Positions 1 through 64,000 of a stretch of DNA of 64,000 bases are shown piece by piece. This stretch comes from a virus (lineage: Duplodnaviria > Heunggongvirae > Uroviricota > Caudoviricetes), in IMG/VR virus record IMGVR_UViG_3300008108_000006; one strand, 5' to 3'. The stretch's first letter is position 1; each line of letters opens with the position of its first letter. Under the pieces are notes generated by a model. That model did not search any database. It had not been told where the DNA came from and worked only from the letters and a program-made list of their open reading frames with translations. Position numbers and translations under genes: made by a program.

Positions 1-515
1 GCGTTGTGTTGCTTACCACCCTTACCATCAAAGGTCATTTTACACGGCACAGAACCCACAGAATCCCACAAGAATAGAAGATCATACTCAATCTCACCTT
101 TCTCTTGTGCGTCCAACATATCGTTGATATAGTCGGTTATTTGCTCAATATACTCAAAGTTATTATTGAAGATGAAAAATCCATCCCAATCAACCTCACC
201 TGTAGTTTCGTCAATAACCTCTTCACATTCAAATCCCATCAAACGAGCGTGTTCAAACGACCACTTTTGTTCGGTGATAATGAATACAGGAAGAATACCC
301 TTTCTCTGAGCATCAACCGCAGTTTTAACCAACGCTGTTGTTTTACCCGTATCTGAGTGACCCAAAAACATATTAATATGTCCCATCGCAGGACCAGGAA
401 CACCAACCGCATCCAAAAAATCAGGACCCAAGTCAAAATAACTTTGTGGTTTGTACTTCGCTGACGTAGAAAATTTCTCTTTTACTTTTTTGAAATCCGC
501 TTTCTTAATCGCCAT
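1..515 (-). CDS. uvsX: RecA/UvsX-like recombinase, N-terminal part (runs off the left edge)
   Basis: Manual translation from ATG at 515: MAIKKADFKKVKEKFSTSAKYKPQ...; Walker A FLGHSDTGKTT; Walker B LLFLWDSVGS; directly downstream of a gp32-like SSB. Absent from the ORF track because its stop lies outside the window. Confidence 0.8.
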   Translation of the reverse strand, partial: MAIKKADFKKVKEKFSTSAKYKPQSYFDLGPDFLDAVGVPGPAMGHINMFLGHSDTGKTTALVKTAVDAQRKGILPVFIITEQKWSFEHARLMGFECEEVIDETTGEVDWDGFFIFNNNFEYIEQITDYINDMLDAQEKGEIEYDLLFLWDSVGSVPCKMTFDGKGGKQHN

Positions 516-588
516 TTTTTTCTTTTTTACTTATTAAACAAAAAGAACTTGGATACCCAATTTATTCAAGTATCCAAGTCCCATTAAA

Positions 589-1428
589 TTAGAACGGCAT
601 ATCTCCGCTCGCGTCATCAAATGCTTGTGGATCTGAATATGATTTACCACCCATAGATGTGGTAGATTCAGTTGAGTCTCCATAAACATACTTACCCAAA
701 TCGTTGTCCCAACGTGGGGTTTCGCCATTGGCAATCGCCTCTAAATATTCCGCTGGTTTTTTGGAATAAACATTAGACCATACCAACTCATCATCCAACC
801 ACTCTTTTGCTGTCACAGCATTTTCGTGTAATGGTGTTGGATCATCATACATAATGGTCTGAACATTCGTATATTCTTTACCATTACCCGTCTTAGCCTT
901 GTTCATTTGGATAATTAAGTCACGACCTTTCTCAGCGTCGGTGATATCACCTTTTGCTCTCCAAATAGGAATAATCTTATCCAAGATACCCTCATTCTTA
1001 AAGTTGTGTTTGAATCTCCAAAACTTAACCCCATCTTCTTCGTGATCACGATCTACAACTTTTACAATGTAAAATTTACGTGAACGATACTGTTTAGCCA
1101 ATTCCTTGTCAGAATCTTTACCCGTCGCCATTAATTCTTCGTACAACTCGTTCAACGGGGAACGTTCGTTGTCGTTTTTACCAGGATCAAAAAACTTTTG
1201 CCATTTTCCACCAACTTGGATCTCATGGAACCATACTTCCTTAAAAGGTGATGAACCATCAGGTGTTGGTAGAATACGGATTCTAGCTTGACCTTCTTTT
1301 GATTTTTCAGGAAGAAGACATGTGAAATACTTCTTCATTCGCTCTTCCTGCGACATCCCAGAACTAGAGGATGTTCCCGTTTGCGTGTTTTTTTCGTATT
1401 GTGACAATACTGCGTCTAATGAACTCAT
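589..1428 (-). CDS. T4 gp32-like single-stranded DNA-binding protein
   Basis: RIRILP...PFKEVWFH, ELAKQYRSRKFYIVKVVDRD..GVKFW, GRDLII motifs; acidic tail ending DDASGDMPF; adjacent to the recombinase. Confidence 0.8.
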   Translation of the reverse strand: MSSLDAVLSQYEKNTQTGTSSSSGMSQEERMKKYFTCLLPEKSKEGQARIRILPTPDGSSPFKEVWFHEIQVGGKWQKFFDPGKNDNERSPLNELYEELMATGKDSDKELAKQYRSRKFYIVKVVDRDHEEDGVKFWRFKHNFKNEGILDKIIPIWRAKGDITDAEKGRDLIIQMNKAKTGNGKEYTNVQTIMYDDPTPLHENAVTAKEWLDDELVWSNVYSKKPAEYLEAIANGETPRWDNDLGKYVYGDSTESTTSMGGKSYSDPQAFDDASGDMPF

Positions 1429-1487
1429 ATAAAAAAAATTTAGTGTTTACAATTCAATAATAAAACAAAAATGAACATAGTCAAATT

Positions 1488-1510
1488 AAAAAAGGGGTCC
1501 GAAGACCCCT
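1488..1510 (-). terminator. Rho-independent terminator with cUUCGg tetraloop
   Basis: Minus strand reads AGGGGTC-TTCG-GACCCCT-TTTTT, just after the stop of 1521..2180; it separates the structural operon from SSB/UvsX. Confidence 0.85.
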
Positions 1511-1520
1511 ATATTTTTTT

Positions 1521-2180
1521 TTAAGGATACTTAAATTGATTTTGTTGTCCGTAATACATGTCATCTGTATATGAATCAAAGGTATCTCTAACTTCAGAAT
1601 CTGTAAAATCTGAAATCTCATCAGATGTTAAAACATATTCTTTACCTGTTTTTTCAAAATCTTCCTCCTTTTCTTGGAAGAAATCGGTAAGTTTTTGGTT
1701 GAATGGTCCCGAATCTAAACTTCTTAACTCTAATTTCTCCTCGGGAGTTCTTGGACGGTATTTTTCTATCTTATTTTCAATTTGATTTAACTTATCCGTT
1801 AAGTTACTCATCTCAGAAACTTTTGTCTGTAAATCTTCTAATTGTTTAAACAAATCTTCAAAATAATCTTTTTGTTTTTTCTCAATAGATTCCTGAGATT
1901 TTACTAGGTCCGTAACATCCAATTCTTCAGTTCCGTCTTTTTCTTCTTTTTTCTCGTCACCAATCTTTTGAACATCTTTATCCACATCAACATCGATCAC
2001 TTCAGCAGGAGGACCTACTTCACCACCAACAGGTGGGGGTGCAATAGAACCTTCGGGTTCTGCAGGTGGTGGAGGTGGAACATCTCCTGGAGGAGGTGGA
2101 ACCGCCTCTTGTTCCATTATGTATTTGTTAATACGATTGTATCTTGACAATTCTTCCAATATTTTTTTCTCTACCGACAT
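1521..2180 (-). CDS. Hypothetical Pro-rich/coiled-coil protein, possibly virion-internal
   Basis: 219-aa ORF; N-terminus ends ...KYIMEQ; poly-Pro linker; acidic coiled coil. Confidence 0.6.
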   Translation of the reverse strand: MSVEKKILEELSRYNRINKYIMEQEAVPPPPGDVPPPPPAEPEGSIAPPPVGGEVGPPAEVIDVDVDKDVQKIGDEKKEEKDGTEELDVTDLVKSQESIEKKQKDYFEDLFKQLEDLQTKVSEMSNLTDKLNQIENKIEKYRPRTPEEKLELRSLDSGPFNQKLTDFFQEKEEDFEKTGKEYVLTSDEISDFTDSEVRDTFDSYTDDMYYGQQNQFKYP

Positions 2181-2184
2181 CTTA

Positions 2185-2409
2185 TTATCCGTTTAATAAT
2201 TGTTTATAACCTGTTGGTGTTTCGACTTGGATTTTTCTAGAAGCGTTCTTCACGTTATCCACTCTTTCAATTAAACCATCTCTCATACTTATTTGATAAC
2301 AATCACCTGTGTCTAAATCACACACCTCAGTATAACCATTATCTAAAGTTTTTTGTGAAATCCTTGTATTCTTACCAAGGTATCTATCTAAATGTTCTTT
2401 AATATTCAT
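2185..2409 (-). CDS. Hypothetical small late protein
   Basis: 74-aa ORF tightly packed with its neighbours; TATTTAT motif upstream at 2427-2433. Confidence 0.6.
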   Translation of the reverse strand: MNIKEHLDRYLGKNTRISQKTLDNGYTEVCDLDTGDCYQISMRDGLIERVDNVKNASRKIQVETPTGYKQLLNG

Positions 2410-2452
2410 AATATTATCTTTGTTTAATAAATATCTAGTTTTTTCGTTAGTT

Positions 2453-5400
2453 TCAAATCTTTATGTTTAATGATGGAACTAATCCTAATTTTTTTGCAAG
2501 AACCACCCCTTCATAAATATTTTTAGCCCAAGAACTATATTGTGTTTCATTACGTGATATGAAACTTAATAGTTGTGATTCTGTTAAATTGTTCGCCCAA
2601 TATAGTAACCAAACGTCAGTAACTTGGAATGATATTAAAGCGGAATCAGTTGCTGTCAATCCACTATAATTCAAAACCCCTTTTGATTGGTTCAGAGAAA
2701 TCCTCTTAGATGGTTTTTCAAAATAATTAACCAACATGTTAATATTGTTACTATCAGATGCAAAAGAAACAAAAGGTAAGCTATTACCGTTTGAATTTGT
2801 CAAACAGAAGTATTGATTTTTAAAGTAGGTGGGTATGTTTCCACCGTACTTTTTATCTAAGGTAACTCCCGCAAAATTATAATCATAACCTGTTAATTTT
2901 TCAGTATTAGAACTTGACATATATAACGTACAAAAAGTTAATAATCTATTAGCCTCATTTGCTGTCGCTTGTGAAATATATCTAGCCGCTTGTTTAAAAC
3001 TTAACTCACTTATCAATGCATCGGAAGGTTGATAAGATACATATGACGGATCAAGTTTATTAACACATGATGCGTTAGAACCTAACGTAAATGATGTTTT
3101 GTTGGTAACGTTACTTCCAACATTAGTTATATTAACAGTGGTTGGTGTTTGATTATTTTCATCCTCCCTCTTTTTCTTCAATTTACTTAATAACCCGCTT
3201 AAGACCACTTGGTTTAACGATGTAATTTGTTTGTCCAATTGTGGCATAGAATAAATAGGTATTCTAACACCTTTAAATTGTGTTGTAAATTGTCCCGGTG
3301 CTATTTGGTGTGTTACCGACTGTATATGATAAGGACCATTAAACATCGGAACGTTTTTCAAATTAAAATACATCGTTGGTTGTATCATTGAATTACCCAA
3401 TGATGTTATTTCAACTTCATAAGATCTATTTTTGTATAGATTATATAGCGATAAACTCTGTGCAATCCCTCTTTTACCTCCCGCAGCACTTGCCGTATCA
3501 GCAATTACTTTATTAGCTTCCGTTGTTGCAAGAGAATTGGTTTGAGATAGGTTAATGTTATAAAACATACCTTGTGATCTTGTTCCAAAATCCACGTTAA
3601 ATCCAACAACTTTATTTGAAAGGTGATAATCATTTTTATTAACCGGTGTTTGAAATAACAAAGCATTCTCGGAAGTTCTTGTAATATCAAAACTATCATT
3701 TCCAAATCTATAATCATCAGATCTTCTCATATCCAAATGTTCTGATACTTTACCACCATATATGCAAACAATTTTTGATCGAGCTTGTCTATAATCGACG
3801 TTAAGGTGGGTACCAAATAATGTTTGTGCCAAATCTTGACTGTTTTCAGGATTTGGTTGTCCGTCAGCATCAATCAATTCTTTACTCCAAAAATTCATGT
3901 AAGCCCCCATAGGCATCATCATAAACTTATTATCACTCAAAATTTTACTAAAAAAGTCCAACACTCTCATATTAAGAGGATTGTTATTTAATAACGTCTT
4001 AAAACTAAAAATGTCAATCAACGCGGTTCTACCAATATCTCTATTTGCTCTATCCAAAAATACAACATCTTGGAACAGGGTTCTTCCTTTATAGTCGTTA
4101 CCCGCAATCCACTTATTATCCAAGGTTTTCATAGTATCCCAAATCTCATATTTTGGTGCGTTACCGTCAATAATACTATTAATTTTTTGTGATGAATTAA
4201 CCGTAACTATTGGAAGTTGTTTTCCTAATTGATTAAACAATATCGTAAAAATATTTGTTTGTAACTCCGTTGCAGAATTAACATAATCATCAATTAATGT
4301 TGTGAAAATATCTTTTGTCATTACACCATTTGCCAAGTATTTTTGGGTAGCATACACCTTAATTAATGGGGCACAAGTAATAACATTTGCTTCCGTAAAT
4401 GCAATATTATTATCAACAAAAAAATCTGTAATATAAGAACCATCACTAGAATAATAGAACCCATAAGGTACCGTAGTTCCCGATGAATATAAACCCACAT
4501 ATGTCTTTAACGCTTTCCAAGCCAAAGGATTTGAATTCTCTGACTGTTCCAAAGTTACCGTTCCACTACTTGTGGGTAATGAACCATTAACATACGGACT
4601 AAATACAATAGGATCGGTTATCTTATTTGTTTGGAATGAGCCATACAATCTTCTATTAAAGTTTGATGGGTTTCCATTTACAAATAACACGTTTTGATCC
4701 AAAAATAACCTACAATTATTTGATAATTTATCTTGTTGAGCATTTGCAACTTTAGCAATAAACACATCATTAGATATCGCACCGTTAAATCGGTCAATAA
4801 ACATCATGTCAGTCATTAATGCTTGAAAATTACCGAAGGTCACATCACTAACATATGGGTTTTGGAAATTACTTTTTGGACGACAAAAATCTAAAAACAT
4901 TGTTTCAAAATCATCTAACACTTCCTTAGAGAATGTTGCAAACATCTCATCAATTCTTGTATATTCAAAATCCGTTTCAAAAGAAAACGCATCTTGCTTA
5001 TTAACATCACTTTTGACTTTCTTGATGTATTCATAATAATCGGGTTTTGTAAACGCCGCACTAGAAAAATAACCAAAAGGACCCGAACCCCAAATGAAAT
5101 TAGTCGTTGCATTATAAATTGACGGATTATTCTCAACTTGATTGTATTGATTTAAGTTACTATAACTACTTAAATTGTTTTGAGTAAATAAGAAATTAGA
5201 TACCTCATTAACCGGCGATCCGAAACTTGGATATACTAAAATACTTTGTTGGTATTTTCTTGGGAATGAAGTATTATTATTTACGTCAAATGTAATGGCG
5301 TATGGTGTATAATTTAAGAATTTAACACCACCATCATTGTATGGTTGATTTACATTATTATCAACATTATTTCGTATTTCAAGTTGATTACCACAAGTTG

Positions 5401-8400
5401 AACCAACATAATCAGAATCTGTATATCCTGTTAATAAATCAAAACCTGTTGTAAAGTAAGTAAAATCATTTATTAATTTAGGGTAAAATCCAGCAGTAAT
5501 ATTAGTTAATGTAACCGTATCAGTAATTGAATTTTGTAACGTGATAGTATTATCACTTCTTGAACCATTAACAAATGTTTTCGTATTGTAACTTCTAGTA
5601 GTTGATGAAGTTGTTGGATCGTAATTTGCCGAATAATCAAAGTTTTTCCAAACACCATCCAAAATATCAACACCTTCATTTACTTGTTTCTTATATCTGT
5701 ACCAAATTGAACCGTACTTAATAATCCAAGAATAAGGTAATGATTGAACCGAACCATATTTATTTAAAACCGAAGCGATATATTCACCATACGTCCCACC
5801 ACTAACGAATTTTTCTCTCAAAGTCGCCAAAGGTAATGAATTTAAGAATAAATACGCAGATTGGACATACGGATATGTTTCATTACTTCTTTCACTTTGA
5901 ACTCCGGATAAAATAGAATTTGTAAAAAATGGTGTATTCATCATAGATATTACCCTATCACCCCACACACCCTCGGTTGCTAATCTATCGCCCGCCAATT
6001 TTGTTGCATATATTTGTAACGGTGTTAGAATACCGCTACTATCGTATTGAATGGGTTTAAACGCCGTATAATCCAATACAGTAAAGGGTTTTGGCGCGTT
6101 TTTAGGATCTGCAGTGGCAAAATTAGTTATATAATTTATTCTATCATTAAACACTAACGTTTGTGTTGTTTTGTAGAATCTAAGTCCGTCCGTTGCTCCG
6201 TTTTGTAACGAATTAGTATTAAATGTATCCGAAACAAATGGGTATAAATCCGTAAATCCTTTTCCCGTTTCTACCTTCAATAGATCCGAAACTCTCTTTT
6301 TAGATGGCGCACTAATATTTGGTAAAACTGTTTCAATTAATGTCGTATTTCCCGATAAAACTTGAAATGGTTTGTCCGTTTTTCCAACCAAATATTTATT
6401 TGTATAATAACCTCTAATGAATTGATTCCACGAAATACCTTTACCTTCATTAGATATGTGTCTCATCAAATCAGTAATATTTCCCGGTTGTATTGAAAAA
6501 TCTTTCAAGATTTTAATTAGTTCGGGATTATCATTTGCTAATGCTTTTAATATATTCTCAGTTTCAAAATCAGCAATCGTTTTATAAACCTCCTTCTTAT
6601 TTGAAACATCCGTATTTAATTTATCATAAAATGACGCAGTGAAAACCCTTTCATAAATTTCATAAATAAATGAAACAACCTCTGTTATTGAATAGGTTCT
6701 ATTTGTTGTTGGGTAATCAAAAGCGTTTAACGTAACTCTATTTATAGTTTTTTCTTCGTTGGTGGAACTTGTTGGATTTTGTAGAATCTCAAGATCTCTA
6801 ACCGCCAAACCTTTCATATATTCTTCAACAAATTCTACTTCAGGCCAAATATCATACCTGTAAGCCTGTGTTTGATTAATCACCGATGGATCACCAGGAT
6901 ATCTTAACTCAAACTTTCCACCATCTGTGGTGTTTTGTGTTTCAACAAAATATTGTGGCCAAGGATAAACAGGAATATCACCCGCAGCCGTGGTATCTAT
7001 ATTATTTTTATTCTCGTTGTTCAGGATTGCCGACTTTCTAATAGGATCAAACCTAACATCCCAAGCCTTAGTATGAACATCATCCAACAATCGTAAGAAC
7101 GCCTCTAACGATGCGAATAAAACCGCACATACATTTCTCATTGTTGGTTTAAATCCTAACCCATTGTTACCCTCAATCTTTTTTTGTAATTCAGATGTTA
7201 AGGTATCTTCAATTTGTGTTCTTACTTTGGTTGCGTTGGTATCTAACTTTTGAATCAAATCAACAAAAGTACCTTCACCTTCAAAATACATTACCTTTTG
7301 AGGTAATTTTACAGGACCCGCTTCCGAATCCGTCGTATTATCGGGTTGGTTATTGACAATACCATTTATCTTTATACTTGTATTAGAAAATTTAAGTTTA
7401 TTTAATTCAATTCTAAAATTTTCTGTTTCAGCACTTGTTGGTATTCTTTTTAACCTTTCTTGTAATGTTTTTTGTTCGTCAATCATTCCCAAGTCACGAA
7501 TAATCGTTCCAACGGTGATATCATTATTAAGACCTGTTATTAGTTTTTTTATATTATTAATAGTTGCCGATCCACCACTACCTAACGTTTTGTTTTCAGA
7601 TAATAATTTATTATATTCCTTTACTATTTTATCAAGTATAACCTCAGCATCTTTCATACTTTGTTGAGATTGTCTAACATTCTCTTTATAGAGATAAAAC
7701 TTTTTACCTGTATTATCATAATAAAACAATGATGTATCAACATACTTAGATGACCACGAATTGAGATCGGTAGAATAAACAGAATTTTGATAGTTTATTA
7801 GATTTTTCTTATAAGAATCAACGTCAGATAATGAAGAGAAATCTTGTTTCCCAAATGTGGCCAATAAATTTTCTTCAAGTTTTTCTAATTTAATCTGTAA
7901 TTGATTAAGTGTCATCTCGGGGAAATTCTCATCAACCAATCTTTGAGATTTATAATCTTGATAAACTTCTTTTAATTTTTGTAATCCTCTTGACGTTACA
8001 ACTTGATTGACATCTGTATTAGTATTTCCATTAGTGAATAACGCAGCGTTTTGAGCCTGTGTATTAGATGGTGGTGAAATGTTATAAGTTGTATTATACA
8101 TATGTGGTAATGCAAACAAATATGCCACCGAAGTTTCGGCTAAAACAGAGTATTTGTAAGCAACAAACTTAAGATTAACAGTATAATCACCCGTGGATCC
8201 TTGGAATGACGCTTCAAAATTTTGTAATATTAATTCATATCTTATAGCTTTACCATAATAACCCTTCATTGTTAAATAAAATGTTGGGTATGGTAAGTTA
8301 AAAAATGCAGCATATGGTGAATTATCACCTTTTTCAAATAACGCTCTACCCTGCACGTCAATTAACCTAACATTAACTACCGGTGTAAAACTCCTATCAT

Positions 8401-8842
8401 TAGTTACCGTTATACTTTCAATACCTAATAGTTCAGTGTCCTGTATATTACCCGTTGTTTGATACCTTTCAATAGTGTTATTACCTTGTGGGTCTTGGAA
8501 AACTCTACCTTTTTGAAAGTTTTGATTAATTCCTTGACCTTTCAAACTATTTTTTCCTGTAATCTCATCGGTATATTCGTTACTAAAGTATCCTTTACCA
8601 CCAGGATTTAAGAAATTAATTTGTGCGATTTTTACGTTTCGGATAGAATCGTCTAATGTGGAACCTTGAACAAGTTTTGTTCCCGGTATTACACGGGCTT
8701 CCAAATTAGCATACATGACAAGTTCTTCATGATTTACCAATCGTTCATCATAACTATTCCCATTAGTTCCAACCGTTTTATTAGGATCAATAATAACTAT
8801 GTTGTCGTAGTCAAAATCTACTAGTATTTTTTTATCTGCCAT
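2453..8842 (-). CDS. Large baseplate hub-like structural protein (gp27/GpD-like ends)
   Basis: 2129 aa; late segment YEVEITSLGNSMIQPTMYFNL...YHIQSVTHQI..GQFTTQFKGVR is typical of hub/late-control-D folds; follows a LysM wedge gene in the tail operon. Confidence 0.6.
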   Translation of the reverse strand: MADKKILVDFDYDNIVIIDPNKTVGTNGNSYDERLVNHEELVMYANLEARVIPGTKLVQGSTLDDSIRNVKIAQINFLNPGGKGYFSNEYTDEITGKNSLKGQGINQNFQKGRVFQDPQGNNTIERYQTTGNIQDTELLGIESITVTNDRSFTPVVNVRLIDVQGRALFEKGDNSPYAAFFNLPYPTFYLTMKGYYGKAIRYELILQNFEASFQGSTGDYTVNLKFVAYKYSVLAETSVAYLFALPHMYNTTYNISPPSNTQAQNAALFTNGNTNTDVNQVVTSRGLQKLKEVYQDYKSQRLVDENFPEMTLNQLQIKLEKLEENLLATFGKQDFSSLSDVDSYKKNLINYQNSVYSTDLNSWSSKYVDTSLFYYDNTGKKFYLYKENVRQSQQSMKDAEVILDKIVKEYNKLLSENKTLGSGGSATINNIKKLITGLNNDITVGTIIRDLGMIDEQKTLQERLKRIPTSAETENFRIELNKLKFSNTSIKINGIVNNQPDNTTDSEAGPVKLPQKVMYFEGEGTFVDLIQKLDTNATKVRTQIEDTLTSELQKKIEGNNGLGFKPTMRNVCAVLFASLEAFLRLLDDVHTKAWDVRFDPIRKSAILNNENKNNIDTTAAGDIPVYPWPQYFVETQNTTDGGKFELRYPGDPSVINQTQAYRYDIWPEVEFVEEYMKGLAVRDLEILQNPTSSTNEEKTINRVTLNAFDYPTTNRTYSITEVVSFIYEIYERVFTASFYDKLNTDVSNKKEVYKTIADFETENILKALANDNPELIKILKDFSIQPGNITDLMRHISNEGKGISWNQFIRGYYTNKYLVGKTDKPFQVLSGNTTLIETVLPNISAPSKKRVSDLLKVETGKGFTDLYPFVSDTFNTNSLQNGATDGLRFYKTTQTLVFNDRINYITNFATADPKNAPKPFTVLDYTAFKPIQYDSSGILTPLQIYATKLAGDRLATEGVWGDRVISMMNTPFFTNSILSGVQSERSNETYPYVQSAYLFLNSLPLATLREKFVSGGTYGEYIASVLNKYGSVQSLPYSWIIKYGSIWYRYKKQVNEGVDILDGVWKNFDYSANYDPTTSSTTRSYNTKTFVNGSRSDNTITLQNSITDTVTLTNITAGFYPKLINDFTYFTTGFDLLTGYTDSDYVGSTCGNQLEIRNNVDNNVNQPYNDGGVKFLNYTPYAITFDVNNNTSFPRKYQQSILVYPSFGSPVNEVSNFLFTQNNLSSYSNLNQYNQVENNPSIYNATTNFIWGSGPFGYFSSAAFTKPDYYEYIKKVKSDVNKQDAFSFETDFEYTRIDEMFATFSKEVLDDFETMFLDFCRPKSNFQNPYVSDVTFGNFQALMTDMMFIDRFNGAISNDVFIAKVANAQQDKLSNNCRLFLDQNVLFVNGNPSNFNRRLYGSFQTNKITDPIVFSPYVNGSLPTSSGTVTLEQSENSNPLAWKALKTYVGLYSSGTTVPYGFYYSSDGSYITDFFVDNNIAFTEANVITCAPLIKVYATQKYLANGVMTKDIFTTLIDDYVNSATELQTNIFTILFNQLGKQLPIVTVNSSQKINSIIDGNAPKYEIWDTMKTLDNKWIAGNDYKGRTLFQDVVFLDRANRDIGRTALIDIFSFKTLLNNNPLNMRVLDFFSKILSDNKFMMMPMGAYMNFWSKELIDADGQPNPENSQDLAQTLFGTHLNVDYRQARSKIVCIYGGKVSEHLDMRRSDDYRFGNDSFDITRTSENALLFQTPVNKNDYHLSNKVVGFNVDFGTRSQGMFYNINLSQTNSLATTEANKVIADTASAAGGKRGIAQSLSLYNLYKNRSYEVEITSLGNSMIQPTMYFNLKNVPMFNGPYHIQSVTHQIAPGQFTTQFKGVRIPIYSMPQLDKQITSLNQVVLSGLLSKLKKKREDENNQTPTTVNITNVGSNVTNKTSFTLGSNASCVNKLDPSYVSYQPSDALISELSFKQAARYISQATANEANRLLTFCTLYMSSSNTEKLTGYDYNFAGVTLDKKYGGNIPTYFKNQYFCLTNSNGNSLPFVSFASDSNNINMLVNYFEKPSKRISLNQSKGVLNYSGLTATDSALISFQVTDVWLLYWANNLTESQLLSFISRNETQYSSWAKNIYEGVVLAKKLGLVPSLNIKI

Positions 8843-9155
8843 AATAGAAGAAGTAATTATTCAATGCCGCGTTATAATCTTGTAGTGTCGCCACCAATGG
8901 AAATGGAACGTTTATTGTCGTACCATCGGGTATTGACCATTCTAAACCACCAAATTGTGGATTTGCTTGTAATATTAACCAACCAAAAAAAGGTGTGCCA
9001 TAATATTCCTGTGATATCTTATCCATTCTACTTCTTCCTACACGATAAATGTATCTTTGATCCGAGTTTTTAGGTCTCAAAGGAACAAATGGGACAACGG
9101 TTTGACCACCATTTACTTCAAAATCCACATATCTATTATAATATTGATAACTCAT
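8832..9155 (-). CDS. LysM-like baseplate wedge protein (gp53/tail X-like)
   Basis: YIYRVGRSRMDKISQEYYG...WLILQANP...IPDGTTINVP LysM-type pattern; baseplate gene context. Confidence 0.7.
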   Translation of the reverse strand: MSYQYYNRYVDFEVNGGQTVVPFVPLRPKNSDQRYIYRVGRSRMDKISQEYYGTPFFGWLILQANPQFGGLEWSIPDGTTINVPFPLVATLQDYNAALNNYFFYYGR

Positions 9156-12100
9156 AGTTTAAACTTCTTTTTAAGATTGTAAGGATTATCAGTATCGGCA
9201 TCATTATTAGAATTAAACAATTTACTCAATCTTGTTTTATCATCACTACTTGGTGTAAAATCAGTCGTATATGAACAAGTCCTATCAACACCAACGTTTA
9301 TACCAACAACATTTAGAATGTCTTTATTAATTGTGTTTTTATTATCATCAACAATACTTAATTCCGTATTATAAGCACTTTCAAAGACCGACTTCACCTT
9401 ACCAAATTCATCATTTATTATTGTAAGTGAAATAGGATCTGTGATACCGTTAGTGATTGCACTCATAAAATTAGTATAATCATTAATATAAACACCACTC
9501 ATTAACATATATTCTAACTTAGATTCCGGAGTTGTAAACCCAAATTTAGTAACAGGGAATATTTCAGAGTCAAATTTGAAGCTTTGAGTCACATAAGGTG
9601 GGTAATCCCCATCAGTTAAAGTAGTTATAAATTGATTACAATAGGTTCCTATTGTTGTTAAGTCAGTAGTCATTACCGAAAGAGTTGAACCCGTTATTTT
9701 ATATAACTTCGGTTCTCCCTTTTCAATGAAACCATCTCTTTCAGTTAATACATAATTCAATTTATCTATTGTAAATACATAGTCTTGTTCTAACGTATTC
9801 AATGATTGAATTGATGTGGTAAGTTTAGTTAAAAACGTAGGTGCATATCCACTAACATAGTTTATGTAGTTCTGTTTCAAATCTCTAACTACACTATTTT
9901 TAACATTTCTGTTTTGTTCTAATGTGGATATTTGAGATAATGATCCATTATTGATTTTACTTTGTAATTGTGAGAAGAAAGAAACATACCTGGATTGAAT
10001 ATTTACAGGTGATCCAAATAGATTAACATCTTGTGGTGACGTATATTGATTGAACTTACCTGTGTTATATTTTAGAACATTCGTAACGTTTTGTAATACC
10101 CCATAATTATAATTCTTAAGTGTATCGTTTAAGAAATTATACACACCATTATAATAATTTTTAGACTGTGTAACAAACCCATCAAACACTTTAGTATATG
10201 ATATATTACCATAAACCACGGTAGATGTTCCCGACGTTGCCGCAGAGGTTGTAGTACTCTTAATTTCACCAATTGTTGCACCACCAAGTGATGTGGAAAC
10301 CGGAGTTGCTTGTGAAACCGATGTGGTTGTCTCAGTTTCAGTTAAACCTAATGCACCAATAAATTGTTGATTGAATTGTTCTCTATCTTCCGTTTTTTCA
10401 GCTCTTTCATCATACATCTCAGTATTTGCATAATAATTAAACGATAATGCGTTTTGTAATTTTTCAATTGGTTCTTTAAGTCCCGAACCACCAATAAAGT
10501 TAAAACTTAACGTAACATCACAAATCATCGGTTGCATACCAATACCTTCGGGATTCAAATCAAAATTTTCAAATTTGAAACTTAAGTTTGTTGGAATAAT
10601 TTTAGTATTATAGAAATCACCAATTCTTAGCACCAACACAGGTGGGGCACCAAACGCGGTGTTTGTTGCAACATCCGTTACAGGTTTTCCATCCAAACCT
10701 ATTGTTGGTATCGTATCACCCGGTCTTACACATTGATTTAAGAATGTCAATCTTGAATTTAATCCTTCAGGTGTCATTGAGTGAAACGTTGGATTAAAAT
10801 ATTTGATCTTGTCTTTGATTGAATCAAAAACAACAGGATCAGTACTTTTCAATATATCAAAATAGTTACACTCAGATAATAAAGATCTAACAATTCTCTT
10901 ACTAACATCATTTTTAATTTTTTGTTGTATGGTTGTAGTCGTTACAGGTTTTGGTGCTTCCAATGGTAATTGTCCTGTTGTTTGTTCTTGCTTAGGTGGT
11001 ACCGCACTTATTTGTGGTGGTGGAGGTGCTTGAGGAATATCACCGGGAACATATTTAATATCCTTAATTGCAACTCTTCTACAAGCAGATGCTTGAACGG
11101 AAAATATCTTATTGTATGGTATATTTTTAGTATCTAAGTCAGTACAATTATAACCCTGTGATTTAGTCCCTTTATTGAAACTATATAGTGTAGCACTTGA
11201 TTCTTGCTCACCTCTCGCAGAACCCGAATCAATTTTCAATCTTCCCGAATCTATGTATGAACCCAAAACATTTTGGAAATAATCTTTAACACTATCAATT
11301 CTTCTTTTTGACAAATCAACGTTGTAACTTATTGTTGCAGGTGCGGACGCAGAACCAATTAAAGTAATTGTTATACTTTTAGCAGTCCCGTCATCCAAAA
11401 CTTTCTTTATCTCGGGAACCAATTTATTACCAACAGTTGTGAAGTTATCAATAACAATATCATCAAAGAAATTTTGCATCTCAGTTTGTGTATTATTTCT
11501 TGAAGCAACTTCAATGAAGGTTGTTTCCTTACTTAATAAGAAATTATATTCAACATCATAAGCACTCGTTGTTTGAGTTAATCTCGTATTTGGATCGGGA
11601 TAATCGTTGTAAAAATAAAAACCTAAGTTTTTAAACTTATCCCAATTTAATTCAGATGGTTTGGTTTGTTGAGGAATAATTGGTGCCGGTTGTGATTGAT
11701 TAATCGGTTGTGTAGATTCCTGTGTTGCAGGATTTTGTGGTGTTGTTGTATTAACAATTGATTGAAAATATACCAAATCCGATGCCGGTATGGTATTATA
11801 TGTTTGAGCCAATTCATACAAATCATATTCTTTACAACCCGCGAAGAAAGAATCAACGATATTATCAGCAGTTTCTCTATCAGTATTCGCCAAAACCTTA
11901 TTAACAATAAGATTTAATATAGATGGGTGATCCACCACAATCTTAAATGATAATTGACCCGATCTTGATGTGTTTTTATAAGTATAAACAGGTTCAGGTC
12001 GTCCAATAAATGTATTTTCATTAAACGACGGTCTTGAATCCTCACTAAATGTTAAACCATAAGGTGGGAACCACATTATTCTACCCCCATTAGGACCTCT

Positions 12101-13966
12101 CTCACAAGCAGGAAGGTCCGACACTCTAAAACCTTCTTTATTTGACGTTCTCCAAGCCAAGTTTTCAATACTAAACATGTATTTGGTAACGTTTTTCTCA
12201 ACTGCAGTTGGATTAACGTTGTTACTTGTCGGAACAATATTCAAATTATATGTTGAAGTTATTACAGAATTAACAAATTGATAGATACTACCTTTTTGTT
12301 TCTGTAAATTTTCATAATTAATATATGGTTTGTCCTTAGCAAACACCCTACAATATTCTCTACCCGCTTCCGTTCCCGACGCATTAGTGTAAGATATCAC
12401 CCTAGAACCCTTAGTTAATTCCTTATACCCATCACTAAATACTTTAGATACTTGGTCAATTGCGTTACCAACGTGGTTAAGTCTCTTAGCACCATCGGGT
12501 TGTGAATCTATTAACCTTTGAGTATCATCTAAAATACTACCCGGTCTAAATTCATAATTAGTTGATTTACCCGCATTGAATTTATCACTAATACTATTAA
12601 ATGTTGGGTTATTTGTGGTATAATCACCACCAGGTGCTACATTTTTACCCGCATTTTTACTATATTTCGGTGATACCCATGTGAACCCTCCTTGAATACC
12701 CCCCGCATCCTCATAAGATTTACCCGCAAAACCGTTTTGGATTTGTATATTATTTTCATAATTATTACCCAATACTTCAGGTCCATATACAGGAGCATTA
12801 ACTTCTCTACCCGTTTCATCTTTTGGTATAGCACCCGGAGGTGATGTTAAAGATCCCGGATCTTGATCCTTTGAACCAACATAAAAGTTTCCTTTAGTTA
12901 AGTTTGATAAATTAAACGAAAATATACCACCTACGGCATCATCACTAAACGCGGGTCTAAACTTGTTTTGTTCAATGTTAGATTGTAGTTGGAATTTTTG
13001 ACCCGATCCTGTATTTTTTAAGAATAAATCCGACGGTGTTCTACCTCTTGACCCTCTCGTTCCAAACGCCCCCGCAACCGCAGCACCAACAACCGTTTGT
13101 TGTGTTCTACCAAGGTTGTTCTGTGTCATATCCTCATCAAAATAATCACCCGGTATCGGTGATACAGGATAGTAAGTTCCTGCAATTCTGTTAAGAATAT
13201 CCGCCATTTTACCAATAGCGTTTGACGGAACAGTAATTGTCCAATCTTTTGATACTATAGGTCTTTTACCCGCCAAAACTTGAGCCACCTCAAATGGATC
13301 TCTAAGTGACTCTAAGAATGTAAGTCTTCCGATTGTTTCGGTTCTAACATTTTGATCAACCCTCGCCTTTAAATTAGCCTTTAACGCAACCCCAATATCA
13401 AACCTTCTTGGTTCAGAATCCAAAGATAATGTACCATCCGACCCTTGTGGATTACTTGAAAGTAAAACCGCATATGGTGAATATAATGAGGGTCTAAAAC
13501 TAGGTGGACCCCAATACGGTGCCAAAACACCTTTAGACCTTTGTATTAAACCAATATTATACGGATTTTGAAAACCTCCGGGAGGTCCGTATTGGTTGAT
13601 AATTGACGATGCTTTTTGATAGGATATACTATAATTCTCAATAGCATCGATATATGGGGGAAATGGTCCATATTCCCCCTTATTAGGTCCCGAACTTACA
13701 ACATTATTATAATTTATAGTTTTATTAAAACCACCATTAGGACCAAATTCATTAATCTTATATAAATTATCAGAAAAAGGACTGTTATCTATTAAAACAT
13801 CAGGAGAATCAATTACACTATAATCCTGTAATTCGGTTGGGTATGTAACCGCACCACTTGGTGGTGTATATACGCCTGGTTTTCTGTAAGGTTTAAGATT
13901 CCTTACAATTAAACTTTTTCTAATGATCTCGGTTGCATTAAACGATAACGGACTAGTTCCCATCAA
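9152..13966 (-). CDS. Baseplate/tube-initiator-like protein with an inserted OmpA-like domain
   Basis: Tube-like halves MWFPPYGLTFSED..FIGRPEPVYTYKNTSRSGQLSF and PPVLVLRIGDFYNTKII..MICDVTLSF flank OmpA-like motifs ITLIGSASAP..YNVDLSKRRIDSV..RGE..CRRVAI. Confidence 0.6.
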   Translation of the reverse strand: MMGTSPLSFNATEIIRKSLIVRNLKPYRKPGVYTPPSGAVTYPTELQDYSVIDSPDVLIDNSPFSDNLYKINEFGPNGGFNKTINYNNVVSSGPNKGEYGPFPPYIDAIENYSISYQKASSIINQYGPPGGFQNPYNIGLIQRSKGVLAPYWGPPSFRPSLYSPYAVLLSSNPQGSDGTLSLDSEPRRFDIGVALKANLKARVDQNVRTETIGRLTFLESLRDPFEVAQVLAGKRPIVSKDWTITVPSNAIGKMADILNRIAGTYYPVSPIPGDYFDEDMTQNNLGRTQQTVVGAAVAGAFGTRGSRGRTPSDLFLKNTGSGQKFQLQSNIEQNKFRPAFSDDAVGGIFSFNLSNLTKGNFYVGSKDQDPGSLTSPPGAIPKDETGREVNAPVYGPEVLGNNYENNIQIQNGFAGKSYEDAGGIQGGFTWVSPKYSKNAGKNVAPGGDYTTNNPTFNSISDKFNAGKSTNYEFRPGSILDDTQRLIDSQPDGAKRLNHVGNAIDQVSKVFSDGYKELTKGSRVISYTNASGTEAGREYCRVFAKDKPYINYENLQKQKGSIYQFVNSVITSTYNLNIVPTSNNVNPTAVEKNVTKYMFSIENLAWRTSNKEGFRVSDLPACERGPNGGRIMWFPPYGLTFSEDSRPSFNENTFIGRPEPVYTYKNTSRSGQLSFKIVVDHPSILNLIVNKVLANTDRETADNIVDSFFAGCKEYDLYELAQTYNTIPASDLVYFQSIVNTTTPQNPATQESTQPINQSQPAPIIPQQTKPSELNWDKFKNLGFYFYNDYPDPNTRLTQTTSAYDVEYNFLLSKETTFIEVASRNNTQTEMQNFFDDIVIDNFTTVGNKLVPEIKKVLDDGTAKSITITLIGSASAPATISYNVDLSKRRIDSVKDYFQNVLGSYIDSGRLKIDSGSARGEQESSATLYSFNKGTKSQGYNCTDLDTKNIPYNKIFSVQASACRRVAIKDIKYVPGDIPQAPPPPQISAVPPKQEQTTGQLPLEAPKPVTTTTIQQKIKNDVSKRIVRSLLSECNYFDILKSTDPVVFDSIKDKIKYFNPTFHSMTPEGLNSRLTFLNQCVRPGDTIPTIGLDGKPVTDVATNTAFGAPPVLVLRIGDFYNTKIIPTNLSFKFENFDLNPEGIGMQPMICDVTLSFNFIGGSGLKEPIEKLQNALSFNYYANTEMYDERAEKTEDREQFNQQFIGALGLTETETTTSVSQATPVSTSLGGATIGEIKSTTTSAATSGTSTVVYGNISYTKVFDGFVTQSKNYYNGVYNFLNDTLKNYNYGVLQNVTNVLKYNTGKFNQYTSPQDVNLFGSPVNIQSRYVSFFSQLQSKINNGSLSQISTLEQNRNVKNSVVRDLKQNYINYVSGYAPTFLTKLTTSIQSLNTLEQDYVFTIDKLNYVLTERDGFIEKGEPKLYKITGSTLSVMTTDLTTIGTYCNQFITTLTDGDYPPYVTQSFKFDSEIFPVTKFGFTTPESKLEYMLMSGVYINDYTNFMSAITNGITDPISLTIINDEFGKVKSVFESAYNTELSIVDDNKNTINKDILNVVGINVGVDRTCSYTTDFTPSSDDKTRLSKLFNSNNDADTDNPYNLKKKFKL

Positions 13967-14004
13967 TAATTCATTTTAATATAAATAGATTAGTAGCTAT
14001 TTTT

Positions 14005-15744
14005 TTATTGACCCGGCGCGTTATAAACATCAGGTTCTTTTAATACTGCTTTAACTGCGTTTGAAAATTGTAAATTTTTAGCATCTATTTGACCAACAAC
14101 TCTATTATCTTGCATAATATCCACCCTACCCGTTAATTGGACAGTAACGGGATCAACTCTAACAGTTTCCGGTTTCTTAGTTTCTTTAATACCTAATTGT
14201 TCTATAAGATCACTAACAATACTTCCAACCGCAGGAACAACAATATTTTCTTTAGAAATTTGTGTTTGAAATGTGGATGCAAAATCAATTGAGGATATTC
14301 TGTCAATACTTTTACTAAAGTTTTCAGAAAAATCAACAATAAAGTCGTTAAGAGTTGTTCCAAACTTATCGTTAAACCCTTCAAGGTCACCCTTAACTAA
14401 ATCCTTTATTGCATCAACACCACCGGTTTCAAATCTATCTACTAATTGTCGTTGATCTCCGGGACGAAATGCCTGTCTAACACCTTCAGTAACAATTCTT
14501 TGACCTCCTCTTTGTATTTCAATAAGATCTTGGAACACTTTACTACTAGCAATCCCCGACACTCCGAAACCAACTTTAATCGCTGTCAAATTATTGTTCA
14601 TCATTTGTTGTGTTGATAATTGTTCCGCAGCAAAATCCTCTAAGGTTTTGGCACTTGTTGTTTGTGCTTTTATCTTTTCTAAATCACCTTGTTGTAGTTG
14701 TGAAACCAATCTATCTTGACCATCAACTTTAACCGTAAAACCTCCTTTAATCTTATCAAAATTAGCAACACCCGACAAAAACATTTTTGTTTCTTCGTCA
14801 ATTCCGGCAACTTTTAATTCTTTTGATACTTCATTAAGTTGAGCCCTTGCCTTAGCCATTTTAACCATGTTATCATAACTAAGTCCCGTTTCTTCGGAAA
14901 TTTTCATTAAATCTCGTCTAGCAGCTGGAGGTATCTCAAATTTACCGGTTTCTTTATTCAAAAAACCCATTCTTTCAACCACACCACCAATAGCTTCTTG
15001 TAGTCCTTCAGTGTCTTCTTGTGCCAAATACATCAACCTAAACGGATCTGCTAAATCACCAACAGCAACCCCTAATCGTTGAAATGTATTTACCGCACTA
15101 ATAGCACCTTCAGGGTCAAATACTTTTGACGCAAAATTAAATACGTCGGACATATCAATCTTTAGTAAAGCCGCTTTTGCCGCCATCCTTGCCAAACCAT
15201 CAACACCCGTTTGAAATCCAAATTTATTAGCATTTGATAAATTATCACTAACTTGTTGAAATACTTGATTTGTATTTGCTCCGAATTTTCTAGCTTCAGA
15301 TAATATGGTTAATGTGTTTTCACCAAAATTATTCATGGATTCACCAAAGTCAGCAAATTTTACAAAACTTTGTGTAATGGATTGAATACCTAAACCGGTT
15401 GCTGTCGCTGCCGCTTGGATCTCAACCATATTTTTAGCACCAACAACAAAACTATATTCAAGTTCAGAGGCGATATTAGAAATTATGTCAGCCGCTTTTT
15501 GTGTTAAATTAGCAACATCGGTACCTTGGTCAATAACCAAAGCCAAATCTTTAGATGCGTCGGCAATAGTTTTGGAAACCTCTCTATAAGTTTCCCTATT
15601 GGCAGTCATGTTCTTTTGAACGGACAGAGATTGCTCATCAAGATTTTCACGAAATTCCTGCAGATTTGCAAAAAATTGTTTGGTAAGAATGTCGGCCAAT
15701 CCTTGTCCATATTTATTTAAATCGTCAAAAATATTTTGTGCCAT
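14005..15744 (-). CDS. Tape-measure-like helical tail protein
   Basis: 579-aa Ala/Leu/Gln-rich helical-looking sequence; lies directly after the tail chaperone and before the baseplate genes. Confidence 0.55.
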   Translation of the reverse strand: MAQNIFDDLNKYGQGLADILTKQFFANLQEFRENLDEQSLSVQKNMTANRETYREVSKTIADASKDLALVIDQGTDVANLTQKAADIISNIASELEYSFVVGAKNMVEIQAAATATGLGIQSITQSFVKFADFGESMNNFGENTLTILSEARKFGANTNQVFQQVSDNLSNANKFGFQTGVDGLARMAAKAALLKIDMSDVFNFASKVFDPEGAISAVNTFQRLGVAVGDLADPFRLMYLAQEDTEGLQEAIGGVVERMGFLNKETGKFEIPPAARRDLMKISEETGLSYDNMVKMAKARAQLNEVSKELKVAGIDEETKMFLSGVANFDKIKGGFTVKVDGQDRLVSQLQQGDLEKIKAQTTSAKTLEDFAAEQLSTQQMMNNNLTAIKVGFGVSGIASSKVFQDLIEIQRGGQRIVTEGVRQAFRPGDQRQLVDRFETGGVDAIKDLVKGDLEGFNDKFGTTLNDFIVDFSENFSKSIDRISSIDFASTFQTQISKENIVVPAVGSIVSDLIEQLGIKETKKPETVRVDPVTVQLTGRVDIMQDNRVVGQIDAKNLQFSNAVKAVLKEPDVYNAPGQ

Positions 15745-15769
15745 AAACTTTATTTACAATAAATATTGA

Positions 15770-15931
15770 TTAGTTAGTTTTGGGTGTTAAATCCGTGACC
15801 AACTTGTTCATCAAATATTTCCTAAAATAAGTGGGCATACGATAAAAATCTCCATAAGAAACATGTAGATGCTTCGCCAAATAATAAAATTCGTCAGATA
15901 ATACTCTGTTATAATCAGAAGAAAGGGCGAA
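15770..15931 (-). CDS. Probable +1-frame extension of the tail assembly chaperone (GT/gp51-like part)
   Basis: Open +1 frame overlapping the end of 15915..16658: FALSSDYNRVLSDEFYYLAKHLHVSYGDFYRMPTYFRKYLMNKLVTDLTPKTN*; entered from GAG TTT TTT CGC. Confidence 0.6.
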   Translation of the reverse strand, partial: FALSSDYNRVLSDEFYYLAKHLHVSYGDFYRMPTYFRKYLMNKLVTDLTPKTN

Positions 15932-16658
15932 AAAACTCTGCCCCAAAGGCGATATTCAAATCTACCTTTTTTCCGGATGGGGCGATAACTGTTTTCACAA
16001 GATCCAATCTTGGTTCATTTTCATTAATGAATTTTTTAATGTATTTAGAATCCATAATAGGCATAGATTCAATAAACTTAATAATATTTTCAGGGCTAGT
16101 ATCATCATTAATACTAATAATTGACTTAGCCAAACTTGTAGTCACCGTAGGTGCTTTACCCACAGGATACATCGCATTCATTCTATCCAACTCTGTCATA
16201 TCACCCAATGTCAATGGTTTTAATTTTACCTTCACTTCACTTCTTGGTAAAGTTGTGGTCCATGTCCCATCCTCATTAGGTAATTGATTTGTTCGTTTAA
16301 TATTTAACTCATCTAACATCACATTACCCTTAAACTCATTACCAGTCTCGGGGTCAATTAATTTGAATGTGTATTCGGGACCAAACGATGTGTTCCTTAA
16401 AAAGATAAGAATAGCTTCAATATCACCATTTAACAAATCTTCGGGTCTAATTCCCGGTTCATATAATTTTGATCTAATTAGTGTTGTTACTATGGAATCG
16501 GAAGGTGCCGACATAATTGTGTTTTCATCCGAAGCGGTCAAATATCCCACTTTCACAGATTCCTTTTTATTTTTATAAAAAATTCCTCTTGATGGTAAAG
16601 GCACCACATCATGTGGTAAATTAAAATCAATTTGTCCGTATTGTGTTGCGTCTTGCAT
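15915..16658 (-). CDS. Tail assembly chaperone / T4 gp26-like baseplate hub assembly protein
   Basis: HDVVPLPSRGIFY, YLTASDENTI, DLLNGDIEAILIFLRNTSFGPEY, C-terminal EFFRP; lies between tube and tape-measure-like genes. Confidence 0.7.
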   Translation of the reverse strand: MQDATQYGQIDFNLPHDVVPLPSRGIFYKNKKESVKVGYLTASDENTIMSAPSDSIVTTLIRSKLYEPGIRPEDLLNGDIEAILIFLRNTSFGPEYTFKLIDPETGNEFKGNVMLDELNIKRTNQLPNEDGTWTTTLPRSEVKVKLKPLTLGDMTELDRMNAMYPVGKAPTVTTSLAKSIISINDDTSPENIIKFIESMPIMDSKYIKKFINENEPRLDLVKTVIAPSGKKVDLNIAFGAEFFRPFF

Positions 16659-16688
16659 AAAAAAACCGTAGAGTTTGGCTCTACGGTT
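16659..16688 (-). terminator. Terminator-like hairpin after the tail tube gene, abutting the next ATG
   Basis: Minus strand AACCGTAGAG-CCAAA-CTCTACGGTT-TTTTT followed immediately by ATG at 16658. Confidence 0.7.
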
Positions 16689-16720
16689 AAATATAGTGTA
16701 GTAATATTTTTAGTAAATAA

Positions 16721-17209
16721 TTAATATACCAAGATACAACGATCCATACGTAATGAACAAGATAGAGTCGCTAACTTATCATCACTATATGATGCTTGTG
16801 ACCAAGATACATCAGTCAAGAAAGTATTTTCAAGTATCCACTTTTCAACAACAACACCCGTTGGATCTAACATCTCTAAGTCAATGTTTTTCTTATAACC
16901 CGCAGCATAACCCATACGACCTGTTACAGATTCAGCGTGCAAACGAACCCACTCCATTAATGCCTGTGTTGCCGATGGCCCAATAGGATCCACAAAATCA
17001 ACTTTAATCGGGTCCCAATTGAATCTACCCGCAACGAATGTACTTGTATTTAAGAACGGTATTTCTGTACTACCTATTTTTATTGCCGGTCTTCCCGAAC
17101 TCTGAACATACCATTCGTTAATACCCAATGAAGAAGGGAATCTTAATATAAATCGGTTATTCCTTTTGGGTTCATAAGGAATAGGCATTTTCATTAACAA
17201 ATCAGCCAT
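16721..17209 (-). CDS. Tail tube protein (T4 gp19-like)
   Basis: EPKRNNRFILRF, FVAGRFNWDPI, MEWVRL, YKKNIDLEMLDPTGVVVEKWIL; near the sheath gene. Confidence 0.85.
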   Translation of the reverse strand: MADLLMKMPIPYEPKRNNRFILRFPSSLGINEWYVQSSGRPAIKIGSTEIPFLNTSTFVAGRFNWDPIKVDFVDPIGPSATQALMEWVRLHAESVTGRMGYAAGYKKNIDLEMLDPTGVVVEKWILENTFLTDVSWSQASYSDDKLATLSCSLRMDRCILVY

Positions 17210-17301
17210 ATCTTTAAATTTTAATCTTTTTTAGTTTTATATATAAATACTCGTCAAAAAGTTTTTCTATTTACTTTTTTTTTTGACAAACTATTCTCAT
17301 A

Positions 17302-18162
17302 TTAATATTTCTTTTTTATACCTCCGGTCGTTGAATAAGTTGTTAAATCAACTCCTTCGGGTTTATTTTTTTCAAAATGAGTTTTCATTTTTTCAACGTT
17401 TCTAATATCATCATCTGAAAATCCAATCATAGGTATGAACTTATTAGCAATCTTTTCTTTCATGAAAGCTCTTTTATGAATTTTCTTAGCAATTTTTTTA
17501 ACGTGATCAATAAAATCATTCATAGCATCAATTTTACCCTCTTCGGGGTTTGAAGCACTTCCCGAACCATAACTAACTGGTGAAAATTGACACATATCTA
17601 AATATTCACGAATAATTTCATCATCCGACATATCTTCCATATCATCAATAGATCTGTAATTTCTTAGATTTTTAATCAAAAGTTTTTTATTAATACCATT
17701 GTGATTTGATACTATCATATTATATACCGATTCTTTCAGAGTATCGGGTTTGTGACCTCTAGCCGTTATAATAGCAAACACCGAACCACCATTAATCGCT
17801 TCAATAAAATCATCCCAAGCCGGACCAGTATCGGCAACCATTGAATCAATCAAAAAATCCTTATCACCTTCAGTTCTAAAGTTTCTAAATGGGTCATCTG
17901 CAAATCCTACAATAGTTCTACCTTTATATTTAAAGGGTTCTTTACCAATCTCTGTTCGGTACTCAGCAAAATCCTCCGTTCCCATAGGTACTTCATCCCC
18001 ATCCTCATCTTCTAACATGATTTTGGTCGGCATATAAAGTAAATTATCATCCCAATCAAAAGCATAATACTTCATGTCAGGAGTTCCTTTGTCACCAATC
18101 CCCTCGTTAATGTATGAGGGAATTAGTGATTTTAGGATTCTATTTTTTAATAGATCTTTCAT
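17302..18162 (-). CDS. HAD-superfamily phosphatase-like protein
   Basis: Motif I YYAFDWDDN, motif II AIITARGH, conserved Lys (EEGK), motif IV IGFSDDD. Confidence 0.65.
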   Translation of the reverse strand: MKDLLKNRILKSLIPSYINEGIGDKGTPDMKYYAFDWDDNLLYMPTKIMLEDEDGDEVPMGTEDFAEYRTEIGKEPFKYKGRTIVGFADDPFRNFRTEGDKDFLIDSMVADTGPAWDDFIEAINGGSVFAIITARGHKPDTLKESVYNMIVSNHNGINKKLLIKNLRNYRSIDDMEDMSDDEIIREYLDMCQFSPVSYGSGSASNPEEGKIDAMNDFIDHVKKIAKKIHKRAFMKEKIANKFIPMIGFSDDDIRNVEKMKTHFEKNKPEGVDLTTYSTTGGIKKKY

Positions 18163-18165
18163 TTA

Positions 18166-21100
18166 TTAGATATTTTCAAAAGACGCACCTGTTGGTGTAA
18201 TTAAGAACTCGATATCAATGAATTCCAAAGATTTAGTTGGTTTAATATAAACTTTACCCACCAATTGGTTTCTATCCAAATCTTCGGGTGAAGAACTTAC
18301 CGTAACTCTGAAATCATATAGACCTCTATCTCTTCTAATTGAATCCAAAATAGGATTAACCGCATCTAAGAAATCTTGTCTAACTTTCTCATCGTTTTGT
18401 TCAAACAACAATCTAACCGCAACCGCTGAAATTAATTTACGAGCTTGTAACAACAATCTTCTAACATTTAATCTGTCAAGTGCTGATTGTGCAACTTGTA
18501 GTGTTTTATTACCCCAAATTACAGTTCCAACATCTGAGAAAGTTGCGATAGGATTAATTCTTCCTTGATACAATGTATCTCTATCTGTTTGAGTTAGTTT
18601 TCTTCTTGCTTTTACCGAATTAACCAAACCTCTAGTATAACCCGCCGATGCGAACCAAGGGAAAGCTATATTATCGGTAAGTGCTAAGTTTCTACAAACC
18701 TCACCTGTTGGTGGAAGATAAATTTGTGTGTTATTAACAGTATCTCTAACTAAAATCCAAGGATAATAAGTTGATGTATAGTTAGAATCAATACCAGTAT
18801 CATCCAAAGTATTAACAGCTTCAGTCGGATCAATGAAATCTTGTGAATCCACCGTTGAAACCAATAGGTCAATATCGGGAGTTGTTGTGATATAGATCGA
18901 ATCCGCTCTATCTTGCTCAACCATCTCAATTGCGTTTTCAACTAAGTTACTGTTATTTACATAATCAATACCCGGAGTTGCGAATACGTTAATATTAGTT
19001 GCTTCAGGATTTGCGAATGTTTGAATACCAATTAAGTAAGCATAATAGTCAGTTGTTGCATAATCGGTAGTGTTATTACCATATGTATATGGTCTAAACG
19101 CACCCCAACCAGTTGCCGATGGATATCTTGTATCACAAGTAGATGAAACACCTTTCTGATATCCTGTACCACCTAAAATAAATTCATCACCATTAGATCT
19201 TCTTTCTCTATAAATGTCCCAACCATCAAAACCACCTTGAACTAAGAATGTGAATTTACGTGATTGTATTTTATAATATGGATTAGCGGGATCTGTTGGG
19301 TCTGTTGTGAAACTTGTTGATCCAACTTCAAATGCCGATGTTCCTGAAGATAGGTATGAATTTGCGATAGTTACTACCGTAGCACCACTATCCATGTGGA
19401 AACCTTTAGTTTGATAAGTCCAACTTGATGCCTCATTACAAATACTTGTTGGGTTTTGTTTTCCTTTATATTGGAACAAATCGGAGTCAATACCCAATTG
19501 TGATGAAAATCCTAAGTAAGTAGTTCTAACTTTATCACCACTTGATGTTGTTGAATTATCTGCCGAACCTGTAGCATTTCCAAATGGTGGGTTGTAAATA
19601 ACTTCACCAGGGAAATCATACTTAGTTTTATATACAGGTTGTGGTGGTGTGTTTGATGTTGAAGAATAGGTTCTTTCAATTAAACCTTCAAAACCACAAG
19701 GAATGGCATCTACAGGTGCATCATAATTAAGCTCCAACATAATAAACTTAGAGTTTAATTGGTATTCACCATCAGAGGTACCAACTTTAACACCAATGTA
19801 ACTATTTTGACTAGGATCCATTGTACAGTTTGTGAATTTCTCCAAAATAACAGGATTTGTGTCCGTATCGTAAAAATCCCTAACAGCAATATCAAAAGTT
19901 AAATTATTGAACGACATATTCAATATTGAAACTTTAACTTGTGTATTAGCAGCATTACCATCTGAAATTGTAATTACTTTGAAAAGTTCATACACCTGAT
20001 TACCTCGAAGTTCTGAAACCACCCAAGGAGAACTTGGTGTTTGGTAAGGATCTAAGAAATAAGCCATAGTTCCTGTTGTGTTAGCAGCTCTCAACCCCGG
20101 TAACTGAATTAAACTTGTGCTTAGTCCTCTAATGTAACCTTTATTATAACCAAAATTCAACAAGTTAGGATAAATTTCTTCTACGAAAAGAGGAACTACT
20201 GTTCTGTCTTTACCAAAATTATCTTTACCCAATACTTTACTCAAATAGTTAGTTCCTGTTTGTTGCATTGACGCAGTTAGTGTGAATGGTGTGGAATTTG
20301 AAGTTGTTAAACCTGAAATTTGGAATTCTGTGTATGGATTTTTAGTTACACCGCTATTTACATCTACCAAATTAACATTTGATTGAGCACTTACAACAAA
20401 ATCGGGTCCCGCAACTCCGGAACCGTAATTAGAAACACCTCTTGATCTCAATGTTGCAACCACCATATTATTATATGCTGAATATGCAGTACCTGACCAA
20501 CCAAAAGTTTGTCCCGAAATCGTTCCCGTGTATGATGTGTAAGATCCAGCACTTAAACCTCCCGACAATGAACTTAAGAAAGTTACAAAAGAACGACCAA
20601 CATACGCATTGCCCGAACTGATATTAAACAATGAATAATACCAAGGATCATTTAAATAAGATGTGTAATCCTGAGATGATGCGTTTGTGTTATAAACACC
20701 TAAAACGTTTGTTGAAGCCGTGTAAGCACCTGATGTATATGTTGTGTTAGTTGCCGATGGTAAACTACCAAAAATATATGATGTTGCACCTGAATTAACT
20801 TGAACAACCGCAGCGGTATCATTACCAAAAACCGTTAATAATAAATTTTGTAAATCTGTTGTAAATGTTGAAGTACTACCATCTATTTTAGTATATGACG
20901 CATTTACGTCTGTATATGCTGACAATCCGTTTGTTAAAATATTTACAGTTCCCGTTGAGTTAGCACTAAATGTAACTGTGAATCCAACAGGTGTATTACC
21001 TGTAATACCAATTGTTGATGTATTTGGATTTGCAATCGTTTTGATAGTCCAAGATGGTCCTGCATCATATCCTGATAGACCTAATATTCTTGATACAAAT

Positions 21101-21372
21101 AACTGATTTGATTGTTGTAAATATGATTTTGCAATATATGCCATTTCATATTTAGGAATTTGTGTGTTCACAAATTTTTCTGTTGAAGTTCCACCGAAAT
21201 ATGTTTCATACTCATCAAAACTAGTGATAAAAATTGGTTCGAAAGCGGGACCTTTTAGTGCCTCACCAACCAAACCCAATGTTGTAACACCAACACTTTG
21301 AGCAACAAAACTTAAATCCCTTTCTGAGGTATAAACCCCAGGTGAAACGAATACCTTATTTGCTGTAGCCAT
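18166..21372 (-). CDS. Contractile tail sheath protein (gp18-like)
   Basis: N-terminal FVSPGVYTSERDLS; C-terminal PWFASAGYTRG, RDTLYQGRINPI, IWGNKTL, DRLNVRRLL, LFEQND, IKPTKSLEFIDIEF. Confidence 0.95.
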   Translation of the reverse strand: MATANKVFVSPGVYTSERDLSFVAQSVGVTTLGLVGEALKGPAFEPIFITSFDEYETYFGGTSTEKFVNTQIPKYEMAYIAKSYLQQSNQLFVSRILGLSGYDAGPSWTIKTIANPNTSTIGITGNTPVGFTVTFSANSTGTVNILTNGLSAYTDVNASYTKIDGSTSTFTTDLQNLLLTVFGNDTAAVVQVNSGATSYIFGSLPSATNTTYTSGAYTASTNVLGVYNTNASSQDYTSYLNDPWYYSLFNISSGNAYVGRSFVTFLSSLSGGLSAGSYTSYTGTISGQTFGWSGTAYSAYNNMVVATLRSRGVSNYGSGVAGPDFVVSAQSNVNLVDVNSGVTKNPYTEFQISGLTTSNSTPFTLTASMQQTGTNYLSKVLGKDNFGKDRTVVPLFVEEIYPNLLNFGYNKGYIRGLSTSLIQLPGLRAANTTGTMAYFLDPYQTPSSPWVVSELRGNQVYELFKVITISDGNAANTQVKVSILNMSFNNLTFDIAVRDFYDTDTNPVILEKFTNCTMDPSQNSYIGVKVGTSDGEYQLNSKFIMLELNYDAPVDAIPCGFEGLIERTYSSTSNTPPQPVYKTKYDFPGEVIYNPPFGNATGSADNSTTSSGDKVRTTYLGFSSQLGIDSDLFQYKGKQNPTSICNEASSWTYQTKGFHMDSGATVVTIANSYLSSGTSAFEVGSTSFTTDPTDPANPYYKIQSRKFTFLVQGGFDGWDIYRERRSNGDEFILGGTGYQKGVSSTCDTRYPSATGWGAFRPYTYGNNTTDYATTDYYAYLIGIQTFANPEATNINVFATPGIDYVNNSNLVENAIEMVEQDRADSIYITTTPDIDLLVSTVDSQDFIDPTEAVNTLDDTGIDSNYTSTYYPWILVRDTVNNTQIYLPPTGEVCRNLALTDNIAFPWFASAGYTRGLVNSVKARRKLTQTDRDTLYQGRINPIATFSDVGTVIWGNKTLQVAQSALDRLNVRRLLLQARKLISAVAVRLLFEQNDEKVRQDFLDAVNPILDSIRRDRGLYDFRVTVSSSPEDLDRNQLVGKVYIKPTKSLEFIDIEFLITPTGASFENI

Positions 21373-21494
21373 TATAATAAAAGTTTTTTAATTTATTTAC
21401 CATAAATACTTTACTTTTAACCAAAAACCGAAGATAATATAAAGTTCATTATCTTTATTTCTACTAAAAATATCTTTTTTTGATATTTAACGAT

Positions 21495-21653
21495 ATGGAT
21501 ACCGAGAAAGTCAAAAACGTTAAAATAAGTAAGACCTCACATGATTTATTAAAATCATATTGTGACGACCGTGGATTAAAAATTTATAAGTTTTTGGAAA
21601 AACTAATTAAAGATAATTGTAAATCTAAAAAAGATTTATACGGTGACAATTAA
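21495..21653 (+). CDS. Small ribbon-helix-helix-like DNA-binding protein
   Basis: Manual translation, 52 aa: MDTEKVKNVKISKTSHDLLKSYCDDRGLKIYKFLEKLIKDNC...; beta-alpha-alpha pattern; below the ORF-track cutoff. Confidence 0.55.
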   Translation: MDTEKVKNVKISKTSHDLLKSYCDDRGLKIYKFLEKLIKDNCKSKKDLYGDN

Positions 21654-22684
21654 ACTAATACTGTTTTATAAACAATAAATCCATTTTGACCCGAATCTGT
21701 TAACACAACATCGGTTCTTAGAACATCCCCCGAATTTATCTCAAGAATTGGTGTTGTAATGAGAACATTATTAATGTAAGTTGAATACGATGATATATTA
21801 CTTGAATCATTAACACTCATATTCACTTTATATTGTATGGTTCTTGTATCTGAAGTATAAGATGAATTAAAATTAATAGTAGTTTCAAATGTTTCAGGAT
21901 TATCGGGATATTTTTTTCTTTTTTGGTTTGGTTTTTTACCATCCAACTCAAACATAGTGAATTGTCTTGAAATTGCCGGTTTTACTTGGAACTCGTTTTC
22001 GTCCAAAAGGAACCCTTGTAGTGTAAAACTGTATTTTTGTAAGTAGAATTTTCTTTTCTCAACATCCATAACCGATTCATCAACAATATCACCCCTTAAT
22101 ATGGGAATATAATGTCCTTTTATTACGGTATAAGCTTGTCGAGATGCGAATTTTTCTATAATAACTTTATTGAAAGAATTAACTTCTCTCATTCTGTTAC
22201 ATATAATATAAACGTTATATGTTATATCAATCGGAACGGGTTGTGGTATGGAATAAACATCAACACCTTTTCTAGTTCCATCCCATGTTGGAACCGCAAC
22301 GTATTGATATTGTCTTCTATTAGGAATATTGAACATTCCACCATATGTTTGTCCAAATTGTACCTCGGGAACTCTAACCACAGTAACAAATGGTAATGAA
22401 ACGTTTTTATCCAAGTCCTGCGTATCCCAAGTTTGTGTAAATTGTGCCCAATTTTGAGTTGTAATAATAAGATCTAAAGTAGGAACAATTTTTCCTTCAC
22501 TTATAATTTGTAATTCATCCTTAACAAAATCCAAAAATCCTCTATCTAAGTCCGCATGAAGTATAGATTTTGGTAAATATGTCCCATCCTCATTGATTTT
22601 ATCAAGAAGTTCTTGCCTTCTAGCCGGTCCAAATTTGGGTTCAACTAAAGGTAATGTTGGTATTATTTTCTTAGGTAACGCCAT
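21650..22684 (-). CDS. Tail terminator / sheath stabilizer (gp15-like)
   Basis: SLPFVTVVR and IPQPVPIDITYNVYII..NRMREVN patterns; directly upstream of the sheath gene. Confidence 0.55.
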   Translation of the reverse strand: MALPKKIIPTLPLVEPKFGPARRQELLDKINEDGTYLPKSILHADLDRGFLDFVKDELQIISEGKIVPTLDLIITTQNWAQFTQTWDTQDLDKNVSLPFVTVVRVPEVQFGQTYGGMFNIPNRRQYQYVAVPTWDGTRKGVDVYSIPQPVPIDITYNVYIICNRMREVNSFNKVIIEKFASRQAYTVIKGHYIPILRGDIVDESVMDVEKRKFYLQKYSFTLQGFLLDENEFQVKPAISRQFTMFELDGKKPNQKRKKYPDNPETFETTINFNSSYTSDTRTIQYKVNMSVNDSSNISSYSTYINNVLITTPILEINSGDVLRTDVVLTDSGQNGFIVYKTVLV

Positions 22685-22686
22685 TA

Positions 22687-23202
22687 TTATATTCCATTAA
22701 ATTCATTTCTATTAACAGGTACCGCCACGAATGTTCTATAAAAAGGTTTATATCCGCCATAAGTATGTTTCAAATCTGAAGTAACACGACCATCATTAGC
22801 TACACTATAATACCTTACTTTTGATTCCGTTTCATAATATGCAATATAATCACCGTATTCTATATCAATACTTAATTCATCCAATTCTTTTTGATACACC
22901 GAAAACGTCATGTTACCTGGTTCCATTTGATCTAACTTACTGTTTCCAATAAATTTGTTTTCAGGTGCAACAATCTTAACATACGCTTTGAACTCCACAG
23001 GGGGTTGATAGGTAATACCACCTTCGGGTGCTTCACCATAAACATCGTCTTTTTTGGTTTTACTTTTATCCACTTTATATAAAACCAAAGTAAAGTTCAT
23101 ATCACCTTCCAACCATTCACGACCCATCTCAATATCTAAGTCGTAGTCTTCAGCTCCAAAAAACTTTCCTAATCTTGTTATCGGTACTTTACGCTCTGCC
23201 AT
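22687..23202 (-). CDS. Head closure / neck protein (gp14-like)
   Basis: DDVYGEA...PPVEFKAYV, IEYGDYI..YYSV; heads the neck-tail operon; TATTTAT upstream at 23207-23213. Confidence 0.55.
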   Translation of the reverse strand: MAERKVPITRLGKFFGAEDYDLDIEMGREWLEGDMNFTLVLYKVDKSKTKKDDVYGEAPEGGITYQPPVEFKAYVKIVAPENKFIGNSKLDQMEPGNMTFSVYQKELDELSIDIEYGDYIAYYETESKVRYYSVANDGRVTSDLKHTYGGYKPFYRTFVAVPVNRNEFNGI

Positions 23203-23244
23203 ATTGATAAATACTTGATTGTTTATTATATTTACCTTTTAAGT

Positions 23245-24999
23245 ATGAATGAAATAAAAATCAATCAACCGCTTGAAATCAGAGCACTTGATGTCCTTGA
23301 TAGTTATTCAGGGGCAAACAATTATATTATTAAATTAAAAATCAAAAAAGATACCAATAAAAAGTTCTATCCAACAAGAAACCAAGCGGAATATATCTTG
23401 GCTTATAAAGATTCCGTTCCAAAAGTTGCAAGAAAATGGGTGGAACTTGATATGTATTTTGCCAATAAATTTGCTGATGAAAAATTATTAACCGAAGTTC
23501 CAACCAAAATATGGGTTGAGAAGTTATTGGTTGAAAAAGATACGTCTTATCACATTTGGGGTAAGTATTTTGAACACGAGGAATTATATGATTTTTGGAT
23601 TCCTAAATCAGGAATTATTAAAGATACTTCTGTTAAGGTTGTTATTGACTATGAAAAGTATTCACATAGACCGCCTCTTTCACACCAAAAAGAAGGTATT
23701 GAGAAATTAGTTGGAAATAAAAAATACATTCTTGCCGATGATATGGGTTTGGGGAAGACAACACAAACAATTATTGCTGCGTTGGAGACAGGGGTTGAGA
23801 AGGTTTTAATTATTAGTCCTGCATCATTGAAGATCAACTGGCAACGTGAGATTGAAAATTACACGGATAGATCGGTTGTAATTATTGATGGGAAGAAATG
23901 GGAATCCGCCGATTTTGTTATCGTAAATTATGACATTTTGAAAAACTTTCATGATCCAAAAAATCGGGAAGAAAGTCAAATATTGAATGAAGGATTTGGG
24001 TTGGTCATTATTGATGAAGCACATTATATTCAAAACACACAAGCACAAAGAACAAAACTTATTAACGATTTTGTTAAAAAAATTGATAGATTATGGTTAT
24101 TAACCGGAACACCAATGACATCAAGACCAATAAACTATTATAACTTATTAAGTTTGATTGATTCACCCGTTGCAATGAATTGGATGGCTTATGTTATGAG
24201 ATATTGTGAAGGTTATCAATTCAAGGTAGGGAATAGAAAAGTTTGGAATGTTAATGGTGCGTCAAATCTTGAAGAATTAAGAGATAGAACATCTCGTCAA
24301 GTATTAAGAAGATTAAAAACCGACGTATTGGATCTTCCTGAAAAAATCATCACACCCGTTTATCTTAAATTGAAATCTTATGAATATGAACGATTGATGG
24401 GTGAATATTATGATTGGTATGATAACTCTAAAGAATCTACCTCATTAACCGTACAATTCACTAAATTAATGAAGGTTAGACAGGTTATATCGGAAGAAAA
24501 AGTAAAATCAACAATTGAATTATGTGAAAACATTATTGAACAAGGAAAGAAAGTAATTGTTTTTACCAATTTTACCAACTCGTTAAACTCTATCTTATCT
24601 CACTTCGGAAAAAAAGCGGTTGGTCTTGATGGTAGTATGCCTCAAGGTATGAGACAAGATAACGTTGATAAATTCCAAAATGATGAAAATATTATGGTGT
24701 TTGTTGGGAACATTAAAGCAGCTGGGGTTGGTATCACATTAACATCTGCGGAAGTTGTTGTTATGAATGACCTGTCATTTGTACCGTCAGATCACTCACA
24801 AGCCGAGGATCGTGCTTATCGTTATGGTCAAAAAAATAACGTTTTGGTATATTATCCTATTTTTGATAACACGATTGAGGGTATTATTTATAACATTCTA
24901 CAAAAGAAGAAAAACATCTTTGAAACCGTTATGGGGGATAATTTAAGTAAGGGTGATATGGTGGAGGAAATCATGAATATGATTAACACAAAAAGATAA
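23245..24999 (+). CDS. SNF2-family (SMARCAL1/HARP-like) helicase/ATPase
   Basis: ILADDMGLGKT, DEAH, LLTGTP, GVGITLT, QAEDRAYRYGQ; probable start MNEIK at 23245 (track uses 23215). Confidence 0.9.
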   Translation: MNEIKINQPLEIRALDVLDSYSGANNYIIKLKIKKDTNKKFYPTRNQAEYILAYKDSVPKVARKWVELDMYFANKFADEKLLTEVPTKIWVEKLLVEKDTSYHIWGKYFEHEELYDFWIPKSGIIKDTSVKVVIDYEKYSHRPPLSHQKEGIEKLVGNKKYILADDMGLGKTTQTIIAALETGVEKVLIISPASLKINWQREIENYTDRSVVIIDGKKWESADFVIVNYDILKNFHDPKNREESQILNEGFGLVIIDEAHYIQNTQAQRTKLINDFVKKIDRLWLLTGTPMTSRPINYYNLLSLIDSPVAMNWMAYVMRYCEGYQFKVGNRKVWNVNGASNLEELRDRTSRQVLRRLKTDVLDLPEKIITPVYLKLKSYEYERLMGEYYDWYDNSKESTSLTVQFTKLMKVRQVISEEKVKSTIELCENIIEQGKKVIVFTNFTNSLNSILSHFGKKAVGLDGSMPQGMRQDNVDKFQNDENIMVFVGNIKAAGVGITLTSAEVVVMNDLSFVPSDHSQAEDRAYRYGQKNNVLVYYPIFDNTIEGIIYNILQKKKNIFETVMGDNLSKGDMVEEIMNMINTKR

Positions 25000-25015
25000 T
25001 GATATATTTATCATT

Positions 25016-25339
25016 ATGAAAGTTAAAGTAACAGAAGATAAGTTATACCCTGTTTTCAAAAAATTTATGGAAACTCAGTTTAAGAATTATGAATGGATCG
25101 AAGATAATTATGATGTTGTTTTGTTTATGAGTCCCGGAGGAGATTCTTATTTGGCGTTGAGTAAAGATAAAACTTTATTAATTTATGCTAAAACCGCAAA
25201 AAAAATCCTTAATTACCTTCCTATGGAACGATCTATGTTCCTATCACTTATGACTAGATGGGTAGGAGAGACCTTAAATATTAAGGGTATAACCCTCTCG
25301 CAGTTTCAACAGTTGGTTTTGATTAGCCTTAATAGATAA
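25016..25339 (+). CDS. Cassette protein 1 (unknown family)
   Basis: MKVKVTEDKLYPVFKKFMETQFKNYEW...YLPME..M...LM.RWV.ETL; most diverged copy. Confidence 0.85.
   Translation: MKVKVTEDKLYPVFKKFMETQFKNYEWIEDNYDVVLFMSPGGDSYLALSKDKTLLIYAKTAKKILNYLPMERSMFLSLMTRWVGETLNIKGITLSQFQQLVLISLNR
25262..25337 (+). CRISPR. Degenerate repeat-spacer unit 1
   Basis: 36-nt GTAGGAGAGACCTTAAATATTAAGGGTATAACCCTC (25262-25297; stem CCTTAA/TTAAGG), 30 unique nt, then CTTAATAGAT (7/10 identical to GTTGATGGAT, the second-repeat start of unit 3). Confidence 0.4.
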
Positions 25340-25358
25340 TAATAATATATTTATCATT

Positions 25359-25700
25359 ATGAAAGTTAAAGTAACAGAAGAAAAGTTATATCCATTATTC
25401 AAAAAATTCATGGAAACTCAGTTTAAGAAATATGAATGGAGAAAAGGTAAATTTGATTCCATTTGGTTCATAGACCCTGAAGGATATGGTCACATGGGAT
25501 TGTTGAAAAATAAAGAGTTATTAATCTATCGTGAGATTAAAGATCAAATTCTTCGCTACATTCCTATGGAAAAATCTATGTTACAAACACTTATGAGTAA
25601 GTGGGTAGAAGAAACCCTTCAAGTTGAAGGGTTAACCGTTCCCACTGTACCCCAATTTACAATACCGCGTTTTTATGATGGTGATACCTTTCCATTATAA
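25359..25700 (+). CDS. Cassette protein 2
   Basis: Paralog; reads through repeat and spacer to DGDTFPL*. Confidence 0.85.
   Translation: MKVKVTEEKLYPLFKKFMETQFKKYEWRKGKFDSIWFIDPEGYGHMGLLKNKELLIYREIKDQILRYIPMEKSMLQTLMSKWVEETLQVEGLTVPTVPQFTIPRFYDGDTFPL
25605..25700 (+). CRISPR. Repeat-spacer-partial repeat unit 2
   Basis: 36-nt GTAGAAGAAACCCTTCAAGTTGAAGGGTTAACCGTT (25605-25640; perfect IR AACCCTTCAA/TTGAAGGGTT), 36-nt unique segment, then GATGGTGATACCTTTCCATTATAA from 25677. Confidence 0.55.
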
Positions 25701-25714
25701 GAATATTTATCAAT

Positions 25715-26050
25715 ATGAAAGTTAAAGTAACAGAAGATAAGTTATACCCTGTTTTCAAAAAATTTATGGAAACTCAGTTTAAGAATTATGAATGGAGAAA
25801 AGATCGGAATGATGACATTTGGTTTTCAGATCCTAAAGGGTATGGTCATTTGGGATTGGTACACATTAAGGATTTATTGATCTATCGTGATATTAGAAAA
25901 AAAATACTTCCTTATCTTCCTATGGAACAATCTATGTTAAACTCACTTATGAGTAAGTGGGTAGAAGAGACCCTTCAAGTTAAGGGGTTAGCCCCCACTT
26001 TGGCAAGACACGAATCCTATCCATTAGTTGATGGATCCTTTCCATTATAA
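25715..26050 (+). CDS. Cassette protein 3
   Basis: Paralog; ends VDGSFPL*. Confidence 0.85.
   Translation: MKVKVTEDKLYPVFKKFMETQFKNYEWRKDRNDDIWFSDPKGYGHLGLVHIKDLLIYRDIRKKILPYLPMEQSMLNSLMSKWVEETLQVKGLAPTLARHESYPLVDGSFPL
25961..26050 (+). CRISPR. Repeat-spacer-partial repeat unit 3
   Basis: 36-nt GTAGAAGAGACCCTTCAAGTTAAGGGGTTAGCCCCC (25961-25996), 30-nt spacer ACTTTGGCAAGACACGAATCCTATCCATTA, then GTTGATGGATCCTTTCCATTATAA from 26027. Confidence 0.6.
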
Positions 26051-26064
26051 GAATATTTATCATT

Positions 26065-26373
26065 ATGAAAGTTAAAGTAACAGAAGAAAAGTTATATCCA
26101 GTATTCAAAAAATTTATGGAAACTCAGTTTAAGAATTATGAATGGACAAAAGATGAATATGGGTGTATTGATTTTGTGGATCCTGAAGGATTTGGTCATT
26201 TGGAATTGGAAAACAATGAAGATTTATGGGTTTATGGTGATATTAAAGATCAAATTCTTCGCTACATTCCTATGGAAGAATATATGTTAGAATCACTTAT
26301 GGGTAGATGGGTTGGAGATACCTTTCAAATTGAGGGTATAAACACCAGTATAGAATCGTTTCCAAATTTTTAA
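26065..26373 (+). CDS. Cassette protein 4
   Basis: Paralog; stops at a TAA inside the spacer; conserved tail IVENAFPL* persists in frame afterwards. Confidence 0.85.
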   Translation: MKVKVTEEKLYPVFKKFMETQFKNYEWTKDEYGCIDFVDPEGFGHLELENNEDLWVYGDIKDQILRYIPMEEYMLESLMGRWVGDTFQIEGINTSIESFPNF

Positions 26374-26400
26374 ATCGTTGAAAATGCCTTTCCATTGTAA
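26311..26400 (+). CRISPR. Repeat-spacer-partial repeat unit 4
   Basis: 36-nt GTTGGAGATACCTTTCAAATTGAGGGTATAAACACC (26311-26346), 30-nt spacer AGTATAGAATCGTTTCCAAATTTTTAAATC, then GTTGAAAATGCCTTTCCATTGTAA from 26377. Confidence 0.65.
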
Positions 26401-26415
26401 GAATATTTATATGGT

Positions 26416-26706
26416 ATGAAAGTCAAGGTAACAGAAGAAAAGTTATATCCAGTTTTCAAAAAATTCATGGAAACTCAGTTTAAGAAATATGAATGGAGAA
26501 AAGATGAACTTGGGACTATTTGGTTTATGGATCCTGAAGGATTTGGTGATCTGGAATTGGGAGATAAAAATTTATGGGTTCATCGTGATATTAAAAATAA
26601 AATTCTTCGTTATCTTCCTATGGAAGAATCTATGTTAGACTCGCTTATATCTAGATGGGTTGGAGATACTTTTCAAATTGAGGGTATAAACATCCTCGAG
26701 ATGTGA
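26416..26706 (+). CDS. Cassette protein 5
   Basis: Paralog; stops at a TGA inside the spacer; tail EEVGDTFPL* persists in frame. Confidence 0.85.
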   Translation: MKVKVTEEKLYPVFKKFMETQFKKYEWRKDELGTIWFMDPEGFGDLELGDKNLWVHRDIKNKILRYLPMEESMLDSLISRWVGDTFQIEGINILEM

Positions 26707-26748
26707 TTGCCATGGTAGGAGGAAGTTGGTGATACCTTTCCATTATAA
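26659..26748 (+). CRISPR. Repeat-spacer-partial repeat unit 5
   Basis: 36-nt GTTGGAGATACTTTTCAAATTGAGGGTATAAACATC (26659-26694), 30-nt spacer CTCGAGATGTGATTGCCATGGTAGGAGGAA, then GTTGGTGATACCTTTCCATTATAA from 26725. Confidence 0.65.
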
Positions 26749-26763
26749 GAATATTTATATGGT

Positions 26764-27438
26764 ATGAAACTACTTGAGAGAAAAATACATTTACTAGAAT
26801 CTTTATTGGATGGTAAGAATATTTTTGAAGCCAATTATAAAGCACAAAAATTAGATTATAACTTAAATTCATTATCAGATTTTATCGGTAAAGATACTAT
26901 GGATGTTCATTATAATGGACATTATAAAACTTACCTTAAAAAATTAAATGAACTTCTACCGGATGAAAAAATGATCCCAATAGAAGATTTAATTAAAAAA
27001 ATATCAAGGTATAACAAGAAAATTAGGAATAATGCTGGTGGTGTATATAACCACCAACTATTTTGGAAAATGTTATCACCAAACAAAACAAAACCATCTA
27101 AAGAACTATTAGAAAAAATTAACAAAGATTTTGGTTCTTATGATGAGTTCAAACAAAAGTTTGAAAAAGTGGCATTAGACAGGTTTGGTTCAGGATGGGT
27201 TTGGTTAATTATGGGTAAAAGTGGTAGGTTACGTGTCGTATCTACACCCAATCAGGACAACCCCGAGATGAATATTATTAGAAATGGAGGAAAAATTTTA
27301 TTGGGGCTTGACATTTGGGAACATGCGTATTATCTTAGCTACCGAAATGAGAGAGACCGATATATCAAAAACTTTTGGAAAGTGGTAAATTGGGATTTCG
27401 TAAGTTCAGAATATCAGAAACTTAAACCAACTAAATAA
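26764..27438 (+). CDS. sod: Fe/Mn superoxide dismutase with an N-terminal extension
   Basis: HYNGHYKTY, NNAGGVYNH, FGSGWVWL, NQDNP, DIWEHAYY metal-ligand motifs. Confidence 0.95.
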   Translation: MKLLERKIHLLESLLDGKNIFEANYKAQKLDYNLNSLSDFIGKDTMDVHYNGHYKTYLKKLNELLPDEKMIPIEDLIKKISRYNKKIRNNAGGVYNHQLFWKMLSPNKTKPSKELLEKINKDFGSYDEFKQKFEKVALDRFGSGWVWLIMGKSGRLRVVSTPNQDNPEMNIIRNGGKILLGLDIWEHAYYLSYRNERDRYIKNFWKVVNWDFVSSEYQKLKPTK

Positions 27439-28253
27439 TGAAAAACTCATTTGTTCTCAACGAAGAAAAAGTAACAAAATGTTCCTATTCCGAAGTTAGT
27501 AAGTACAAAGATTTGTTTAACCGTAATCCTAAAGTAAAGTGGATTTATCGTGAAGCAATTGACAAAGCACTCGAAGTGGTGTTTAAAGATTTATGGCAAA
27601 CTCACCCAAAAGGTTCCGAAACTGTTTCAGGAGTTTTTAATTTAGAAGGACCCGGTAGATCGGTTTTGAATAAGTTAAATACCAATTATAGTGCATTCGC
27701 CATATTAGTTAGAGATATCAATAAGGTATTAAAATCAAGAGGTATCCAACTTTTGAATTTTAATGGAACACAAGACGACCAACTTTTTGAAGCAAGAAAA
27801 ATGGCTAAGGTGATTGACACATTCAAAGAACGAATATTCAACACCGAATCATCCACATTTAATAGTATTATGGCAACACTTAATCGCACACATAAATTAG
27901 GTGAGAATAGAGAAGATAGTGTTGTTAATTTTTTGAAAAGGATCTATGGTGACGATAATGTTTCAAAGATTGGTGGGTTAAATAGTTCTGAAGATATGAC
28001 ATCGGGTGTTGATGTTTTAATTAAAACTGAGGGTAATACTAAAACCGCTCAAGTTAAACCTTTCTACAAAACATTAAATGATGGTGTGACTATTAGGTTC
28101 GCAGATACTGGTAACGTTAAAAAATACGAGACAGATTACCTGATTTTTGACGGTACTAAAGAAATCTACATTATGAATAACAATCAAACCGTTATTGTTG
28201 AAGGTGAATATTCTTTTCCGAGTGAGTCAGTAATTCATATATTATCAAAGTAA
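27438..28253 (+). CDS. Hypothetical protein with a PD-(D/E)XK-like C-terminal domain
   Basis: GENRE...EDMTSGVDVLI...TAQVKPF pattern (E...D...D...QxK). Confidence 0.45.
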   Translation: MKNSFVLNEEKVTKCSYSEVSKYKDLFNRNPKVKWIYREAIDKALEVVFKDLWQTHPKGSETVSGVFNLEGPGRSVLNKLNTNYSAFAILVRDINKVLKSRGIQLLNFNGTQDDQLFEARKMAKVIDTFKERIFNTESSTFNSIMATLNRTHKLGENREDSVVNFLKRIYGDDNVSKIGGLNSSEDMTSGVDVLIKTEGNTKTAQVKPFYKTLNDGVTIRFADTGNVKKYETDYLIFDGTKEIYIMNNNQTVIVEGEYSFPSESVIHILSK

Positions 28254-28277
28254 TTGATATTTATATGAAAAAAGACT

Positions 28278-29390
28278 ATGGCAATTATCCCTGAACCAGA
28301 AAGAAGTCAATTATACAAAAGAATTAAAAATCTTTTAGGTGCCCCAATCCGATCAGTAGAGATTGAGGATGAAATGATGGATTCACTTATGGAATTATCC
28401 ATTGGTGATTATAGCCAATACGTGTTAGATTGGTTGATAGAATCTCAATGGACATCTCTTTATGGATTGAATTTAGATGAGAAATCCGTTGCAAACGCAC
28501 TTGTTAGAAGAACTTTAGATTGGGAAACACAATATACCTATGCATATTCAAAAATTGTAGGATTACAAACAAATGGTCCTTGGGTGTTAAAACAAGATTA
28601 TTTTGATTTAATGCCAAACCAACAACTTTATGAGATTCCCGCAGGAAGAGAAATAAACGAATTAATGTGGTTTACAAGACCTGCATTAAATAACACATTG
28701 TTTGATCCTTGGTCTATGGGTTTCTTGGGTGGTCCCGGTATTGGTGGTCCTGCGGGATTTTCACAGATGGGGTTCCAAGGAGGTTATTTTATGATGTCAG
28801 CATATGATATGGTGGCACGTATGCAAGATATTAACCTTAAATCAAGAATTTTAGGTTCGGATCTTACATATAAAATCACCGCACTTCCCGACGGAAAAAG
28901 AATGGTTCACCTTTTGAATGTTCCCGGTGGTAAATTTAATTTTGGTAATATTGGATATAATCAATATAGAGTATTCTATTGGTATTACGATACCACAGAC
29001 GATAACAGAAACGATTGTTTAGCCGCTAATCCCGATATTGTTAAGTTACCTTCAGATGTTCCATTGGATAACCTATCCTGGGTAGATCTTAACGCACCCG
29101 CCCAACAATGGGTTCGTCGTTGGTTTACGGCTTACGTTAAAGAAACTTTATCAAGAGTTAGAGGGAAGTATTCGGGTAACTTAAAAACACCTGATTCCGA
29201 ACTTCAAATGGAATATACAACACTTCAAACCGAAGCTAAAGACGAAAAATCTACACTTTTAGAAGAACTTAAATTACGTTTAGAAAGACTACGTCCTGAA
29301 AAACAAATGGAAAAAGAAGCATCAATTGCTGAAAACCTAAATAAACAACTTAAATTCAGAGCGTTTAAAGTCCCAATTCAAGCAATCTAA
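28278..29390 (+). CDS. Neck / head-tail adaptor protein (gp13-like)
   Basis: IKNLLGAPIRSVEI, WVRRWFTAYVKETLSRVRGKYSG..TP..ELQM, EAKDEK..LLEEL; TATTTAT upstream at 28258-28264. Confidence 0.75.
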   Translation: MAIIPEPERSQLYKRIKNLLGAPIRSVEIEDEMMDSLMELSIGDYSQYVLDWLIESQWTSLYGLNLDEKSVANALVRRTLDWETQYTYAYSKIVGLQTNGPWVLKQDYFDLMPNQQLYEIPAGREINELMWFTRPALNNTLFDPWSMGFLGGPGIGGPAGFSQMGFQGGYFMMSAYDMVARMQDINLKSRILGSDLTYKITALPDGKRMVHLLNVPGGKFNFGNIGYNQYRVFYWYYDTTDDNRNDCLAANPDIVKLPSDVPLDNLSWVDLNAPAQQWVRRWFTAYVKETLSRVRGKYSGNLKTPDSELQMEYTTLQTEAKDEKSTLLEELKLRLERLRPEKQMEKEASIAENLNKQLKFRAFKVPIQAI

Positions 29391-29391
29391 T

Positions 29392-29706
29392 ATGCAAGTT
29401 AAAAGAACTATCGTAAGAACAAGTTTACCTGATCAACGTAGAACGTTGGTTACGGATTTAGAAGTATTCACAACAAATGGTGAAACCTTAGTCATCGCTA
29501 AGAATAATTGTAAAATCAAACTAAATTCACAATTAGGTGATTCCATAATTATTAAAGTATTAAATGGTGCCTTAATTATTCCTGATTTTGGTCGAATTGA
29601 CGAAGAATGGGATGAAATCGTTTTGGAAAAAGGTGCTTGTGTTGATTTTAGGTTCGTTGAAGGAAATTGGTACATTCTTTCTTCAGATGGATTGAAAACA
29701 GTTTAA
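29392..29706 (+). CDS. Hypothetical small beta-rich protein
   Basis: 104-aa ORF starting 1 nt after the neck gene; ends GNWYILSSDG. Confidence 0.6.
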   Translation: MQVKRTIVRTSLPDQRRTLVTDLEVFTTNGETLVIAKNNCKIKLNSQLGDSIIIKVLNGALIIPDFGRIDEEWDEIVLEKGACVDFRFVEGNWYILSSDGLKTV

Positions 29707-32489
29707 ATAAACTGTTCCCAATCTTCTGATGCGTTTTCATACATATAGTATGGATCCAATCCCCTCTTTTCCCAATATTTGAATTCATCCTGAGAGATGG
29801 TCAATACTTCCTCTAAGGAATCTTGGTCACCATCTTCTAATGGAAGACCGTTTACCAACTCACATTGTGTTGCGGTAAATAATCCTCTCTTTTCAGGTTC
29901 AGATACCAAAAGTTCGTTTCTTACTTCCTCACCAAAAACAACCATTAAAGGTTCCAAACGTTTGTTAAACGTCACAATCGCTCTCGGAACATTATAGTCA
30001 CCCAACAAGTTAGGATTGTTCTCAATATCAGCAGGGTCCAAACGATAACAGTTAATCTTAACCGTGGGATCAAAATATTGACCAGGATTGTTCACCTTAC
30101 CATAATCATTCATTTGATCTTCCATCTCCTTTTTAGCCTTGGCACTTGTTACTTTTTGAACATCCCCGTGAGACGCTTTGGTACCATTATTCACATAATA
30201 AATCACATCACCAAGATTAACAGAAATACCATCTTTCATAGCGAGTTCCATATGAGCCATTCTACTCATAGAGTTACCTGCTTTGGTGGTTGATGAACAT
30301 CTGATTTTGTAATCTTCCATACTTAGTTTCACCTTGGCTCTCTGAGCAATCTTAACAAGGGGAATTTGTTTGTTATAGATCTTATCAAGATACTCATAAT
30401 AATACTCAACAAATTCTTTACCCTCACCTTTAAGTAACATCTTAATACCTTTGTCCAAGAACTCTTCAATATATACCGGTAGTTTCTTTGATTTAATCGT
30501 ATTACCAACAAGTTTGATTTTACCTTTATCTGTGATAAGAGCATAGTTCTTTCTTGCGATGTTAATACACGAAGGCCAAACACCATCAGTATCCAACGCC
30601 ATCTCACCCCTCATAAATAAGTCATTGTATTCGGCAACATCTGCTTCAGCACCTGTGTATTCCTTACCCTCTTTTACCTTCCAATTGTTACCCTTACCAA
30701 TATATTTACGATCCTCAACATCATCGGGTGATGAAAAGTTTACACCATCGGTATCCATCACCAAGGGTTTATAACCTTTCTTCATAAAGAATTTAATCAT
30801 CTGTCTTAAATACTGACGACCTGTACAAGTGATCTGTTCCCCCATATACATATCACCCCAATGATATACTTGTGGTGCAGATAACGCCCCAAACATAGAA
30901 TTGATGAAGATCTTAATCGGAAGTTGTTTTCGGTCATAAGATAATGACTTTTTAGGATCCGACTTACTGAAGTCCTCGGCAAGTTGTTTGTATTTGATAC
31001 GAGTATCTCGGAAGTATTTTAACATCCCCTTCATCGCACCTGTAATATCACACTTAGGGAATACATCGTGAACCAACTGAATTGATGGATAAAGTGACGA
31101 AAAGTCAAGTTTCAATACATTCTTAGAATATCCCACAGTAATTAGTCGTGAAAGACCACCAACAAAATCAGTTTTACCTTGTTTCTCGGGAACTGCAAGA
31201 TTGTATTTGTATGACCACGCCAACATAATCATCTTCCATAATGTGGCGGTTCCCATTGTTGAAACCCTCTCATATGTTGTCGGTACCTGTGATGCCAACA
31301 AAAATGATCCTTGTGAAAATTCTTCATCCACTTTTAAGGTTTCTTCCAAGTCATCGTCAAGATACATCTCAACCAACTCTCTACCACTAATCTTCTTATA
31401 TACACCGGGGAACCTAACATCCAAGTCGTTGAATTGTGGATTATCGGCTTTCTTGTATTTACCGTTAGTTACATTTAACCAAAAATCTTCATTATCCCGA
31501 TAAAAAGGTCCGATGTCCAAGTGATCAATATATACACGATCAGGTGCCTCGGCTTCAATATATTGTGTAATATACTTAAGACCCGCACTTTTGATACTCG
31601 AGTTAATCGCTTGTGCTCTACGAACCGAATGGATAATATCAATCACATTATATCCCCACATTCCAACTTGGTTATACTTCTCAACTTCGTTGGCTAGTTT
31701 TAATAAGGATTCGTTTTGTTTAATTCTAACCTCGGGGTTTAATGTTTGGGCAATTTTCTTAATATCCAAACCAAGAATCCTTGTTCTTTCAAATATCCAA
31801 TACCAGTCAAAGTTCGCCGAATTATAACCACCGATAATACTTGGTCTTAGTTCGTTAATCACTCGGAAAAATTCAATAATTCCCGCACGTTCTTCATCAT
31901 CATTCGTACATTCAATAACACGACAATATCCTTTATTGGTTTTCATACCAATCATAAAAATACGACCATCCTTTGGTTCCAAAGAGGTCGTCTCCAAGTC
32001 AAATACAAATCTCGTAATCTCATCGTACTCCTCAAACCCTTTGAATAATCGTTTTTCTTTTGAGATCAGGAACTGCTCAACGGGTGGTAACACCATAATA
32101 AGATCTTTTGTGTTTTCACCCCAAGGATCAACCCCACCCTCTCTAAAAAATTGTATTAGGTTTCTATAACCCATTAAGGACCTCACCATAAAAGTAAGAC
32201 CTTTTTCTAATCTTTCATCACCATCTGTGCGAAGTTTGTCAATAACAATTTTATGTTTTGTCATCGCTTCTTTCTGTGCCGCTTTTGAGGACTTATAGAA
32301 ATTTAACCCCCTCAAATCACCAACCCAAGCAAATGGAATGAATGTGTCTTTTTTAATTTGTTTTCCGTGTAACGGATGCTCGATGATTTTCCAAATACAA
32401 TCTTTTGTGTAATCGTATTCAACACCGACGATGTATTTTTCAGGATCATTACCCTGTAAAAACTTTTCAATTTCGTTTTGATCAATCAT
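29703..32489 (-). CDS. polB: Family B DNA polymerase with a 3'-5' exonuclease domain
   Basis: Exo FDLETT, GYNSANFD; pol LDFSSLYPSI, KIFINSMFG, VMDTDG; probable start MIDQNE at 32489 (track uses 32513). Confidence 0.95.
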   Translation of the reverse strand: MIDQNEIEKFLQGNDPEKYIVGVEYDYTKDCIWKIIEHPLHGKQIKKDTFIPFAWVGDLRGLNFYKSSKAAQKEAMTKHKIVIDKLRTDGDERLEKGLTFMVRSLMGYRNLIQFFREGGVDPWGENTKDLIMVLPPVEQFLISKEKRLFKGFEEYDEITRFVFDLETTSLEPKDGRIFMIGMKTNKGYCRVIECTNDDEERAGIIEFFRVINELRPSIIGGYNSANFDWYWIFERTRILGLDIKKIAQTLNPEVRIKQNESLLKLANEVEKYNQVGMWGYNVIDIIHSVRRAQAINSSIKSAGLKYITQYIEAEAPDRVYIDHLDIGPFYRDNEDFWLNVTNGKYKKADNPQFNDLDVRFPGVYKKISGRELVEMYLDDDLEETLKVDEEFSQGSFLLASQVPTTYERVSTMGTATLWKMIMLAWSYKYNLAVPEKQGKTDFVGGLSRLITVGYSKNVLKLDFSSLYPSIQLVHDVFPKCDITGAMKGMLKYFRDTRIKYKQLAEDFSKSDPKKSLSYDRKQLPIKIFINSMFGALSAPQVYHWGDMYMGEQITCTGRQYLRQMIKFFMKKGYKPLVMDTDGVNFSSPDDVEDRKYIGKGNNWKVKEGKEYTGAEADVAEYNDLFMRGEMALDTDGVWPSCINIARKNYALITDKGKIKLVGNTIKSKKLPVYIEEFLDKGIKMLLKGEGKEFVEYYYEYLDKIYNKQIPLVKIAQRAKVKLSMEDYKIRCSSTTKAGNSMSRMAHMELAMKDGISVNLGDVIYYVNNGTKASHGDVQKVTSAKAKKEMEDQMNDYGKVNNPGQYFDPTVKINCYRLDPADIENNPNLLGDYNVPRAIVTFNKRLEPLMVVFGEEVRNELLVSEPEKRGLFTATQCELVNGLPLEDGDQDSLEEVLTISQDEFKYWEKRGLDPYYMYENASEDWEQFI

Positions 32490-32549
32490 AAAATATTTTT
32501 TTGTGTGGTACATTGGCTGCCGAACTCGCCGACATTAACCTTAACAACA

Positions 32550-32580
32550 CAAAGATACTTTATTAAAATGATAAAATCAA
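32550..32580 (-). promoter_or_regulatory. Bacteroidota-type housekeeping promoter upstream of polB
   Basis: Minus strand TTG-N20-TATCTTTG matches the known -33 TTTG / -7 TAnnTTTG consensus. Confidence 0.55.
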
Positions 32581-32957
32581 CAACAGGGACTTTCTAAAAT
32601 AAAACTATCAAGAATGTTAATAAACAACCTATCACGTATGGGGACTATAAGCCGACCATTAGTATTAACCACATTGAACTCACCTTCAAACCTACCCGGT
32701 TTGTTAGTGTCTTGTGACCTAAATTGGTAGTAAATATAATACTCAGGAAGGGCATTGGGGTCTAATTGTGTCTTTTCAACAATATACGCCGGTTTACCAA
32801 CTATTTTAGGTATCCCCGTTTCTAAGTTAGTCATAGAAAAAGTTATGGTAGAAGTTTCCAAACTTTCCATAAAAGACCTAAAATCACTTCTTCCATCATT
32901 AACCACTTGCATTTTAATAAGCGGTAACGTAGAAAATTTCTTAATATAAAAATCCAT
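32577..32957 (-). CDS. BppU-N-like small structural protein
   Basis: FYIKK..TLP...YYIYYQF...DT..PGRFEGEF...IVPI pattern; TATTTAT upstream at 32972-32978. Confidence 0.5.
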   Translation of the reverse strand: MDFYIKKFSTLPLIKMQVVNDGRSDFRSFMESLETSTITFSMTNLETGIPKIVGKPAYIVEKTQLDPNALPEYYIYYQFRSQDTNKPGRFEGEFNVVNTNGRLIVPIRDRLFINILDSFILESPCC

Positions 32958-33055
32958 TTAAAGTTTTTATTATAAATACTTAATAAAAGGAAAATAGTTT
33001 TTATTTATTATTAGTTATGGTGAAACTTTAACAATAAACGAGATATTTATATAAT

Positions 33056-33211
33056 ATGGCAAGACCAACAAAATTAGAAGAAGATAGAAAGGTTAAATTT
33101 GGAATAAGTTTAGACCGTGATTTATTTAACCGAATGGTTAAAGAAAAAATTAAAAAATCAACATTACTTAATAAATTATTAAAAGAGTATTATGCAAACA
33201 AAGATATGTAG
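33056..33211 (+). CDS. Small ribbon-helix-helix-like regulator
   Basis: Manual translation, 51 aa: MARPTKLEEDRKVKFGISLDRDLFNRMVKEKIKKSTLLNKLLKEYY...; overlaps the HNH start. Confidence 0.6.
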   Translation: MARPTKLEEDRKVKFGISLDRDLFNRMVKEKIKKSTLLNKLLKEYYANKDM

Positions 33212-33935
33212 TAAGTGTAAAGAAGAAAAAGAGGTTTGCGAATTTTACACGGATAAATCAAAAATAGATGGTTATTATAGTTCTTGTAAAGAGTGTAAAA
33301 TTATTTACACAAAAACAAGAGTGGATGAAAATAAAACATATTTAAAATTATGGAAAATAGATAATCCTAATTACCATAAAAAATTTCGTGAAAAAAACCC
33401 TAATTACGTTAAAGAATATTATAAATATAATAAAGAAGTTCTCTTAGAAAGAGTTAAAAAACATTATCACGAGAATAAAGAAAAAAATTTAGAAAAATTC
33501 AGAACTCTAAGTAAAAAATATTATTATAATAATAGAGAAACTCGTTTAGAGTATCGTAAAGAATATGATAAAAATAATCGAGAAAAACGTAATGAATATT
33601 TAAGTAATAAAAAAAAGATTGACCCAATTTATCGTTTATCTTGTATTGTAAGAAACAGAATATATTCTTTTCTTAAAAATAAAAATATCACAAAACAAAA
33701 TAAAACTTTTGATATTGTTGGTTGTTCTCCGGAGTTCTTAAAAGAATACTTAGAACAAAAATTTACAGAAAGAATGTCTTGGGAGTTAATGGGAAGAAAT
33801 ATTCATATTGACCATATCGTTCCGCTATCGTTCGCAAAAACTGAAGAGGAACTTTATAAACTTTGTCATTATACCAATCTCCAACCCCTATGGGCCGAAG
33901 ATAATTTGAGAAAGAGTAATAAAATATTAGTTTAA
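33192..33935 (+). CDS. HNH homing-type endonuclease with an N-terminal Zn finger
   Basis: CSKC...CKEC, basic helical repeats, HIDHIVP...HYTNLQPLWAEDNLRKSNK. Confidence 0.85.
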   Translation: MQTKICSKCKEEKEVCEFYTDKSKIDGYYSSCKECKIIYTKTRVDENKTYLKLWKIDNPNYHKKFREKNPNYVKEYYKYNKEVLLERVKKHYHENKEKNLEKFRTLSKKYYYNNRETRLEYRKEYDKNNREKRNEYLSNKKKIDPIYRLSCIVRNRIYSFLKNKNITKQNKTFDIVGCSPEFLKEYLEQKFTERMSWELMGRNIHIDHIVPLSFAKTEEELYKLCHYTNLQPLWAEDNLRKSNKILV

Positions 33936-35599
33936 TTCTCTCTCCTCAAATCAGATGAATAATGTTCAAATCTATCGTGTTCTGTTGGTGTCATTAATAA
34001 AAGACCCCCATTAATTTTACCTTTTTTGTGTTCTTGAAACATATAACTCATCCATGTTTGTTCATAAGGATGTACCCATTTTGTGTCCAAAAACATCTTT
34101 TTATTTCCCTCACGACTTACAACTTGTGGCCAATTACAATAATAAATTTCACCATCAACATAGGGAACACCATTTAATGACCTTATGTTATTAAATACTG
34201 TTTTTGGTGAGTTAGGATCGGTTCCAATTTCAGGTAACTTAGGATATTTCGGCCAAAAGGTTTCTCTAACTTGTTGTGGAACATTATACCACGACCATTG
34301 TGTTCCGTTATCCCCATAAAATTCCGTATAATTAATTTTCAAAAAATCATAATTTTCTTTTTCAATAATAAACATGGATTTATTATATAAATCATCCACA
34401 AATCTATTAAAACCGTTTTTACATACTTCACCTTTTTTAGGGTAAAAAAACATATCATCCTCAAAAAACCAATAATAATCTAATTCCGTTTCGTCAAAGT
34501 GTTCTGCAATCCACTGTCTTCCACCACAAATACCCAAATTATCTTTTTTAATGTGTTCAAATCCAAATTTTTCACAAAGTTCTTTATATCTTGGTGTTGT
34601 TGATAAATCACTTGAATTATCTAATAAAAACTTATTTGGTCTGTTAATAAAGTTAGAATCATATTGATTCATTGAATTAATCAACGTTTCAAATTGTTTT
34701 GGACTATTAAATGATATAACATATAAACCGGTTTTATCCGTATCATGTTTATGTTTTTTTTTGAAATTACAAATTGTGTATGTTTTATTCTTAATATCTT
34801 CACAAAACTTGGAAATCAAACCATTATATTCTATAGGAAAATAGTCAAATTTATTAGGATATTTATACATTAAGATACTAAATAGGGATTCTTCGGTTCC
34901 CATATATCCACCATTTAATGTTGTCATTAAAAGTTCGTAATATTTCCCATTAATTTCCGATATCGTATTTTTTGGACCACCAAACAACCCACCCCTTGCA
35001 ACAAATTTTACTTCTTCACCCGCAAGTTCATTTATTTTATTAAACTCAAATCCGTGTATCTCATTATTGGCATCATAAGGAAAAGCAACAAAAGTGAATT
35101 TGTTAATTATTTCACTTAAAGTGTTTTGTATTTTATCATGAGTAAAATACCCCCAATGAACCGTGTTTGTAATTCCCGCATCAATCCAAAATAATTGGTC
35201 AGAATCAAACTTATCCATTATGGTAGCATCATTCAATAAAAACATTTTTGACATAACCAAAGGATTATAATATTCTAAGGACGCTTGGGTTGAGTCTTTT
35301 AACCAACCCGATAAATTATACCACTCAGGATTATTCCTAATTTTTTGAATTAAGTCAAAATAGTCATTATTTTTGAACCACTCTAAATCACGTCTAATAA
35401 ATTGAGTATTATTAACATTCCTAACTTTAAAAACAACCTTTTCTAATTCTTCATCACCAAAAATAATCATATTATTTTCAACCCGTAAAAGGTCTTGAAA
35501 CTTATTAAGGTAATGCCCTTCATATGATCTTGACCAACCGTCGGTAAGATCCGATCTTTTTATATCCCATAAACCAGTAACAAAGGTTAATTTTTTCAT
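33932..35599 (-). CDS. Two-domain glycosyltransferase (HtrL/YibB-like + GT-A-like)
   Basis: LTFVTGLWDI, FWIDAG, GGLFGG, GTEES in the N-half; FFEDD in the C-half. Confidence 0.65.
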   Translation of the reverse strand: MKKLTFVTGLWDIKRSDLTDGWSRSYEGHYLNKFQDLLRVENNMIIFGDEELEKVVFKVRNVNNTQFIRRDLEWFKNNDYFDLIQKIRNNPEWYNLSGWLKDSTQASLEYYNPLVMSKMFLLNDATIMDKFDSDQLFWIDAGITNTVHWGYFTHDKIQNTLSEIINKFTFVAFPYDANNEIHGFEFNKINELAGEEVKFVARGGLFGGPKNTISEINGKYYELLMTTLNGGYMGTEESLFSILMYKYPNKFDYFPIEYNGLISKFCEDIKNKTYTICNFKKKHKHDTDKTGLYVISFNSPKQFETLINSMNQYDSNFINRPNKFLLDNSSDLSTTPRYKELCEKFGFEHIKKDNLGICGGRQWIAEHFDETELDYYWFFEDDMFFYPKKGEVCKNGFNRFVDDLYNKSMFIIEKENYDFLKINYTEFYGDNGTQWSWYNVPQQVRETFWPKYPKLPEIGTDPNSPKTVFNNIRSLNGVPYVDGEIYYCNWPQVVSREGNKKMFLDTKWVHPYEQTWMSYMFQEHKKGKINGGLLLMTPTEHDRFEHYSSDLRREN

Positions 35600-36483
35600 A
35601 AATTAAATTCTTCTAATATTTTATAAAATGACTTATTTTTACTTACGTGGTCTAAAATATCCAACCCCGGAACTCTTTCATTTTCATGCCACCATGTGTC
35701 AAAATATTTTACATTAAATAGGTTTTCATTATTTCTCCATATTAATGTTATAATATCTTCTTCATGATATAATCTTTTATCATGTTCAGTAACCATAATA
35801 AGATTTTCATCAAAAAGATCTATAAAATCTTTAACTTTTTCTTTTTTACCACCGAATAATCCACCAATAATGTGGTAGGATCTATTATAATTTACAAAAT
35901 GAACCGGATTAACAGTTCCCGACCAATAATTTCTATCATTTTCTTTACCTATCAAAAATATTTTATCATCAGTAAAATTTAATAAATTATTAAGTAATTT
36001 GTTATTAAAAATTGTACTCTCAAAATATTTTCTAAATATATCTCTAAACCCTTCGGACACTAAATATTTGTCAGGTATTAATCCACAATGTGACAAACCC
36101 GCATCTATCCAATATACATATTCATAGTTTTCATCAATATTCATTTTTAACCATTCAAACTTTGCATATTGTATATCAACACACCTGTCAGATGTTTTTA
36201 CCGACTCAAAATCTTTATATTTTCGAATAATCTCTGTTTTCTCAGTGTTACTTAAATCAAAAACTTCTATTTTAATTTTTTGGGGATCAACCTGTTCTTC
36301 AACATAAAAAAATTGTTTAAGATCATTAATTTCACGGTCCGAAGTATAACATATGAAATCCGCATCACTCATCTTTAGTAGTGATAATAAACTATATCTA
36401 TAATGACCTCTACGACTCTGTCTCCCTCCAAATTCAGTACCATATAAGTCACTATATATTGCTGTTATAAATTTTGTTTTCAT
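35596..36483 (-). CDS. HtrL/YibB-like glycosyltransferase
   Basis: KFITAIY, YWIDAGLSH, IIGGLFGG, HEE. Confidence 0.6.
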   Translation of the reverse strand: MKTKFITAIYSDLYGTEFGGRQSRRGHYRYSLLSLLKMSDADFICYTSDREINDLKQFFYVEEQVDPQKIKIEVFDLSNTEKTEIIRKYKDFESVKTSDRCVDIQYAKFEWLKMNIDENYEYVYWIDAGLSHCGLIPDKYLVSEGFRDIFRKYFESTIFNNKLLNNLLNFTDDKIFLIGKENDRNYWSGTVNPVHFVNYNRSYHIIGGLFGGKKEKVKDFIDLFDENLIMVTEHDKRLYHEEDIITLIWRNNENLFNVKYFDTWWHENERVPGLDILDHVSKNKSFYKILEEFNL

Positions 36484-37202
36484 ACTCTAATACTTTTAGC
36501 ATATCCCATATCATATAATTTTTGATCAATTTTATTGGTGGTATAAAGATTCCAATTATATGTGATTATATAATGTGGGTTATAAGCACTTTGATTTATA
36601 TCGGAAAAATCATTTATCTGAGTAACTATTGGTAGTGAGGATGAAACACATATAAAATTAGGATAAACCGATTTAACTAAGTAATAATCAATGGGTAATT
36701 GTTGGTGACTGTTATTTATGTATTTATCAGTATCCCAATTGATAATATATTCACAAACTTTTCTATTAAAAATAAATGCTGAGGTTCCAAAAACCTCCCT
36801 ATGTTTTACTTCATCTTTTGGTGGTAAGTTGGTGATATCAATTAAGTTGTCTGTTAAATTATTAACAGGTCTGTGTATTGATGGTGATAAATGAAAAAAA
36901 TCAAAATTAATTTTGTTTAATTCTAATTCACATTTTTCTAAATGTTCTTTAGCGTAAGGCATAAAAAAAATATCATCTTCTAAAATCATGAAATATTCAT
37001 CATCAGTTTCCATACAAATTTTTGCAATTTCTTGATATGATTTAGCACAACCAATATACGACGCAGTATCCACTGCACTAAATCTTTCAAAATTCCAACC
37101 CATCCATTCCATTTCTTTTTCAAAATGTTCCAATCGGTCGGTCCTTCTATCTAAATTAATAACGAATTTTTTGATTTTATTAAAATCAATTTTTGTTTTC
37201 AT
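36480..37202 (-). CDS. GT25-family glycosyltransferase
   Basis: FVINLDRRTDR, ERFSAVD, IGC..S, ILEDD, PIDY. Confidence 0.8.
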   Translation of the reverse strand: MKTKIDFNKIKKFVINLDRRTDRLEHFEKEMEWMGWNFERFSAVDTASYIGCAKSYQEIAKICMETDDEYFMILEDDIFFMPYAKEHLEKCELELNKINFDFFHLSPSIHRPVNNLTDNLIDITNLPPKDEVKHREVFGTSAFIFNRKVCEYIINWDTDKYINNSHQQLPIDYYLVKSVYPNFICVSSSLPIVTQINDFSDINQSAYNPHYIITYNWNLYTTNKIDQKLYDMGYAKSIRV

Positions 37203-37208
37203 ACCTTA

Positions 37209-38471
37209 TTATAAATTACCGGTTAATCTTTCACACCAACCTTTTGTGGTGCTATAAGGCCATACAACCCAATATTTTGGTTTATATGTGGTTTCAAAAG
37301 ATCTCCATATTTTACAATAACCGTCGGGATCTATAAAAAAACCATCAATCTCATTCTTATCAGCATCTTTTCTATAAATCGTATTATCGTTTTCATCGTG
37401 AAATGCAACTGCCCAAAATTCATAATCCTTTTCAGGAACACTTGAATATCCAACATCAATACAATGTCTAAAAATTTGGGCAAAACTATTTTTCCATTCC
37501 TCTTCGTTTTGAAAATTATAAGGGTTGGGTGGATACTGTTTATCTAAGGTATATTGTTGGACTGCACGTCTTTCAAATAAAAGTCCCGAGTATTTTTCAT
37601 AATCTTTCAAGGTTCTAACCGTTCCAAACCCATACTTCCCAAAATCAATATTTTGTTCTTCATTATCCATTCCAAACAAAACTCTGTTTTTTCTATGTGA
37701 ATGTGTATTTTTACTACCCCAATCCTTATCATCATCCCACTGTTTTGTTCTACCCTTTCTTGTGTATTCGTGCCAAACAACAACTTTGTGTGGGTGGAAT
37801 AAGTCATACCCGTGTGTATATGCTCTCGCGGCGATTGATATTTCTTCCCCGTGAAAATAATACTCGGGATCGTGTTGAACCTCTTCGGAAAACTCACCTA
37901 AAGTAAAACAAAAATGTGCCGAATAAAATCTTGCAGTTACAGGTTTTGTGAGATTTTGCCAATTAGGTATAGTCTCGGGTAAAAAGAAAACAGCACCCTC
38001 GGGAATAAACCTATCAAAAACCATTCTCCAAGGTTCTCTAACCCTACCATTAGGATCGTTTTCGGGGTCAAAAGATGAAACATATCCGGTAAGTAAAGGT
38101 TTTGGATACCCATCCTTTTGTAAATCTTTAATCATCCCAATTAAAGTGGTATCCCAACCTTTTTCAAACCTATGATGAGAATCTATCTGTAACGTATAAC
38201 CCTCACCATTATAAAGTTGTTGTATTTGGTTTCTAGCCCAACAAGCTCCTTTTGACTCTGAATGTGGAATGTCCAAGATTCTAAATCGTTTATCATCTCT
38301 ATATTGTTCCAAATTATCAAATTGATCGTCGGGATGATATTGTCTTGCAATACCAAACACAAGATTTTTTGGATTGTCCGAATTTTCAATAGCTGATATC
38401 ACAGTAGGTTCAAGTTGTGGATCTCTGTAAGACGCAATCTGTATGAAAATTTTATTATTCCTTTTCTTCAC
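37209..38471 (-). CDS. GT60-like (Skp1-hydroxyproline/polypeptide GlcNAc-transferase family) glycosyltransferase
   Basis: IFIQIASYRD, GACWAR, LQIDSHHRF..GWD, FHGEE, AYTHGYD, GTVRTL. Confidence 0.75.
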   Translation of the reverse strand: MKKRNNKIFIQIASYRDPQLEPTVISAIENSDNPKNLVFGIARQYHPDDQFDNLEQYRDDKRFRILDIPHSESKGACWARNQIQQLYNGEGYTLQIDSHHRFEKGWDTTLIGMIKDLQKDGYPKPLLTGYVSSFDPENDPNGRVREPWRMVFDRFIPEGAVFFLPETIPNWQNLTKPVTARFYSAHFCFTLGEFSEEVQHDPEYYFHGEEISIAARAYTHGYDLFHPHKVVVWHEYTRKGRTKQWDDDKDWGSKNTHSHRKNRVLFGMDNEEQNIDFGKYGFGTVRTLKDYEKYSGLLFERRAVQQYTLDKQYPPNPYNFQNEEEWKNSFAQIFRHCIDVGYSSVPEKDYEFWAVAFHDENDNTIYRKDADKNEIDGFFIDPDGYCKIWRSFETTYKPKYWVVWPYSTTKGWCERLTGNL

Positions 38472-38524
38472 TTTACTATTTTATGTAAAAAATAATAAAA
38501 TAAGAAGAATAATAAAATAGAAAC

Positions 38525-39667
38525 TTAATAATTTATCTCAAAAAATAAATTTTCAATCGTGACGATACTACTAGCAGAAAATGACCAATTTAATGTTATA
38601 TCATTTGTGCTAATATCGGGAACAGTTTTGCTTCTAATTGCCGTTGTTGAGTTTTGATTAACTGCCGTTCTTATTACAGGCCATGATACTAACGTTGTAT
38701 TGTCCTTAACTTTTATTTGGGTTGGGTATTGAAAAGTTGTGGATCCCGACTGAGGTCCCCATGTTAAGAATCCTGTTGGGTCAATATTGAAAGTATTACC
38801 GGTCGACAAACAAACTGAAATTGTTGTTGATGATGTTGCTGCGGTAAATAAAGTATATGTTTCAATAGTTGAACCAAGTTGTAATGTATTAGCGGGAATT
38901 GTTACCGTAACTACTGTTTGTGCATTAGGATTAACAGTTATACTACCTCTATTAGTGTAAAACGGTCTAACATTAGCACTAATTGATGTTGCTGTAATGG
39001 TAACCGCTGATATGGAATTACCTGTTATACCGTTAGTAACTTGTAATGAAGTTAGTGTTGTATCACCTGTTACTGTTAGTCCTGAATATGAAAAATTACC
39101 ATTAACCACTAAATCACCCGCAACTGTTGAATTTGAATTTATAGTTACGGGACTTGAAAATGTCGTTGATCCTGTAACATTTAATCCATTCTGTAGATTA
39201 GTAACGTTTGTATTTGTTAATTGTCCGGTAAGGTTTGTATTACCGGTAACCACTAAATCACCATTAATTGTTGTATTTCTCAAGGTGGTTGAACCAACAA
39301 TATTAGTGTTACCCGATATGTTAGTATTTCCGGTAACTATCAAATTATTGTTAATTGTTGTTAAACCGGATGTACTTAATGAATTTTGTATGTTAGTATT
39401 ACCAGTAATTACTACATTATTATTAAATATACTATTACCACTTACTACTAAATTAGAATTAATATTAATTGAATTACCTGTAGAATACAAATTACCTGTA
39501 TATACATCCCATCCAATTGATACTATCTCTTGAGAAGCTCCTGATAATGTTATTTTTTTTGTTACAGGGTTATTAGGACTTGTTGAAACATCCACAATTG
39601 GAAAAACATCATTACCTTCCGGTCTGTTTCCCTGTAAAGGTAATTCTGAAATTTTAATATTTGCCAT
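38525..39667 (-). CDS. Tail-fibre-like protein with beta-helix repeats
   Basis: N-terminal IKISELP...KKITL fibre-type motif; repeated (N/G)xLxVTG(N/D/S)T units. Confidence 0.65.
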   Translation of the reverse strand: MANIKISELPLQGNRPEGNDVFPIVDVSTSPNNPVTKKITLSGASQEIVSIGWDVYTGNLYSTGNSININSNLVVSGNSIFNNNVVITGNTNIQNSLSTSGLTTINNNLIVTGNTNISGNTNIVGSTTLRNTTINGDLVVTGNTNLTGQLTNTNVTNLQNGLNVTGSTTFSSPVTINSNSTVAGDLVVNGNFSYSGLTVTGDTTLTSLQVTNGITGNSISAVTITATSISANVRPFYTNRGSITVNPNAQTVVTVTIPANTLQLGSTIETYTLFTAATSSTTISVCLSTGNTFNIDPTGFLTWGPQSGSTTFQYPTQIKVKDNTTLVSWPVIRTAVNQNSTTAIRSKTVPDISTNDITLNWSFSASSIVTIENLFFEINY

Positions 39668-39668
39668 T

Positions 39669-41648
39669 TTATACTAATTTTACATAGAATGTATCACCAC
39701 TCTCACTTGTTATCGGGTCGGAAGCTTCGGTTGTTAATAACACATATTCGGGTGTATAGTTACAACTTGAACAAAACAAATCAAGTAATGAAAATTTATT
39801 TTTTAATATTCTGAAATTATGTTGTATCTCGGGAACCGATAATGGTTGAATATAAAACCTAAATTGCGATATTGAACCGTCAAATGTTCCTGCGAAATTT
39901 TTCTCAATTATTATATTATTTGTTAAAGCACTTAAACTTGTTCCACTTAATACACTATCGGGGAAAAGTTGAGGATCTTGCTGATATGTCCAAGTACCAC
40001 CACTTGTTAAAGCACTAAACGTAAGATTTTCTCTTAGACCTTGTGTTCCACCACCCCAAGATAAATTAAACGGAACACCAACTTGTCTTTCACGTTTTGT
40101 ATTTAAGGGTCTTGGAATAACTTCTTCAAAATTATTTAAGACAAAAAACGGTTTTCCATTAACAGAAATTTTTAACTTACCGATTCTATCTGATTTTTGG
40201 TCTAAAAATTCTCTATTAATGTCAATAATCTCTTCCATTGCCGGAGAAAGATTATCATGGGTGATTGGTGGTCTAACCAACGATATTGAATTGTTTGCCG
40301 CAGTTGCAGTAAATGCCGAATAACTAATATCACCCAAACCTCCTCTCCACAATAAATCACATTTATCGTAGTAAGTATTTCTTTCAAATGTCGCATCAAT
40401 TAAAACCCAATGTGGGTATTCAATAAATGTGGTTCCCGTACAAGAATCATAAATACCGTTAGTTGAACAATAAGTTGAAACCGAATATCCACTAGAGTAT
40501 GTTAATCCTGTATTGAAACAAGAACCTGTCGTAATACAAGATCCTGTGAAATATAAAACTCTAACACAAATATTAGGATTCAATGGATTTCCACTAAACA
40601 TAATCGCTAATGAATTTGACATAGAGTCGTCTAGTGGATCCTTTATTGGGTTTTGAACGGTTTGTTCAGAAATTTTAGGACGAGAAAAATAATTTATAAT
40701 ATGTTCTGTGGTAGTTCCTGTTTTTGGATAAACTGTAACACATGTGGAATTAGTGATAGCACTATTATAACAAGCACTTGTACCTAAATCAGTAAGTCCC
40801 AACGTAACGGGTGTATAACCACTAGCAGCACCCGATAGTGTATAATCCGCAGGGTGATAAAACTTATCCTCGGCTCTTGTTCCCATATAAAAGAAAATAT
40901 TCTTGTTATTTGGGTATATTGTATTTAGGTTGGTTTCACCAGGTCCCGGTTCATATTCGGGAACAACTCTAGGTTTTAACACCATCTCTACCGTCCATCC
41001 TTTATGATACCTTTCGGGAATCACATCATAATCATATCCAAATAATTTATAAAATCCTTGGTAAAAAGAACCATACAAATCATTATAGTAACCTTCATTA
41101 AATCCGTTTTGAGAAACAATACCATAATCAGTTGTTGCGGTAATACCACTAAAATATGATGATAGTGTTGGTACCATAGATCTTACTTGGAACATCTTAA
41201 ATCTTCTATCGTATGAATACCTATCAAATTTTTGAGCGTTTGATAACAACCCCTTGGTATATGATATAGAAACCCCTGTAAGTCCCGACATTAATCCATT
41301 ATCAGTTCCGGTTAGTCCAATATCAAATAAAGTTTGACTTGAGTAACAACCACCACTTAATGAACTTGCGGGAATATTATCGGGATTATAATAACTTTTT
41401 GAAATTAAAATATTATTTGTATTGTAAGAATAATAATCTAAAGTTAATTGTTGATTACAATCTTCGGAATCTAAATCTATGTTAATAGGTAACTTATTTC
41501 CATCATTAACCCCAATAACATCATTAGAAAACACAACTTCTTCATTGAAATCTTTTTCATCCGATGTTAATGATAGGTCAGAAATATCCACTGCAGGTCT
41601 TAAAAAAACCTTTGGAAATACGTATTGATTTATATTTTGATATGCCAT
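39669..41648 (-). CDS. Structural protein with a LamG/concanavalin-like fold
   Basis: GWTVEMVLKP, KISVNG, FDGSISQFRFY..PLS..EI.HNF; probable start MAYQNI at 41648, after TATTTAT (track uses 41705). Confidence 0.6.
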   Translation of the reverse strand: MAYQNINQYVFPKVFLRPAVDISDLSLTSDEKDFNEEVVFSNDVIGVNDGNKLPINIDLDSEDCNQQLTLDYYSYNTNNILISKSYYNPDNIPASSLSGGCYSSQTLFDIGLTGTDNGLMSGLTGVSISYTKGLLSNAQKFDRYSYDRRFKMFQVRSMVPTLSSYFSGITATTDYGIVSQNGFNEGYYNDLYGSFYQGFYKLFGYDYDVIPERYHKGWTVEMVLKPRVVPEYEPGPGETNLNTIYPNNKNIFFYMGTRAEDKFYHPADYTLSGAASGYTPVTLGLTDLGTSACYNSAITNSTCVTVYPKTGTTTEHIINYFSRPKISEQTVQNPIKDPLDDSMSNSLAIMFSGNPLNPNICVRVLYFTGSCITTGSCFNTGLTYSSGYSVSTYCSTNGIYDSCTGTTFIEYPHWVLIDATFERNTYYDKCDLLWRGGLGDISYSAFTATAANNSISLVRPPITHDNLSPAMEEIIDINREFLDQKSDRIGKLKISVNGKPFFVLNNFEEVIPRPLNTKRERQVGVPFNLSWGGGTQGLRENLTFSALTSGGTWTYQQDPQLFPDSVLSGTSLSALTNNIIIEKNFAGTFDGSISQFRFYIQPLSVPEIQHNFRILKNKFSLLDLFCSSCNYTPEYVLLTTEASDPITSESGDTFYVKLV

Positions 41649-41653
41649 TATAG

Positions 41654-41680
41654 ATAAATACCTACTTGATGAGTATTTAT
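41654..41680. promoter_or_regulatory. Divergent pair of TATTTAT late-promoter motifs
   Basis: ATAAATA at 41654-41660 faces ATG 41648 (minus strand); TATTTAT at 41674-41680 faces ATG 41696 (plus strand). Confidence 0.7.
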
Positions 41681-41695
41681 AGTAAAAAAGTGTAA

Positions 41696-42541
41696 ATGAA
41701 ATCAACCACTTTAAAATTTGAAAATAATAATCTCCTTGTCACTATTATGGAATCTAGTGATGAGATTATCTTGCAGTATAATTTTACCGACACGTTAAAC
41801 GAAACAAAAAGTAAAACTAAATCCGTAAAATTAAAAAAAGACTCCAAGGGGGATATTAAAAAACTCATTAAGAATTTGGGAACTAAAAAGTTTTCAAAAG
41901 ATGATGTTGAGGATGAAGTTCTAAAAATTAAATCCAAGGGTGAGGTTAAAGAACTGATAGATGATGATGGAAGTTTTGCATCATCAAGAATTCCAATTAT
42001 AGATCCTAGATTGGCACCAAAGAAAACTATGGACCAAACTGTTGCAGCAACTCGTCAAACGATGAATCCTATTTTGAGGGGTTATCGTGTGTATTATGGT
42101 GAATCGGTAGTTAGAGAAACAGATATGTCCGACGCTTTTGGATATGAGGAAACTAAAGACATGAATGGTAAAGAAACATTTAAATATTTCAAAGAGACAT
42201 TAGGGTTGGATCCTATTGAGGCGGTTGAACGAACTAAACAACAAGGAAAAGATCCTTTTGGAAAAAAGACAAAAAACGCACCCAAGAAAATTAGAAAACA
42301 AAAAGGTTTTATTGATAGAATGACATTATCCGAAAAGGAATCTTTAGAAGAAATGGAAAAACAACAAATGTTGGATATGTTAGAAAATTTATTAAAAAAC
42401 AAGTCCGACGATCGTGATATCTATACAAATCATAAAAGTATTTCTAATAATATTAAAAGTCAGATTAAGAAAATTAAAAAACTTGCTGATGAAAATAATA
42501 TAGACCTAAAAAAATTGATAGATTCTTTTTACGATGAATAA
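41696..42541 (+). CDS. Hypothetical late protein
   Basis: 281-aa charged ORF at the head of an overlapping-gene operon. Confidence 0.6.
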   Translation: MKSTTLKFENNNLLVTIMESSDEIILQYNFTDTLNETKSKTKSVKLKKDSKGDIKKLIKNLGTKKFSKDDVEDEVLKIKSKGEVKELIDDDGSFASSRIPIIDPRLAPKKTMDQTVAATRQTMNPILRGYRVYYGESVVRETDMSDAFGYEETKDMNGKETFKYFKETLGLDPIEAVERTKQQGKDPFGKKTKNAPKKIRKQKGFIDRMTLSEKESLEEMEKQQMLDMLENLLKNKSDDRDIYTNHKSISNNIKSQIKKIKKLADENNIDLKKLIDSFYDE

Positions 42542-42992
42542 GAAATTATATGGTAAGGAATTTGAAGTTCCCGGTGAAGTAGTTGAATACTTGGATAAAT
42601 GTTTTAATGCGGTAAAATCTAAGGATGAGTCTGTAGAAGGTTATAAGAGAAATCGTGACCTTGTGAAAAACAAAAAAGTATCATACTCGGTATTAAAAAG
42701 AATAAAGAATTTTTTTGATACCTATCAAGGGAATAAGAAGGACGCACCTTTTGTATTGAATGGTGCAGATTATATGAAGAATTGGGTGGATAGTACATTA
42801 GAACATAGTAGGAGAAATATAAAATCCGCAGACCAACACAGAAAAGATGCAGGTATGGAAACAGAATATGTTGATAAGTTTAGCTCACAACAATTCAAAC
42901 CCCGAGATGTAAAGAAAGATATCACAAACATGGATATACAAGTAACAGAATCTCTTAAAAGAATAAACGAATTAATGAAAAAAATTCTTTAA
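42534..42992 (+). CDS. Hypothetical late protein
   Basis: 152 aa; C-terminal VTESLKRINELMKKIL. Confidence 0.6.
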   Translation: MNKKLYGKEFEVPGEVVEYLDKCFNAVKSKDESVEGYKRNRDLVKNKKVSYSVLKRIKNFFDTYQGNKKDAPFVLNGADYMKNWVDSTLEHSRRNIKSADQHRKDAGMETEYVDKFSSQQFKPRDVKKDITNMDIQVTESLKRINELMKKIL

Positions 42993-42993
42993 T

Positions 42994-43287
42994 ATGGCAT
43001 ATGAACCTTTAGATTTCTCACAACCAAATAACGAGTTGTCAAGAATCGCAGAAGAACAAAGAAAAAGATTAATACCAAGAAACGATTTCAAACCATTGGT
43101 TAATGAATATTCACAAACAAATCCTGACGCTGTTGCGGATGGAGATGACATGGGTAGGGGAACCGGTGCTTACTTGGATGTTCATAATGAAAATGGTGGA
43201 ACAATCATTGACATTAATGAAAGAAAAAATGAAATCAAAATTAATAAATATAAAAAAGCTAATCCATACACAATACCATCCGATTAA
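42994..43287 (+). CDS. Hypothetical protein
   Basis: 97-aa ORF packed within the operon. Confidence 0.6.
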   Translation: MAYEPLDFSQPNNELSRIAEEQRKRLIPRNDFKPLVNEYSQTNPDAVADGDDMGRGTGAYLDVHNENGGTIIDINERKNEIKINKYKKANPYTIPSD

Positions 43288-43694
43288 TGAAACTACTTAA
43301 GATCTTCAAATCACTAATTACCGAACAGGCTAGTATTGATACAATTACCGATGCTATCAAGAAGAAAAAAGTGCTCATCATTTACTATGATGGTGATGAA
43401 CCCGGAGGACGAGGACTTCGTGAAATAGAACCGGTATGTTACGGATATTCAAAAGCGAATAACCCCGTTTTACGTGCTTGGGATAGGGAGGGTGCGTCAC
43501 ATAGAGGATATAAGGGTGAAAAACCTTTACCCTCTTGGAGATTTTTTAGGTTAGATAAAATTCAATCAGTCAAACCAACAGGAGAAAATTTTACAGAAAT
43601 GAGACCAAATTTTAATCCAAGTGGTGACAAAAGTATGAATCGTGTTATAATTGTTGCTAAGTTCGATAATCCCGTACAAACAGCTGAAGTATGA
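43287..43694 (+). CDS. Stand-alone WYL-domain protein
   Basis: ITDAIKKKKVLIIYY...REIEPVCYG...VLRAWD...WRFFRLDKIQSV. Confidence 0.8.
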   Translation: MKLLKIFKSLITEQASIDTITDAIKKKKVLIIYYDGDEPGGRGLREIEPVCYGYSKANNPVLRAWDREGASHRGYKGEKPLPSWRFFRLDKIQSVKPTGENFTEMRPNFNPSGDKSMNRVIIVAKFDNPVQTAEV

Positions 43695-44266
43695 ATACAG
43701 AAAATGAATTAATTCAAAAACTTATGGTATCAAAAGCCATAATGGACAAACATCAAGGAATCAAACGAGGTAGTGTAGATTCTTTGGCATTAACAAATAA
43801 TATCCCAACCGTAGAAGGTTATGAATCGGTAAATGCTTCTTACAACATTCCACAAGAATTAATGTCAGAAGTTCAAATACCCACACCAACAAAACCATCG
43901 GGTCCCGTTACAAAAGAAAAAGTTTTAGGATCAAAACTACCCGATGAAATTAAAAGATTAATGTTAGAACATCCAATCTCACAACCACAACAATTTAGCC
44001 CAACATTATCCGACGAAGTTGTTGAGAAAGCGTCTAGATTGATGGGTACAAAAAAACCTGTAAATGAAACAGTAACACCAAAACAACAAACTATTATCAG
44101 AGAACAAGAAAATATTGATATAAAAAAGTTAATGGTAGAAACAGTTAAAGAGGTGTTGAAAGAATCAGGATTAATTGGTGGTCAAAACACAAAAGACACC
44201 ATAACCATTAAGGTAGGAAACCACATCTTCCAAGGGACCATAAATAAAATTAAAAAAGTTCCTTAA
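43691..44266 (+). CDS. Hypothetical protein
   Basis: 191 aa; SKLPDEIKRLMLEHPI and C-terminal IKVGNHIFQG. Confidence 0.6.
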   Translation: MNTENELIQKLMVSKAIMDKHQGIKRGSVDSLALTNNIPTVEGYESVNASYNIPQELMSEVQIPTPTKPSGPVTKEKVLGSKLPDEIKRLMLEHPISQPQQFSPTLSDEVVEKASRLMGTKKPVNETVTPKQQTIIREQENIDIKKLMVETVKEVLKESGLIGGQNTKDTITIKVGNHIFQGTINKIKKVP

Positions 44267-44269
44267 CAT

Positions 44270-44295
44270 AAACCCCGAAATATCGGGGTTTTTTT
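44270..44295 (+). terminator. Rho-independent terminator
   Basis: AAACCCCGA-AATA-TCGGGGTTT-TTTT right after the stop at 44266. Confidence 0.85.
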
Positions 44296-44343
44296 ATTTT
44301 ACTAATCACCATTTTTTTGTTATACTTTATAAAATTATTTTTT

Positions 44344-45561
44344 ATGAGTAAATCAAAAATTAAAGTATTAGTGATCCCATCAGATCGAACAGGTGTTGGT
44401 AAATTTCGTTCGGTAGATCCACACGTTTTCTTACAAAACCTATACCCTGAAGACTTCCACGTAGATATTGACTACAATCCAAACATGCAAGATATCCCAT
44501 TTTGGATGAATTATCAAATAGTTCATATACACAGAGTTATCGCAGGAAAATACGAAGAAACTGAAAATTTTATAAGAATATTAAAAACATTAGGGATAAT
44601 TACTATTGTTGATATTGATGATTATTGGTTACCAACAAGAGAACATCCTATACATGATATTATTCGTGTAAATAAAATTCACGAAAAAATTATCTCTATC
44701 TTAAAAGTGGCTGATTGGGTTACAACCACCACAACATTTTTTGTTGAGGAAATTAAAAAATACAACAAAAATGTAACAATTTTTCCAAACGCAATTAATC
44801 CAAAAGAACCGCAATTTAATGAACCTACAAAACCTTATGATAAGTTAAGAATTGGATGGTTGGGTGGTTCATCACACTTACATGACTTAATGTTCTTGGG
44901 GGATTGTTTTAATAAAGTAAATCCGATAAAGGACAAAATGCAAGTTTATATTTGTGGGTTTGATACTCGTGGAACCATGACAGAAATTAATGAACAAACC
45001 GGAGAACAAAAACAAAGACCGATTAAACCCGAAGAAACTGTTTGGTTTGAATATGAAAAAATATTCACAAGTAACTATTCCTTAATTTCTGAAGATTATA
45101 GAAAAGAACTAATGAAGTTCAAACCCGAACTTATTGGTAATTTTTCCGATGAATACTATCAAAGAGTTTGGACCAAACCTGTTACGTCATACGCAAAAAA
45201 TTATTCTAAATTTGATGTTTCTTTAGCACCAATTAAAGATCATATTTTTAATAGGGTTAAATCACAACTTAAAGTAATTGAAGCAGGGTTCTATAAGAAA
45301 GCTATTATTGCTTCAAATGTTGGACCATATACCATAGACTTGAAACATTGCTTGGAAAATGGTAACATTGTAGATGGGAACGCACTTTTGGTTGATGAAC
45401 ACCGAAACCATAGTGATTGGTTTAAATATGTTAAGAAATTAGTTGAAAACCCTAATATGGCATTTGATATGGGTCAAAGATTGTATGAAACGGTTAAGGA
45501 CACTTATGATTTGAATCAAGTAACCAAAACAAGAGCAGAATGGTATAAAACTTTAGTATAA
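44344..45561 (+). CDS. GT-B fold glycosyltransferase
   Basis: VDIDDYW, RIGWLGGSSH..D, DVSLAPI...FN..KS.LKVIEAG, IIASNVGPY; probable start MSKSK at 44344. Confidence 0.8.
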   Translation: MSKSKIKVLVIPSDRTGVGKFRSVDPHVFLQNLYPEDFHVDIDYNPNMQDIPFWMNYQIVHIHRVIAGKYEETENFIRILKTLGIITIVDIDDYWLPTREHPIHDIIRVNKIHEKIISILKVADWVTTTTTFFVEEIKKYNKNVTIFPNAINPKEPQFNEPTKPYDKLRIGWLGGSSHLHDLMFLGDCFNKVNPIKDKMQVYICGFDTRGTMTEINEQTGEQKQRPIKPEETVWFEYEKIFTSNYSLISEDYRKELMKFKPELIGNFSDEYYQRVWTKPVTSYAKNYSKFDVSLAPIKDHIFNRVKSQLKVIEAGFYKKAIIASNVGPYTIDLKHCLENGNIVDGNALLVDEHRNHSDWFKYVKKLVENPNMAFDMGQRLYETVKDTYDLNQVTKTRAEWYKTLV

Positions 45562-46259
45562 TGATAAACGCACCTCTAACAAAACTGTTGTTCCTTGACA
45601 TTGAAACTGTCGGGACTGAAAAGGATTTTTTCCATTTCACAAAAAATTACCCAAGAATTTCCGAGTTCTTTATTAAGAACCGATCTTGGTTAGATAAAAG
45701 ATATCCTGAACATCAGGATTCAACCATTGAAGAACTCTATCTAAGTGTATCAGCACTCATTCCTGAATTTGGAAAAATTGTTTGTGTTGCTGCGGGATTT
45801 GAAGATGGTAAAGGTAATTTTGTAACAAAAGTAATTAGTGGTGAAGAAAAACACATTTTAACCGAAACTCATTCCTTACTTAACAAAGTTCAAGGAATGG
45901 GTTTTTGGATTTGTGGTCATAATGTAAAATCATTTGATATTCCATATATCATTAAGAGAAGTTTGATGAATGGAATCAAACCATCATCATTACTACCAAC
46001 ACCTGACACCAAACCTTGGGAAGTAAAAGCGGTAGATACAAAAGAATTTTGGCAGTTGGGTAATTATACCTCACTATGTTCATTAGATTTAATGTGTGCA
46101 TCTATGGATGTTGAATCTTCTAAGGATGGTGAAGTAACGGGTAATAACTTACATTTTTCGTATTGGAATACGGACAGTCAAGAAAAAATAAACGAATACT
46201 GCGAAAAAGACATCAAAGTATTGTATCAAGTTGTAAAGAAATTTTATGAGCTTAAATGA
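45561..46259 (+). CDS. DnaQ-like 3'-5' exonuclease (stand-alone, PolB-exo-related)
   Basis: LFLDIET, GHNVKSFDIPY, YCEKD (DEDDy). Confidence 0.85.
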   Translation: MINAPLTKLLFLDIETVGTEKDFFHFTKNYPRISEFFIKNRSWLDKRYPEHQDSTIEELYLSVSALIPEFGKIVCVAAGFEDGKGNFVTKVISGEEKHILTETHSLLNKVQGMGFWICGHNVKSFDIPYIIKRSLMNGIKPSSLLPTPDTKPWEVKAVDTKEFWQLGNYTSLCSLDLMCASMDVESSKDGEVTGNNLHFSYWNTDSQEKINEYCEKDIKVLYQVVKKFYELK

Positions 46260-46887
46260 GAATGAAAACTTCCAAGATGATTTTAACTTGGAAAATGATG
46301 AAGAATTTATACAAATCCAACAAGAACTTGCGAATCTTTTGGAAAAATTACAGAATGGGGAATCTTTAGAATTTTTACCAGGTGAAGACCCATTTAATTT
46401 AATCAGTTCATTGGAACCTTCGGATATGGATACCATTCCATTAGGTTATGAATTTTTGATTAATGATGAAGTACTAAAAAACCAAATTACTCCTATGTAT
46501 AACTATGAGAGTGATTCAGGTTTTGATTTATTTAATGCAGGTCCTCACATAACTATAGAACCTCTCGGAAGAACCTTAGTACCCACAGGTATTAGATTAA
46601 ATATTCCAATAAATTGTGAAATTCAAATAAGACCAAAAAGTGGTTTGGCTTTAAAACAAGGACTTACTGTATTAAATACACCGGGAACTGTTGATCAGGG
46701 ATATACTGGTGAAATACAAGTGATTATATTTAATACCACAAACCAACAAGTATCAATACCAACCGGTATGAAAATTGCTCAAGCGGTTCTATGTCCTGTT
46801 TTTCAGGGTAAGAGTGTTAGTTTACTTGAGCGAAATGTTAGTGAGGGTGAAAGATCCGATAATGGTTTCGGGAGCACAGGAATATGA
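46246..46887 (+). CDS. dut: Trimeric dUTPase with an acidic N-terminal extension
   Basis: SGFDL, IRPKSG, GTVDQGYTGEI, KIAQ, RSDNGFGSTG. Confidence 0.93.
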   Translation: MSLNENENFQDDFNLENDEEFIQIQQELANLLEKLQNGESLEFLPGEDPFNLISSLEPSDMDTIPLGYEFLINDEVLKNQITPMYNYESDSGFDLFNAGPHITIEPLGRTLVPTGIRLNIPINCEIQIRPKSGLALKQGLTVLNTPGTVDQGYTGEIQVIIFNTTNQQVSIPTGMKIAQAVLCPVFQGKSVSLLERNVSEGERSDNGFGSTGI

Positions 46888-48092
46888 TTACAATAGGATA
46901 TAGTACAAGAAGTCATAAACCTGAGTTTATTGAATACTTAAAAAGTGCTGCTGGTCACCCAAAGGTACAAATCATTGAGAAAGTGAATAATGGTGAAAAA
47001 TCACTAAACCAAGTTTATAATGAGATTATTGAAGAATCGGAATTTGAGATTGTTGTGTTATGTCACGACGATATTTATTTTGATTCTAAAAATTTGGTAA
47101 AAAAGATTCAAAAACATTTTGATAAAACAGATTTTGGTATTTTAGGTGTTGCGGGAACAACTCAATTACCTAAATCCGGTATGTGGTGGGAAAACCGAAA
47201 AAAAATGTGTGGTATTGTTAATCACGAACACAATGGTAATAAATGGGAAAGTAGGTATTGTGACGACATTAATAATCAAATTAAATCGGTATGCTTAATA
47301 GATGGTTTATTTATTGCATTACATAAAAGTAGAATTAAAGAAAAATTTAATTCGGAATTAGAAGGGTTTCACTTTTATGATGTTTATTTTAGTTTCAGAA
47401 ATTTTCAAAAGGGGGTTAAAATAGGTGTTATATTTGACGTAAGGATTACACATCTTTCCATTGGAATGACTAATGAAAGTTGGGAATTAAATAGGAAAAA
47501 ATTTGTGGAAGAATATCAAACATTATTACCCGTGAGTTCAAAACCACACGACGATGAAAAACTTAAAATAATGATCCCTTTTACTAGTCAAAAAACTAAC
47601 AAAGAAAAAGATGATTTTATCGAATCTTTATGTGACTCTTTAAGAAAGTTTGGACATGATGTTTCAGTTGTTACTGAACAAGGAACAAGAATGTCATTAA
47701 TAATTAAGAATAAAGGTTTCAAATTATATCCAATAACCGAACCACCAGGATTTAAATTGGGTGATGGTAAATTTTCAGTCCAAACTAATGAAGGAATGGT
47801 ATTATCTAAAATTAATGAACTATACCCTATTAAAGAAGTTACTTACGATTTTATTTTATGTGTAGATACAATGATTTGTAAATATATTAATTTGATTTAC
47901 AATCAAATTGATAAAATTCAGTTAATAACAAATTTTAATAAAAATGAAAATAAATTTGAGAATAATATATCAAATAAACTTATTGTATCTGATAACGATA
48001 TTAAAGATCACTTAATAGAAGTTTATGAGATTGAAAACAAAATAACTGTTGGTGATATAATAAACGATTATAAGTTAATTTACAATGATTAA
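46884..48092 (+). CDS. GT-A glycosyltransferase with an additional C-terminal domain
   Basis: SLNQVYN, LCHDD, GILGVAG, IDGLF, FHFYD. Confidence 0.75.
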   Translation: MITIGYSTRSHKPEFIEYLKSAAGHPKVQIIEKVNNGEKSLNQVYNEIIEESEFEIVVLCHDDIYFDSKNLVKKIQKHFDKTDFGILGVAGTTQLPKSGMWWENRKKMCGIVNHEHNGNKWESRYCDDINNQIKSVCLIDGLFIALHKSRIKEKFNSELEGFHFYDVYFSFRNFQKGVKIGVIFDVRITHLSIGMTNESWELNRKKFVEEYQTLLPVSSKPHDDEKLKIMIPFTSQKTNKEKDDFIESLCDSLRKFGHDVSVVTEQGTRMSLIIKNKGFKLYPITEPPGFKLGDGKFSVQTNEGMVLSKINELYPIKEVTYDFILCVDTMICKYINLIYNQIDKIQLITNFNKNENKFENNISNKLIVSDNDIKDHLIEVYEIENKITVGDIINDYKLIYND

Positions 48093-48867
48093 AATTTTAA
48101 CTGGTTGGTCTAATGAAGGTGGTTCTACAACCGCATTTATAAATCTAACTAACGCATTTAATGAAAGAGGTATTGATTGTATTCTTTATGGTCCTCATGA
48201 ATGGCATTTGAACAAATGTAGGTCAGATCTTAGTAAAAATTTTAAGATGGATGTTAATGATAATGTTATTTTTCATTTTGTATCAATAGAAAACCGACCT
48301 AACGTTAAAAAAGTAATACTATCTTGTCACGAAACAAATGTTTTTGAAGTTTCAAAAGTTAAAAGATTTTGGGATGAAGTAGTATTTGTAACAAAAGACC
48401 AAAGATCTTATCACAAAGATTATAATGGTCCTTTTAGAATTATTCCAAATATAATTGAAGATATAAAGGTAAATAAAAAAGAAAATTTAGATAAAATTGC
48501 AGCAGTGATAGGATCCATTGATCAAAATAAACAAACACACGTTTCAATTTTTAGAGCACTTAAAGACCAATGTGAAAAAATATTATTATTTGGTAAAATA
48601 ACCGATAATGAGTACTTCAACACACAGATTAAACCACTGCTAAGTGACAGAGTCCAATATATGGGGTTTGTTGAAAATAAAAGTGATATTTACGATAATG
48701 TAGGTAGGGTCTATCTTTCCTCAAAAAAAGAAGTTGCACCATTAGTGAGAGATGAATGTTTAACGACAGATACTAAGTTTTTCGGTAATGATATGACTAA
48801 TGGTAACCATTATGATTTCACTAATGATGATATCATAGAATTATGGTGTAATATATTCAATATTTGA
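48085..48867 (+). CDS. GT-B glycosyltransferase
   Basis: GWSNEGGST, LSCHE, IIPN, VIGSIDQNK, SSKKEVAPLV. Confidence 0.65.
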   Translation: MIKILTGWSNEGGSTTAFINLTNAFNERGIDCILYGPHEWHLNKCRSDLSKNFKMDVNDNVIFHFVSIENRPNVKKVILSCHETNVFEVSKVKRFWDEVVFVTKDQRSYHKDYNGPFRIIPNIIEDIKVNKKENLDKIAAVIGSIDQNKQTHVSIFRALKDQCEKILLFGKITDNEYFNTQIKPLLSDRVQYMGFVENKSDIYDNVGRVYLSSKKEVAPLVRDECLTTDTKFFGNDMTNGNHYDFTNDDIIELWCNIFNI

Positions 48868-48868
48868 C

Positions 48869-49546
48869 ATGGTTATAGGTAATGGGTTAATCAGGTGTAT
48901 TTTTTCATCTTTTACAAAAAATGATGAAATAATTATTTTTGCTTCCGGGGTTTCTAACTCGAAAGAATCTAACAAGAATGAATTTGATAGAGAAGAAAAA
49001 TTATTAAAAACAACTATTTCAGAAAATCCTGAAAAAAAAATAATTTATTTTAGTACTGTTTTTATTGAAAATGTTAAAAACATGTATTATGAACATAAAA
49101 AAAATATTGAAGAATATATAAAAAATAATTGTGAAAATTATTTGATAATAAGATTACCTCAAGTTGTCGGTTATCTTGGTAATAACAACAACCTTTTTAA
49201 TTTCTTAAAGCAAAAGATAAAAAACTGTGAGGTTTTGAATATTGATTCACTTGCCATTAGATCATTAATAGACATTGACGACGTATATAAAATAACCAAA
49301 ACATTAATAACTGAAGAGTCTAACCAAATCATTAATATAAAAGGAATTGAGGATATCTATGTTTCAGAAATTGTTGATGAAATGTATAATATTTTAGGCG
49401 GTGAAAAAAAAGTCATATATTACAAGGGAGATAATAAAACTATCATCCTCAATAATTCCGAATTGATTGACAAAATAATAAATAACCTGTATATTAATAA
49501 AACAGGATATACTAAAAATTTAATAAAAAAATATTGTTTAATATGA
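48869..49546 (+). CDS. NAD-dependent epimerase/dehydratase-like protein
   Basis: MVIGNGLI, FASGVSNS, YFST, YYEHK, IRLPQVVG. Confidence 0.7.
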   Translation: MVIGNGLIRCIFSSFTKNDEIIIFASGVSNSKESNKNEFDREEKLLKTTISENPEKKIIYFSTVFIENVKNMYYEHKKNIEEYIKNNCENYLIIRLPQVVGYLGNNNNLFNFLKQKIKNCEVLNIDSLAIRSLIDIDDVYKITKTLITEESNQIINIKGIEDIYVSEIVDEMYNILGGEKKVIYYKGDNKTIILNNSELIDKIINNLYINKTGYTKNLIKKYCLI

Positions 49547-50265
49547 TAGTTTTAACGGGATTTTACAATGCTGAAAAATATGTTCAGAGATCAATTTTAT
49601 CAATAATGACTCAAACATATAAAGACTTTACTTGCTATATCACTTCTGATAGATCAACGGATAATTCAATAAATTTAATTAGACAATTAATTAAAAATGA
49701 TCCAAGATTTATTATTGTTGAAGACTCCGATATTAAGTTATACCAAACCGGAAATTTTGACAAGGTAATACGAAATAATCCAAACATTAAAGATGATGAT
49801 GTATTAGTTGAGGTAGATGGTGACGATTGGTTACCTGATTCATATGTGTTTGAAAGAATAAATAAACTTTACGAAGATAAAGATGTTTGGATTGCAAATG
49901 GTAGTTTTAAATATTCTTCGGGTCAACCAGGGTTTTCAAGTCCTCAAAAAAATTTTGATAACCTAAGAAATTCCGTGTTTACAGCATCACACATACGAAC
50001 ATGGAGAGCATTTTTATGGAGAAATATTAAAGAAGAGGATCTTAGAGATGAGGATGGAAATTATTGGCAATGGAGTGGTGATTTGTGTTTTATGTTTCCT
50101 ATGTTAGAAATGGCGGGAGAATCCCACTATAGATTTATGAATGAAGTAAATTACGTTTATAACGCGGAAAACCCAATTAATGAACACAAAGTAGATATTG
50201 AGATGGTAAATGATCACGCTAAAAGAATTAGATCTAAAGAAAAATACGAAAGGTTGGTAAGGTGA
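49543..50265 (+). CDS. GT2-family glycosyltransferase
   Basis: YNAEKYV..SI.SI..QTY, D.STD, VDGDDWL; ATG at 49543 overlaps the previous stop. Confidence 0.8.
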   Translation: MIVLTGFYNAEKYVQRSILSIMTQTYKDFTCYITSDRSTDNSINLIRQLIKNDPRFIIVEDSDIKLYQTGNFDKVIRNNPNIKDDDVLVEVDGDDWLPDSYVFERINKLYEDKDVWIANGSFKYSSGQPGFSSPQKNFDNLRNSVFTASHIRTWRAFLWRNIKEEDLRDEDGNYWQWSGDLCFMFPMLEMAGESHYRFMNEVNYVYNAENPINEHKVDIEMVNDHAKRIRSKEKYERLVR

Positions 50266-51053
50266 TTAGTTGTCGTCTACAAGGAGGGTTAGGTAATCAG
50301 ATGTTTCAAATTGCAACAACCTATTCTATGGCGTTAGATAATAACGATACTTGTTGTTTTGATTTTGACGCGTGTTACACTCCTAATCAGGGAGAAACCG
50401 CCACCAAATACAAAGAGGTTTTTTTTAAAAATGTTACCGACCAAAAAGGGTTTAATTATCAAAAGTATTATACAGAAACAGGTTTTATTTATCGAGATAT
50501 AGAATATGATAATAATTTATTATTAAATGGTTCTTTTCAATCTCATAAATACTTTCATCATAATTTTGAAAAAATAATCGAAATAATAACAATCCCTGAT
50601 TCATATAAAAATAAAGTTTATGATGTTTTTGGGGATTTATTAATGTCAGATAAACCTTTAGTCTCTGTTCATATTAGGAGAGGTGATTACTTAAGTAAGC
50701 CAGATTATCATTACAATCTACCTAAAGAATACTATAACCGATCAATTGAGAATCTAAAAGATTGTAATTTTATTTTTATATCTGATGATATGAATTGGGT
50801 TAAAGAAAATTTTAATGGTAATAATTTTTTCTTTTCTGAAAGTCAGGATGAAATTTTTGATTTTACTCTAATGTATTTGTGTAAAACAAATATAATTGCA
50901 AATAGTTCTTTTTCTTGGTGGGCAGCATACTTAAATCACAAAAACAAAAATATAATAACACCCAATAAATGGTTAGGTGTTAATGCACCCGAATATAAGT
51001 TAGATGATTTATATTTGAGTGATTGGACAATAATTAATTTACAAGACTTATGA
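50262..51053 (+). CDS. GT11 alpha-1,2-fucosyltransferase-like protein
   Basis: GGLGNQMFQ, HIRRGDY, ISDD, IANSSFSWWAAYL. Confidence 0.9.
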   Translation: MISCRLQGGLGNQMFQIATTYSMALDNNDTCCFDFDACYTPNQGETATKYKEVFFKNVTDQKGFNYQKYYTETGFIYRDIEYDNNLLLNGSFQSHKYFHHNFEKIIEIITIPDSYKNKVYDVFGDLLMSDKPLVSVHIRRGDYLSKPDYHYNLPKEYYNRSIENLKDCNFIFISDDMNWVKENFNGNNFFFSESQDEIFDFTLMYLCKTNIIANSSFSWWAAYLNHKNKNIITPNKWLGVNAPEYKLDDLYLSDWTIINLQDL

Positions 51054-51778
51054 AAATACACGCACATATTTTGGCTTGGAATGAGGAAAAAATTCTACCA
51101 TATACCTTAGATCACTATAGTGAATTTTGTGAAAAAATATTCATATACGATAACATGTCAACGGACTCGTCAGATGAAATTTATAAAAAATATAAAAAGG
51201 TTGAGGTAATCAAATGGGATAGTGGTGAAACCTTTAATGATTATCAAAATTCTCTAATTAAATCTTTTAATTATAGAAAAAAAAGTAGAACAGGTGATGT
51301 TGATTGGGTTATTTGTTGCGATTGTGATGAGTTCTTATATCATCCTGATTTACTATCTAAATTAAAGGAATACAAAGATCGAGGAATTACAATGCCTTTA
51401 GTTAATGGGTATGATATGTGTTCAGAAGAATTTCCACAATATGATGGAAAAAAGATAACAGATAAAGTAAAAACAGGATCGGATGTTTATGAGCCTTTTA
51501 GTAAAAAAATAATATTTAATCCTAAATTAGACGTTGAATATGGTATGGGTGCTCACGGTTGTAAAGCACCTAATGCTGTTTTTTCTGAAACACCTGACTT
51601 AAAACTTTTGCACTATAAATACTTAGGTAAAAAATATGTCGATGACCTTTATGAAAAAAGAAGATCTAGACTTTCACAGTTTAATCTAAATAACAATTGT
51701 GGAACACACTACTTCATGATGAAAGAAACTTATGAAAAAATGGATAACATCATAAAAACAGGATTCCAACCAATCTAA
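51050..51778 (+). CDS. GT2-like glycosyltransferase
   Basis: WNEEKILP..LDHY, DNMSTD, WVICCDCDEF, LLHYK. Confidence 0.75.
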   Translation: MKIHAHILAWNEEKILPYTLDHYSEFCEKIFIYDNMSTDSSDEIYKKYKKVEVIKWDSGETFNDYQNSLIKSFNYRKKSRTGDVDWVICCDCDEFLYHPDLLSKLKEYKDRGITMPLVNGYDMCSEEFPQYDGKKITDKVKTGSDVYEPFSKKIIFNPKLDVEYGMGAHGCKAPNAVFSETPDLKLLHYKYLGKKYVDDLYEKRRSRLSQFNLNNNCGTHYFMMKETYEKMDNIIKTGFQPI

Positions 51779-51823
51779 CATATTTACTACTAAGATATTT
51801 TTTAATATTATTAAATAAAAAAA

Positions 51824-53122
51824 ATGAGTTTAAACAAATTAATCAACGAAATTACAGAGTATCTAAAGGAAAATAAACCAAGATATTTATACAATCAAAA
51901 TTTCATTCCTAATCAAAGTAGTGTTCTATATTCAGGACCATTTTGGGATGAAAATGAGGTTGTTGCAGCAATAAAATCATTACTTAATAGTAATTGGTTA
52001 GTATCAGGTGAGAATGTTTTCAGGTTTGAAAGAGCTTTTGCTAAAAAATTTGGAGTTAAATTCTCACACATGGTTAATTCAGGAAGTTCTGCAAATTTAA
52101 TTTTAATTACGGCAATAAAAAAATATTTTGGTTGGGAAGATGGTGATGAGATTATAGTATCACCTGTAGGATTTCCTACAACCATTTCACCTATTGTTCA
52201 AAATAATTTAGTCCCTGTATTTGTTGATATTGAATATAATACTTTGAATTTTGATGTAAATTTGATAGAATCAAAAATTACAGAAAGGACAAAGGCTATT
52301 TTTGTTTCTCCAGTATTGGGTAACCCTCCTGATATTGATTTTTTGAAAGAATTATGTGAAAAACACAATCTAAAATTATTAGGTGATAGTTGTGACAGTT
52401 TAGGTACTAAATGGAATGGTGAGGATTTAAGTAAAAATTATGTGGCTTGGACCACGTCTTTTTATCCGGCACACCACATTACTACTGGTGAAGGTGGTAT
52501 GGTTTGTACCAATGACGAAGAACTTAAAAAACTCTTTGTTAGTTTTTCTTGGTGGGGTAGAGCGTGTTATTGTGTGGGGTCGTCCAATCTTCTACCTTGC
52601 GGTACCTGTAAAAACAGATTTTCAAATTGGCTTGAATCATACAACGGTATTATTGATCACAAATATGTTTTCACCAATATGGGGTATAATTTAAAACCTA
52701 TGGATCTCCAAGGTTCAATAGGGTTAATTCAATTAGAAAAATTTGATGAGATTGATCAGAAAAGAAAAAATAGTAAAAATCGAATTGAAGAGATTATTTT
52801 GAAACATGTACATGGTGTTAAAAATGTAAATTCTCTCGATAAGTCCGACACCTGTTGGTTTGGTACTCCATTTATATGTGAAAATAAACAACTAAAAGAT
52901 AAATTAGTTGCGTTTTTAGAAGATAATAAAATACAAACAAGAAATTATTTTGCCGGTAACATTTTATATCATCCAGCATATAAACATTTAGGGAATATTG
53001 AGGACTTTCCTAATTCAAACATGGTTTTAGATAAGGTCTTTTTTTTAGGTGCTGCACCTCACTATAACGAGGATGTTTTTAAGTACATTGATGAAATTTT
53101 TGAAGAAAAATGGAAAAACTAA
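51824..53122 (+). CDS. rfbH: RfbH/DdhC-like CDP-4-keto-6-deoxyglucose 3-dehydratase (DegT/DnrJ family)
   Basis: VNSGSSANL, DSCDSLG, SFYPAHHITTGEGG (His in place of the PLP Lys), Cys cluster WGRACYC...CGTC, DHKY....GYNLKP. Confidence 0.85.
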   Translation: MSLNKLINEITEYLKENKPRYLYNQNFIPNQSSVLYSGPFWDENEVVAAIKSLLNSNWLVSGENVFRFERAFAKKFGVKFSHMVNSGSSANLILITAIKKYFGWEDGDEIIVSPVGFPTTISPIVQNNLVPVFVDIEYNTLNFDVNLIESKITERTKAIFVSPVLGNPPDIDFLKELCEKHNLKLLGDSCDSLGTKWNGEDLSKNYVAWTTSFYPAHHITTGEGGMVCTNDEELKKLFVSFSWWGRACYCVGSSNLLPCGTCKNRFSNWLESYNGIIDHKYVFTNMGYNLKPMDLQGSIGLIQLEKFDEIDQKRKNSKNRIEEIILKHVHGVKNVNSLDKSDTCWFGTPFICENKQLKDKLVAFLEDNKIQTRNYFAGNILYHPAYKHLGNIEDFPNSNMVLDKVFFLGAAPHYNEDVFKYIDEIFEEKWKN

Positions 53123-54492
53123 AAGTAGTTATTCTTGGTGACGGAATATTAGGTTCTGAAATTACAAAACAAACTGATTGGGATTTTATTTCAAGGAAAA
53201 AAGATAATCTTTCTATTGATGATTTTTCTAGATACATACGATATGATACCAACATAATTGTTAACTGTATAGCAAATACGAATACCTACTCCGACAATCA
53301 TGATTTACATTGGAAAACTAATGTTTTATTTGTTGATAAGTTGATAGATTTTTGTAACCAAAAAAATATAAAATTAGTTCAAATATCTTCAGATTACATT
53401 TACTCTAATTCTGAAAAATTTGCGGATGAAAAATCAGTTCCTTTACACTGTAATAATTGGTACGGATATACTAAATTAGTTTCAGACGCTTTGGTTCAGG
53501 CTCGATCAAATAATTTTTTAATTATAAGATGTACACATAAACCAAATCCATTTCCTTTTGAAAATGCGTGGGATGACCAAATTGGAAATTTTGACTATGT
53601 AAATGTTATTTCTGAAAAAATTATAAGTTTAATCATGAAAAACGCAACCGGTATATTCAATGTAGGTACCGATACTAAAACTATATTTGAATTGGCAGAA
53701 CAAACTAGAGATGTTAAACCGATAAAATCACCCGAGTTTGTTCCGAAAAATACAACTATGAATGTGGAAAAAATGAAAAAATATTTATCAACACCTTTCT
53801 TTTCAATAGCGATACCAACTTATGGATACAACGGAAATGGTCAAAAATTTCTTATAGAAAATTTTGAAAAATTAAAGACTCAAACATACACAGATTTTGA
53901 GGTGGTTATTTCAGATCATAGTATTGATGACACCATTAAAGATATTTGTGATAAATATTCTCAGGAATTAAATATTAGGTATTTCAGAAACGAAATAGGT
54001 CGAGGAATTATATCACCTAACATTAATAATGCCATGAAAAATTGTTTAGGTAAATGGATTAAGATTTTATTCCAAGATGATTTTTTGTATGATAAATTTT
54101 CGTTGGAAAATCAGTTTAAATTTATCGTAAATAATTCTGATATGTATTGGTTTGCTACTAAATTTTTTCATAGTAATGATGGTGTAACCTTTTATAGATT
54201 GTTTCACCCAAAATGGAATGACTTAATATGGACAGGAAATAATACAATTGGGTGTCCGTCGGTTATAACCATTAAAAATGAAGATTTAGAATATTTTGAT
54301 GAAGGTTTAAATTGGTTAATGGATGTAGAATTTTATAAACGAGTTTTTGATAAAAAAGGAGAACCAAAAATATTAGACGAAATAACCGCGGTTAATCGCA
54401 CTTGGGGTGATCGTTTAACTGATACTATCACTGAAGAATTAAAAACTAATGAACACATAATTGTAAATCAAAAATATGCTCAAACTAAATAA
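53110..54492 (+). CDS. RmlD-like reductase fused to a GT2 domain
   Basis: ILGDGILG, ISSDYIY, YGYTK in the N-half; FSIAIPTY, VISDHS, LFQDDF in the C-half. Confidence 0.8.
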   Translation: MEKLKVVILGDGILGSEITKQTDWDFISRKKDNLSIDDFSRYIRYDTNIIVNCIANTNTYSDNHDLHWKTNVLFVDKLIDFCNQKNIKLVQISSDYIYSNSEKFADEKSVPLHCNNWYGYTKLVSDALVQARSNNFLIIRCTHKPNPFPFENAWDDQIGNFDYVNVISEKIISLIMKNATGIFNVGTDTKTIFELAEQTRDVKPIKSPEFVPKNTTMNVEKMKKYLSTPFFSIAIPTYGYNGNGQKFLIENFEKLKTQTYTDFEVVISDHSIDDTIKDICDKYSQELNIRYFRNEIGRGIISPNINNAMKNCLGKWIKILFQDDFLYDKFSLENQFKFIVNNSDMYWFATKFFHSNDGVTFYRLFHPKWNDLIWTGNNTIGCPSVITIKNEDLEYFDEGLNWLMDVEFYKRVFDKKGEPKILDEITAVNRTWGDRLTDTITEELKTNEHIIVNQKYAQTK

Positions 54493-55135
54493 TATCACAT
54501 TAATTGCTTTAACTAGTGTTAGAATAGATCAAACGGTTAAAGCACTTGAATATAGTTGTAAAGGTATTGAGTTTGGTTCTGTGAAAATAGCGTCAGACAT
54601 TAAACCAAAGTATTTACCATCTTACATTCAACACGAATATACCGAAAAAAGTTCTAATATTGATGAGTGGAATTATAATATAATTTATAATTTACCTAAA
54701 CATATTGATACTGAATTTGCACTTTTAATTCACGATAATGGGTTTGTTGTTAACCCTGAATCTTGGAAAGATGAATTTTTAAATTATGATTATATTGGGG
54801 CTCCTTGGCCATTACCAAATGATGATTTTTCATATAGGGATATAAATGGAAATATTGTACGACAGGGTAATAGCGTATCCTTAAGAAGTAAGAAACTTTT
54901 AGATGTACCAATTAATAAAAATTTAGAGTGGAAACCATTTCACGGTTTCACCAATGAAGATGGTTTTATTTGTGTTAATTATAGACACGAATATTTAGAC
55001 TCCGGTTGTAAATTTGCCGATATTGATGTTGCTAAATATTTTTCACACGAGTCAATGATTCCTGAAATTGTTGGTATTAAACCTTTTGCCTTTCACAACT
55101 ACTTAGGTAGTAATAATCAATATCCTAAATTTTAA
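54476..55135 (+). CDS. DUF5672-like putative glycosyltransferase
   Basis: LLIHDNGFV, FLNYDYIGAPW, GNSVSLRSKKL, NEDGF, FAFH. Confidence 0.7.
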   Translation: MLKLNNITLIALTSVRIDQTVKALEYSCKGIEFGSVKIASDIKPKYLPSYIQHEYTEKSSNIDEWNYNIIYNLPKHIDTEFALLIHDNGFVVNPESWKDEFLNYDYIGAPWPLPNDDFSYRDINGNIVRQGNSVSLRSKKLLDVPINKNLEWKPFHGFTNEDGFICVNYRHEYLDSGCKFADIDVAKYFSHESMIPEIVGIKPFAFHNYLGSNNQYPKF

Positions 55136-55140
55136 TATAA

Positions 55141-55812
55141 ATGTTAAAAGAACTTGTAATAGCCGCATACGATAAAAACTTAGATTGGATAACTGAGGTG
55201 GATCGTAATGTTAAGATTACCATATACCGTAAAGGTGAAATATTACCTTTAAGAGAAAATGAAATTAAAATAACACCTAATAAAGGTAGGTGTGTTCACA
55301 CATTTTTTAACCACATCTATACTAATTATGATAATCTATCTGATTATACATTTTTTGTTCAAGATTTTCCATTTGATCATTGGGGTAACTTATTATACAT
55401 ACTTAATTCAGATGTCAGTGAGATTAGTAGAAACGCATCATTAACAATTGGTGGATATTATGGTTATCATAATAATACTTTAGGTACCGCATGGACTATG
55501 GATCCATCTTACCAGTTTGGTAATGGTTTTGTAATTTCATGTTATTCAAATGGGTTTCCTCAAGATTTAAATCCTAATATTAATGTCGATAAATATTGGA
55601 GGTTATTATTTTCGGATATTCATTCTCCACCACCTATGTATGAGTTTATGCCGGGTGGTCATTTTGTAATAACAAAAGAACAAGTTAGAATGAGATCTAA
55701 AGAATTCTATAAAAAAATAATTGATCTTTTAATTGAGGACGATAATAGTCCTTGGATGTTTGAGAGACTTGAGTGTTATATATTTAATAATAATTTAAAA
55801 ACAAATTTATGA
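55141..55812 (+). CDS. DUF3431-like protein
   Basis: LVIAAYD..LDW, NKGR..HTF..HI..NYDNL..YTFFVQ..PFDH, F.V.KE.VR.RSKEFY, FERL. Confidence 0.7.
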   Translation: MLKELVIAAYDKNLDWITEVDRNVKITIYRKGEILPLRENEIKITPNKGRCVHTFFNHIYTNYDNLSDYTFFVQDFPFDHWGNLLYILNSDVSEISRNASLTIGGYYGYHNNTLGTAWTMDPSYQFGNGFVISCYSNGFPQDLNPNINVDKYWRLLFSDIHSPPPMYEFMPGGHFVITKEQVRMRSKEFYKKIIDLLIEDDNSPWMFERLECYIFNNNLKTNL

Positions 55813-56606
55813 AAAAAAAAATAGCTTTGGTGACAATGGCAAAAGACGAGGATTTTTATCTACAAGAATGGATTGATTACCACTTAAAATTAGGATTTGA
55901 TGATATTTTCATATATCAAAATAATTGGAGATTTAGAGCCCCATTATTAGATGACCGCGTTCATTTTATGGAGTGGGACGTTGATTCACTAACACCTGTT
56001 GAAGGTATGAGGACTTGGGAATGGAATAGGCATTCTATGTGTTATAGTAATTTTGGTAAGGAATACCATAGTGAGTTTGAATGGGCGGCGTTTTTTGACG
56101 TTGATTGTTTTCTAGTTTTAAAAGAAACTAATAACGTTAAAGAATTTATTTCCAAATATGATAATGTACCACAACAACAAGTTGTTATAAATTTTGCATT
56201 TTTTGGGGATAATGGTTTAACAGAATTTGATGAAAATAATACAAGTGTGTTGGAAAGATTCACAAAACGATGGGAGACACCACATACCGATTCATATTAT
56301 CAATTCTTACCCATATGTAAATTACATGAAAATTTTTGTTGTCATGAAATTCATTTTGTACCCGGTGAGTGGGTCGATGTTGATGGATTTGTTGGTAACG
56401 GTAGATCCGGTGAAAGAAATATTACATTTAATAAAGCACAATTAAACCATTATTATACTAAAACACTTTCAGAGTGGAACTTAAAATTAGAAAAAACAAG
56501 AGCTGAGGGGGATTGGCTTAGAAACTCACAAGAAGGGTTTGTACAACACAACTTTAATGAAGTTGAGGACCTTCACGCATTAAATTTCTTTAAAAAACAA
56601 AATTAA
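55809..56606 (+). CDS. GT92/GT2-like glycosyltransferase
   Basis: MAKDED.YLQEWIDYH..LGFD.IFIY, WAAFFDVD, QLNHYYTK. Confidence 0.75.
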   Translation: MKKKIALVTMAKDEDFYLQEWIDYHLKLGFDDIFIYQNNWRFRAPLLDDRVHFMEWDVDSLTPVEGMRTWEWNRHSMCYSNFGKEYHSEFEWAAFFDVDCFLVLKETNNVKEFISKYDNVPQQQVVINFAFFGDNGLTEFDENNTSVLERFTKRWETPHTDSYYQFLPICKLHENFCCHEIHFVPGEWVDVDGFVGNGRSGERNITFNKAQLNHYYTKTLSEWNLKLEKTRAEGDWLRNSQEGFVQHNFNEVEDLHALNFFKKQN

Positions 56607-56607
56607 T

Positions 56608-57165
56608 ATGAAACCAATACATTTACGAAACGTGCCTCCACCAGGAGAAACATTTGATCACGTAGGGTTTTTTGACTTCTTACTTCAATGGATAAGACCT
56701 GAGAATTATTTAGAACTAGGGGTACGAGAAGGTTCAACATTTAGGACCGTTTCTAAACATTGTACTAAAGCAATAGGTGTTGATATCTCACCATTACCTT
56801 TTCCATTATCAGATAATATGGAATATTACTCAACAACAACCGATGATTTTTTTAATACTTTAGACCCTGAAATTAAATTTGATGTGGTATTTATTGATGC
56901 CGATCACTCTCATGAACAAACTCTTAAAGATTTTTTAAATGTTAAAGATAGAGTAATTGAGGATGGTTTCATATTTTTTCATGATACATATCCTTACGAT
57001 CCTGTTTTTTTTGACAAACACGCTTGTAACGATGCGTATAAAACATCTTTATACATTAAAGAACACTTTATTGATGATTTTGAAATTTTAACACTACCTA
57101 TTAATCCTGGAGTAACTATGGTAAAAAAAATCAAACGGAACAAACAATTAATATATTTAAATTGA
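56608..57165 (+). CDS. Class I SAM-dependent methyltransferase (Methyltransf_24-like)
   Basis: YLELGVREG, FDVVFIDADH, GFIFFHD. Confidence 0.85.
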   Translation: MKPIHLRNVPPPGETFDHVGFFDFLLQWIRPENYLELGVREGSTFRTVSKHCTKAIGVDISPLPFPLSDNMEYYSTTTDDFFNTLDPEIKFDVVFIDADHSHEQTLKDFLNVKDRVIEDGFIFFHDTYPYDPVFFDKHACNDAYKTSLYIKEHFIDDFEILTLPINPGVTMVKKIKRNKQLIYLN

Positions 57166-57207
57166 ATATTGAAAACAATATAAATTATACCATTAGTTAC
57201 TGACGTT

Positions 57208-58119
57208 ATGGGAAGTATAAGATCATTCATGTTTCATGATATAAGAAATTTAGATAAAACAAATTATCCAAAAAGATATAAGTTAAAATCATTTTTAAAT
57301 GAATTACAATTCAAATATCAAATAGACAAGATACAAAAAAAATATAAAATTATTAGTAGTCTTGAAATAAAAAATTTAGATTTAAAAAACGATACTTCGG
57401 ACTATGCGATTTTAACTTTTGATGATGGGTTATTAGATCACTATGATGTCTATAAATATCTTTATTCTTTGGGTTTGTCAGGCACGTTTTTAGTTCCAAA
57501 AATGCCAATAACTGAAAATAAAATAATGAATACACATAAAATTCAGTTTATATTAGCATCAATAGAAGAAAAAACTATAAAAAATGAGATACTTAGTTAT
57601 TTTGATAATAAAGATGAAATTTGGAAAAAGTATTCGGTATCTATGTGGAAAAATAATTGGTGGTCCGAAGAAATGATTTTTATTACTAATTTTTTGAGAC
57701 AGTACAAAGACGATAATATTGACAATTTTAAACTAACTAACGATCTTTTTAATAAATTTGTGACTGAAGATGAATTTAACTTTTCTAAAAATTTGTATTT
57801 AGATGAAAAAAAAATAGAAGAGATGTCTAATAATGGCATGGTAATCGGAGGACATGGAGATATCTCAGAAAATTTGTTACTTATTGAGGATTATAAAAAA
57901 GAAATTGACGAATCTAAAAAATTTTCATCGAAATATTCTGAAAATTTTATATTTTCATATCCAAATGGAGGATATAATGAAGAAATAAAAAACTATATGA
58001 GTGATGTAAACTGTTCGGTTTCTTTTACTACTGAACAATTTACAATAACTGACTTAGATGAAATCGACTACTTAAGATTTCCAAGATATGACGCACCTCA
58101 AAAAATTGACTTACCATGA
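57208..58119 (+). CDS. Polysaccharide deacetylase (NodB-like)
   Basis: MFHD, ILTFDDG, IGGHG, FSYPNG. Confidence 0.8.
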   Translation: MGSIRSFMFHDIRNLDKTNYPKRYKLKSFLNELQFKYQIDKIQKKYKIISSLEIKNLDLKNDTSDYAILTFDDGLLDHYDVYKYLYSLGLSGTFLVPKMPITENKIMNTHKIQFILASIEEKTIKNEILSYFDNKDEIWKKYSVSMWKNNWWSEEMIFITNFLRQYKDDNIDNFKLTNDLFNKFVTEDEFNFSKNLYLDEKKIEEMSNNGMVIGGHGDISENLLLIEDYKKEIDESKKFSSKYSENFIFSYPNGGYNEEIKNYMSDVNCSVSFTTEQFTITDLDEIDYLRFPRYDAPQKIDLP

Positions 58120-58760
58120 AAATAATTTACTATGCGTATAGAGATTGGGCGATTAATATTTTCTCTAAAATTTTAGTAGAGGAAAAATATCTAATTAATT
58201 GCAACAATTATTCAATAATTGACACAATTAAACCGGATTTAGTCTTTTTTATTGGGTGGAGTGAAATTATACCTAATGAGATAATTGAAAACAATACGTG
58301 TATATGTTTACATCCATCTAAATTACCAAAATATAGGGGTGGTAGTCCTATACAACATCAAATAATAAACGGTGAGGTAAAAAGTGCTGTCTCTTTTTTT
58401 ATTATGAACAAAAAAATAGATGGTGGTGATTTACTATACCAACCTAATCTATCATTAGAGGGGAGTCTTAAAAAGATATTTAAAGATATTGAATCAATAG
58501 GTATTGAATATATAAATAAAATAATACTTGACTATAAAAACAAAGAAATTAATATATATACACAGGATGAGTCTGAATCAACTTTTTTTAAAAGAAGAAA
58601 AGAATCTGATAGTGAAATAAAAATAGACGAGATTTTAAATAAAGAACCACTTTATCTATACAATAAAATAAGAGCACTAAATGATCCATATCCAAATGCC
58701 TTTATTAAATGTAAAGATGGAAAAAAATTGTACTTATTGGATACAAAATATGAAAAATGA
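58116..58760 (+). CDS. Formyltransferase (Fmt-like; probably a sugar N-formyltransferase)
   Basis: CLHPSKLPKYRGGSP, IDGGD, IRALNDPYPNAF. Confidence 0.85.
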   Translation: MKIIYYAYRDWAINIFSKILVEEKYLINCNNYSIIDTIKPDLVFFIGWSEIIPNEIIENNTCICLHPSKLPKYRGGSPIQHQIINGEVKSAVSFFIMNKKIDGGDLLYQPNLSLEGSLKKIFKDIESIGIEYINKIILDYKNKEINIYTQDESESTFFKRRKESDSEIKIDEILNKEPLYLYNKIRALNDPYPNAFIKCKDGKKLYLLDTKYEK

Positions 58761-59679
58761 AAAGGTTTTTATAACGGGTGGTGCCGGATTTTTAGGTAAA
58801 AACATTATTAAACGTTTATATAATGATAATGAAATTACTGTTTATTCTAGAGATGAATCAAAACATTATTATCTGAAAAAGGAATTCCCTAATGTTAATT
58901 TTGTTGTTGGAGATATTCGTAATCGGGACCTTTTATTAAGGAAATCAAAAAACCATAGTGTTGGTATTTTTGCAGCATCACTGAAACAAATTGATTCTTG
59001 TACTGAAAATTATGAAGAAGCGTCAAAGATAATTATTGATGGTGCTATAAATTCCAGAATAATTTCCGAAGAAAATAATTTTAAATCTGCGAGTTTTATA
59101 TCAACAGATAAAAGTAGAGCATCTACAACAATATATGGAGCCATGAAATTTGTTGCCGGTGAATCATTCATTGTTAATGAATCTAATTGTAATCTAACTA
59201 CTGTAATTTATGGTAATGTAACAAACTCAACAGGTTCTATAATTCCTTTAATATGGGAATCTATATCAAAAAACCAAACACTAACACTATATGACCCCAA
59301 TATGACAAGATTTTTATTAGATGTTGATGATGCTATTGATTTGATATTAAAATCACAAAGGTACTCTAATTGTAATGTTATACCGGTCTCAAAATCATTT
59401 AAGATCTTGGATTTATTTGAAATATTTAAAAATGAATTCGGGTTAAATTATGTTTTAGGTATTCCTAGAGTTGGTGAAAAAATACATGAAATTATGGCAT
59501 CTTCTGAAGAAATTAGAAGAATGGAATATGTTGAAAGTGATAACATCTATCTATTACACCCTAAAAAATCAATCGGTAAAGTATCGTTTACTGATTCTGA
59601 ATATTCATCAAAAGATAGTTGTTTAACATACGATGAGCTATATAACCACTTCAGATCTAAAAACTTTTATAAACCATGA
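58750..59679 (+). CDS. UDP-GlcNAc 4,6-dehydratase (PseB/FlaA1/WbjB-like)
   Basis: ITGGAGFLG, YSRDESK, GDIR, ISTDK, YGAMK, YGNV..STGSIIP, MTRF, GEKIHE; probable start MKNEK at 58750. Confidence 0.85.
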   Translation: MKNEKVFITGGAGFLGKNIIKRLYNDNEITVYSRDESKHYYLKKEFPNVNFVVGDIRNRDLLLRKSKNHSVGIFAASLKQIDSCTENYEEASKIIIDGAINSRIISEENNFKSASFISTDKSRASTTIYGAMKFVAGESFIVNESNCNLTTVIYGNVTNSTGSIIPLIWESISKNQTLTLYDPNMTRFLLDVDDAIDLILKSQRYSNCNVIPVSKSFKILDLFEIFKNEFGLNYVLGIPRVGEKIHEIMASSEEIRRMEYVESDNIYLLHPKKSIGKVSFTDSEYSSKDSCLTYDELYNHFRSKNFYKP

Positions 59680-60479
59680 GAATTATTGTATTAGGTAGTA
59701 CTGGCATGTTAGGGACATATGTGAGAAATTATTTTAATTCAAAATACAAAGTAATAAATATTAGTAGAAAAGATTTTGACTTTAATCAAAATAATGAAAG
59801 TGATGTTATCGACTTTTTAGTCGGATTAGTTGATGAGAGTTCAGTTATAATAAATTGTGCCGGGATTATTAAACAACGAAATTACGAATTAAAGGAATTA
59901 ATAAAAATAAATTCTTTATTACCTAATCTACTTTATGAAGTGAAAAAAATTGTAGGTTGTAAAATAATCCACATTACCACTGATTGTGTTTACGACGGAT
60001 TAAAGGGTGATTATAATGAAAATGATATACATACATGTAATGATGATTATGGGAGATCTAAATCATTAGGAGAAAATAAAAACTTAACAATAATAAGAAC
60101 TTCAATCATTGGTGAAGAATTATTTAATAAACATTCATTAATTGAGTGGGTTAAATCAAATAAAAATGGAACCATTAATGGTTATCTTAATCATTTTTGG
60201 AACGGTGTTACATGTTTAGAACTTTGTGAATTTATTAATCAGATGATTATTAACAACGATTTTTGGGTTGGGATTAAACACATTTTAACAGAAAAATCCA
60301 TTTCTAAATATGAGTTATTAACTTATATTAATGACATATTCAATTTAAATATTAATATAATAAAAACAAATACTGATACCGATTGTTATAGAAATTTATC
60401 AACAGTCTATCCTGATGGTATTATTAAAAAATCACTATACCACCAAATAAAAGAACTATATAATTTTAAAATAAAATAA
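59676..60479 (+). CDS. RmlD-like NDP-sugar 4-reductase/epimerase
   Basis: LGSTGMLG, INCAG, HITTDCVY, YGRSKSLGE, RTSIIG. Confidence 0.85.
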   Translation: MRIIVLGSTGMLGTYVRNYFNSKYKVINISRKDFDFNQNNESDVIDFLVGLVDESSVIINCAGIIKQRNYELKELIKINSLLPNLLYEVKKIVGCKIIHITTDCVYDGLKGDYNENDIHTCNDDYGRSKSLGENKNLTIIRTSIIGEELFNKHSLIEWVKSNKNGTINGYLNHFWNGVTCLELCEFINQMIINNDFWVGIKHILTEKSISKYELLTYINDIFNLNINIIKTNTDTDCYRNLSTVYPDGIIKKSLYHQIKELYNFKIK

Positions 60480-61396
60480 TGATAACAACAAACTTAACAG
60501 GTAATTTAGGTAATCATATGTGGCAATATGCGGTTTGCAGAACTGTTGCTGAAAAATTAGAATATGAGTGGGGAATTAATTCATCACCATCTTATGATTA
60601 CCATAATGGTGCAAATCAAATGTATTTCATGGATGTTGATTTTGGTAAAGATGTTACCGGAACATTTACAGATTTTCATGAAAATTGGGTTACATATAAC
60701 GGTGTTGGGGAAATAGTTAATATAACACCGATGGATCCAAACGTTTGGAATATACTCGATAACACTCGGTTAATAGGTCATAATGGTGCGTTTGGGGGGA
60801 TATATCAATCAGAAAAATACTTTCAGGATAATAGTGAAAAAGTAAAAACTTGGTTTAATATTAAACCAGAATACAGTATAGAATACAATAAAGTATTAAG
60901 TGATCTAAATATTATCTTAGATGATGATACTTGTGTTATAAATTTTAGAGGTGGGGAATATAGGAGTATTAGAAATGTTTTATGCCAACAAAAATATTGG
61001 GCAGACTCAATTTCACATATGAGAACTATCAATCCTAATATGAAATTTATTGTGGTTACTGACGATGTTGAATTCGCCCGAAACTATTTACCAATCAACA
61101 CAACTATTTTACATAGGGATATCGGATTTGATTTTTTTGTCGTTAACCAAGCCAAGTGGTTGATAATATCAAACTCAACATTTGGTTGGTGGGCGGCATG
61201 GTTAAACGATCAATGTAAAAAAATAATCGCACCAAAATATTGGGCATCCCATAATAATAGTGACGGTTATTGGTCTGTAGGTGAAAGTTATACAAAAGGA
61301 TTTGAATATATGGGTAGAGACGGCATGTTATATGATTATAACACCTGTAAAACCGAATCTGAAGAGTATTGTATTACACATAACTTATTATCATAA
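60479..61396 (+). CDS. Second GT11 fucosyltransferase-like protein
   Basis: GNLGNHMWQYA, NFRGGEY, VTDD, ISNSTFGWWAAWL. Confidence 0.8.
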   Translation: MITTNLTGNLGNHMWQYAVCRTVAEKLEYEWGINSSPSYDYHNGANQMYFMDVDFGKDVTGTFTDFHENWVTYNGVGEIVNITPMDPNVWNILDNTRLIGHNGAFGGIYQSEKYFQDNSEKVKTWFNIKPEYSIEYNKVLSDLNIILDDDTCVINFRGGEYRSIRNVLCQQKYWADSISHMRTINPNMKFIVVTDDVEFARNYLPINTTILHRDIGFDFFVVNQAKWLIISNSTFGWWAAWLNDQCKKIIAPKYWASHNNSDGYWSVGESYTKGFEYMGRDGMLYDYNTCKTESEEYCITHNLLS

Positions 61397-61477
61397 GTAT
61401 ATCCGTAAATTAACACTTGTTTTCGTATTTGATTTTTCTTACTATTAACAGTAACGTTAAAATATTGATTAAAAAAT

Positions 61478-62380
61478 ATGAAGATCTATGACAGTTTTTT
61501 ATTCTTTAATGAACTTGATTTATTAGAGATTAGATTAAATATGGTATATCCAATAGTGGACCATATAATTATTAGTGAGTGTGATACCACATTTTCAGGT
61601 TTAAAGAAACCATTTTACTTTGAGGAAAACAAGAAGAATTTTGAACCCTTTTTAGATAAAATAATACATCTAAAACATACAAATGTTGACGATTATAATG
61701 TCGTTGAGGTTAGTTACCCCGGTAAGGATGAACCCATGTTTCATGAGATATTAACACATTATAAACGAAATATCCCTGAGTTTGGTGGTTTACCAAATTG
61801 GCATAGAGATTTCCTACATAGAGAATTGGTTAAAATGGGTATGAAAGATTGTGATGATGAAGATATTATAATTTTTAGCGATTTAGATGAAATACCTAAC
61901 CCTGTTAAAGTTATGGAAATTTTAAACACTATGGACTTAGAAAAGAATTATTGTTTGTTAGGTGATTGTCACAATTTTTATGTTAATAATATTTGTCACA
62001 CAAATTGGTATGGCCCTGTTATTACCAAATTTAAGAATTTGAGAGGTAAATCAATTGGTGAATTCCGATTACAAAGATATAATTTTGAATTGATTGAGGA
62101 TTCTTCTTGGCATTTAAGTTTTGTTGGTGGTCCTGATAGAATTAAAACTAAGATAGTTAGTTGGGGTCATCAGGAATTTAACAATCCTGAGATCATAAAT
62201 GGGGTGACTAATAAATTAGACACCAATAGAGATTTATTTAATAGGACAAATAACACATATAAGGATTCTAAACAAATTTTTTTCTTTGAAAAGATGAAAA
62301 CCATTAATATAAATGGTTATTATCCTGAAGATATTGTTATCTTAATAGAAGATAAATTTCCTTATTTAATTAAAAAATAA
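61478..62380 (+). CDS. GT17 (beta-1,4-GlcNAc transferase-like) glycosyltransferase
   Basis: YDSFLFFNELDLLEIRL, TFSG..KP, SDLDEIP, WHLSF, K..SWGH.E. Confidence 0.8.
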   Translation: MKIYDSFLFFNELDLLEIRLNMVYPIVDHIIISECDTTFSGLKKPFYFEENKKNFEPFLDKIIHLKHTNVDDYNVVEVSYPGKDEPMFHEILTHYKRNIPEFGGLPNWHRDFLHRELVKMGMKDCDDEDIIIFSDLDEIPNPVKVMEILNTMDLEKNYCLLGDCHNFYVNNICHTNWYGPVITKFKNLRGKSIGEFRLQRYNFELIEDSSWHLSFVGGPDRIKTKIVSWGHQEFNNPEIINGVTNKLDTNRDLFNRTNNTYKDSKQIFFFEKMKTININGYYPEDIVILIEDKFPYLIKK

Positions 62381-62386
62381 AAAAAT

Positions 62387-64000
62387 ATGAAAAAAATAGT
62401 GGTAATCGGTGGATTAGGTTACATCGGAACTGAACTTTGTAAATTACTATCAGGAGAATCTTGGTATCATAACATCATAGTAATTGATAGTCGGTTCATG
62501 TCAGATAAAGTAAGACAGATTAGAGATTGGGGTATGGAGTTTATCCAAGGGTCTATCTTAGATGAAGATTTACTATCTAACGTTTTAAAAGATTCTGACA
62601 TTGTGTATCATTTAGCCGGAATAACTGATGTCGCATATACTAAAACTGAAAGTAATAAAGAAAAAGATGATGAGATCAAACGAGTTGGTATTGATGGAAC
62701 GCGTAATGTTATTAAACATACACCAAAAAACGCAAAAATCATTTTCCCATCAACTCACGTTGTTTATGAAGGGTTTGAAACGACAATGTTTGATTTGGAG
62801 GAATCAGTACCAACTAAACCTGTTTTAACATACTCTACAGGTAAAGATGTATCAGAAAAAGATCTATTCACATCCGATAAAAACTTCATAATAATGAGAT
62901 TATCATCGGTTTATGGGTTATCTAGTGATACAATGAGAACTAACATTATGCCTAATTTATTCTCAAAAATAACATCACAAAATGGAGTCATTAAATTGTT
63001 TTCAGGTGGAATACAAATTAAAAGCCTAGTTTCGGTATTTGATGTCGTTAGAGCAATGAAACACTTATCAGAGTCTAATTACAACCGAGAAATTTTCCAT
63101 ATATCAAAAGAAAATGTTACGATAAAATCAGTTGCTGAAATATGTAAAAAAATAAACCCGAAGGTCTCAATAATAGAGACTGAGGACGAGATCCCTAATT
63201 TAGGATACACCATATCCAATAAAAAGTTATTATCAACAGGATTTGAATTTAAGTATAATTTAGAAACTTGTATAAAAGAAATGATTAATTCTTGGTCAAA
63301 AAAAGATTTATTGGATGACTTAGAATTTAAACTTAAAGGTGGTAAAGAATTTATTGACGATAGGGGTAAAATATTAAACTATGAATTAACAGAACCTATA
63401 AATCTTATAGGTTATATTGAATCAAAAAAAGGTACAATTAGAGCAAATCACTACCATCCTGTACAAGAACAAAAATGTTTATTAATTAAAGGAAAATATA
63501 TCAGTGTTACAAAAAATCTTATGGATGAAAATTCCATAATAGAAACTAGAATTATTAATGAAGGTGATATCGCGGTAATTAAACCGAATGTTGCACACAC
63601 TATGGTTTTTACCGAAGATTCTATTTTTCTTAATTTAGTTAGAGGTGAAAGAGAACATGAAAATTACGGGATAACTCACACAATACCGTATAAATTAGTT
63701 GATGATAAACTACGAGATATTTTACTCAATAACTATAAAATGGAGTGTAGATCTTGCGGGAACACCGAAATGTTAGATGTAATTTCACTTGGTTTATCAC
63801 CATTGGCTAATAATTTAATAAACAATACGTCAGATGACATTTCAAAATATCCTTTAGAATTAAAACACTGTGAGAAGTGTTTCAATACCCAACTATCTTG
63901 TGTTGTTGAACAAGAAAAGATGTTTGATGAATATTTGTACTTGTCATCAACCACTAATTCATTTAAAGATCATTTTAACATTGCCGCTGAAAAATATATT
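62387..64000 (+). CDS. Fusion of SDR epimerase + cupin isomerase + sugar C-methyltransferase (truncated at the right edge)
   Basis: One frame from ATG 62387: GGLGYIG/HLAG/YSTGK; from ~63350 FIDDRG...IRANHYHP; from 63746 CRSCG..SLG..PLANN..YPL...CEKC...QL. Frame continuity checked by coordinate arithmetic. Confidence 0.8.
   Translation, partial: MKKIVVIGGLGYIGTELCKLLSGESWYHNIIVIDSRFMSDKVRQIRDWGMEFIQGSILDEDLLSNVLKDSDIVYHLAGITDVAYTKTESNKEKDDEIKRVGIDGTRNVIKHTPKNAKIIFPSTHVVYEGFETTMFDLEESVPTKPVLTYSTGKDVSEKDLFTSDKNFIIMRLSSVYGLSSDTMRTNIMPNLFSKITSQNGVIKLFSGGIQIKSLVSVFDVVRAMKHLSESNYNREIFHISKENVTIKSVAEICKKINPKVSIIETEDEIPNLGYTISNKKLLSTGFEFKYNLETCIKEMINSWSKKDLLDDLEFKLKGGKEFIDDRGKILNYELTEPINLIGYIESKKGTIRANHYHPVQEQKCLLIKGKYISVTKNLMDENSIIETRIINEGDIAVIKPNVAHTMVFTEDSIFLNLVRGEREHENYGITHTIPYKLVDDKLRDILLNNYKMECRSCGNTEMLDVISLGLSPLANNLINNTSDDISKYPLELKHCEKCFNTQLSCVVEQEKMFDEYLYLSSTTNSFKDHFNIAAEKYI

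Follow-up and report, generated by a model that had tools for sequence, protein, structure and literature searches.

The five-unit cassette and its in-frame stops

The window, i.e., the whole stretch of 64,000 nt analysed here (31.6% G+C), belongs to a large tailed phage and encodes a tail sheath and a head-tail adaptor, both recognised with PHROGs. It contains a cassette of five tandem units of about 350 nt each, with a helicase gene on one side, presumably SNF2-like judging by its motifs, and a superoxide dismutase gene on the other (Table 1). The stretch 24900-26900 is carried by sequencing runs from 15 studies, many of them with a lake or freshwater label, and a diverged relative in run X1 has both flanks joined without the cassette (joint 25014-26763). 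The motif TATTTAT lies at most 45 nt 5' of 15 of the 59 window ORFs versus 0.9 expected, and from this enrichment it is likely a phage promoter or leader element; it stands close 5' of many window genes and on their strand, as at 25005, 26752 and 28258 (+) and at 21408, 23213 and 17249 (-). At 33932-62380, the window also carries a long gene cluster that resembles, judged by eye, glycosyltransferases and sugar-nucleotide enzymes.

Table 1. Position of the cassette features and flanking genes in the window
Feature	Position	Strand	Remarks
Helicase gene (flank)	23215..24999	+	from translation
Unit 1 ORF	25016..25339	+	107 aa; worn repeat 25262-25297; without half repeat
Unit 2 ORF	25359..25700	+	113 aa; repeat 25605-25640, worn but with its hairpin; segment of 36 nt at 25641-25676; half repeat translated in frame, 25677-25693
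Unit 3 ORF	25715..26050	+	111 aa; repeat 25961-25996, worn; spacer of 30 nt at 25997-26026; half repeat translated in frame, 26027-26043
Unit 4 ORF	26065..26373	+	102 aa; stop is the TAA within the spacer; identical protein on 18 contigs
Unit 4 full repeat, 36 nt, GTTGGAGATACCTTTCAAATTGAGGGTATAAACACC	26311..26346	+	encodes VGDTFQIEGINT in frame; window's best match to the host VI-B repeat profile
Predicted Cas13b-type guide of unit 4, 66 nt	26311..26376	-	spacer then repeat; antisense to the ORF; predicted from orientation and fold only
Unit 4 spacer, 30 nt	26347..26376	+	7/30 G+C; TAA 26371-26373
Unit 4 half repeat	26377..26393	+	first 17 nt of the repeat; 4 mismatches versus unit 5 half; untranslated 'VENAFP' tail
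TATTTAT motif 5' of unit 5 start	26404..26410	+	enrichment before window ORFs
Unit 5 ORF	26416..26706	+	96 aa; stop is the TGA behind three spacer codons; same protein on 21 contigs
Unit 5 full repeat	26659..26694	+	2 mismatches versus unit 4
Predicted guide of unit 5	26659..26724	-	guide-strand repeat predicted unfolded (0 kcal/mol); may be worn
Unit 5 spacer, 30 nt	26695..26724	+	15/30 G+C; TGA 26704-26706, TAG 26716-26718
Unit 5 half repeat	26725..26741	+	untranslated 'VGDTFP' tail
TATTTAT motif 5' of superoxide dismutase gene	26752..26758	+	sequence motif
Fe/Mn superoxide dismutase gene (flank)	26764..27438	+	Pfam PF02777/PF00081

Every tailed unit of the window has one full and one half repeat. 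The full repeat, 36 nt long, lies 5' of each variable segment and encodes the last 12 conserved residues of the small protein (VGDTFQIEGINT in unit 4), while its first 17 nt recur at the start of the tail ending in 'FPL' that follows the segment; the remainder of this tail, which leads into TATTTAT, likely belongs to the next gene. The half repeat and the next gene's TATTTAT persist irrespective of whether, and in which frame, they are translated, which bears out the proposal of the first-pass annotation that the tail is maintained as nucleic acid. The same annotation had pointed to in-frame stops of all three types within the segments, and translation confirms them: unit 4 reads GINTSIESFPNF-stop-IVENAFPL-stop and unit 5 reads GINILEM-stop-LPW-stop-EEVGDTFPL-stop, with TAA in the former and TGA and TAG in the latter, and units 2 and 3 are open through DGDTFPL and VDGSFPL up to the terminal stop. 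Apart from the repetitive context, nothing favours assembly errors as the source of these stops. The unit 5 spacer is covered without differences by contigs of runs X1, X2 and X4, and also by X13, with two differences that lie in the ORF; the unit 4 spacer with its borders (26335-26400) is spanned by three of four runs with 0-1 other letters, that of X13 being at 26386. The same letters in runs of several studies and the recurrence of identical truncated proteins on 18 and 21 contigs, counts that may include re-assemblies, make an assembly artefact hardly conceivable.

Other parts of the early description stood less well. The segment length of 30 nt holds for units 3, 4 and 5, but the unit 2 segment has 36 nt and unit 1 is tail-less, and the 24-nt tails, described as conserved, are just 18-23/24 identical. 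Three stops in four window segments are at chance level (2.5 expected, P = 0.47). The 15/30 G+C of the unit 5 spacer, taken as conspicuous, is correct as a figure but weak alone, since 3.6% of the window 30-mers reach it or exceed it and the unit 4 spacer has 7/30; the high-G+C signal lies in the family mean, 43% for spacers versus 30-32% for the phage genomes, and not in unit 5 alone.

Repeats, spacer gain and likeness to type VI-B arrays

Repeat patterns run over IMG/VR and metagenome contigs yielded 97 repeat units, which fall into three lineages. Stricter patterns used at the outset gave no match, nor did locus scans of IMG/VR based on proteins, with the lineage of the window, and an Rfam search matched no family. 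An in-frame Trp codon precedes 76 of the 77 first repeats, and an ORF of 60 or more aa lies upstream of 72 of them. Half repeats carry 1.4 mismatches per 12 nt relative to their own repeat, 1.8 within the lineage and 3.0 across lineages. Repeat conservation is highest at the second codon position, followed by the first and the third, and position 36 of the repeat is C in 66 of 68 phage repeats. The worn repeat of unit 2 (25605-25640) folds into a perfect 9-bp hairpin of -11.8 kcal/mol, stronger than that of the intact repeats. In a distant lineage (L167:2622, L169:3679-3850), the same protein family is joined to another 36-nt repeat whose boundary is one base off the codons, which suggests that the repeat either arose separately or has slid. 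Record G005 holds about 60 tandem paralogs in about 20 kb (L098:14433-20000, L099:180-13457), with ends that grade from intact repeat-spacer junctions to fully worn ones.

Two to four full 36-nt repeats stand behind the same gene at 13 loci, some of them from near-identical phages, and the maximum of four is found in L003 and L080. The spacer peptide QCFHHRKTKT occurs alone in P0085/P0089, behind TPRRICSRVN and a new repeat in P0018/84/86/88, and behind yet another spacer in L080; an older spacer thus stands by itself in some cases and after either of two distinct newer ones in others, which means that arrays gain spacers. Moreover, P0073 and P0090 have their later spacers in common but not the first one, runs X1 and X2 contain a different 30-nt spacer between like flanks, and the window's lineage has 30 first-spacer peptides, or 28 once two near-duplicate pairs are merged by eye. 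The worn repeat is distal in longer arrays, which suggests growth at the gene side; duplication of a single full repeat gives this order whichever side is attacked. Spacers align with one another no better than shuffled letters (mean identity 0.254 versus 0.253), contrary to what homologous protein-coding segments would give. Thus, the segments behave as CRISPR spacers, as had been supposed: they cannot be aligned, have a duplicated repeat of 36 nt at their sides, are added by insertion and exceed the phage in G+C. That they are foreign DNA, as was further supposed, can only be inferred, as no protospacer was found. It is highly probable that these are spacer-gaining CRISPR-type arrays, a status that is far firmer than the role of the RNA because no target was found.

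None of the spacers has a protospacer in any of the collections searched, which sample this lake poorly. No target was present in GenBank phages, plasmids and five related phage records, in a local BLAST of 64 and then 75 spacers, in the contigs of four runs (unit 4 spacer), in IMG/VR by codon-wobble patterns of the unit 5 and unit 4 spacers (one reading frame each), or in 401 Bacteroidota genomes and 21 genomes of one genus, and the 75 spacers gave just four chance matches of 15-16 nt against 1.66 Mb of fetched phage and host DNA. As to the machinery, neither Cas13b, searched with a positive control, nor Cas1 was detected in ten related phage records, Cas2, Cas4 and reverse transcriptase were absent from five, and there is no Cas13b-like ORF beside the array and, by eye, no reverse transcriptase among the window ORFs; only one of the related records searched for cas genes is complete, and for this phage itself the survey was confined to the ORFs of the window.

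The closest likeness is with the repeats of Cas13b-associated arrays. A two-repeat pattern over GTDB gave 41 matches, all 41 in arrays, including those of Flavobacterium columnare and Bergeyella zoohelcum and all presumably from Bacteroidota, judging by the organism names, although the pattern had been loosened with known host repeats in mind and the count is not a blind one. The Cas13b cut-off was passed by 8 of 10 large adjacent ORFs tested, the remaining two genomes matching weakly, and host cas13b is always on the strand opposite the phage + orientation. The seven 36-mers of the window that score highest under the host profile all coincide with repeats of the five units, and repeat positions 20-36, which lie outside the search pattern, fit this profile with P = 0.0002 for units 4 and 5. 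The unit 4 repeat is within 8-15 mismatches of 28 host repeats, but no near-identical repeat was found in GTDB representatives or in the 401 Bacteroidota genomes. The phage repeats have the 36-nt length, hairpin, U-rich loop and approximately 30-nt spacers that are hallmarks of type VI-B, but not the complementary GUUG/CAAC ends: positions 2/35 are unpaired in 50 of 50 phage repeats (3 of 28 in hosts, with another base), and position 35 is C/T in 68 of 68 phage repeats versus A/G in 28 of 28 host repeats. Run X2 has contigs with tandem repeats that match the initial 28 nt of the unit 4 repeat (window 26311-26338) at 80% or more, end in the canonical CAAC and are not preceded by the small gene, possibly a host array in the same lake.

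In published accounts, VI-B guides have a spacer of 30 nt and, 3' of it, a repeat of 36 nt whose loop is U-rich, and cleavage by Cas13b is prevented by a C on the 5' side (10.1101/092577); the arrays are transcribed from the leader (10.1101/092577, PMC8092290) and obtain spacers in trans from II-C Cas1-Cas2 (PMC8092290), and the leader-side first repeat is described as useless and suppressed (PMC13187072). Taken together, the loop and the cas13b orientation imply that guides would be antisense to the gene, and the half repeat is located where the useless first repeat would be, which fits a suppression of the leader-side repeat. The + strand was considered as the guide strand and is disfavoured by loop and cas13b orientation, though it folds slightly better. 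The guide-strand repeat fold is weak in unit 4 (-4.9 kcal/mol) and nil in unit 5, and two of the six host repeats displayed are also weak; antisense promoters are not above chance (9 versus 10.5).

Coding constraint on the gene-proximal spacer and the small protein

The 97 units gave 75 distinct spacers, or 71 after collapsing, once units with no recognisable downstream repeat or with a duplicate spacer had been dropped; window units 2 and 3 are outside the 75-spacer set. The loci are not phylogenetically independent, and with this limit 58 gene-proximal spacers contain 10 in-frame stops versus 31.7 expected (29 and 27 in the other frames), and the 13 gene-proximal spacers that came from the second round only contain 1 versus 7.6. 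Within the lineage of the window, a stop ends 5 of the 28 first spacers, fewer than the approximately 43% expected, in a set that comes from a protein search and is biased. There is no stop depletion in 13 later spacers and no frame bias in 323 host spacers. Tabulated across cassettes, lengths vary, stops are depleted and G+C is raised, so the earlier claim of a segment constrained in length but not in coding content is not supported: gene-proximal lengths are 28-33 nt, with 30 nt in 15 of 58, compared with 10 of the 13 later spacers and 286 of the 323 host spacers. Stops are tolerated in units 4 and 5, yet they are selected against family-wide.

Length and stops are linked, since a stop is present in none of the 43 gene-proximal spacers of other lengths and in 7 of the 15 of 30 nt (Fisher P = 2e-5). 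We infer that two costs may act, one of a stop inside the spacer and the other of reading the next repeat in frame, and such a model fits the DNA set; a 30-nt spacer would bear one of the two costs in either case, and the advantage would lie with rare spacers of another length that are free of stops. Many 30-nt in-frame read-throughs exist among the protein matches. They led us to drop an apparent rule whereby arrays with several spacers avoid 30 nt in the first one (12 of 13), with the proviso that the protein set is biased in the opposite direction. Frame-locked acquisition from coding strands was likewise discarded as the cause of the depletion, because host spacers are unbiased and the codon-position composition of the open frame is flat. 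The first insert is likely also selected as a protein tail.

The protein itself is real, as indicated by selection on the ORF bodies (median dN/dS 0.51 in nine bodies). Two fold models are confident (pLDDT 89 and 86), and both place the last strand at E93-96/97, running 2-3 residues into the spacer; beyond residue 100, the pLDDT of the second model falls to 51. The fewest spacer residues in any stop-bearing allele are three (14 cases, counted by hand), and unit 5 has exactly three. Stops are likely selected against because the last strand enters the spacer and the end-point of translation matters. The spacer peptides are near random (hydrophobic z = 0.7, aromatic z = 2.1, no position pattern). 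Pfam, PHROGs and NCBIfam gave no significant match for the small protein, and among solved folds Foldseek gave none at E<=0.001 and the best VIA Z was 4.0, which is not proof of a new fold; the structural neighbours are uncharacterised phage proteins only, and the unnamed viral clusters of the Atlas at 0.88-0.89 are a lead only. The domain also occurs in a widespread two-domain fusion of 218 aa (P0048, P0096-P0194), in which the ex-spacer region is fixed and shows point changes only, and fused in much longer phage proteins (L168:4097-6154, L170:2544-5065, P0046), with lengths of 357-685 aa and, in a case with 13 stretches of the domain, 4138 aa.

Possible roles of the gene-embedded arrays

The window units are read here as cas-less phage CRISPR mini-arrays embedded in a protein gene and with a putative guide function. 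The observed basis for this comprises the arrangement of repeats and spacers, the gain of spacers together with a duplicated repeat, the resemblance to Cas13b-linked repeats, orientation included, and the reality of the stops. We consider it moderately probable that host-acquired spacers are read out as antisense Cas13b guides, the protein tail being a by-product under purifying selection. The last 12 conserved codons of a small phage gene would double as a 36-nt type VI-B-like repeat, followed by a spacer of about 30 nt and the half repeat. Host Cas1-Cas2 likely inserts the spacer, acquisition in trans being suggested by the lack of Cas1/Cas2 in related records. The opposite strand would yield spacer-repeat guides that could be loaded on host Cas13b and aimed, most likely, at transcripts of the host or at rival phages; the mRNA of the gene itself may be protected because it has C just 5' of every spacer. 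Since no stop is fixed at the end of the gene, the newest spacer codes for the protein tail as well. Arrays may shrink to a single spacer when an inner repeat recombines with the half repeat, an event that would restore the 'FPL' tail. Besides the missing protospacers and near-identical host repeats, the difference at position 35, the weak guide-strand fold and antisense promoters at chance level, further observations go against the guide reading: the apparent growth at the gene side, as opposed to the growth of host VI-B arrays at the other repeat end described in PMC8092290, and spacer lengths that are broader than those of the hosts. In addition, the codon-position pattern suggests that protein selection alone could explain much of the repeat conservation.

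The depletion of gene-proximal stops, replicated in the 13 new spacers and absent from later and host spacers, could instead indicate that the insertions serve the protein, each of them rewriting the C-terminal 10 or so residues of a large paralog family, with the guide RNA secondary or absent. The last strand, which both models place over the repeat-spacer junction, would fit this alternative, as do the dN/dS of the bodies and the clustering of about 60 paralogs in one relative. However, purifying selection against truncated proteins accounts for the depletion even if variety brings no benefit, the spacer peptides are close to random in composition with low model confidence beyond residue 100, the stop-bearing alleles of units 4 and 5 are widespread, and later spacers are kept though mostly untranslated; protein diversification as the main role thus seems unlikely. 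The missing targets point in another direction, namely, a decoy that either titrates host Cas13b with its RNA, in the manner of an RNA anti-CRISPR, or diverts Cas1-Cas2 integration to its repeats, the content of the spacers being irrelevant. Repeats that are imperfect relative to those of hosts and present in dozens of copies per genome agree with such a decoy, extraneous crRNA lowers Cas13b defence according to PMC13187072, and single-repeat RNA anti-CRISPRs are reported in PMC11656645. Nevertheless, a decoy needs neither the gain of full 30-nt spacers nor the retention of old ones in order, some spacers persist over many contigs, and absent targets are expected if the viruses of the lake are poorly sampled, so that we rate it somewhat below the protein alternative. 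A variable 3' gene end with a conserved downstream element and many paralogs also recalls mechanisms foreign to CRISPR, such as a diversity-generating retroelement or ordinary recombination between short direct repeats, but this is very improbable: the segments share no template positions (their identity is at shuffle level), there is no template copy in the window or in the 1.66 Mb of fetched DNA and no reverse transcriptase in the five records, and additions are whole 36+30-nt units.

Virus-borne cas-less CRISPR mini-arrays were reportedly described by Faure and by Medvedeva in 2019. Such viral mini-arrays and the host-like repeats of huge phages are known (PMC11656645, PMC7162821, PMC12607003), and the arrays described in PMC11656645 and PMC7162821 resemble the present ones in having 1-4 spacers, no cas genes, host-like repeats and, in part, a large phage as carrier; they differ in that their repeats are host-identical and they mostly target related viruses, neither of which was seen here, and gene-embedded repeats and type VI-B go unmentioned in the available text of both sources. 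The RNA anti-CRISPRs and single repeat units of PMC11656645 are likewise phage-borne and repeat-like and lie behind small genes, whereas the arrays studied here have real spacers gained with repeat duplication. With the type VI-B arrays of 10.1101/092577 and PMC8092290, in turn, the phage arrays share the 36-nt hairpin repeat with its GTTG end and the U-rich guide-strand loop, the spacers of about 30 nt and the lack of adaptation genes of their own. They differ from them in having no adjacent cas13b, a repeat located within a protein gene and translated as part of it in frame, another base at position 35, a halved leader-side repeat, apparent growth at the opposite end and lengths of 28-33 nt. 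In the literature searched, no paper on gene-embedded or VI-B-type phage arrays was found, and the supplementary tables on huge phages may include some unremarked. Diversity-generating retroelements produce hypervariable protein C-termini in phage genes by means of a template, an adenine-specific pattern and a reverse transcriptase; the hypervariable C-terminus is common to both systems, but the phage arrays have none of these three features and vary instead by the insertion of unrelated 30-mers or so.

A bolder, rather doubtful reading unites both sides of the locus: the gene end could be a CRISPR integration site at which one insertion by host Cas1-Cas2 writes an antisense Cas13b guide together with a new C-terminus, sorted by reading frame, so that CRISPR adaptation would act as a diversity generator in up to about 60 paralogs per genome. 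This use may have evolved more than once, because the repeat of another lineage is shifted one base relative to the codons. If the guide reading is true, it would represent the hijack by a phage of an RNA-targeting type VI-B system. Having one full repeat inside a gene, such arrays are missed by standard CRISPR finders. The finding points to Cas13b-bearing Bacteroidota as hosts of an abundant group of uncultured jumbo phages, and it would provide a natural case of CRISPR spacers that are translated and then filtered by selection at the protein level.
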